Assembly: GCA_048885535.1 (NCBI GenBank)
Contig: JBHLLO010000034.1
Coordinates: forward strand, 1 to 30,659
Reading direction: 5' to 3'
Length of the DNA stretch: 30,659 nt
From: Candidatus Hermodarchaeota archaeon
GTDB taxonomy: Archaea; Asgardarchaeota; Lokiarchaeia; Sigyniarchaeales; SOKP01
The translations under genes were made by a program, and so were the position numbers. Position 1 is the stretch's first letter, and each line of letters opens with the position of its first letter. Below the pieces are notes generated by a model. That model ran no database searches and had not been told where the DNA came from. It saw nothing but the letters and a program-made list of their open reading frames with translations. Shown here piece after piece: positions 1 to 30,659 of the stretch.

Positions 1-353
1 ATATCAACCGAATCGGATTCGAGCATTTCATTAGGCACAAGAGTTGGGTGCCACCCACCAATAATAGTCTTGGAGCCGTGGATTTTTGCTAAACTGGCGA
101 TTTTATAGGTAACATAAGCTTGAAAACTATAATTACAACTAATTCCAACATAATTCGGGCGAAATTTTTTGATCAGTTTTTCAACAACCATCAAATTTGC
201 TGATTTTAAACGATTATCGATTAAGCGAACTTCTGCCAAGTCTTCAATATAAGCCGCTATATATTCCAACCCTAAAGGAGGAAAGATATGACCGTAATTC
301 CATAATTTATAAGATCTAATTCCATAGTTTGGCATTATGAGAAGTACACGCAT
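1..353 (-). CDS. B12-binding domain radical SAM protein, N-terminal part (runs off the window; not in ORF track)
   Basis: Manual translation from ATG at 353: MRVLLIMPNYGIRSYKLWNYGHIFPPLGLEYIAAYIEDLAEVRLID...PNYVGISCNY...KTIIGGWHPTLVPNEML...VD. The PPLGLxYIAA, VGIS and GGxHPT motifs typify cobalamin-binding domains of B12-dependent radical SAM enzymes. The CxxxCxxC motif would lie outside the window. Confidence 0.85.
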   Translation of the reverse strand, partial: MRVLLIMPNYGIRSYKLWNYGHIFPPLGLEYIAAYIEDLAEVRLIDNRLKSANLMVVEKLIKKFRPNYVGISCNYSFQAYVTYKIASLAKIHGSKTIIGGWHPTLVPNEMLESDSVD

Positions 354-433
354 AAGATAACACACGAATCTAACTTGTCAGCAGTTCAAAAATATGACTA
401 TAATTTTTTTAGTATAAAATATTATTTTTTTTT

Positions 434-451
434 CTTTTATTTCTTATGATT
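434..451 (-). promoter_or_regulatory. Putative shared upstream motif, copy 1
   Basis: CTTTTATTTCTTATGATT matches 1862-1879 at 17 of 18 positions. Both copies lie about 70-100 nt upstream of a radical SAM start. Confidence 0.4.
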
Positions 452-551
452 GAACCAACTGAAAATTTCTTTAAAAATTTATAAATTTTTGGTTAAATTT
501 CAGAAAGTTCATGATTAAAAAGTTGACTAATCTATTAAAAGAAGTATAAAC

Positions 552-1793
552 TCACGATTTCTTACTTCTAATAATATTTCCTATAAAAAATCCTGCAAAT
601 TTTATATATAATAAAGCTATTGCAATACATATTTCTACGCTTTTCATAAACTTCGATACTGTCTCTGGAAACTCACTACTTCTTGTACCTTTTCTGCTTG
701 AATATATTAATGGAAAATAATAATGAAAGTAGCGTGTGGTTGATAGTGTTTTAAGGAAATCTTTAAATCTCGCACCAGGAAAACCGAATAAATAATGGGT
801 ATAAACCATTGTATTAGGTGAAATCTTTTTTAACATCGTAATAAAGTGAAAAATTTTTTCAAGATTATACTTACGATTCATAAGAGCTAATACTTTTTGT
901 GAACCACTCTGTATTGGTATATTAATATTGTCAATCTTGACTTTTCTAAATAGATGTAATAATTCTTTCCCAAATTTTTCAATCCATTTTGGATATAAAT
1001 AGTAAATACCTATTCCTATAGATGGGAATGACTTTCCTATTTGAAAAAGTAATTCGATAATGTTTGTTCCAATATCTATTCCATAACTACCGCAATCATC
1101 AGCAATAAGGTTAATATTTTTCTCTTTTTGCTCATCAATATGTTCTTCAATATCAAGTAATATCTCCTCAATAGGTCTTGAAATTATACTCTTTTTTGCT
1201 ATCTTAATAGCACAATAACTGCAATTCCCCATACAACCTTCTCCGATTTTCACAAAAAAATTCCCTTCTGCGAGGTGTCTCTCAGCAATTTTGTTGAAAG
1301 GAAATGGAGATAAATTTAATCTATTTAAAAAATGGGAGATAATCTTAAGAAATGAAACGTAGGAGTTGAATGTTGCTATTCGTCTCACTTTCATTCCAGA
1401 ATTTAAATATGTGAATACTTTATCATTAAAAAAAACTTTTTTTTGTTGGAATCTTTCCAAAGTAAAAAAATATTGATCTAAATCTTTTAAATTATCAATT
1501 ATTATGACATCATTATATTTAGCAATTCTATCTCTATTAATTTTTGTCAAACATCCAATAACAATTAATTTAACTTTTTTCTTCAGATTAATAAAATATT
1601 TTATTACTAGTTCAGAAGATTCTTCAAACCAATTTATAAATCCACATGTATTCAAGATGATAAAATCCGCTTTAGATTCATCATTAACTATTTGATGATT
1701 GTTTGATAGCAAATAATGATAAATTTGACCACTTTGGACGCAGCTTGGTCGACATCCAACGTTTAATGAACTTAATAACACTTTATATCTCAT
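552..1793 (-). CDS. MiaB/RimO-like (methylthiotransferase-type) radical SAM protein lacking a TRAM domain
   Basis: UPF0004-type N-terminus (GC...ADFIILNTCGF...IGCL), GCMGNCSYC radical SAM motif, SRPIEEI, DCGSYG and PIQSGSQKVLALMNRKY. Confidence 0.85.
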   Translation of the reverse strand: MRYKVLLSSLNVGCRPSCVQSGQIYHYLLSNNHQIVNDESKADFIILNTCGFINWFEESSELVIKYFINLKKKVKLIVIGCLTKINRDRIAKYNDVIIIDNLKDLDQYFFTLERFQQKKVFFNDKVFTYLNSGMKVRRIATFNSYVSFLKIISHFLNRLNLSPFPFNKIAERHLAEGNFFVKIGEGCMGNCSYCAIKIAKKSIISRPIEEILLDIEEHIDEQKEKNINLIADDCGSYGIDIGTNIIELLFQIGKSFPSIGIGIYYLYPKWIEKFGKELLHLFRKVKIDNINIPIQSGSQKVLALMNRKYNLEKIFHFITMLKKISPNTMVYTHYLFGFPGARFKDFLKTLSTTRYFHYYFPLIYSSRKGTRSSEFPETVSKFMKSVEICIAIALLYIKFAGFFIGNIIRSKKS

Positions 1794-1861
1794 CTAGCTC
1801 ACTAGCGTTTTGACAATATCAATTCCTTTTTCATTTTTAATACTTATATATTTATTTTTTA

Positions 1862-1879
1862 CTTTTATGTCTTATGATT
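1862..1879 (-). promoter_or_regulatory. Putative shared upstream motif, copy 2
   Basis: CTTTTATGTCTTATGATT; see copy 1 at 434-451. Confidence 0.4.
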
Positions 1880-1949
1880 AAGAAAATGGCTTTGAAAAGT
1901 ACCTTTTAAACGTGCTCCAAAAGGAGGTGTATCTGTAATAAAACAATTT

Positions 1950-3347
1950 TTATAGTTTATATCCATTATACTTGTCTAAAGAATAATATGCCCTATCAAT
2001 ATTCTCAAAAATCTGAACATCTACGGTTTTATCAAAGAAGATTACAATTTTATGATGCTCCTCATTAATTCTATTGAATGTGTATCTCAATTTTTCATTT
2101 GAGGCAACTTTTATTTTTTCTATTAAAGGAATATCTTCTTCTTGTTTCTCTTTGAACAAATTCTGGATTATTAGTATCTGGTTTTCATTTGAATGATTGA
2201 TAACTTGAATGTGGATTGAACAATTGTCTTCTTTCCAGGTATATTTAATAATATATTGATGATCTCTATCTCTCTTAAAAAATCTAATTTGATGAGGAGT
2301 TTTACAATTATCACAATGATTTAAATCTTTGTTCCAAATAATCGTCCTTCCACCCTTCCTGCTTACTAATAAATTGGAGCATTTAACACAATAACTATTT
2401 AAACCATCATCCATGAAGACATTCCCACTATATACATATTTAAGACCCTTGCCTATTGCGATTTGTCTTGCTAAATTTATATCTGACAATGGAGTTCTTG
2501 TTAAATTTAATAATTTATAGCTAGGGTGAAATCTAGCAAAATGTAAGGGTGTGTTTATTCCAAGGTTTTCTTTTACCCAATCTATCAATTTAATAAATTG
2601 TTCTCTACTATTATTTAAGCTAGGAATAACCAGATTACAAATCTCAATATGTTTGTTTAAGCTTTTAAGAATTTTAGCTGCATTTAATACAGGTTCAATA
2701 GATCCACCACAAAATTTTTGATAAAATTCATCCTCTATGGATTTCAATGATATACTAAAGATGTCAACATATCGGGCTAGATCTCTCAATGGGGCTTCAT
2801 TAACATAATGATTAGATTTAAATAGACTAATAATTCCCTCTTCTTTCGCAAGCTTAGCAGTATCAAGAACAAACTCAAACGAACTCATAGGATCATTGAA
2901 AGTCCATGATATAACTTTTATATCCAAACTTTTCGCTTTATTCACAATCTCTTCAGGAGAATAATAGTCAAAATAATTCCAGTTGATATCTTCCATTTTT
3001 TTTATTTTACTATATTGCCAAGCTTGGCAAAAACAACAATCAAGGTTACAGCTAACTGAACCAATAGCTAAGGCGTTCTCTCCAGGATAATAATGAAAAA
3101 CAGCATTAGTTTCAATAGGTTCTATAACCATATAAGTAGAAAGACCATAGTTTATATTAAATAATTGTCCATCTATGTTTTTCCGTACTTTACATAATCC
3201 AGTACTGTTTCTATTTATTCTACATCCATGAGGACATAATAAGCATTGGACTGTTTCCATCCCCAATTTTTTGAAATATCTGGAGTTTCCCAATCCTTTA
3301 AGTTGGTTTATTGAATCCTCTCTTTTTGAAACTAATGATTCTTTCAT
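1950..3347 (-). CDS. amrS: AmmeMemoRadiSam-type radical SAM enzyme with C-terminal extension
   Basis: CLLCPHGC...GLCKVRKN, EPIE..AVFHYYPG, CNLDCCFCQ, PLHFARFHPSYKL, YVYSGNV and CVKC motifs of the AmrS (PFL-activase-like) family. Confidence 0.85.
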   Translation of the reverse strand: MKESLVSKREDSINQLKGLGNSRYFKKLGMETVQCLLCPHGCRINRNSTGLCKVRKNIDGQLFNINYGLSTYMVIEPIETNAVFHYYPGENALAIGSVSCNLDCCFCQAWQYSKIKKMEDINWNYFDYYSPEEIVNKAKSLDIKVISWTFNDPMSSFEFVLDTAKLAKEEGIISLFKSNHYVNEAPLRDLARYVDIFSISLKSIEDEFYQKFCGGSIEPVLNAAKILKSLNKHIEICNLVIPSLNNSREQFIKLIDWVKENLGINTPLHFARFHPSYKLLNLTRTPLSDINLARQIAIGKGLKYVYSGNVFMDDGLNSYCVKCSNLLVSRKGGRTIIWNKDLNHCDNCKTPHQIRFFKRDRDHQYIIKYTWKEDNCSIHIQVINHSNENQILIIQNLFKEKQEEDIPLIEKIKVASNEKLRYTFNRINEEHHKIVIFFDKTVDVQIFENIDRAYYSLDKYNGYKL

Positions 3348-3494
3348 TATTACATTTAGATTGATTTTCTCATATTAACAATCTAATTTTATCTCTTTTC
3401 TATTTTAAGTTTTCCATAATTTTCTAACCTCAGAGTGATAAATCTTTAAATAGTTGATAAATTCAATTATTAATAGTTTAAATTAGACTACAAA

Positions 3495-3992
3495 TTGGTG
3501 TTAACTATTAAACAAGAGGAACCTATTAAAGCAATTGAGAGAAACATTAGAGCAGAGAATCTTGTTAGAGAAACTAAAGTACTTAATATTGCAAGATTAG
3601 CAAAAATGCTTGTAGACTTATTTGGATTAGATGAAGCATTCCAAAAAATTGGAAAAAAATTAGAGGGGCAAGAAATTGAAATGTATTTAAAAGAATTAGA
3701 TGGTTACATAACCTTCATATTAACTTCAGACAGACAAAAATTTGAATGCCATACTGAAAAAGCAAATAATCCTATCGCTAGGATTATTATTACTGTTAAA
3801 GAAGAAAAAATAATAATGGTTATTAGTAAGATAATTCGCTCTAAAGCCAACTTGTTTGGAATGATGAAGTTATTAAAATATATTCTTTTAGGTAAAACAA
3901 AGATTAAAGGTAGCTTAGGAGCTACATTAAAGTTAGTAAGATGTCTAATGATTGGTAAAAATGATGTATATAAAAAACGAAAGGAAGGGTAA
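3495..3992 (+). CDS. SCP2 sterol-carrier-like domain protein
   Basis: Small alpha/beta protein ending ILLGKTKIKGSLGATLKL, resembling the SCP2 G-K-x-K-I-x-G signature. TTG start, 5 nt before the dehydratase gene. Confidence 0.5.
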   Translation: MVLTIKQEEPIKAIERNIRAENLVRETKVLNIARLAKMLVDLFGLDEAFQKIGKKLEGQEIEMYLKELDGYITFILTSDRQKFECHTEKANNPIARIIITVKEEKIIMVISKIIRSKANLFGMMKLLKYILLGKTKIKGSLGATLKLVRCLMIGKNDVYKKRKEG

Positions 3993-3997
3993 TTTTT

Positions 3998-5149
3998 ATG
4001 AGTTTAGAAAATGATCCCTTCTTAACGATTTCGAATTCTATAATAAATTCCCATATTAAGGAATGGCAAAAGTCTAAGAAAAAAGTAGTAGGATTTTATT
4101 GTACATATATTCCTGAGGAGTTACTCTATGCCGCAGATCTATTACCCTTTCGAATCAGAGCAACTGGAACGAAGGATACTGATCGGGGAGATGTATATAT
4201 GGTCAGATTTACATGTTCTTTTGTAAGAGCAACTTTAGATCTGGCTTTAAGAGGCGGTTATGATTTTCTTGATGGGTTTCTAGTATGTAATAGTTGTGAT
4301 CATAGCAGAAGGATGTTTGAATTATTTGATTTGAAAGTATTTAATAGGCATAATTTTAATAAAAAGGTTCTACAATTCTACTTAGCTTTACCACACGTGA
4401 TTACAAATGAAGGTTTCGAATGGTATAAAAAGGAAGTAGAAGAATTAAAAGAAGAATTGGAGAAATCCTTTCAAATTAAACAAATTACTGATGAGAAATT
4501 ACTAGAATCAATTAAAATTTATAATGAAAATAGGAGATTACTCAGAGAAATTCATAAATTGAGAGTACTAGAAGCACCTAAATTAACAGGAACAGAAGCC
4601 CTACAAATCAACATGGCGAACTCTTCTGTTCCAAAAGTTATAGCCAATAAGGAATTAAATAGGTTACTCAATATTTTAAAAAACAGTGAATCTATAGACG
4701 TAAGCAACAAAAAGAGAGTACTTTTAGTAGGAAGTGTAGTAGATAATATTGAATTTACTCAGCTAATTGAAAATTCAGGCGCGTTTATTGCATCAGATTT
4801 TCTGTGTTTTGGAACTCGTAATTTCATGGATGACATTCAATTAACTAATCATGAGGACCCCCTAGAAAATATAATTAAACGACTCTATTACAGGCTTTCC
4901 TGTCCAAGGATGATGGATGATCATTTTAGACGCTTAGATTTCATAAAAGATGAAATAAACCGCGCTAAAATAGAGGGTGTGATTTTACAGAGAATTAATA
5001 ATTGTGATCTTCATGGTTGTGATAACATGCTTCTTTATCATGAACTGAAAAATTTGGATATCCCTGTATTGAATATAGATCGAGAATTCTATCAATCAGA
5101 TACTACTCGCCTACAAACTAGAATTGAAGCCTTCATTGAAATGATTTAA
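3998..5149 (+). CDS. 2-hydroxyacyl-CoA dehydratase / benzoyl-CoA reductase family subunit (HgdB/BcrC-like)
   Basis: VVGFYCTYIPEELLYAA, CSFVR, NSCDHSRR, CPRM, CDLH and TRIEAFIEMI are HGD-D family motifs. Confidence 0.9.
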   Translation: MSLENDPFLTISNSIINSHIKEWQKSKKKVVGFYCTYIPEELLYAADLLPFRIRATGTKDTDRGDVYMVRFTCSFVRATLDLALRGGYDFLDGFLVCNSCDHSRRMFELFDLKVFNRHNFNKKVLQFYLALPHVITNEGFEWYKKEVEELKEELEKSFQIKQITDEKLLESIKIYNENRRLLREIHKLRVLEAPKLTGTEALQINMANSSVPKVIANKELNRLLNILKNSESIDVSNKKRVLLVGSVVDNIEFTQLIENSGAFIASDFLCFGTRNFMDDIQLTNHEDPLENIIKRLYYRLSCPRMMDDHFRRLDFIKDEINRAKIEGVILQRINNCDLHGCDNMLLYHELKNLDIPVLNIDREFYQSDTTRLQTRIEAFIEMI

Positions 5150-5174
5150 AAATATTTGAAAAATAGTGTAGCTA

Positions 5175-6464
5175 ATGGTAGATAAAATAAAGAATGAAAA
5201 TAGAATAATCCCTTATAAAATGCTTTATGAGGCGGTGTCTTATACTTATGGCTTAGTTGAAGGCATACTTCCTGATCATGGTATACCCTCCTTAAAATTA
5301 GGTTTAGGATATATTAAATCTGTCATGGAAAATAATATCGAGAAAGCCAGAGAAGGGTTTCCCATTATCGGCCATCATTTTTCGTTCCCAACTGAGTTTT
5401 TATCTTGTTTTGATTGTGTACCTATTTGCATTGAATCCACCTCTTACTTATTAGCAGCGTTATTACCAAATGGTTCTGAGCCATACTATGATTTAATTAC
5501 TAACTGGGGTCATCCGTTTCATACTTGTACTTCTCAAAAAGGCACAATGGGAATGACTCTTGACGATTTATTTAAGTTTGATGCAGTTATTACTCCAACG
5601 GCCCCATGTGATAATACTTATGCGTCCTATCCCTTCTTTAGATATCATAAAAATATCCCTGTAATCACTCCTGATTTACCGTTTTTAAAGGCTGAAAAAA
5701 GTTATTTTTATCATGGAGATCAAATAAAATTAGGATTAGAACAACTTGGAAAAGTGATTGGACAAGAGCCTAATTATAATAAATTACAGGAAGCTCTAGA
5801 AATAGAAAATCAAACAACAAAAATGCAATTAGAAATTTTTGAATTGAAAAAGGCAAAACCATGTCCAGTTGAGAATATGTTTAATGTAATGGCTGCAGCT
5901 GCTCAAATTTATTTATCTGGGCAAATGGAAAAGTTGGATTTTTACGAAAATATGCTTGAAATTGCAAAAAAGAGATATAAAAACAAAGAACATCATGCTG
6001 GAGAAGAAAAGATAAGAAGTATTTGGCCCTATATGATCGTATTTTTTGATTTAGCGCTTTGTGAATGGTTAGATCGCCACCTTGGAATGTCGGTGTTATT
6101 CGATATTTTTAATTACAATTTTGCTGACCCAATTAATACTAAATCAGATTTAGAAACGATGTTTTATGGTATGGCTAGAAAGGCAATGGAAGCCCCAATG
6201 ACTAAACAGAGTGCTGAATTCTATTATCCCTTTATAGAAGAGTGCTTAAAATTAGCAAGGGACTATTATGCTGATTGTTTTATCTTTACTTCGCACTTAG
6301 GCTGCAAGCAATTCGGCAGTATAGGACAGCTTCTCAGGGAATCACTTAGAGATGAGATTGGTATTCCAATGCTCTTGATTGATTTAGATGTTGGTGATGC
6401 ACGTTTTACCTCTGAGAAAATTATTAGAGAAAAAATAAAGTTATTCGCTCAGACACTTCTATGA
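5175..6464 (+). CDS. 2-hydroxyacyl-CoA dehydratase / benzoyl-CoA reductase family subunit (HgdA/BcrB-like)
   Basis: HTCTSQKG, PCD, KPCP, HLGCKQ and GIPMLLIDLDVGDARF; tandem with the preceding subunit. Confidence 0.88.
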   Translation: MVDKIKNENRIIPYKMLYEAVSYTYGLVEGILPDHGIPSLKLGLGYIKSVMENNIEKAREGFPIIGHHFSFPTEFLSCFDCVPICIESTSYLLAALLPNGSEPYYDLITNWGHPFHTCTSQKGTMGMTLDDLFKFDAVITPTAPCDNTYASYPFFRYHKNIPVITPDLPFLKAEKSYFYHGDQIKLGLEQLGKVIGQEPNYNKLQEALEIENQTTKMQLEIFELKKAKPCPVENMFNVMAAAAQIYLSGQMEKLDFYENMLEIAKKRYKNKEHHAGEEKIRSIWPYMIVFFDLALCEWLDRHLGMSVLFDIFNYNFADPINTKSDLETMFYGMARKAMEAPMTKQSAEFYYPFIEECLKLARDYYADCFIFTSHLGCKQFGSIGQLLRESLRDEIGIPMLLIDLDVGDARFTSEKIIREKIKLFAQTLL

Positions 6465-6542
6465 TGAAACAATTCGTATAGTTTTTTTGTTTTAATTTAC
6501 TTCATTATTAAATAATAATTTCTATTTATAGGTAATAGACAG

Positions 6543-7058
6543 TTGAGAGAAGATTTATCTGATTTTTCCAGAGATGAATTGCTGAATTATATTGAGCATC
6601 TTTCCAAGTTGTGGTTAGCAATTGATGGTACGTGGTTTCAAGCTATCGAGGAAGAGTATGGGCTTGAGAAAGCGATAGATATTGATACAAAACAATGGAA
6701 AAGATTTACTGTTATTGAAGCTAAAAGAATCATGGCACTCCTAAATATTCCCAAGAATGGAGGGATTTCCGCTTTAATTAGAGCTCTAAAATTTAGAGTA
6801 TATTCTAATATTAATGAGCAGGAAATTATTGAAGTCACCCAAAATAGATGTGTATTTCGAATGAATAATTGTAGGGTTCAATTTGCTCGTAAAAGCAAAA
6901 ATCTACCAGATTTTCCTTGTAAATCTGTTGGACTGCTAGAGTATAGTGAATTTGCTAAAACAATAGATCCTCGAATTCAAACAAAATGTATTTGTTGTCC
7001 TCCAGATCCTCATCCAAATGAATATTATTGTTCATGGGAATTTAATCTTAAAGAATAA
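6543..7058 (+). CDS. DUF6125-like Cys-containing protein (V4R/ATC-hydrolase-like fold)
   Basis: WLAIDGTWFQAIE, CRVQFARKSK..PDFPCK, FAKTIDPRI...CCPPD...CSWEF. Confidence 0.75.
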   Translation: MREDLSDFSRDELLNYIEHLSKLWLAIDGTWFQAIEEEYGLEKAIDIDTKQWKRFTVIEAKRIMALLNIPKNGGISALIRALKFRVYSNINEQEIIEVTQNRCVFRMNNCRVQFARKSKNLPDFPCKSVGLLEYSEFAKTIDPRIQTKCICCPPDPHPNEYYCSWEFNLKE

Positions 7059-7173
7059 TTATTCTAATTTATAATAGAATCCCATTCTTGAATATCCTAA
7101 TCTATTTATATTATACCAATTTCATTTTAATTATTAAAATAATAATTATTGAGAAAAAAGTTGAGAGAATGAA

Positions 7174-8196
7174 ATGTTTAATAAGTCTCATTGCAGTGAA
7201 TGTGAAAATGTTGATTGTTTGACCTGCTGTCAATGGATAGAATTTGAAAATATAGAAGATGCGCGTTCAGAAAAGAATAAACTAATTAATGGAGAAAATT
7301 CCAGAGTATTATCAGAATGCGTTACTTGTTTTGCCTGTGATGAATATTGTCCATATGACTCTCACCCGTTTGATTTAATTACAGAATTACAAGAAAAATA
7401 TAATTCATTAGGTATAAATCCAACGGTTTTAGAAGGAACTATTAAGCAATTTACGCCTCATGAACAACTGAGATTAAAAGAAATTGACCCTAGTAAACCA
7501 GTCTTAAACAAATGTACTTTTGGTAGAATAAATGCTGAGAATATGAAAGGGCGGATCTATGAGAACCTCCAATATGTAAGTGGACTTGATTTCTTTTGTA
7601 ATTTAATGTATCATCATTATGCCCGAGATTCAGTTCTTAAAGAAAGAGCTCCAATAATCTTGAACAATATTGAAAAGCAAGGTATTAAAGAAATGATCTG
7701 CTATCATGATGAATGCTATGGCTTCTATGCATCATATTGTCCACGTAATAATATAGCTCTCCCTAAAGATTTCAAGCCTATTCATATATACGAATACCTC
7801 TATAGATATTTAAAAGAGCATGAAGTAGATATAATGAAACTAAATATGAAAATTGCATATCAGAGATCGTGTTCTAATCGGTTTATCCCGGAGATTGAGG
7901 AATGGGCAGATAAAATCTTTGAATTAATAGGCGTAGAAAGAGTATCCAGGAAATATGATAGAGAAAATGCAATGTGTTGTGGGGGGATCCTAGGTACATT
8001 GAATAAAGCAGCTTTAATTAGAAAAGTCCAGACGGATAATATTAATGATATGATAGAACATGGAGCCGAAGTATGTGTGTATAATTGTCCTATGTGTAAA
8101 GAAGCCCTTGGGGCAAAGGCTTCAAGAAAAGGACTAAAAAATTATCTTTTAAGTGATTTATGTCGACTAGCTTTAGGAGAAGAACTTAATTATTAA
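7174..8196 (+). CDS. Fe-S/CCG-domain oxidoreductase (HdrD/GlpC-like)
   Basis: CVTCFACDEYCP ferredoxin motif, YQRSC, AMCCGG and NCPMC. Confidence 0.85.
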   Translation: MFNKSHCSECENVDCLTCCQWIEFENIEDARSEKNKLINGENSRVLSECVTCFACDEYCPYDSHPFDLITELQEKYNSLGINPTVLEGTIKQFTPHEQLRLKEIDPSKPVLNKCTFGRINAENMKGRIYENLQYVSGLDFFCNLMYHHYARDSVLKERAPIILNNIEKQGIKEMICYHDECYGFYASYCPRNNIALPKDFKPIHIYEYLYRYLKEHEVDIMKLNMKIAYQRSCSNRFIPEIEEWADKIFELIGVERVSRKYDRENAMCCGGILGTLNKAALIRKVQTDNINDMIEHGAEVCVYNCPMCKEALGAKASRKGLKNYLLSDLCRLALGEELNY

Positions 8197-8322
8197 AATT
8201 ACGCAAAACCGATTTAAAATTACTAATAAAAACTAGAAATTTTCAAACAATAAAAAAAATTTTTATCTTACAAAACATAAAACAAACTAAGATTCGATTA
8301 TAATATAAATAGGAATAATATT

Positions 8323-8739
8323 ATGTCTGAAGAAGAAATTAGAACCAAAATTAGCGATTTAAAAGATGATATAACTCGTATAGAAGAAGACGCTACTAAG
8401 AAGGAAGCAAATGCTGAGAAAGAGATAGAAGAAGATTGGGATCATAGAATAAATGATACTAAATCAAACTTAGAAACAGCTCAAACTGATTTAAAAGAGG
8501 CTATTGAGAAGTCAAGTGAGTGGGTTTCTAAGAAAAATAGATTGACAGTGGAAGTAAAATCATTAAAAAAAGAACACGAAAACTTAATCAAAGGTAAGGA
8601 TAAAGCTTTAAAAGATAAATTAACAAATATTGAAAAAGAAAAAAAATCAAACATCAAAACAAAAGAGAAAGATATTAGTACTTTGGAGAAACAATTAGAA
8701 AAGCTAGAGAATGAAAAGCTGAAACAGAAATTAAGTTAG
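8323..8739 (+). CDS. Hypothetical coiled-coil protein
   Basis: 138 aa, K/E-rich heptad pattern throughout; AGGA upstream of the ATG. Confidence 0.7.
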   Translation: MSEEEIRTKISDLKDDITRIEEDATKKEANAEKEIEEDWDHRINDTKSNLETAQTDLKEAIEKSSEWVSKKNRLTVEVKSLKKEHENLIKGKDKALKDKLTNIEKEKKSNIKTKEKDISTLEKQLEKLENEKLKQKLS

Positions 8740-8798
8740 ATTTCCTAATGCTTTGATTTTTTATTAATTTTTTATTTTATATTTACTAATTTTAGATA

Positions 8799-9344
8799 AT
8801 GATATTATTAACTGGTTTTGAAAAATTTGGGCAATATTCTAGAAATCTGAGTAAGGAGCTTGTAAAGTTCTTTCCAGATAAAGTTCAAAATCATGCTTTA
8901 ATAAAAAAAGTTTTACCAGTTAGTTGGAATAGATGCATTAAAGTATATAAAAGTACTATTAAAAGAATTAAATATAAATTGGTAGTGTTAACAGGAATTT
9001 ATTCTGGCAAAAAAATTTTAATAGAAAGATTTGCGTGGAATTTTGCTTTTGGATTAGATAATTATCATAAATTCAAATTCAGTTTTATTCGGCTAATGAA
9101 GCCAATTAGGTTAAAGACTATTATCAATGTATCAGAAATATCGAGTAGAGTCCAAAAACTTGATAAAATATCTATTTCAAGTTATCCAGGAATATACTTG
9201 TGTAATTTCTTATATTATTGGGCTTTACATTTAGCAAAAGGAATTTATCCCGTAATTTTTCTACATATACCTGCTAAAGCAAATATTGAAACTATAAAAA
9301 TTAGAGTTTATAATATAATTATAGATATCCTGAAACAGATATAA
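8799..9344 (+). CDS. pcp: Pyroglutamyl-peptidase I (peptidase C15)
   Basis: ILLTGFEKFG, LPVSW, IERFAWN (Glu), GIYLCNF (Cys) and FLHIP (His) give the complete catalytic triad. Confidence 0.88.
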   Translation: MILLTGFEKFGQYSRNLSKELVKFFPDKVQNHALIKKVLPVSWNRCIKVYKSTIKRIKYKLVVLTGIYSGKKILIERFAWNFAFGLDNYHKFKFSFIRLMKPIRLKTIINVSEISSRVQKLDKISISSYPGIYLCNFLYYWALHLAKGIYPVIFLHIPAKANIETIKIRVYNIIIDILKQI

Positions 9345-9356
9345 AGAATCATAAAA

Positions 9357-9500
9357 TTATAAATTAAGTGGTAATTTTTGCCCTTGTTCGTTAATAATAT
9401 CCTTGGGGAGTTCTTTTTGGATATTTAATTCATCATATAGCCAACTTAATAATCGGAGTTTAGCATTATAGAGTTCAACTTCTTCTTCAAACAATTCCAT
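9357..9500 (-). CDS. Small hypothetical protein (47 aa; not in ORF track)
   Basis: MELFEEEVELYNAKLRLLSWLYDELNIQKELPKDIINEQGQKLPLNL*. GGGGA lies just upstream, and the ORF fills the gap without overlap. Confidence 0.55.
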   Translation of the reverse strand: MELFEEEVELYNAKLRLLSWLYDELNIQKELPKDIINEQGQKLPLNL

Positions 9501-9576
9501 TTAAAATTCCCCAATTTTAATATCCAATGATCTAAATTGCTCTTAACCACATATTTATGATTATAATATAAGGATA

Positions 9577-10521
9577 TTATTCATTGGGTTTATCTAATAA
9601 CTCTTTTAATTCTGGTAACTTAAACCTTGGTAAATTATATTTTGAAAATCTGTTATAAATTCGTTTTGTTTTGCGTGTTAGAAGTTTCTCATACAAGAGT
9701 ATTGGAATTGCAAGAAGTCCTGTGACGATAAAGGGCAAGAAAAGTACGATTAATGGAGTTAAAATTGCTGGATCAAAGAGTACAGGTGAGTTTATAATTA
9801 TTTCAAAAGTAAGAATAATTTGACGAACATAAGCAAAAAGCGTAGCAAGACCAGTATAAGTTTCTAAAACTTTAAAGTATGAAAGGTGTACTCCCTCAAT
9901 TATAGGAGTTCGACGCTGATCTGGAAAGGTTCTATACATCATCAACCCACTATCTTCTAAAAGCCAAATTGGGAGAAATATAAGTGAACAAAAAGATGCA
10001 ACAAAAAATGTCATAAAAAAAGTAGCCTCAGCAGTATAGAGGGGTAAAAGAGCTGGATCATAAGTTGAGGGCAAAACCATTCTAAACATTTGTGGAGGAA
10101 TATCGAAAACTGACCTATAGAGTTGCATAGTAATTATCGCTGTACTAAAAGTAAATAGGCTTAAAATTAATGCTCGGTACAAAATTCGGCTAGCTTTAAT
10201 ATCTCTCTCTAATTCCAAAAATCCATAATCAGGTTTTTTTCTAAATATAAAAGTTATTTTGTTTATCTTAAATAATAGTTGAACCAAATAAGGAGAAATA
10301 AAATAGAAGATGATATAGCATATTATAGGGAAAATGTAGAAAAGGATAATATCAGTGTACATTGTACCTGGAAGTAGCGGAAGAAACCAAAATATATATT
10401 CAATAGGGACTAAATCTAAACTTGGATTATTGAAAGTTAAAATCCCAAGAATTATAAAAGATATAAATACAATTAAAGAAAATAAAAAGCAGATAAAAAT
10501 AGGTAAAAACTTCTTTTCCAA
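9577..10521 (-). CDS. Multi-pass membrane protein of unknown function
   Basis: About 6 hydrophobic segments; TTG start preceded by AGGTGAG (SD-like). Confidence 0.75.
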   Translation of the reverse strand: MEKKFLPIFICFLFSLIVFISFIILGILTFNNPSLDLVPIEYIFWFLPLLPGTMYTDIILFYIFPIICYIIFYFISPYLVQLLFKINKITFIFRKKPDYGFLELERDIKASRILYRALILSLFTFSTAIITMQLYRSVFDIPPQMFRMVLPSTYDPALLPLYTAEATFFMTFFVASFCSLIFLPIWLLEDSGLMMYRTFPDQRRTPIIEGVHLSYFKVLETYTGLATLFAYVRQIILTFEIIINSPVLFDPAILTPLIVLFLPFIVTGLLAIPILLYEKLLTRKTKRIYNRFSKYNLPRFKLPELKELLDKPNE

Positions 10522-10553
10522 TTATCTCACCTTTTAACTAAAATTTTTTTTAT

Positions 10554-10970
10554 TTAATTTGTTTTAAATTGATCTTTAATTTTTTCAAGGTTATAAGCAA
10601 TATTCTCAATAGGTTCACCATCTATAACCTTATCTAACTGCTCAACCAATTCTTTTGGAAACATTTCTAATTCTAAGACTTCATCCCTGAATTCCTTAAA
10701 ATTATCAGTTAATACATAATCGCTCGTACTTCTTTTTGCATCAAACTCATTCATAATCAATTTTTCAAAAATATCAATCATGCTATTCTTAATTTGACCT
10801 TCTAGTTGTATTACTCCCTGTTTTATATCATCAATCATATGGTCATATTTTTTATTGACTTCTACTAGAGCTGTTTGACGTTCTTCTTCAATTTTATCGA
10901 TTTTTGGTTTAACTTGATCTTTTTTTCTTTCCAATTCTTCAAGTTTAGATTTAATATCTTTAATCGCCAT
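10554..10970 (-). CDS. Hypothetical protein with N-terminal coiled coil
   Basis: 138 aa, charged and helical. Confidence 0.7.
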   Translation of the reverse strand: MAIKDIKSKLEELERKKDQVKPKIDKIEEERQTALVEVNKKYDHMIDDIKQGVIQLEGQIKNSMIDIFEKLIMNEFDAKRSTSDYVLTDNFKEFRDEVLELEMFPKELVEQLDKVIDGEPIENIAYNLEKIKDQFKTN

Positions 10971-11075
10971 AAATAATCTTCAAAATTTATTAATTATACC
11001 TTTTTAAACTTAAAACTTACTTAAAAGTTTATTTGTCTAGATTTGATTAAAATTTAGAAATCAATATTTAATGAT

Positions 11076-11993
11076 TCATGACCCTTTTCTATTTAAAAAA
11101 CCTAATATTCCATTTATCGAATTTTTAATGAAAATTAAATCAAATTCACGACTCTTGTGTTCTAATAACTTATTATTTGCAAAAATTTTATCTCTTTTCT
11201 CTAATTCTGAAATTATAACGCTATAGAAGTTGGGTTCATTACTTAAGTAGCTTAATTTTCCAATTACATCAACCCATATTGAAAGTTGATTTCTAGCAGT
11301 CAGTAACATTTCTTCTGCATTTTGTCTTTTCCCATAATGCGGATAGCAAATTAAATAATTTTTTAAATCTTTTTCTAATAGATTTTGAATTGAGAGCTTC
11401 CAAGATTCGTAATCAAAAATAGGGGGAGTTGCTGGACGAAGATAAAAATTTTCTCCTAACTCTTTATGAGTTCCACCAATTTCACCTGCAAATAAAATGT
11501 TATTAAACAAATACGACTGATGATGAGAGGCATGTCCTAAAGTTTCAATAATTTTAATGTTTTCCTCATCAAACTCAGAAAGGGTTATAAATTTTTCCTT
11601 TGAGATGGGAATAATCTTTCCATAAATATAAGCCATTTCACCTAACGTTTTAACACTGTTATTCCAAAGTTTTTCGGGGTTTATTAAATGCTTGATTCCT
11701 ATTGAGTGACAAACAATCTTAGCTTCAGGAAAATGGGTTAATAATTTTCCTACTCCCCCTGCATGATCAATATGTATATGTGTTAGTAATATATATTTTA
11801 AGTCACTTTTTCTAACTTTTAATATATCTAGAGCTGTTTTTAATGAATCTATTGACGCTGACGGTCCCGGATCAACTAAAAAACTAAGCTTGGTATCTTT
11901 ATATATCCATATACTAAGAAAGTTCTTAATCCCCCTTTTTTCTAAACCTAAACGAGCTTCATATAGATTGGAAGTAATTTTATAGACTTTCAT
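11076..11993 (-). CDS. MBL-fold metallo-hydrolase
   Basis: LVDPGP, THIHIDHAGG, GHASHH and PHYG. Confidence 0.9.
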   Translation of the reverse strand: MKVYKITSNLYEARLGLEKRGIKNFLSIWIYKDTKLSFLVDPGPSASIDSLKTALDILKVRKSDLKYILLTHIHIDHAGGVGKLLTHFPEAKIVCHSIGIKHLINPEKLWNNSVKTLGEMAYIYGKIIPISKEKFITLSEFDEENIKIIETLGHASHHQSYLFNNILFAGEIGGTHKELGENFYLRPATPPIFDYESWKLSIQNLLEKDLKNYLICYPHYGKRQNAEEMLLTARNQLSIWVDVIGKLSYLSNEPNFYSVIISELEKRDKIFANNKLLEHKSREFDLIFIKNSINGILGFLNRKGS

Positions 11994-12017
11994 AAATGAA
12001 AAGCAAGTTTAGATGAT

Positions 12018-13049
12018 TTATTTTAAGAAATTAGAATTTTTACGAATAGCTTTTTCCGCATCTTTTATTATTGTTTCGATTAAATCATTTACGTCCTCAA
12101 TAGAATCAATAATTCCAATCGATTGACCTAAAAGCACTGCTCCAGTTTCAATATCGCCATTATAGACTCTATCGTATGCTCCTAAATCTTTTGCTACTTG
12201 TTCAGGTGTAATTGACTGTTCATAAGCAATCATATCTTCTTTACTAGTCGGAGCTGGATGTTCTAATGCATACTTATTTTTAAATAATCGAATAGGACCA
12301 AAAGAACCTGTAAAGAGATCAGTATCTTGGGGAGTTCCTGGTGGTATTAATGCTTTATATTTAGGATGGAACTCACTTTGATTGCTAGCTATAAATCTAG
12401 AACCCATTGCTATTGCTCCTGCTCCAAGAGATAAAGCAGCGGCTAAAGATTCTCCAGTAGCAAAACCACCGCAAGCTATTTTAGGTAAATCTGGAAAATA
12501 CTTATTAATTTGTTGAAGCAATACTAGAGTTGTTACTTTTTCATAGGATTGATGCCCTCCTCCTTCAGTACCAGTTACTACAATACCATCCACCCCTGAA
12601 TCTACACATTTTTTTGCTAGCCACACGGCGGGGGCAACATGGAAATGTTTAACTTCAGATTTCTCTCTTAGTTCTTTAAAAGATTTTGATTCTGGAAGGA
12701 ATTTAGAAGAGCCCGCCGATGTTAGCCAATATAAACACTGCTCTCTCATTTTAGAGTTATTCAAAACAATTTTAGGTAAATCCCTTACCATTTCAACAAC
12801 ACCTTTATTATTCCGGGAGGTCAGAATATTAAGCCCAAATGGTTTATCTGTGTGTTCTATCATATATTCCAAGCTTTGCTTGTGTTCCTCAACAGGATCT
12901 GTTCCCACGATATTCACATTTGATAATACTCCTAAACCTCCAGCTTCGCTTACTGCTAATGCTAATTCTCGTGTGAAAAAAGGACCCATTGGAGCGCTAA
13001 AGATAGGATGCTTCAACCCAAACATTTTTGTTATGTTTGTTTCAATCAT
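12018..13049 (-). CDS. Nitronate monooxygenase / FabK-like FMN oxidoreductase
   Basis: PIFSAPMG, AVSEAGGLG, PFGLN, GTEGGGH, ACGGFATG, AMGSRF and GQSIG. Confidence 0.9.
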   Translation of the reverse strand: MIETNITKMFGLKHPIFSAPMGPFFTRELALAVSEAGGLGVLSNVNIVGTDPVEEHKQSLEYMIEHTDKPFGLNILTSRNNKGVVEMVRDLPKIVLNNSKMREQCLYWLTSAGSSKFLPESKSFKELREKSEVKHFHVAPAVWLAKKCVDSGVDGIVVTGTEGGGHQSYEKVTTLVLLQQINKYFPDLPKIACGGFATGESLAAALSLGAGAIAMGSRFIASNQSEFHPKYKALIPPGTPQDTDLFTGSFGPIRLFKNKYALEHPAPTSKEDMIAYEQSITPEQVAKDLGAYDRVYNGDIETGAVLLGQSIGIIDSIEDVNDLIETIIKDAEKAIRKNSNFLK

Positions 13050-13157
13050 TTAATTCACATTTAAATTGATTACAAATTGATATTGTATATTTATTAAAAA
13101 TAATTTTTGAATATTATTCAATTAATCTATTTAATCTAAAATTATTATCTATTAATA

Positions 13158-14060
13158 ATGCGGGAAAATAAAATACCTGAACCAATGGAAGGACTTAGAT
13201 TCATCGACACTCATTGCCATCTTCCATTTCCCCGTTCTAAAAAGAATGAAAATTTGCCATCAGATGAGCAACAATATCTTGATTATTTTAAAATGGGCGG
13301 TCTATATTTAATAACTAGTTCCATAGATAACAGTACATTAAAGTTAATTTTGGATTTTGTTAAGGATAAACTAAATATAGGATTTACTTGTGGTTGGGCA
13401 CCTCAGACAGTCACATATACCCCTAAAGCAAAATATGAAAGTGAGTGGAATAAATGGGTTGATTATATAAAGGATAATCAAGAGAAGTATATAGCAATTG
13501 GAGAGATTGGATTAGACTTCCATCATGCTCAAGATCTAATAAAAAGAGAAAAACAAATCACAGAACTAAAAAAAATATTCGAAATGACGGCATCTTTTGA
13601 AAAACCTTACGTACTCCACGTTAGAAATGCAGCAGAACATGAATATGATAGGACAAATCCTAAGCACAGATACAACAAAAGAGATGGAGCTACTAAAGAG
13701 ATATTAAATATTATTCGAGATTTTAAATTAAATCCAGATAAGATTCTCTGGCATTGTTTTTCTGGTCCAGAAGAGTACGGAACTCTATTACCTAAGCAAG
13801 GGTTTAAATTATCTGTTCCAAGTTCTGCATATAGTAGCAAAAAATGGAGAAAAGCTACTCAAGGAGCTCCATTAGAAGCATTATTAACTGAAACTGACAG
13901 TTATTTTCAGCATCCATATCTTAGGGGTCCTATAAATGTACCGTCAAATGTAAGATACTCCATTGCTGCAATTGCCCATTCTCACAATGTATCGCAGGAA
14001 TTGGTTAGTGAAATAACTATTTCAAATGCAAAAAGTTTCTTCAATTTAGATTTTAATTGA
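13158..14060 (+). CDS. tatD: TatD family nuclease
   Basis: DTHCHL, AIGEIGLDFH, VLHVR, WHCFSG and LLTETDS. Confidence 0.9.
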   Translation: MRENKIPEPMEGLRFIDTHCHLPFPRSKKNENLPSDEQQYLDYFKMGGLYLITSSIDNSTLKLILDFVKDKLNIGFTCGWAPQTVTYTPKAKYESEWNKWVDYIKDNQEKYIAIGEIGLDFHHAQDLIKREKQITELKKIFEMTASFEKPYVLHVRNAAEHEYDRTNPKHRYNKRDGATKEILNIIRDFKLNPDKILWHCFSGPEEYGTLLPKQGFKLSVPSSAYSSKKWRKATQGAPLEALLTETDSYFQHPYLRGPINVPSNVRYSIAAIAHSHNVSQELVSEITISNAKSFFNLDFN

Positions 14061-14167
14061 AAGAAGTCTATTTTAGATAATTTCAAGGTATAACACAAAT
14101 TTTTTTATAATTTATCATATTTCAAGATAAAAACGTAATTATAAAATTGTTAGAAAGAAGAGAAATT

Positions 14168-14683
14168 ATGAATATTTTGATTACTTATTTTAGCCAATCA
14201 GGCAATACAAAAAAGATAGCCCAAGCAATAAGGGAAGGATTGCATACACAAGATGTCGAGCTTAAACCTATTAATGAGACGAGTCCAGATGAGTTTCAGG
14301 ACTATGAATTAGTTTTTCTTGGTTCTGGAGTTTATGCTAGTAGAGTCCATAGCTCATTATTAAATTTAATAAAAAAAATCTCAAAATTTCCTAACAAATT
14401 TATCTACTTCTGTACACATGCTAGTCCAAAACTTTATCAAACACCATTTGAAAAAGTAACAAAAATTCTAGAGAAAAACAATTGCAATATTATTGGAGAA
14501 TTTGATTGTATAGGAGAGAATAAAGTTATGTCTTCAAAGACTAGATTAGACATGATAAAAAGGCTACCCCCTGAAGAACAAGAAAAGGCATTAAGAGATA
14601 TAGAATTAGCAAAAGATCGTCCCAATCAACTTGATATTGAGAATGCAAAAAAATTTGCTGAATCTATATTAGAAATGTCTTAA
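14168..14683 (+). CDS. Flavodoxin family protein
   Basis: YFSQSGNTKKIA FMN-binding loop, VFLGSGVY and GEFDC.G. ATG 14168 preferred over TTG 14147. Confidence 0.88.
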   Translation: MNILITYFSQSGNTKKIAQAIREGLHTQDVELKPINETSPDEFQDYELVFLGSGVYASRVHSSLLNLIKKISKFPNKFIYFCTHASPKLYQTPFEKVTKILEKNNCNIIGEFDCIGENKVMSSKTRLDMIKRLPPEEQEKALRDIELAKDRPNQLDIENAKKFAESILEMS

Positions 14684-14784
14684 GTTGAGAATGTAGTTTA
14701 TTATCTTATTTAAAAATGCTTATAAAAATTAGACCAAAGTTAATTTAAATAGTATGTAATAATTTTCATTACAATAACAATAAA

Positions 14785-16023
14785 TTGGTGAGATTATTGA
14801 GAAAAAAAATAAAAGTTCTAATTATTGCTTTAGTAGCTATACTTGGTGGTGGAGCATTAAGTTTTTTTATAGCTGGTTTTGCGACCTCTGGTACAATAAG
14901 TAATTCATTTACATTTAATTATCGAAATATCCCATTATCAGTTGAGGATCTTAATTTAAATGTAGACCTTGGAAGTTTAGATATTAAATATAACACATCA
15001 AATACTCCTTATATCGTTAAAATTGATGTAGATTTAACAATTTCAGGTCTCTTTATGACTGATAGACAGTATACAGATTTTTTTAAGTCCGCTACTGAAT
15101 GGTGGCAAAATACAACTTCTCCATTAATCTTTGATATGGAACTTCTTCCAGCAGTTTGGTTTAATCCTGCATTTTGGTTTAAATCATATAATATTAAAGT
15201 ATCTGTTGTCCTCAGAACCGATGTAGTTTTTGATATAAGTGCTATAGCAGGAACCGGATCGATTGAAATGACAATCCCTGATGATATTTCATTAAAAAAT
15301 ATAACAATTTCCTCCGGTACGGGTTCAGCGTTCTTAAATGCTTCAAATAACGTAGAAATTGATGGAACTGTTGATATAAACGCTGGTACTGGAAGTATTG
15401 GATTAATAAGCAGCGGTGCTAATATAACAGGTGGATTAGTAGCAGATACAGGTACAGGAAGTATTTCAATAAATTTAGCGAATTCTAATTTAGAGGAAGA
15501 TATATCTTTAAGAGCTGGTACAGGAAGTGTAACTTTTTTGGTAAGAAAAGCAGCCTGTTCAGGAGGTTTAACAGCATCTAGTGGTACTGGGAGTGTCACC
15601 GTGAATTTCACAAATTCTGTAATGGGACAGAGTATTAATCTTGACACAGGGACAGGTAGTATAAATTTTAAGACATATGATATGATTTACCTTGACGATA
15701 GTGTCTGGATGATGTCAACTGGTACTGGTGGAATAGATATTGAGATTACACAACATATGGGCATGAATGCAAATATAACAGGTACATTAACAACCGGAAC
15801 TGGTAAAATATCAATCCTCTACAAGGATGGTAGTGCTGATGTGGGTGCTAGCTTTTTTGGAAGTACAGGAACAGGAAACTTTATCAGAGTAAATTCTGGA
15901 GGTTTTGCTTCAATTACAAATAATCCATGGGATTCACTTGATTTTACTTCTGCTAACAACAAATATGATATATCTGCTTCAACTGGAACTGGCAATATTG
16001 AAGTTGATGGCTTGAGTGTTTAA
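14785..16023 (+). CDS. Membrane-anchored DUF4097-like beta-strand repeat (adhesin-like) protein
   Basis: Basic N-terminus plus one TM/signal helix, followed by about 10 repeats of (A/T/S)GTG(S/G/N)(I/V) at roughly 25-aa spacing. Confidence 0.75.
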   Translation: MVRLLRKKIKVLIIALVAILGGGALSFFIAGFATSGTISNSFTFNYRNIPLSVEDLNLNVDLGSLDIKYNTSNTPYIVKIDVDLTISGLFMTDRQYTDFFKSATEWWQNTTSPLIFDMELLPAVWFNPAFWFKSYNIKVSVVLRTDVVFDISAIAGTGSIEMTIPDDISLKNITISSGTGSAFLNASNNVEIDGTVDINAGTGSIGLISSGANITGGLVADTGTGSISINLANSNLEEDISLRAGTGSVTFLVRKAACSGGLTASSGTGSVTVNFTNSVMGQSINLDTGTGSINFKTYDMIYLDDSVWMMSTGTGGIDIEITQHMGMNANITGTLTTGTGKISILYKDGSADVGASFFGSTGTGNFIRVNSGGFASITNNPWDSLDFTSANNKYDISASTGTGNIEVDGLSV

Positions 16024-16088
16024 ATTTTTCTTTACTTTTTTTTTTCCTTTTTCTTATATGAAAGAAGAGAATTAAATTATGTTTTTTT

Positions 16089-16361
16089 TTAGTTATTTTT
16101 TTTATATTTTCCTATCAAAAAATCAATTATTTTAATTACCAAATAGATACTAAAGATCCAAACAATGCAATCAAACAAAAAAATTAACCATAATATTTCA
16201 ATTGGTGCTCCAGGATATATTGCTTGATTTAACCAATAGATAGGGTAACCCCATTTTTGAGTCCCAATTAAATCTCCTGTGGGAAAAGGAATAAACCCAA
16301 GAATAATTGTTAATGCAATCCCACTTACTATCGAAATAGTGATAAATAATTTATTTTTCAT
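16089..16361 (-). CDS. Small two-TM membrane protein
   Basis: 90 aa, two hydrophobic helices flanking a WGYPIYWL loop. Confidence 0.7.
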   Translation of the reverse strand: MKNKLFITISIVSGIALTIILGFIPFPTGDLIGTQKWGYPIYWLNQAIYPGAPIEILWLIFLFDCIVWIFSIYLVIKIIDFLIGKYKKNN

Positions 16362-16379
16362 GAAATTAAAAAAAGTTAG

Positions 16380-17567
16380 TCATTTTATCTCAATATCTAA
16401 TTTATCAATGATTTCCATAATGTCTAATACTTCAAAATTATAGTTGTAATCATTATTTGCATCCCTTAGATTTCTATAACAGAAGGGACATGTGGATGAT
16501 ATAACAGTAGCTTTTGTCTCTTTAGCCTCATCTAATCTTTCTTTCGAAATTTCTACCGACCATTCTGGATAACCAATCTTCACACCACCTCCTGCACCGC
16601 AACACCAAGCAAAATTCTTGTTTCTTTTCATTTCTACTAACTTTACCCCCGGAATCTTTTTATAAACCTCACGAGGGAGCTCATAAATTCCCATATGGCG
16701 ACCTAAGTGGCAAGGATCATGATATGTAACCGTAGAATTATATTCTGAATTGAATGCTATTTTTCCTTCATTTAACAATTGATGCACTAATTCGATTGTA
16801 TGAAATACTTTAAAGTCATAATTTATTCCAAATTTCTCAAAATCTTTCATAAATGTTCTATAGCAACCAGCACACGATGTAATAACTTTTGTAGCACCTA
16901 CTTTTTTTATTTGATCAAGATTATACATCATATAATCTTTAACAATTCCTAACTGACCCGTTCTAATCATAGGACTTGTACAGCAATGCTCATCAATTAA
17001 TGTAAAATCTATCCCTACTTTTTTTAAAAATCTCAGAGTAGCATCTCGTATATTTTGTTGTCTATAATTCGAAGTACATCCTATAAAGTAGATCCATTCT
17101 GCATTATCTGGAAGATTATAGTTTTTCTTTAACTCTTCATTATCAGAATTTGGCTCTCCATACGGATTACAATTTTCTTCACATCGAGATACTAACTGTA
17201 GCTGATTGGTTGCTGGACCAATATAGTTTACCGCCAGTTCCCTAAGGGATTCAATCATTTCAACAATGTAGTCAGCATGTGGAGCCTGACATGCATCTGA
17301 ACAAGCTCCACAAGTTGTGCAAGCAAAAATAGGATCTATTAATTCTTCATTCCACTCTAAATTTCCCATCAATACTCCACGAATGGTTCTAATACGGCCA
17401 CTTGGCCAATAAGATTCAAATAGATATTTCTCTCCTGATGGACAAATCTTCTCATAATTTTTAAAACCATATTTACATGTGCTACATTTAATACAATAAT
17501 CGAAAGCCATTTCAAGAAATTCCTTCCCATGCAAGTTTTGATCAATTTCGACCATTATAGATTCCAC
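16380..17567 (-). CDS. Fe-S/CCG oxidoreductase subunit (GlcF/HdrD-like)
   Basis: CIKCSTC...CP, CTTCGACSDAC, EHCC, SCAGC, YHDPCHLGRH, WCCGAGGG and CPFC; overlaps the upstream gene by 13 nt. Confidence 0.9.
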   Translation of the reverse strand: MESIMVEIDQNLHGKEFLEMAFDYCIKCSTCKYGFKNYEKICPSGEKYLFESYWPSGRIRTIRGVLMGNLEWNEELIDPIFACTTCGACSDACQAPHADYIVEMIESLRELAVNYIGPATNQLQLVSRCEENCNPYGEPNSDNEELKKNYNLPDNAEWIYFIGCTSNYRQQNIRDATLRFLKKVGIDFTLIDEHCCTSPMIRTGQLGIVKDYMMYNLDQIKKVGATKVITSCAGCYRTFMKDFEKFGINYDFKVFHTIELVHQLLNEGKIAFNSEYNSTVTYHDPCHLGRHMGIYELPREVYKKIPGVKLVEMKRNKNFAWCCGAGGGVKIGYPEWSVEISKERLDEAKETKATVISSTCPFCYRNLRDANNDYNYNFEVLDIMEIIDKLDIEIK

Positions 17568-19033
17568 CTCCCTGGATTGAAAATGTTATTTGGATCCATA
17601 CAACCTTTTATTTTTTCAAATAATTTAATCCAACCTGGATTGATTTTTTTTCTCATTTTTTCTGTCATCCACGTTGGTGTTTTATATGGGATACAACCAG
17701 CCTCAATACAGACATCAGCGATTTCATTCATGATTTCACTGATTAGATCTTCTTCCTTATATTTATTGTAAGGTAGAATTGGTCGAAAGATTCCATAATG
17801 TCCATATTTCATAATTTTTCCATAAATAATTGGACTATGATACTTGTATTTTTGGAATATTGCATCCGTTTTCTCGATTAATTCTTCAAATTTGTGAGTT
17901 GGAGCATAGCTTCCGAACCATGTAAGCCCCGACATGGGAACTGTGGGAAGAAGAACTGCTGGTAAATCATAAGCTTGTCTTGCTCTTAAGTCAAAAACTT
18001 TCACAAAATCATCAAAATCTAAAAGGAGAATCTTTTTCCCTTTATTATTGAGCTCATCAATTATGCTAAATAAAAGCTTCTTTTTTGCTTCAAATAATTC
18101 CTCAGTTTTAGCTGACATAGGCATAATTGCTATAAAATCTGGTTCACCGGGGAACTTTTTGGGATTTTCAATTTCGATAGCTAGTTTTACTGCCTGAATA
18201 TTAAAGTAATTAATATCATCTACAGTTTCAGATTTTCCCACTTCTCTTAATAATTCTCCAATATCAGTCAAACCAAAGACAAGGGCTACTATAGCTTTTT
18301 GAAAGGGATCATTTGGCCATAATTGAACAGCACATTTAGTAATCAAACCGGTAGTACCCTGCCAATTTACAAATAATCCTAATAAATCAGGCATAGGATA
18401 ACGAGACCACCAAGAATCCGGATCAGAATCTTCTAAGCCATAGAAACATGAACCAATCCTAGCAACGGTTCCATCAGCTAAAATCACTTCAAGGCCATTA
18501 ATTGAATCCCCCATTGAACCAATCTTGCATGATAGACTATTCATCCCACTTAAAATTGCATTTCCTACAACTCCTGCATAGGGGGGCGCATAAGGATAAC
18601 TATATCGTAAATGTGGATAATTTTCATCCAAATGTTTCTTTAATTGTCCAAAAGTAACTCCTGGTTCAAGTATAGCATACATCATAGTTTCATTCACATG
18701 TAAAATTTTGTTCATTTTTTTGCCAAAATCTACAATAATACCTCCTTGTTCAGGTATGGTCAATCCTCCTACATTATTGCCAGTTATATAAGGTGTAATC
18801 GGTATATGATTGATATTACAGTATTTAACTAATTCTATAAGTTGATTATCATTTTCAGGAATGACCACAAAATCAGGCATATGTGGTTTAGTCTCTGTCA
18901 TATCGTAGGAATATGGATATAAATCAACTTTTTTAAGAGAAACGTTTTCTGAACCAAAAATTTCTACTAGTTTCTTATAAATTTCTTCTTTACTAGCTTT
19001 TTCAAATATATTCCTTTCTTTTATTTGAGTCAT
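17555..19033 (-). CDS. FAD-binding oxidoreductase (VAO/PCMH - GlcD superfamily)
   Basis: PDFVVIP, LEPGVTFGQL, GLEVILADG, PDLLGLFV..QGTTGLITK and C-terminal DPNNIFNPGRW. Confidence 0.9.
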   Translation of the reverse strand: MTQIKERNIFEKASKEEIYKKLVEIFGSENVSLKKVDLYPYSYDMTETKPHMPDFVVIPENDNQLIELVKYCNINHIPITPYITGNNVGGLTIPEQGGIIVDFGKKMNKILHVNETMMYAILEPGVTFGQLKKHLDENYPHLRYSYPYAPPYAGVVGNAILSGMNSLSCKIGSMGDSINGLEVILADGTVARIGSCFYGLEDSDPDSWWSRYPMPDLLGLFVNWQGTTGLITKCAVQLWPNDPFQKAIVALVFGLTDIGELLREVGKSETVDDINYFNIQAVKLAIEIENPKKFPGEPDFIAIMPMSAKTEELFEAKKKLLFSIIDELNNKGKKILLLDFDDFVKVFDLRARQAYDLPAVLLPTVPMSGLTWFGSYAPTHKFEELIEKTDAIFQKYKYHSPIIYGKIMKYGHYGIFRPILPYNKYKEEDLISEIMNEIADVCIEAGCIPYKTPTWMTEKMRKKINPGWIKLFEKIKGCMDPNNIFNPGRWNL

Positions 19034-19044
19034 TTCTCATTTCC

Positions 19045-19467
19045 TCATCTCGTTTTTTTATTTAATTCATAGTAGTTAACATTTTCTTGTTGAGCAGCTT
19101 TTTGCAGACTTACCATAAAAATGTTATAAAATTTAGTTAATTTTGAGCTATCCTGCCCTAGACCTTCAATTATCATATGACCCTCCTCCATTGCAAAAAA
19201 GGGATTTATTCTATCATATGCCATATCTAACATAGCGTTAATATGCATTTTAACCTTTAAATCAGGGGATTCAATTTCACCCCTTTCAAATAATATTTTA
19301 TCTCCTTCAAAAATCACCGTAACGGGGTAAAAAGGTTCCAAATGGATAACAATTTTCTTATTCCAGTCGTGAATAAGTTTTTTAAAAGCCTTCTCATCTT
19401 TCCTTTTGGAAAATATATTATACAAGGAGATAGAAATTAAATCTTCTGGCTCTTGTATTGAAATCAT
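19045..19467 (-). CDS. SCP2 sterol-binding domain protein
   Basis: PDLKVKM...INPFFAMEEGHMIIEG resembles the SCP2 consensus (NPxxAxxxGxxxIxG). First gene of the FAD/CCG operon, with AGGTGA upstream. Confidence 0.7.
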   Translation of the reverse strand: MISIQEPEDLISISLYNIFSKRKDEKAFKKLIHDWNKKIVIHLEPFYPVTVIFEGDKILFERGEIESPDLKVKMHINAMLDMAYDRINPFFAMEEGHMIIEGLGQDSSKLTKFYNIFMVSLQKAAQQENVNYYELNKKTR

Positions 19468-19598
19468 TTTTTATTTCACCTTGGATATGTACTTAATAAA
19501 AAAAATTTTGATTTTAAGTTATATATATTTAATTGTTTTAAAATTAAATTGATTTTAAAAAGCAAGAAGCTTAAATTCGGTAAAAAAATAATTTACTT

Positions 19599-20861
19599 TT
19601 AAGGGAATAAACCTCTTAATTCATGAGATCTCGCTAGATTTGAGATAGCAATCATATAGGCTGCATTTCTAAGCGAAGTATTCTCTTCTTTTGCTAAATT
19701 CCATACTTTCTCAAATGCCTCAATTAATAGAGTTTTCATCTCACGATTTACTCTCTCTAAATCCCAAAAATATGCGTGCATGCTCTGAATATATTCAAAA
19801 TAAGAGACTATCATTGAACCGCTGTTAGCTAAAATATCTGGGATAACTAATACTCCTTTTTCGTCCAAAACCTTATCTGCTTTAGAAGTAACTGGACCAT
19901 CTGCTCCTTCAAGAATTATTTTACAGTTCACATCGTTAACATTTTTACTCGTAATTTGATTCTCAATAGCAGCAGGTATTAAAATATCGCATTCAATTTT
20001 AAAAATATCCATAAGACCTATATGCTTTATTCCTGATCCTTTAAATGACTTTAGTCCATTTCCATCTTGTTTCCATTGAATAATTTTATACAAAGTTTTA
20101 TCCAATCCTCGCTCAGAATATAATCCTCCAGTACTATCTGATACCGCTAATATACGGCACCCTTTTTCGTAAAGAATTTGGGCTATCACACTACCAACCT
20201 TACCAAATCCTTGAATGACAATATTCAATTCATTTAAATTGTAGTTTAGTTTTTCAGATAAAGATTCTAATATATAAGACATACCAGTTCCAGCTGCTTC
20301 ATTAATTCCGACAGTTCCTCCTATTTCTATTGGTTTGCCAACTGCTACACTTGGTACTGATCTTCCCTTTTGCATCGAGTAAACGTCCATCATCCATGAC
20401 ATTGTTTTTTCATCCGTATTAACATCTGTAGCAAGGATATCAATGTCTGGACCAATCATATTTATAATTTCAGCAGTATATCTGCGTGTAAGCTTCTCCA
20501 GTTCATTTTTTGATAATTTTTTAAAGGCTACACGAACACCTCCTTTAGATCCACCTAATGGTATTCCTAATAAAGCATTTCTAAACGTCATTAGGAACGC
20601 TAACGCCTTCACGTCATCAAGTGTTAAATCAGATAAGTATCTCACACCTCCTATAGCTGGACCACGAATAGTTGAATGATGCACGCGATAACCTTCGAAA
20701 ATTTTAAGTGCCCCATCATCCATGATAATAGGGATAGATACAATCAATGAACGTTCAACACGTTTAAGATATTCTAAAGTATTGGGATTCAAATTTAACA
20801 AACTTGCTGCAAAACTTAATTGTTTTTTTCTAGTTTCGTAAGGATTTGGTCTTGGAATCAT
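19599..20861 (-). CDS. Glu/Leu/Phe/Val dehydrogenase family protein (GDH-like, atypical substrate pocket)
   Basis: FEGYRVHH, GGSKGG, QGFGKVG, CDILIPAAIENQIT, IPDILAN, VSYFEY and RGLFP. Start moved to ATG 20861 (AGGTGG upstream), which removes the overlap with the LRR gene. Confidence 0.9.
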   Translation of the reverse strand: MIPRPNPYETRKKQLSFAASLLNLNPNTLEYLKRVERSLIVSIPIIMDDGALKIFEGYRVHHSTIRGPAIGGVRYLSDLTLDDVKALAFLMTFRNALLGIPLGGSKGGVRVAFKKLSKNELEKLTRRYTAEIINMIGPDIDILATDVNTDEKTMSWMMDVYSMQKGRSVPSVAVGKPIEIGGTVGINEAAGTGMSYILESLSEKLNYNLNELNIVIQGFGKVGSVIAQILYEKGCRILAVSDSTGGLYSERGLDKTLYKIIQWKQDGNGLKSFKGSGIKHIGLMDIFKIECDILIPAAIENQITSKNVNDVNCKIILEGADGPVTSKADKVLDEKGVLVIPDILANSGSMIVSYFEYIQSMHAYFWDLERVNREMKTLLIEAFEKVWNLAKEENTSLRNAAYMIAISNLARSHELRGLFP

Positions 20862-20871
20862 TATGTTCCAC

Positions 20872-21906
20872 CTATAAATTAATAAGGCTATATTCAACAA
20901 ATTTAAGAGGATCTATAGCACACCCACTTGAATCTAATCCTCCCAATTCATTTAAAATTTTTTCGTCGATAGGATTATTGTTAAGCCATAAATCTTTTAA
21001 ATTTAACAAAGATTCTAACCCTTTAATTTTAGTAATTTGATTATTCCCTAAATCTAGTGTCTCAAGCTCTTGAAGTGTTTCCAGACCTTTAATCGTAAAA
21101 ATTTTGTTTCCAGAAAGAAACAATTTGTTTAATTTAGTTAATGGATACAAACCCTCAATTTGAGTAATTTTATTCTCTTTCAAATTTAATACTTGAAGGT
21201 TTCTACAATTCTCTAACCCTTGAATTTGTGCAATTTGATTCGCTGTAATCCAGAATGTTTCTAGTTGTTGAAGCGAATCTAATCCCTTTAATTCCTTTAT
21301 TAAATTTTCATTCAAATATAATTCTTTTAACTCAATTAAATTATCCAACCCCTCTATTTTTGAAATTTGGTTCCCTGCAAGATTTAAAACTTTTAGTTTA
21401 CTTAAATTATTCAAACCCTCTAACTTCTTAATTTGATTTCCTGCTATCCAGAGTACCTCTAGATTAAGTAAAGAATCTAATCCTTGAAGCTTGTTGATAG
21501 CATTCCAAGATAAATCTAACTTCTTTAGTGAATGTAATGAATCTAGCCCTTTAATATGTTCAATTTGATTTCCTCTAAGATACAATTCTTTTAAATTAAC
21601 AAGTTTTTCTAATCCTTTTATCTCCTTTATTTGATTTGAAGCTAAGTGTAGAACTTCTAATCTCTCTAATTTACTTAACCCAGAAATCTCAATAATACTA
21701 TTACTTCCTAAGTTTAAAATCTCTAATGATTTTAGATGTTCTAAATTCTTAATTTCTTGTATCTCATTTGAACTTAATTCTAAATGCTTTATATCTATCT
21801 TTTCCAAACCCTTGATTTCGGAAATATTTGCAATGCTAAGTAACCCAAGATCAAGAAAACCTTCCTTAATTTCATATTTCTCGCCCTTGATTTCCACATA
21901 ATTCAT
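20872..21906 (-). CDS. Leucine-rich repeat protein, SDS22-like 22-aa repeats
   Basis: About 13 repeats of LxxLxxLxLxxNxIxxIxGL. Confidence 0.92.
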   Translation of the reverse strand: MNYVEIKGEKYEIKEGFLDLGLLSIANISEIKGLEKIDIKHLELSSNEIQEIKNLEHLKSLEILNLGSNSIIEISGLSKLERLEVLHLASNQIKEIKGLEKLVNLKELYLRGNQIEHIKGLDSLHSLKKLDLSWNAINKLQGLDSLLNLEVLWIAGNQIKKLEGLNNLSKLKVLNLAGNQISKIEGLDNLIELKELYLNENLIKELKGLDSLQQLETFWITANQIAQIQGLENCRNLQVLNLKENKITQIEGLYPLTKLNKLFLSGNKIFTIKGLETLQELETLDLGNNQITKIKGLESLLNLKDLWLNNNPIDEKILNELGGLDSSGCAIDPLKFVEYSLINL

Positions 21907-22068
21907 AAAATTCCCACTATAAGAAGTTAAATTTTAATAAAAATAGAAGCTCTGAAAAATATATTAATTCAGATAAAATTTATAATTTTTTCTTTATAAA
22001 ACTTAATTTGATTTTATATTATAATTAATAATGAAAATTTTATTATTTTCTTCAAAAACAAGGAGAAA

Positions 22069-23034
22069 TTAATCAGAAAAATAATATTCAATATCATCAT
22101 TCATATTCAAAATTTCAGAGATTGCCTCAGAAAGCTCTTCATGTGAAATTTTATTTACATCAATAAATTTCTTTGCTAAATTATAATACTTTTTCTGAAC
22201 CTCTGGAGTTGAAAAGTTCTTTAGTTTTGAGCTGAAAGAATATAAATACGAGTAAACTTCCTTATATTGACCATAAATAATAGATCTACCAGATAAAGTA
22301 TCCAAGGTCGATTGCAATGACTTTTTTGCTTGAGATAAGTAATATGTTAGACGAATTTTATTATCATAAATTTCATCATTTAATGATTTTGCGCGTTTTT
22401 GATATGCTACTAAAGTTTGATTGTCTTCCAGATCCTCACAAAAATTTATGATATTTTGACAAATTATTAACTTTTTTATAATATTATTCTCTTTTTCAAA
22501 GTTTTTCAATGCCTTTTCTCTTTTTTTTTTAATTTCTTCGATTTCTTCTCTTAACTTTTCTGATAGTTCTCCTTTCTGCGTCCAAATCGATTTTAAAATA
22601 TCCCCCTGCTTTTCAATTAATAACATAGGATCAATAATTTTTTTATAAGAGAATATCAGGGTATTAATTTCTTCATCAAAATTTTCATAAAGTGTTCGAT
22701 CTATACTCTCATTTTGAAATAGAGTTTTATATTTCAATATTATTTTAATTAAATCAGAGAATAATTTTTCCACAATTTTATAATCCTCTTTATCAGCAAT
22801 AATAATAATATCAATTAAATAGTCTGGTATCTTTGTTGCGTAAGCATTGACTTCTCCTAAACCTATAGTTTTTATCTCTTGAGATTGTTCTGGTATTACA
22901 CTAGATATAAACCTTTTCAAGGCAGTATAAAAAGAGCCAAATAACTCCATCGGTCTATCGCTTTTAACTTTAAAATGCTTTTCATATAAAAGTGTTCCCG
23001 TTTTGGATTGATAAAGAAATAGAAAATAAAGCAT
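22069..23034 (-). CDS. Longin-like N-terminal domain protein with helical C-terminus
   Basis: N-terminal hydrophobic strand, then GTLLYEKHF...LFGSFYTALKRFISSV...IKTI, the pattern of Asgard longin-like domains; coiled-coil middle. Fold call is by pattern recognition only. Confidence 0.6.
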   Translation of the reverse strand: MLYFLFLYQSKTGTLLYEKHFKVKSDRPMELFGSFYTALKRFISSVIPEQSQEIKTIGLGEVNAYATKIPDYLIDIIIIADKEDYKIVEKLFSDLIKIILKYKTLFQNESIDRTLYENFDEEINTLIFSYKKIIDPMLLIEKQGDILKSIWTQKGELSEKLREEIEEIKKKREKALKNFEKENNIIKKLIICQNIINFCEDLEDNQTLVAYQKRAKSLNDEIYDNKIRLTYYLSQAKKSLQSTLDTLSGRSIIYGQYKEVYSYLYSFSSKLKNFSTPEVQKKYYNLAKKFIDVNKISHEELSEAISEILNMNDDIEYYFSD

Positions 23035-23166
23035 CAGATTCTCTTCTCTGTTTAAAATTTTAGATTTATTAAGACTATATACTGTGAATACTCATATATC
23101 TATTGTTTTATTAAATTATAAATAAATTGCCCTAAATGTGTTCTATTTTTATTCTATAATTTTAAA

Positions 23167-23181
23167 TTTTAAAACCTACAG
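23167..23181 (+). promoter_or_regulatory. Putative TATA-box promoter of zinc-ribbon ORF1
   Basis: TTTTAAAACCTACAG, near-identical to TTTTAAACCTCAG upstream of the paralog. Confidence 0.45.
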
Positions 23182-23206
23182 AAAATTCTCCTTACATGAT
23201 AGTATA

Positions 23207-23320
23207 ATGCTAGTTTGTCAAACTTGTGGAACAATAATTTCTGGAAGGAAGGAAGGACATTATTATTGTAATAATTGCGGTAAAGTTACATATCACCTTT
23301 CAGTTAGGTTTAAGTGATAA
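23207..23320 (+). CDS. Zinc-ribbon microprotein 1, candidate selenoprotein (36 aa if TGA 23315-23317 is a stop; 37 aa ending in Sec if recoded, then TAA)
   Basis: MLVCQTCGTIISGRKEGHYYCNNCGKVTYHLSVRFK-TGA-TAA. CxxC-x13-CxxC, paralogous to 23525-23680. Not in ORF track. Confidence 0.8.
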
Positions 23321-23347
23321 TATGCAAAGAAAATAATGTCAAAGATT

Positions 23348-23414
23348 AAAGTTAGAATGAAACTTATATTGAAATTTTAGATATAAGCGGACAACCCTGT
23401 GAGGGTGACTTTTT
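23348..23414 (+). ncRNA. SECIS-like kink-turn RNA element in the 3' UTR of microprotein 1
   Basis: AUGA at 23357-23360; stem CUUAUAUU(23363-70)/GAUAUAAG(23380-87); apical AAA at 23372-74; GA at 23390-91 exactly in register for tandem sheared G.A pairs. Flanking helices are possible. Confidence 0.6.
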
Positions 23415-23494
23415 GTATTTATTCATAATTTCCAGATTTCGATTATTAGGAATTAATTATCTCTCTAAAATATTTTTCTGTTATAAAAAGAAGA

Positions 23495-23507
23495 TTTTAA
23501 ACCTCAG
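23495..23507 (+). promoter_or_regulatory. Putative TATA-box promoter of zinc-ribbon ORF2 (likely leaderless mRNA)
   Basis: TTTTAAACCTCAG, preceded by purine-rich AAAAGAAGA (BRE-like) and starting 30 nt before ATG 23525. Confidence 0.5.
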
Positions 23508-23524
23508 GTCTATAATTACTTATT

Positions 23525-23680
23525 ATGAAAACAGTAGTTTGTAAGGAATGTGGTTTTTCAATTGAGAATAAAGAACCTGGAATTTATTATTGCGAAAATT
23601 GCTTGAAAAAAAAGAAATTTTTTAAAGTCCAAGCGTTTTGTGGAGCAAAGCCAGATAATAAACTTTATAAACATAATTAA
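23525..23680 (+). CDS. Zinc-ribbon microprotein 2 (51 aa; Cys paralog)
   Basis: MKTVVCKECGFSIENKEPGIYYCENCLKKKKFFKVQAFCGAKPDNKLYKHN*. CxxC-x13-CxxC plus a fifth Cys. Not in ORF track. Confidence 0.82.
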   Translation: MKTVVCKECGFSIENKEPGIYYCENCLKKKKFFKVQAFCGAKPDNKLYKHN

Positions 23681-23791
23681 ATATCACTGAAAATACAATA
23701 TTGGACTTATTTTTTATACTCTCAATATCTATAAAATATAGTCTAAAACATTTAGATTAATATTTTAAGAAAATAATTCTTTTTTACTCCT

Positions 23792-24502
23792 ATGACTGAA
23801 AATTTATACATGGATGACTCATATCTAAGAAATTGGGAAGCGAGTGTCATAAGTGTAGAAGAAGATAAGTACATAATTCTTGATAGAACAGCGTTTTATC
23901 CTAAGGGAGGTGGTCAACCTTGGGATGAGGGTTTCTTAACCCTTAAAAGTGGAAAACGATTTAGAGTCGTATATGTAGGTAAATTTTCTGGAGAAATTAG
24001 CCACGAAGTCGACAAATCAGGGCTAAAAGCGGGAGATAAGGTGCAATGTGAACTTGATTGGGAAAGAAGATATACTTTTATGCGATACCATACTGCTTCA
24101 CATCTGCTAAGCAATATACTTTACAAAAGGACCAACGCAAAAATTACTGGAAATCAAATAGAAATAGAGAAAACAAGAATGGACTTTTCGATGCATGATT
24201 ATTCTCCCGAAAAATTACGAAAATTTGTAGATGAAACGAATCAGATTATAAAACAAGATTTGCCAGTTACGATTGATTATATGTCAAAAGAAGAGGTTTT
24301 GAATAAACCTGAGCTTGCAAGATTAGCTATGGGACTACCTGAAAAAGTTCAAAAATATCGAATTGTTAGAATCGGAGATATTGATGAACAAGTTGATGGT
24401 GGAACTCATATCAAGAGCTTAAAGGAAATTGGTGAAATAGAAGTTATTAAGACTGTAAATAAAGGAAAAGACAACCGAAGAATTTATTTTATCCTTAAAT
24501 AA
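23792..24502 (+). CDS. alaXM: Alanyl-tRNA editing protein AlaX-M
   Basis: LDRTAFYPKGGGQPWDEG, DWERRY..MRYHTASHLL and DGGTHI..L.EIG; 236 aa. Confidence 0.93.
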   Translation: MTENLYMDDSYLRNWEASVISVEEDKYIILDRTAFYPKGGGQPWDEGFLTLKSGKRFRVVYVGKFSGEISHEVDKSGLKAGDKVQCELDWERRYTFMRYHTASHLLSNILYKRTNAKITGNQIEIEKTRMDFSMHDYSPEKLRKFVDETNQIIKQDLPVTIDYMSKEEVLNKPELARLAMGLPEKVQKYRIVRIGDIDEQVDGGTHIKSLKEIGEIEVIKTVNKGKDNRRIYFILK

Positions 24503-24521
24503 TTTAATATATTTGAAATCG

Positions 24522-25064
24522 ATGATAAAAATTACTTATTTCGTTCACTGTACTTCTATTCATAACAAAAAGGGAATAGCTGCTGGATGGAAAGGTAGTA
24601 GACTCACAAGGAAAGGTAAAAAACAAGCAAAAAAGTTAGGGGAATTAGTATGTGATAAAATATTTAACGTAATTTTTTGTTCTGATTTAAACAGAGCTGT
24701 CGAAACGGCTAATTTGGCTTTCTCAGAGAATTATTTTATAATCCAAGATAAAAGATTACGAGAAATCAATTTTGGAGAGGAGACCAATTTAAGAGTCTCA
24801 GTATTAATTTCTAAACAGGTGAACTATATTGATAAACCATTTCCCTCTGGCGAAAGTTATAAGGATGTGGAGGTTAGGATTACAGACTTTCTAAATTTTT
24901 TAAGAGTTAATTATCAAAATAATCATATAGGTATTGTAGCTCACCAAGCGCCCCAACTAGCATTAGAAGTTCTATTAAATAACAAAACCTGGGTTCAGGC
25001 ATTTCATGATGACTGGAGAGCTAAAGGAGAATGGCAACCGGGATGGGAATATTTAGTTCCTTAA
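24522..25064 (+). CDS. Histidine phosphatase (phosphoglycerate mutase-like) family protein
   Basis: FCSDLNRAVETA, DKRLREINFG, FPSGESY and IVAHQ; the N-terminal motif is FVHC rather than RHG. ATG 24522 preferred over TTG 24513. Confidence 0.85.
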   Translation: MIKITYFVHCTSIHNKKGIAAGWKGSRLTRKGKKQAKKLGELVCDKIFNVIFCSDLNRAVETANLAFSENYFIIQDKRLREINFGEETNLRVSVLISKQVNYIDKPFPSGESYKDVEVRITDFLNFLRVNYQNNHIGIVAHQAPQLALEVLLNNKTWVQAFHDDWRAKGEWQPGWEYLVP

Positions 25065-25090
25065 TAATAATTTTAATTTAGGTAAAGAAT

Positions 25091-26041
25091 TTAGATATTA
25101 AATCCATCATCAAAATCATCGTACTCATCCTCATCGATCTCTATATCGTATCTCTCAACTTCCTTTTCTTTAAGCTTCTTCTTAAGTTCTCTTCGTTCTT
25201 TATGAGTTTGATCATAACGCTTTATGTAAATTTTTTCATACTTTTCTCTTAGTTTTTCAACGCTCTCAACTTGTCCAATCTTGTCTTGTAAACCATCCTC
25301 AAAAAACCAGTTCCTTTTAAATTCTTTTGCGGGAATTCCAACATAGATGTAATTATCTTTTAGAACTTGTCCCACTGTAGTGACCGAATTAGCTGCAAGT
25401 ACACTCCGTTTCCCAATATGAGTTCCAGGCATTACTATTGCATGTGAGCCAATTCTGACATCATCTTCTATCACAGTTTTCCTAACTATTAATAAATTAC
25501 CGATAATAACACTTGATTGGACGATCGCGCCTTGACCAACAACGCAATTCTTTCCAAATTCTATAAACTCAGTGTCAACCCATCCCTCGAACAATGAATT
25601 AGAGAATTTTGTCTTAACTCCGAAAATCTTAAAGCAAATATTATCTAGGAAGGGAAAAGGAAATTTATGGGCTAACCAAAAAGGAAACCTCTTGATAGTG
25701 CTTCTCAAACTCCAGTAGCGATAATCTTTATCAGATGGATGTCTAATAAAGGTACCCTCTCGTGGCTTCCTAATTGCATTAACAATCACAAGTATGATTT
25801 TCGCGAAAAAAATCGCAGAAAATACTGCAGTAACATACATCACAAAAAATAATAGAGGTAAAAAAGTGTAGAAATGAATTGGTCTTATGTAGTCCCACAA
25901 CCATTGCCAATATGCCCAAAACTCAAGTAAGAGTGGCAAAATAGTTGCCCAGATTATTATAATATAAAAAGTAATATATCTTTTCTTTACTAAAACCGTT
26001 GGCAAGAACGGTCCGACGCGCATTGTATTCGGTACTGACAT
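25091..26041 (-). CDS. Membrane-bound left-handed beta-helix (hexapeptide repeat) acyltransferase-like protein, one unit
   Basis: Two TM helices, KPREG.F...DYRYW, hexapeptide repeats (IEFGKNCVVGQGAIV; IEDDVRIGSHAIVMPGTHIG) and VGIPAK. Confidence 0.82.
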   Translation of the reverse strand: MSVPNTMRVGPFLPTVLVKKRYITFYIIIIWATILPLLLEFWAYWQWLWDYIRPIHFYTFLPLLFFVMYVTAVFSAIFFAKIILVIVNAIRKPREGTFIRHPSDKDYRYWSLRSTIKRFPFWLAHKFPFPFLDNICFKIFGVKTKFSNSLFEGWVDTEFIEFGKNCVVGQGAIVQSSVIIGNLLIVRKTVIEDDVRIGSHAIVMPGTHIGKRSVLAANSVTTVGQVLKDNYIYVGIPAKEFKRNWFFEDGLQDKIGQVESVEKLREKYEKIYIKRYDQTHKERRELKKKLKEKEVERYDIEIDEDEYDDFDDGFNI

Positions 26042-26044
26042 ATT

Positions 26045-27943
26045 TCATTTCTCCTTAGTCTTTATTAATTTAAGTTTATCCTCCTCAATATTAACATCAT
26101 GTTCTACTTCAAATTTCTTGGAATCATCTACTTCTCGTTTTATGATAATATCTCTCCTTTCCTCAGCATACTTATTCTCTTTTAACTTAATTGCAGGTAT
26201 CCCAAAATATACCCAAGCAGGCTTTAGAATTTGATTCACTGTCGTAGTGGAAATAGCTCCTATAACAGAATCACTCCCCATTATAGTTCCAGGAGCTATA
26301 GTCGTATGACCACCTACTAAAACGTAATCTCCAAATATTACTGGTTTTATAATCAAATATTTGCCGACAATCATAGAGGACATAATCGTAGCACCTTGAC
26401 CAATTAAATTTTTCCTTCCAAAAGTAATAAATTCTCCATCACACCATGCATCATTAAGATGGCTTGAGAAGTCCATTTTTGTACCGAACCATCTAAATGC
26501 TAATACATCAAGCCATGGAAGTGGAGAATTTCTTAAAAACCATAGGGCGATTTTCTTTAATTCTGTACGTAACATCCAAAATTCATAATCTGTATCACCA
26601 ATTTCGGCAATAAATATACCTTCCTTAGGTTTATGGATTAAATTTACGAGAATTAATAGTAATTTGCAAAATAGCAAAACTCCAAGAATAAAAATATATA
26701 ACATAAGAATAATAGCTATAGGAAGATATAAAATTGAGTTTATATGAAAATGATTTGGATATAAATACCATCCTTTTGTTATCTCATACCAAAACAAACA
26801 AATAAACAAGCCAGTCAACCATAAGATCGGCAAGTATACTGCTAAGAATTTAATATTAACTCTGCTAATTGCACTCGTAGTTGTAAAATCTAAAGCTAAA
26901 TCTTCTTTCGTCAAGTTTTCGATGTCGATATGCTCGAGCTCATTAACATCAAGCACTTCTTCTTCGTAATCATCCTCTTCTTCAAGCTCTTCTTCTTTAA
27001 TAGCAGAATCACTCGAAATTTCTTTTTCTTCTTCTTTTTTCTTCTTTTTCTTAACATATTCCTCTGGATTTTCATTTTTCTTTAAATCTTCTTCAGTTAT
27101 TCCTAGCCATCTCATAGTTTTTTTCCTAAAAATCTTCCTGAGGGGAAGACCAAAATAATAATTATTTTCTCCTTTAAGAACGCTATGTGCATTAGTTGAT
27201 GCTAATGGAAGTAAATAAGCATCATTTTTAATATCAGATCCTGGTCCAACCTGATTCATAGCGGCAAAAGTAACATTATCTCCAATATAAATTTTAAAGT
27301 AATTAATATTGCCAAATATTCCAGTAAGGATATGACTAGCTAACGTTGAATTAACTCCGAAGTAGCAATTTTTTCCTACATCTATGAATTTGTCAGAGCC
27401 CACTGACTCTTCAATAGTTGTCCCTCTCCCAACCTTAGAATCAATCTGCTTGAGATACCAATTAGATAACCAAGGAAAAGCTCCTTTATTAAAGACATTT
27501 TTTCCGTATTTATACATGAAGCTTCTTAAATGGTAATAATTCGCTGTCTTACTCTTAATATTTCTGGGAATAATTCCATCTTTAGAAGGGGATATCTTCT
27601 CTGTAATTTTCCAAAAAATTCTTGTGATGATTCCAATTATAATTAACCTAACCAAATACCCTGCTATTATGATTAAGGGCATGCCTAGAAAGGACAGTAA
27701 AGGTTCTAATTCAGTAAATAAGGAGAAGAAATTTGCGGTTTCTAAAAAATTAGGAAGAAGAACATATAGAACATAACCAAAAAATATGAATCCTGGAACT
27801 AACCAAGAACCATAATAAATAATTAAAAATATTGATAGGTATAAATGAAATTGAAGGCTTACTTCTTCCTTAACTACTTCTTCTTCTTCACTTTTATCTG
27901 AATCTTCATTTTTTGTTGAATCTTCAGACATTTTTTTCATCAA
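26045..27943 (-). CDS. Membrane-bound left-handed beta-helix acyltransferase-like protein, two tandem units
   Basis: Two copies of [2 TM + P(K/S)xxG + LbH + YFG(L/I)P] joined by a K/E/D-rich linker; 3 nt from the next gene. Confidence 0.82.
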   Translation of the reverse strand: MMKKMSEDSTKNEDSDKSEEEEVVKEEVSLQFHLYLSIFLIIYYGSWLVPGFIFFGYVLYVLLPNFLETANFFSLFTELEPLLSFLGMPLIIIAGYLVRLIIIGIITRIFWKITEKISPSKDGIIPRNIKSKTANYYHLRSFMYKYGKNVFNKGAFPWLSNWYLKQIDSKVGRGTTIEESVGSDKFIDVGKNCYFGVNSTLASHILTGIFGNINYFKIYIGDNVTFAAMNQVGPGSDIKNDAYLLPLASTNAHSVLKGENNYYFGLPLRKIFRKKTMRWLGITEEDLKKNENPEEYVKKKKKKEEEKEISSDSAIKEEELEEEDDYEEEVLDVNELEHIDIENLTKEDLALDFTTTSAISRVNIKFLAVYLPILWLTGLFICLFWYEITKGWYLYPNHFHINSILYLPIAIILMLYIFILGVLLFCKLLLILVNLIHKPKEGIFIAEIGDTDYEFWMLRTELKKIALWFLRNSPLPWLDVLAFRWFGTKMDFSSHLNDAWCDGEFITFGRKNLIGQGATIMSSMIVGKYLIIKPVIFGDYVLVGGHTTIAPGTIMGSDSVIGAISTTTVNQILKPAWVYFGIPAIKLKENKYAEERRDIIIKREVDDSKKFEVEHDVNIEEDKLKLIKTKEK

Positions 27944-28098
27944 TTATAATTTTAAAAAGGTTAAATTAATACCTTATTAATATTTACTTAAAATTTCTGT
28001 GCTGTATTTATATTAGTTATTTTTTTTATCTTTTAAAGTTATATTATTAACATTTTCATGATTATTTTGAATTTAGAAATAGGTTATTAGTATTGATC

Positions 28099-28497
28099 AT
28101 GAATGAAACAAAACAAATTTGCAAGAACTGCGGAAAATGTTGCCAAAAAACAGAAATGTTGTTATCAGAACAAGATATTCAGTTAATTGAACAAATTCAT
28201 TTCGATTTAAAAAGAGATGGTTTTACAGTATTAAATAAAACAGGCAGGCGTCAATTAAAAAATAAAGATAACTCCTGCTTTTTCTTTGATAATATAACTA
28301 AACTGTGCAAAATATATAAGATCAGACCACAAGGTTGCAGATTTTATCCAATTATTTATGATAATGACCAAGGAATATGCATTTATGATAAAGACTGCCC
28401 AAGAGTTGAAAGATTCTACTTAAATGAGATCCAATTTAAGGAGATATGCAATAATATCAAAAACTTTTTAAAATCCGAATTAAAAATTAAATTGTAA
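28099..28497 (+). CDS. YkgJ family cysteine-cluster protein
   Basis: CKNCGKCC, CFFFD, CKIYKIRPQGCRFYP; ATG 28099 preferred. Confidence 0.9.
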   Translation: MNETKQICKNCGKCCQKTEMLLSEQDIQLIEQIHFDLKRDGFTVLNKTGRRQLKNKDNSCFFFDNITKLCKIYKIRPQGCRFYPIIYDNDQGICIYDKDCPRVERFYLNEIQFKEICNNIKNFLKSELKIKL

Positions 28498-29494
28498 AAA
28501 TAGTTTTGATGTGATCTCTACTTATTTCGTATGAACTAAAGGCTTTATAAAATTTTTCTAAGGGATATTCTTTTGAGATTAGCTCTTTAACTTTAATTTG
28601 TCCTGATTTTATACCTTCTATAGCCTTTTCAAATGGTCCACATCTGCTAGTATACAAGGTGATCTCCCGTACAACCATATCTGTCAAATTTATTTTAGTA
28701 TCTAATCCATGTGTGCTTTTTATATGTATTTTACCTCGAGTTTTACAGGATTTAATAATATCTGAAAGCGCATTTGGATTACCAGTAGCATCTAAAGTTA
28801 TGTCCGCTCCTATACCATTTGTGATTTGTTTAATTTGATACGGCAAATCATTGACTTGAAGGCGGTTTATGGTGTGTTTTACACCAAAATTCCTTCCTAA
28901 TTCAAGTTTTTTAGCAGATCCATCGATTAGAATCGTTTGTAATCCCTTTAAATTTGAAACTTGAGCAATTAGTAAACCCAACTTCCCAGCACCAAAGATA
29001 GCGATAGTTTTATCATTATCATTTAAGGGCATCATTTCAAAGATTTGATAAGCTGCAGCTAAGGGTTCAATAAACGTAGCTTCTTTAAAAGAAATTTCTT
29101 CTGGAATTTCGTGTAATAAGTAAGAATCGACGGCAAGATATTCGGCAAAAGCACCATCTATGTCAATTCCTATGGCTTTTCGTGATATGCACTGAGTAAA
29201 TATTTTTTGTTGACAATAATTACAATTGAAATCAATATTAGCATTAATTTCTGATGTAACTCGTTTTCCCATCCAGTTAGAATTAACATTTCTACCTATT
29301 TCGACAACTTCACCAGCAAATTCATGACCCAAAACAATCGGTGTAGGTGTAGCTAAATCTCCTTTAGAAATTGCTAGATCTGTTCCACATATCCCTGCAG
29401 CTTTAACTTTGATTAAAATTTGATCATCTGAAATTTTAGGTTTTTCAATATCTTTTAGTGCTAATTTTTTTCCATCAAATAAAATAGCTCTCAT
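28487..29494 (-). CDS. Zinc-dependent alcohol dehydrogenase (MDR family)
   Basis: GICGTD, LGHEFAGEV, GAFAEY, FIEPLAA, GAGKLG and SRCGPF. Confidence 0.92.
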   Translation of the reverse strand: MRAILFDGKKLALKDIEKPKISDDQILIKVKAAGICGTDLAISKGDLATPTPIVLGHEFAGEVVEIGRNVNSNWMGKRVTSEINANIDFNCNYCQQKIFTQCISRKAIGIDIDGAFAEYLAVDSYLLHEIPEEISFKEATFIEPLAAAYQIFEMMPLNDNDKTIAIFGAGKLGLLIAQVSNLKGLQTILIDGSAKKLELGRNFGVKHTINRLQVNDLPYQIKQITNGIGADITLDATGNPNALSDIIKSCKTRGKIHIKSTHGLDTKINLTDMVVREITLYTSRCGPFEKAIEGIKSGQIKVKELISKEYPLEKFYKAFSSYEISRDHIKTIFTI

Positions 29495-29656
29495 AATTTC
29501 TTGAGTTGTTTTAATATTATAAATATAAAAAGCAAATTTCTCAAATTAATTTTAAGCTTTAGATGAAGCTTTTTTATGTAGAATAAGCCTTACCTACTTT
29601 AGCTTTCTTTATTTTAGATATATTAAAATAATAATAAAAATTATAAATGTGATTTT

Positions 29657-30196
29657 ATGAAGAAACCAATATTAGCTTGGGAACTTATTGGTATGGTGTT
29701 TATTACTCTTTTAGGATCTTTTCTTCACTTTCTATTCGAATTATCTGGTTATTTTCCACCAGTAGGAGCAATAGCAGCAGTAAATGAAAGTGTATGGGAA
29801 CATTTGAAGTTAGGATTTTGGCCCTTAGTGTTATTTTCGTTAATTGAGTATCGATTCATTAGAGAAGAGACGAATAATTTTGTAATTGCAAAAGCAATTG
29901 GTGCTTTTGTAATACCTATTGTAATTATTGTGTTCTTTTACTCATACACCGCGATTTTAGGATTTGATTCTCTCTTCTTAGACATTTTTAGCTTTGTCTT
30001 AGCAATAGTAATTGCTCAGTTGGTTAGTTATAAAATATTAACTTTACCAAAAATCTCAAATACTTACACTATTATTTCTTGGATTTCAATCCTCACCCTT
30101 GGAATCTTGTTTGTGGTCTTTACTTATATTCCACCTTACTTTCCTCTTTTTGAAGATCCAGTAACAAGCTCCTATGGAATTGTAATTCCCTCATAG
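29657..30196 (+). CDS. DUF6512-like membrane protein
   Basis: GSFLHFLFE, VNESVWEHLKL, FFYSYT and LFEDP; about 5 TM helices. Confidence 0.75.
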   Translation: MKKPILAWELIGMVFITLLGSFLHFLFELSGYFPPVGAIAAVNESVWEHLKLGFWPLVLFSLIEYRFIREETNNFVIAKAIGAFVIPIVIIVFFYSYTAILGFDSLFLDIFSFVLAIVIAQLVSYKILTLPKISNTYTIISWISILTLGILFVVFTYIPPYFPLFEDPVTSSYGIVIPS

Positions 30197-30282
30197 GCAA
30201 AAAATTAATATTCAAATCAATTTACTTTTTTAATTCTTTTACATATATAACTATCTGAGATAGATTTTATTTGAATAAAATC

Positions 30283-30659
30283 ATGAGCTCGTCAGATTTT
30301 GATAAAGAGGTTCAAACTTATTTTGATACTTCATTTTCCGATATAAAAAGAGTGAATTGGGAAGGATGGTTAGATATTTCAACAAGTGAAGAATATGAAG
30401 AGCTATCCTTAAAATTATCTGGGTTATCTTCAGTTGAGGGGCTTTTTGAAAAGTTAAATACTGAAACAACAGATTCAAAGCAAATTTCTTTGAATTTAGC
30501 AATATTTCTAAAAAATTTTGAAGATTCTTCCATTCCAGTATTATGTCATACTTCTGGAACGACTAATAGTGAGATATCGGCGTTAAAATGGTTTTTTATG
30601 TCTAAAGATATAGTCAAAAGAAGCTGGGCCCCTGGTATGCAAGCTATTTTTGAATCAAG
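30283..30659 (+). CDS. Adenylate-forming (ANL: PaaK/LuxE/GH3-like) enzyme, N-terminal part (runs off the window; not in ORF track)
   Basis: Open frame from ATG 30283: MSSSDFDKEVQTYF...IPVLCHTSGTTNSEISALKWFFMSK. TSGTT..K resembles the ANL phosphate-binding loop. Confidence 0.6.
   Translation, partial: MSSSDFDKEVQTYFDTSFSDIKRVNWEGWLDISTSEEYEELSLKLSGLSSVEGLFEKLNTETTDSKQISLNLAIFLKNFEDSSIPVLCHTSGTTNSEISALKWFFMSKDIVKRSWAPGMQAIFES

Follow-up and report, generated by a model that had tools for sequence, protein, structure and literature searches.

Selenoproteins of Asgard archaea and proteins with a terminal selenocysteine

Seven selenoprotein families have been described in Asgard archaea, namely SelD, FrhA/VhuU, HdrA, FrhD/VhuD, PrxL, AhpF-N, and a DsbA-like family (Huang 2024, PMC11227280), and the same list is repeated in a review of May 2026 (PMC13188914). 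According to the available parts of both sources, all seven were found via homology to known selenoproteins. As far as the accessible text of two of the publications goes (PMC4989117, PMC11227280), the genes for VhuU/FrhA, HdrA-VhuD, and PrxL carry a type I SECIS element in the 3'-untranslated region, and the variants AUGA_AA and GUGA have been reported for Asgard SECIS elements (Huang 2024, PMC11227280). Mariotti et al. argued that stop UGAs adjacent to a lokiSECIS escape recoding, and a minimal-distance requirement was proposed (PMC4989117, available part).

Selenocysteine (Sec) as the last residue has been reported in bacteria. SaoC ends in Cys-Sec-COOH, with coding regions that end in UGA-UAG, and the DUF466 family ends in Lys-Cys-Sec-COOH (bioRxiv 10.1101/2022.07.06.499078). 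The accessible part of this preprint also states that PGAP, the NCBI pipeline, cannot predict a C-terminal Sec. A zinc-ribbon protein is among the described selenoproteins as well: Table 1 of the review PMC13188914 contains an FmdB-family protein (TIGR02605) with a UxxU motif, which comes from bacterial genomes and metagenomes.

The gene considered here, ORF1, lies in a window of 30,659 nucleotides (the whole stretch of DNA that was analysed), which is contig C34 of a 3.09-Mb genome with 30% G+C. The type I SECIS architecture in the 3'-untranslated region is common to ORF1 and the Asgard genes named above, whereas the ORF1 protein is unrelated to theirs and its putative Sec is the last residue. 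No homology of the ORF1 protein to any of the seven published families was found in Pfam and NCBIfam scans, in which no model reached its cut-off and only sub-threshold generic zinc-ribbon matches were obtained.

Judging from the available text of the preprint, SaoC and DUF466 resemble ORF1 in the C-terminal position of Sec, in a UGA followed by a real stop, in the existence of Cys-ending homologs, and in their truncated appearance in databases. They differ from ORF1 in their bacterial origin, in a bacterial SECIS hairpin directly past the UGA, in the absence of a zinc ribbon, and in the terminal motif, which is Cys-Sec in these proteins and Lys-Sec in ORF1. FmdB, as presented in the accessible part of the review, is like ORF1 a selenoprotein with a small zinc ribbon of the CxxC...CxxC pattern. 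In FmdB, however, Sec replaces the Cys residues of the zinc knuckle, whereas in ORF1 it would be an extra residue at the C-terminus; one relative of ORF1 (L089) also has a putative Sec at the fourth knuckle Cys. Neither the SaoC model (NF040734) nor the FmdB model (TIGR02605) matched the ORF1 protein in the NCBIfam scan at E≤10.

Two CxxC knuckles and a small beta-sheet, as in ORF1, are features of generic zinc ribbons and rubredoxin-like knuckles (HVO_2753-like, TFIIB/Rrn7 ribbon, bL33, and RpoP), but ORF1 reached no curated cut-off for any such family, and structural comparison with Foldseek gave E-values of at least 0.86. To our knowledge, no member with a terminal Sec is known from the HVO_2753-like, TFIIB/Rrn7, bL33, and RpoP families.

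Literature searches on archaeal and Asgard selenoproteins, zinc ribbons, and C-terminal Sec yielded no description of the ORF1 family; this excludes the supplementary tables of PMC4989117 and PMC11227280, which may list candidates. The remark of the initial annotation that ORF1 was not recognised as a known selenoprotein family agrees with the published lists, as the available main texts on Asgard selenoproteomes mention no zinc-ribbon family (supplementary tables not covered). ORF1 is well supported in silico as a lineage-restricted, SECIS-dependent selenoprotein gene, and what sets it apart is the terminal position of Sec together with a short distance between UGA and SECIS. Since the family was found from SECIS and UGA and without known relatives, its existence suggests that homology-based surveys undercount Asgard selenoproteomes.

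The ORF1 gene and its terminal TGA-TAA

The coding sequence of ORF1 is located on the forward strand (23207..23317) and consists of 36 sense codons and the putative Sec codon. It starts with ATG at 23207, encodes a zinc ribbon of the pattern CxxC-x13-CxxC, and ends in ...SVRFK, 12 residues past the second CxxC pair. The tail is followed by a TGA (23315..23317, forward strand), which is the putative Sec codon for residue 37, the last one, and by a TAA (23318..23320, forward strand), which is taken as the true stop. This order of two CxxC pairs and then TGA-TAA, as given in the initial annotation, is seen directly in the sequence. It was also confirmed that the TGA of ORF1 and Cys39 of the adjacent paralog ORF2 are both at +13, with Val at +9 in both, and that the core of a SECIS-like element begins 40 nt past the TGA (ATGA at 23357, i.e., 40 nt from the last base of the TGA and 42 nt from its first).

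The UGA of ORF1 is very probably a codon for selenocysteine, which would be the final residue of the protein. This assignment is derived from sequence comparisons, and no RNA, ribosome-profiling, 75Se, or mass spectrometric evidence is available. That ORF1 represents a genuine selenoprotein gene, from a family not described so far and confined to one family of Lokiarchaeia, is given a probability of roughly 0.87, but this is unproven at the protein level. A zinc-ribbon selenoprotein with a terminal Sec had already been proposed in the initial annotation, which named as refuting observations a genome without Sec machinery, TAA or TAG at this codon in orthologs, and TGA-bearing orthologs that lack the hairpin. 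The proposal is supported in silico, and each of the named refuting conditions was checked without any of them going against it.

The 36-residue sequence of ORF1 has no exact match in a collection of 15 billion proteins. In a public source, a relative is annotated as a nameless protein of 39 amino acids, with the Lys that precedes the UGA as its last residue. Gene callers cannot see a terminal Sec, since the protein seems to be finished once the UGA is reached, and standard tryptic proteomics misses the Sec of ORF1, because cleavage after Lys36 would free Sec alone.

Orthologs and the codon column

Relatives of ORF1 were first found as syntenic copies when 40 related genomes were searched at the DNA level. 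A profile was made from 14 orthologs, which are 43–86% identical to the ORF1 protein, and was run against 154 genomes of the order and 400 of the phylum; 61 loci (L037–L097) were examined. In 51 of these, a gene of 36 codons, or 39 in a single case, is followed by TGA and then by TAA or TAG. L089 has the same TGA-stop ending and a second TGA that replaces the fourth zinc Cys, together with a single SECIS. Five loci (L072, L078, L080, L082, and L084) end in ...KC-stop and are referred to as Cys-type. Four loci have no ORF1-type gene in the examined part; three of them contain other paralogs only, and in L096 the region upstream of its SECIS match is outside the examined sequence.

TGA-type genes span eight genera of the family to which the window belongs. 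With the profile at E≤0.01, matches were obtained in 100 of 134 other genomes of this family (ORF2-type paralogs included) and in none of the 19 genomes from the remaining three families of the order. When the limit was set to E≤1e-4 for the 400 phylum genomes, the family had matches in 80 of 134 genomes, and outside it only two weak zinc-ribbon matches were found, both in one other family.

ORF1 is under coding constraint, because third codon positions vary most: in 55 distinct genes, the diversity at the three codon positions is 0.362, 0.285, and 0.53, respectively. These genes have no indels and their length is kept exactly, and the 14 aligned orthologs, with 43–86% identity, all share the four Cys, Gly17, Lys26, and the RFK tail without change. 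It is hardly credible against this background that ORF1 is untranslated and that the locus is a small RNA gene with an open reading frame arisen by chance in A+T-rich sequence. Such an explanation could draw on the length of only 36 codons, on the missing exact match in the protein collection, and on the fact that no RNA-seq data were found (10 runs listed), but it leaves the existence of paralogs of the same fold and the publicly annotated 39-residue relative ending at the UGA unaccounted for.

Codon 37 was compared in 55 distinct ORF1-type genes of standard spacing, from which the TGA-type loci L089 and L095 were left out. It is TGA in 50 genes, TGT in five, and TAA or TAG in none, as the initial annotation had predicted for a Sec column (only TGA or TGY, never TAA or TAG). 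In the same 55 genes, the preceding codon 36 shows synonymous variation (AAA in 34 and AAG in 21), and codon 38 is always TAA (44 genes) or TAG (11 genes), never TGA. The stops of 28 distinct ORF2- and ORF3-type paralogs, which served as a control, are TAA in 24, TGA in three, and TAG in one. These counts overstate the number of independent events, because the orthologs come from kin genomes of one family, and the Cys forms may represent one or two events only.

The SECIS element and the 3' region

The lokiSECIS core lies at 23357..23391 on the forward strand and is separated from the stop by a non-coding spacer (23321..23356, forward strand), the sequence of which is poorly conserved. The geometry of the lokiSECIS was taken from the available text of Mariotti 2016 (PMC4989117). 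The element consists of AUGA (23357–23360), a 9-nt arm (23361–23369), an 11-nt loop of the pattern xxAAAxxxUAG, which ends in UAG (23370–23380), the second arm (23381–23389), and GA (23390–23391). Seven of the nine stem positions pair, and the two mismatches adjoin the AUGA core. In the ortholog elements, 6–9 of nine stem positions pair and the loops are 11–12 nt long; the columns of AUGA before the stem and of GA after it vary little or not at all among 14 orthologs, and the variants AUGA_AA and GUGA are present in some.

Geometry alone is weak evidence, because 215 places in the 3.09-Mb genome fit it with at least seven of nine pairs. The top geometry matches are directly behind other genes with an in-frame TGA (two HdrA-VhuD clusters, VhuU, a 170-residue open reading frame in which two in-frame TGA codons are adjacent, and a small membrane-protein-like open reading frame), and their loops share the pattern of the ORF1 element. 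Plain folding of the region 23300–23440 was unremarkable (z −0.16), and Rfam and ARAGORN gave no match over the window; whether Rfam includes an Asgard SECIS model is unknown.

Two covariance models were built. The first, R1, comprises 14 ORF1-type elements of different genomes, including the one of the window. The second, R2, was made from six SECIS elements of other genes in the same genome (three HdrA-VhuD clusters, VhuU, and two other TGA-containing open reading frames) and contains no ORF1 element. R2 detects the ORF1 element with 38.6 bits (E 5.5e-07) as the sole match in the window below E 0.05; the next best match in the 30.6 kb reaches 17.4 bits (E 0.054). The 60.7 bits of the window element under R1 are uninformative, because the element is itself part of the model (next window match 16.6 bits). 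R1 also recovers, in the same genome, the SECIS elements of the three HdrA-VhuD clusters (37.3, 36.4, and 34.6 bits), of VhuU (29.0 bits), and of the 170-residue open reading frame on contig C58 (22.3 bits). By covariance, the ORF1 element groups into one family with the SECIS elements of HdrA-VhuD and VhuU in its genome.

The stem shows covariation among the 14 orthologs. Pairing is found in 94.4% of cells, compared with 22.8–47.4% in slid controls, and seven of nine pairs have compensatory changes; the covariation score was reached by none of 500 shuffles. RNAalifold predicts the same stem and a mini-hairpin. The latter, a G+C-rich hairpin of 5 bp with a 3-nt loop, is located directly 3' of the SECIS core (23394..23406, forward strand) and recurs in relatives: 46 of 53 SECIS matches have a hairpin of at least 4 bp that starts 1–3 nt past the GA, and 22 of 53 have a mini-hairpin with at least three G-C pairs, versus 52 of 5000 random genome positions. 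It is also present behind the SECIS elements of VhuU, C15, and one HdrA-VhuD cluster of the same genome, and it could belong to the SECIS or serve as a 3'-end signal. A run of five T (23410..23414, forward strand) was read from the sequence as a possible archaeal transcription stop, a function that is inferred only.

Co-occurrence of TGA and SECIS

The initial annotation had further suggested that the TGA should co-occur with the hairpin. This expectation was met, as a SECIS was found in all 52 TGA-type genes and in none of the five Cys-type genes. R1 matches 53 of the 61 loci, comprising all 52 TGA-type loci and L096, and none of the five Cys-type loci at E≤1. Fourteen of the 52 TGA-type elements went into R1 and match by construction, whereas R2 is independent of all 52. 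R2 matches all 51 TGA-type genes outside the window (22.9–50.8 bits) and again none of the five Cys-type loci. Four TGA-type matches that are weak under R1 (17.8–25.1 bits) reach 36.1–42.3 bits under R2.

The possibility that the Cys forms are a by-product of the loss of the Sec trait was ruled out, as SepSecS is kept in five of five Cys-type genomes. Detection of tRNA-Sec does not separate the two types, because it was above the cut-off in two of five TGA-type and in one of five Cys-type genomes tested.

It might also be considered that the SECIS is a decaying relic of a longer ancestral selenoprotein which was cut by the TAA, so that the UGA now only terminates translation. The window contains 19 more open codons past the TGA-TAA, and ORF2-type paralogs extend 11–15 residues past the aligned Cys, both of which would fit such a history. 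Any truncation would have to be old, however, because codon 38 is a stop in all 55 distinct genes across eight genera. The SECIS is still kept with compensatory changes, the spacer shows no conservation of a coding kind and contains further stops in relatives, and the SECIS is gone where TGA has become TGT, as expected if it is maintained for the UGA only. A relic is very improbable on these grounds.

Distance between UGA and SECIS, and proposed mechanism

Counted from the first base of the TGA, the distance to the AUGA is 33–55 nt for 51 of 52 genes, and the remaining one has 143 nt; for L089, the spacing was counted by eye. In other TGA-containing genes of the genome, the stop is separated from the AUGA by 0–8 nt or coincides with the UGA inside it, in contrast to ORF1-type genes, in which the stop is 33–52 nt before the SECIS. 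Conversely, the recoded UGA proposed for ORF1 is closer to its SECIS than any internal TGA in the other genes examined in the genome, of which the closest is about 59 nt upstream of the SECIS. This speaks against the selenoprotein reading, as the spacing of 42 nt in ORF1 (33–55 nt in relatives) is shorter than the approximately 59 nt seen elsewhere in the genome, and the range of 33–55 nt is untested.

The short spacing also lends some weight to the idea that the UGA merely terminates translation, with the following stop codon as a backup, and that the SECIS-like element is a conserved kink-turn hairpin of the 3'-untranslated region with another role, such as in mRNA stability, binding of an L7Ae-type protein, or termination. 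The T-run after the mini-hairpin, the absence of expression data, and the report of Mariotti et al., in its available part, that UGA stops beside a lokiSECIS are not recoded point in the same direction. Codon usage does not: TGA makes up only 14.4% of the stops in 1794 open reading frames of at least 200 amino acids in the genome (TAA 71.6% and TAG 14.0%), but is present in 50 of 50 non-Cys ORF1-type genes, and only 16 of the 1794 have a TGA directly followed by another stop. The five TGT genes are exactly those without the element, and the element shares a covariance family with the SECIS elements of HdrA-VhuD and VhuU. There is also no upstream gene on the forward strand which the SECIS could serve, the upstream neighbour (22069–23034) being on the reverse strand. 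An ordinary stop is regarded as improbable, and the decoding of the UGA as Sec remains the preferred reading.

Under the selenoprotein reading, the mRNA would consist, in this order, of 36 sense codons for a four-Cys zinc ribbon, the UGA, UAA or UAG, a spacer of about 30–50 nt, the SECIS, and the G+C-rich hairpin. The SECIS would be of the eukaryote-like type I of Asgard archaea, with AUGA, a 9-bp stem, an A-rich loop of 11–12 nt ending in G, and GA. It is proposed to recruit Sec-tRNA(Sec) and the elongation factor, so that the UGA would be decoded as selenocysteine; the next codon would then terminate translation, giving a product of 37 residues with a Sec-COOH end. A failure of recoding would yield a product that is short of only the Sec residue. 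The actual insertion of Sec and its efficiency are inferred only. By inference, the spacer may be retained because Sec is the last codon, at a length only just sufficient to bring the UGA into the reach of the SECIS, and it is likewise inferred that the spacer reflects the minimal distance between UGA and SECIS. The conserved gap of 33–55 nt bears on the question of how close a eukaryote-like SECIS can be to the codon that is recoded, a question that matters for the archaeal origin of the eukaryotic Sec system.

A more far-reaching proposal would combine several of these points. ORF1 would be the first archaeal selenoprotein with its sole Sec at the C-terminus, a case of minimal spacing (33–55 nt), and a selenium-gated switch of one residue between Lys-COOH and Sec-COOH, possibly acting together with the adjacent Cys paralog, for instance via a selenylsulfide or a metal or metalloid ligand common to both. 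Taken jointly, these assumptions are rather doubtful and are put forward only tentatively.

Paralogs, fold, and possible function

ORF2 (23525..23680, forward strand) encodes a paralog of 51 amino acids with the same CxxC-x13-CxxC frame and a C-terminal extension (...FCGAKP...). Its Cys39 is encoded by TGT (23639–23641) and falls into the Sec column of ORF1, in which ORF2-type paralogs have Cys and a third type of paralog has Asp. The alignment from the first CxxC to this column is gapless; MAFFT was given U as C, which favours a match of Sec and Cys, though the alignment has no gaps. The suggestion of the initial annotation that ORF2 is a Cys backup of ORF1 could not be upheld. ORF2 instead belongs to a distinct, longer, and separately conserved paralog subfamily with members next to ORF1 in many genomes. 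The genes that end in Cys-stop, which were found in other genomes, are the true Cys forms of ORF1. A redox-, metal-, or selenium-responsive pair of ORF1 and ORF2, as also suggested in the initial annotation, is purely hypothetical.

Models obtained with AF2 show three to four beta-strands. For ORF2, the model has a pLDDT of 80.1 and four strands that form a ribbon; for ORF1, the same topology is predicted at lower confidence (pLDDT 69.5), with an unstructured ...RFK-Sec tail. Together with the two CxxC knuckles, which fit a zinc ribbon fold, the predicted structures place ORF1 and ORF2 among zinc ribbons, though no metal-binding data exist. Foldseek gave no match in the PDB at E≤0.001, all weak neighbours having E-values of 0.86 or more, and a search of the ESM Atlas returned unnamed clusters only.

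Among the neighbours in 30 loci, an LRR protein (22 loci), an AlaX-like protein (13 loci), and an uncharacterised protein of about 340 amino acids (12 loci) were found. Gene context gave no functional lead, and synteny is confined to one genus. A role of the terminal selenol in redox reactions or in metal or metalloid binding is inferred, with about even chances of being correct; it is favoured because the paralogs have Cys or Asp at this position, and Sec, Cys, and Asp could each plausibly act as a nucleophile or metal ligand. The reactive group is presumed, again by inference, to be the selenol, which would be exposed on the basic ...RFK tail.

Selenocysteine machinery of the genome

The initial annotation had made its reading dependent on Sec machinery in the genome, and this machinery was found, in part with candidates below cut-off only. 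tRNA-Sec (61.2 bits), SepSecS (486 bits), and SelD (186 bits) are above their cut-offs; SepSecS adjoins tRNA-Sec, and SelD has one in-frame TGA. An EFSec/SelB-like gene is located on the same contig as tRNA-Sec and reaches 230.4 bits with a bacterial model (cut-off 242), and a PSTK-like gene reaches 166 bits (cut-off 290.5). Both candidates are the best matches below the cut-offs of models that were not built on Asgard sequences. Apart from ORF1, two further unlisted selenoprotein candidates were noticed in the same genome.

Further reading frames with in-frame TGA codons

In one ORF1 ortholog on the minus strand (G148:C10:34655-35568, locus L089), the fourth zinc-knuckle cysteine was replaced by a second TGA (CPL-U, U standing for the in-frame TGA), which occurred besides the terminal one. 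A single SECIS element was found and reached 50.4 bits with R1, a covariance model built from 14 ORF1-type SECIS elements including that of the window. Among paralogs of a shorter type ending in ...YFS (L091 in G084:C30 and L093 in G061:C45), one genome used TAA as the stop and the other TGA, an ordinary stop-codon variation which is absent from ORF1.

The window's genome (G000) contained two more reading frames of interest. A geometry scan and reading of the sequence identified a small ORF on contig C15 (locus C15:16100-17500, L034; SECIS at C15:16465), which encodes about 65 amino acids with one hydrophobic stretch and the motif GGG-U-PC. Its in-frame TGA lies about 59 nt upstream of an Asgard-type SECIS element (lokiSECIS), the AUGA of which supplies the stop of the ORF. 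A paralog 878 nt downstream carries CGA (Arg) at the TGA codon position and has a SECIS-like element whose loop is degenerate. Because the C15 ORF had no place among the seven published Asgard selenoprotein families, as far as their descriptions were accessible, it may, judged from sequence, represent a further new selenoprotein. On contig C58 (locus C58:18050-19750, L033; SECIS at C58:18196, minus strand), a 170-aa ORF has two in-frame TGA codons side by side (GC-U-U-E), and its lokiSECIS, scoring 22.3 bits with R1, follows 8 nt past the stop.

SECIS surroundings, tRNA-Sec and neighbouring genes

A conserved G+C-rich mini-hairpin (window 23394-23406) lies 1-3 nt 3' of the SECIS GA; 46 of 53 SECIS matches have one there. 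In one clade, TACCCT upstream of AUGA pairs with AGGGTA downstream as a possible lower stem. No description of the mini-hairpin was found in the portion of the literature available.

Matches of 117 nt to tRNA-Sec directly adjoin SepSecS in three genomes (G078:C86:59756-59872, G108:C48:22637-22753 and G082:C41:175206-175322) and scored 34.6 bits, under the Rfam cut-off. The 89-nt tRNA-Sec of G000, G099 and G117 occupies the equivalent position beside SepSecS. The longer matches probably represent tRNA-Sec genes missed by the cut-off on account of an insertion or intron.

Upstream of ORF1, two minus-strand genes encode an LRR-repeat protein (window 20872-21906) and a 321-aa protein (22069-23034). 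A Pfam search gave no match for the latter. Of 30 related loci, 22 have the LRR gene among their neighbours.
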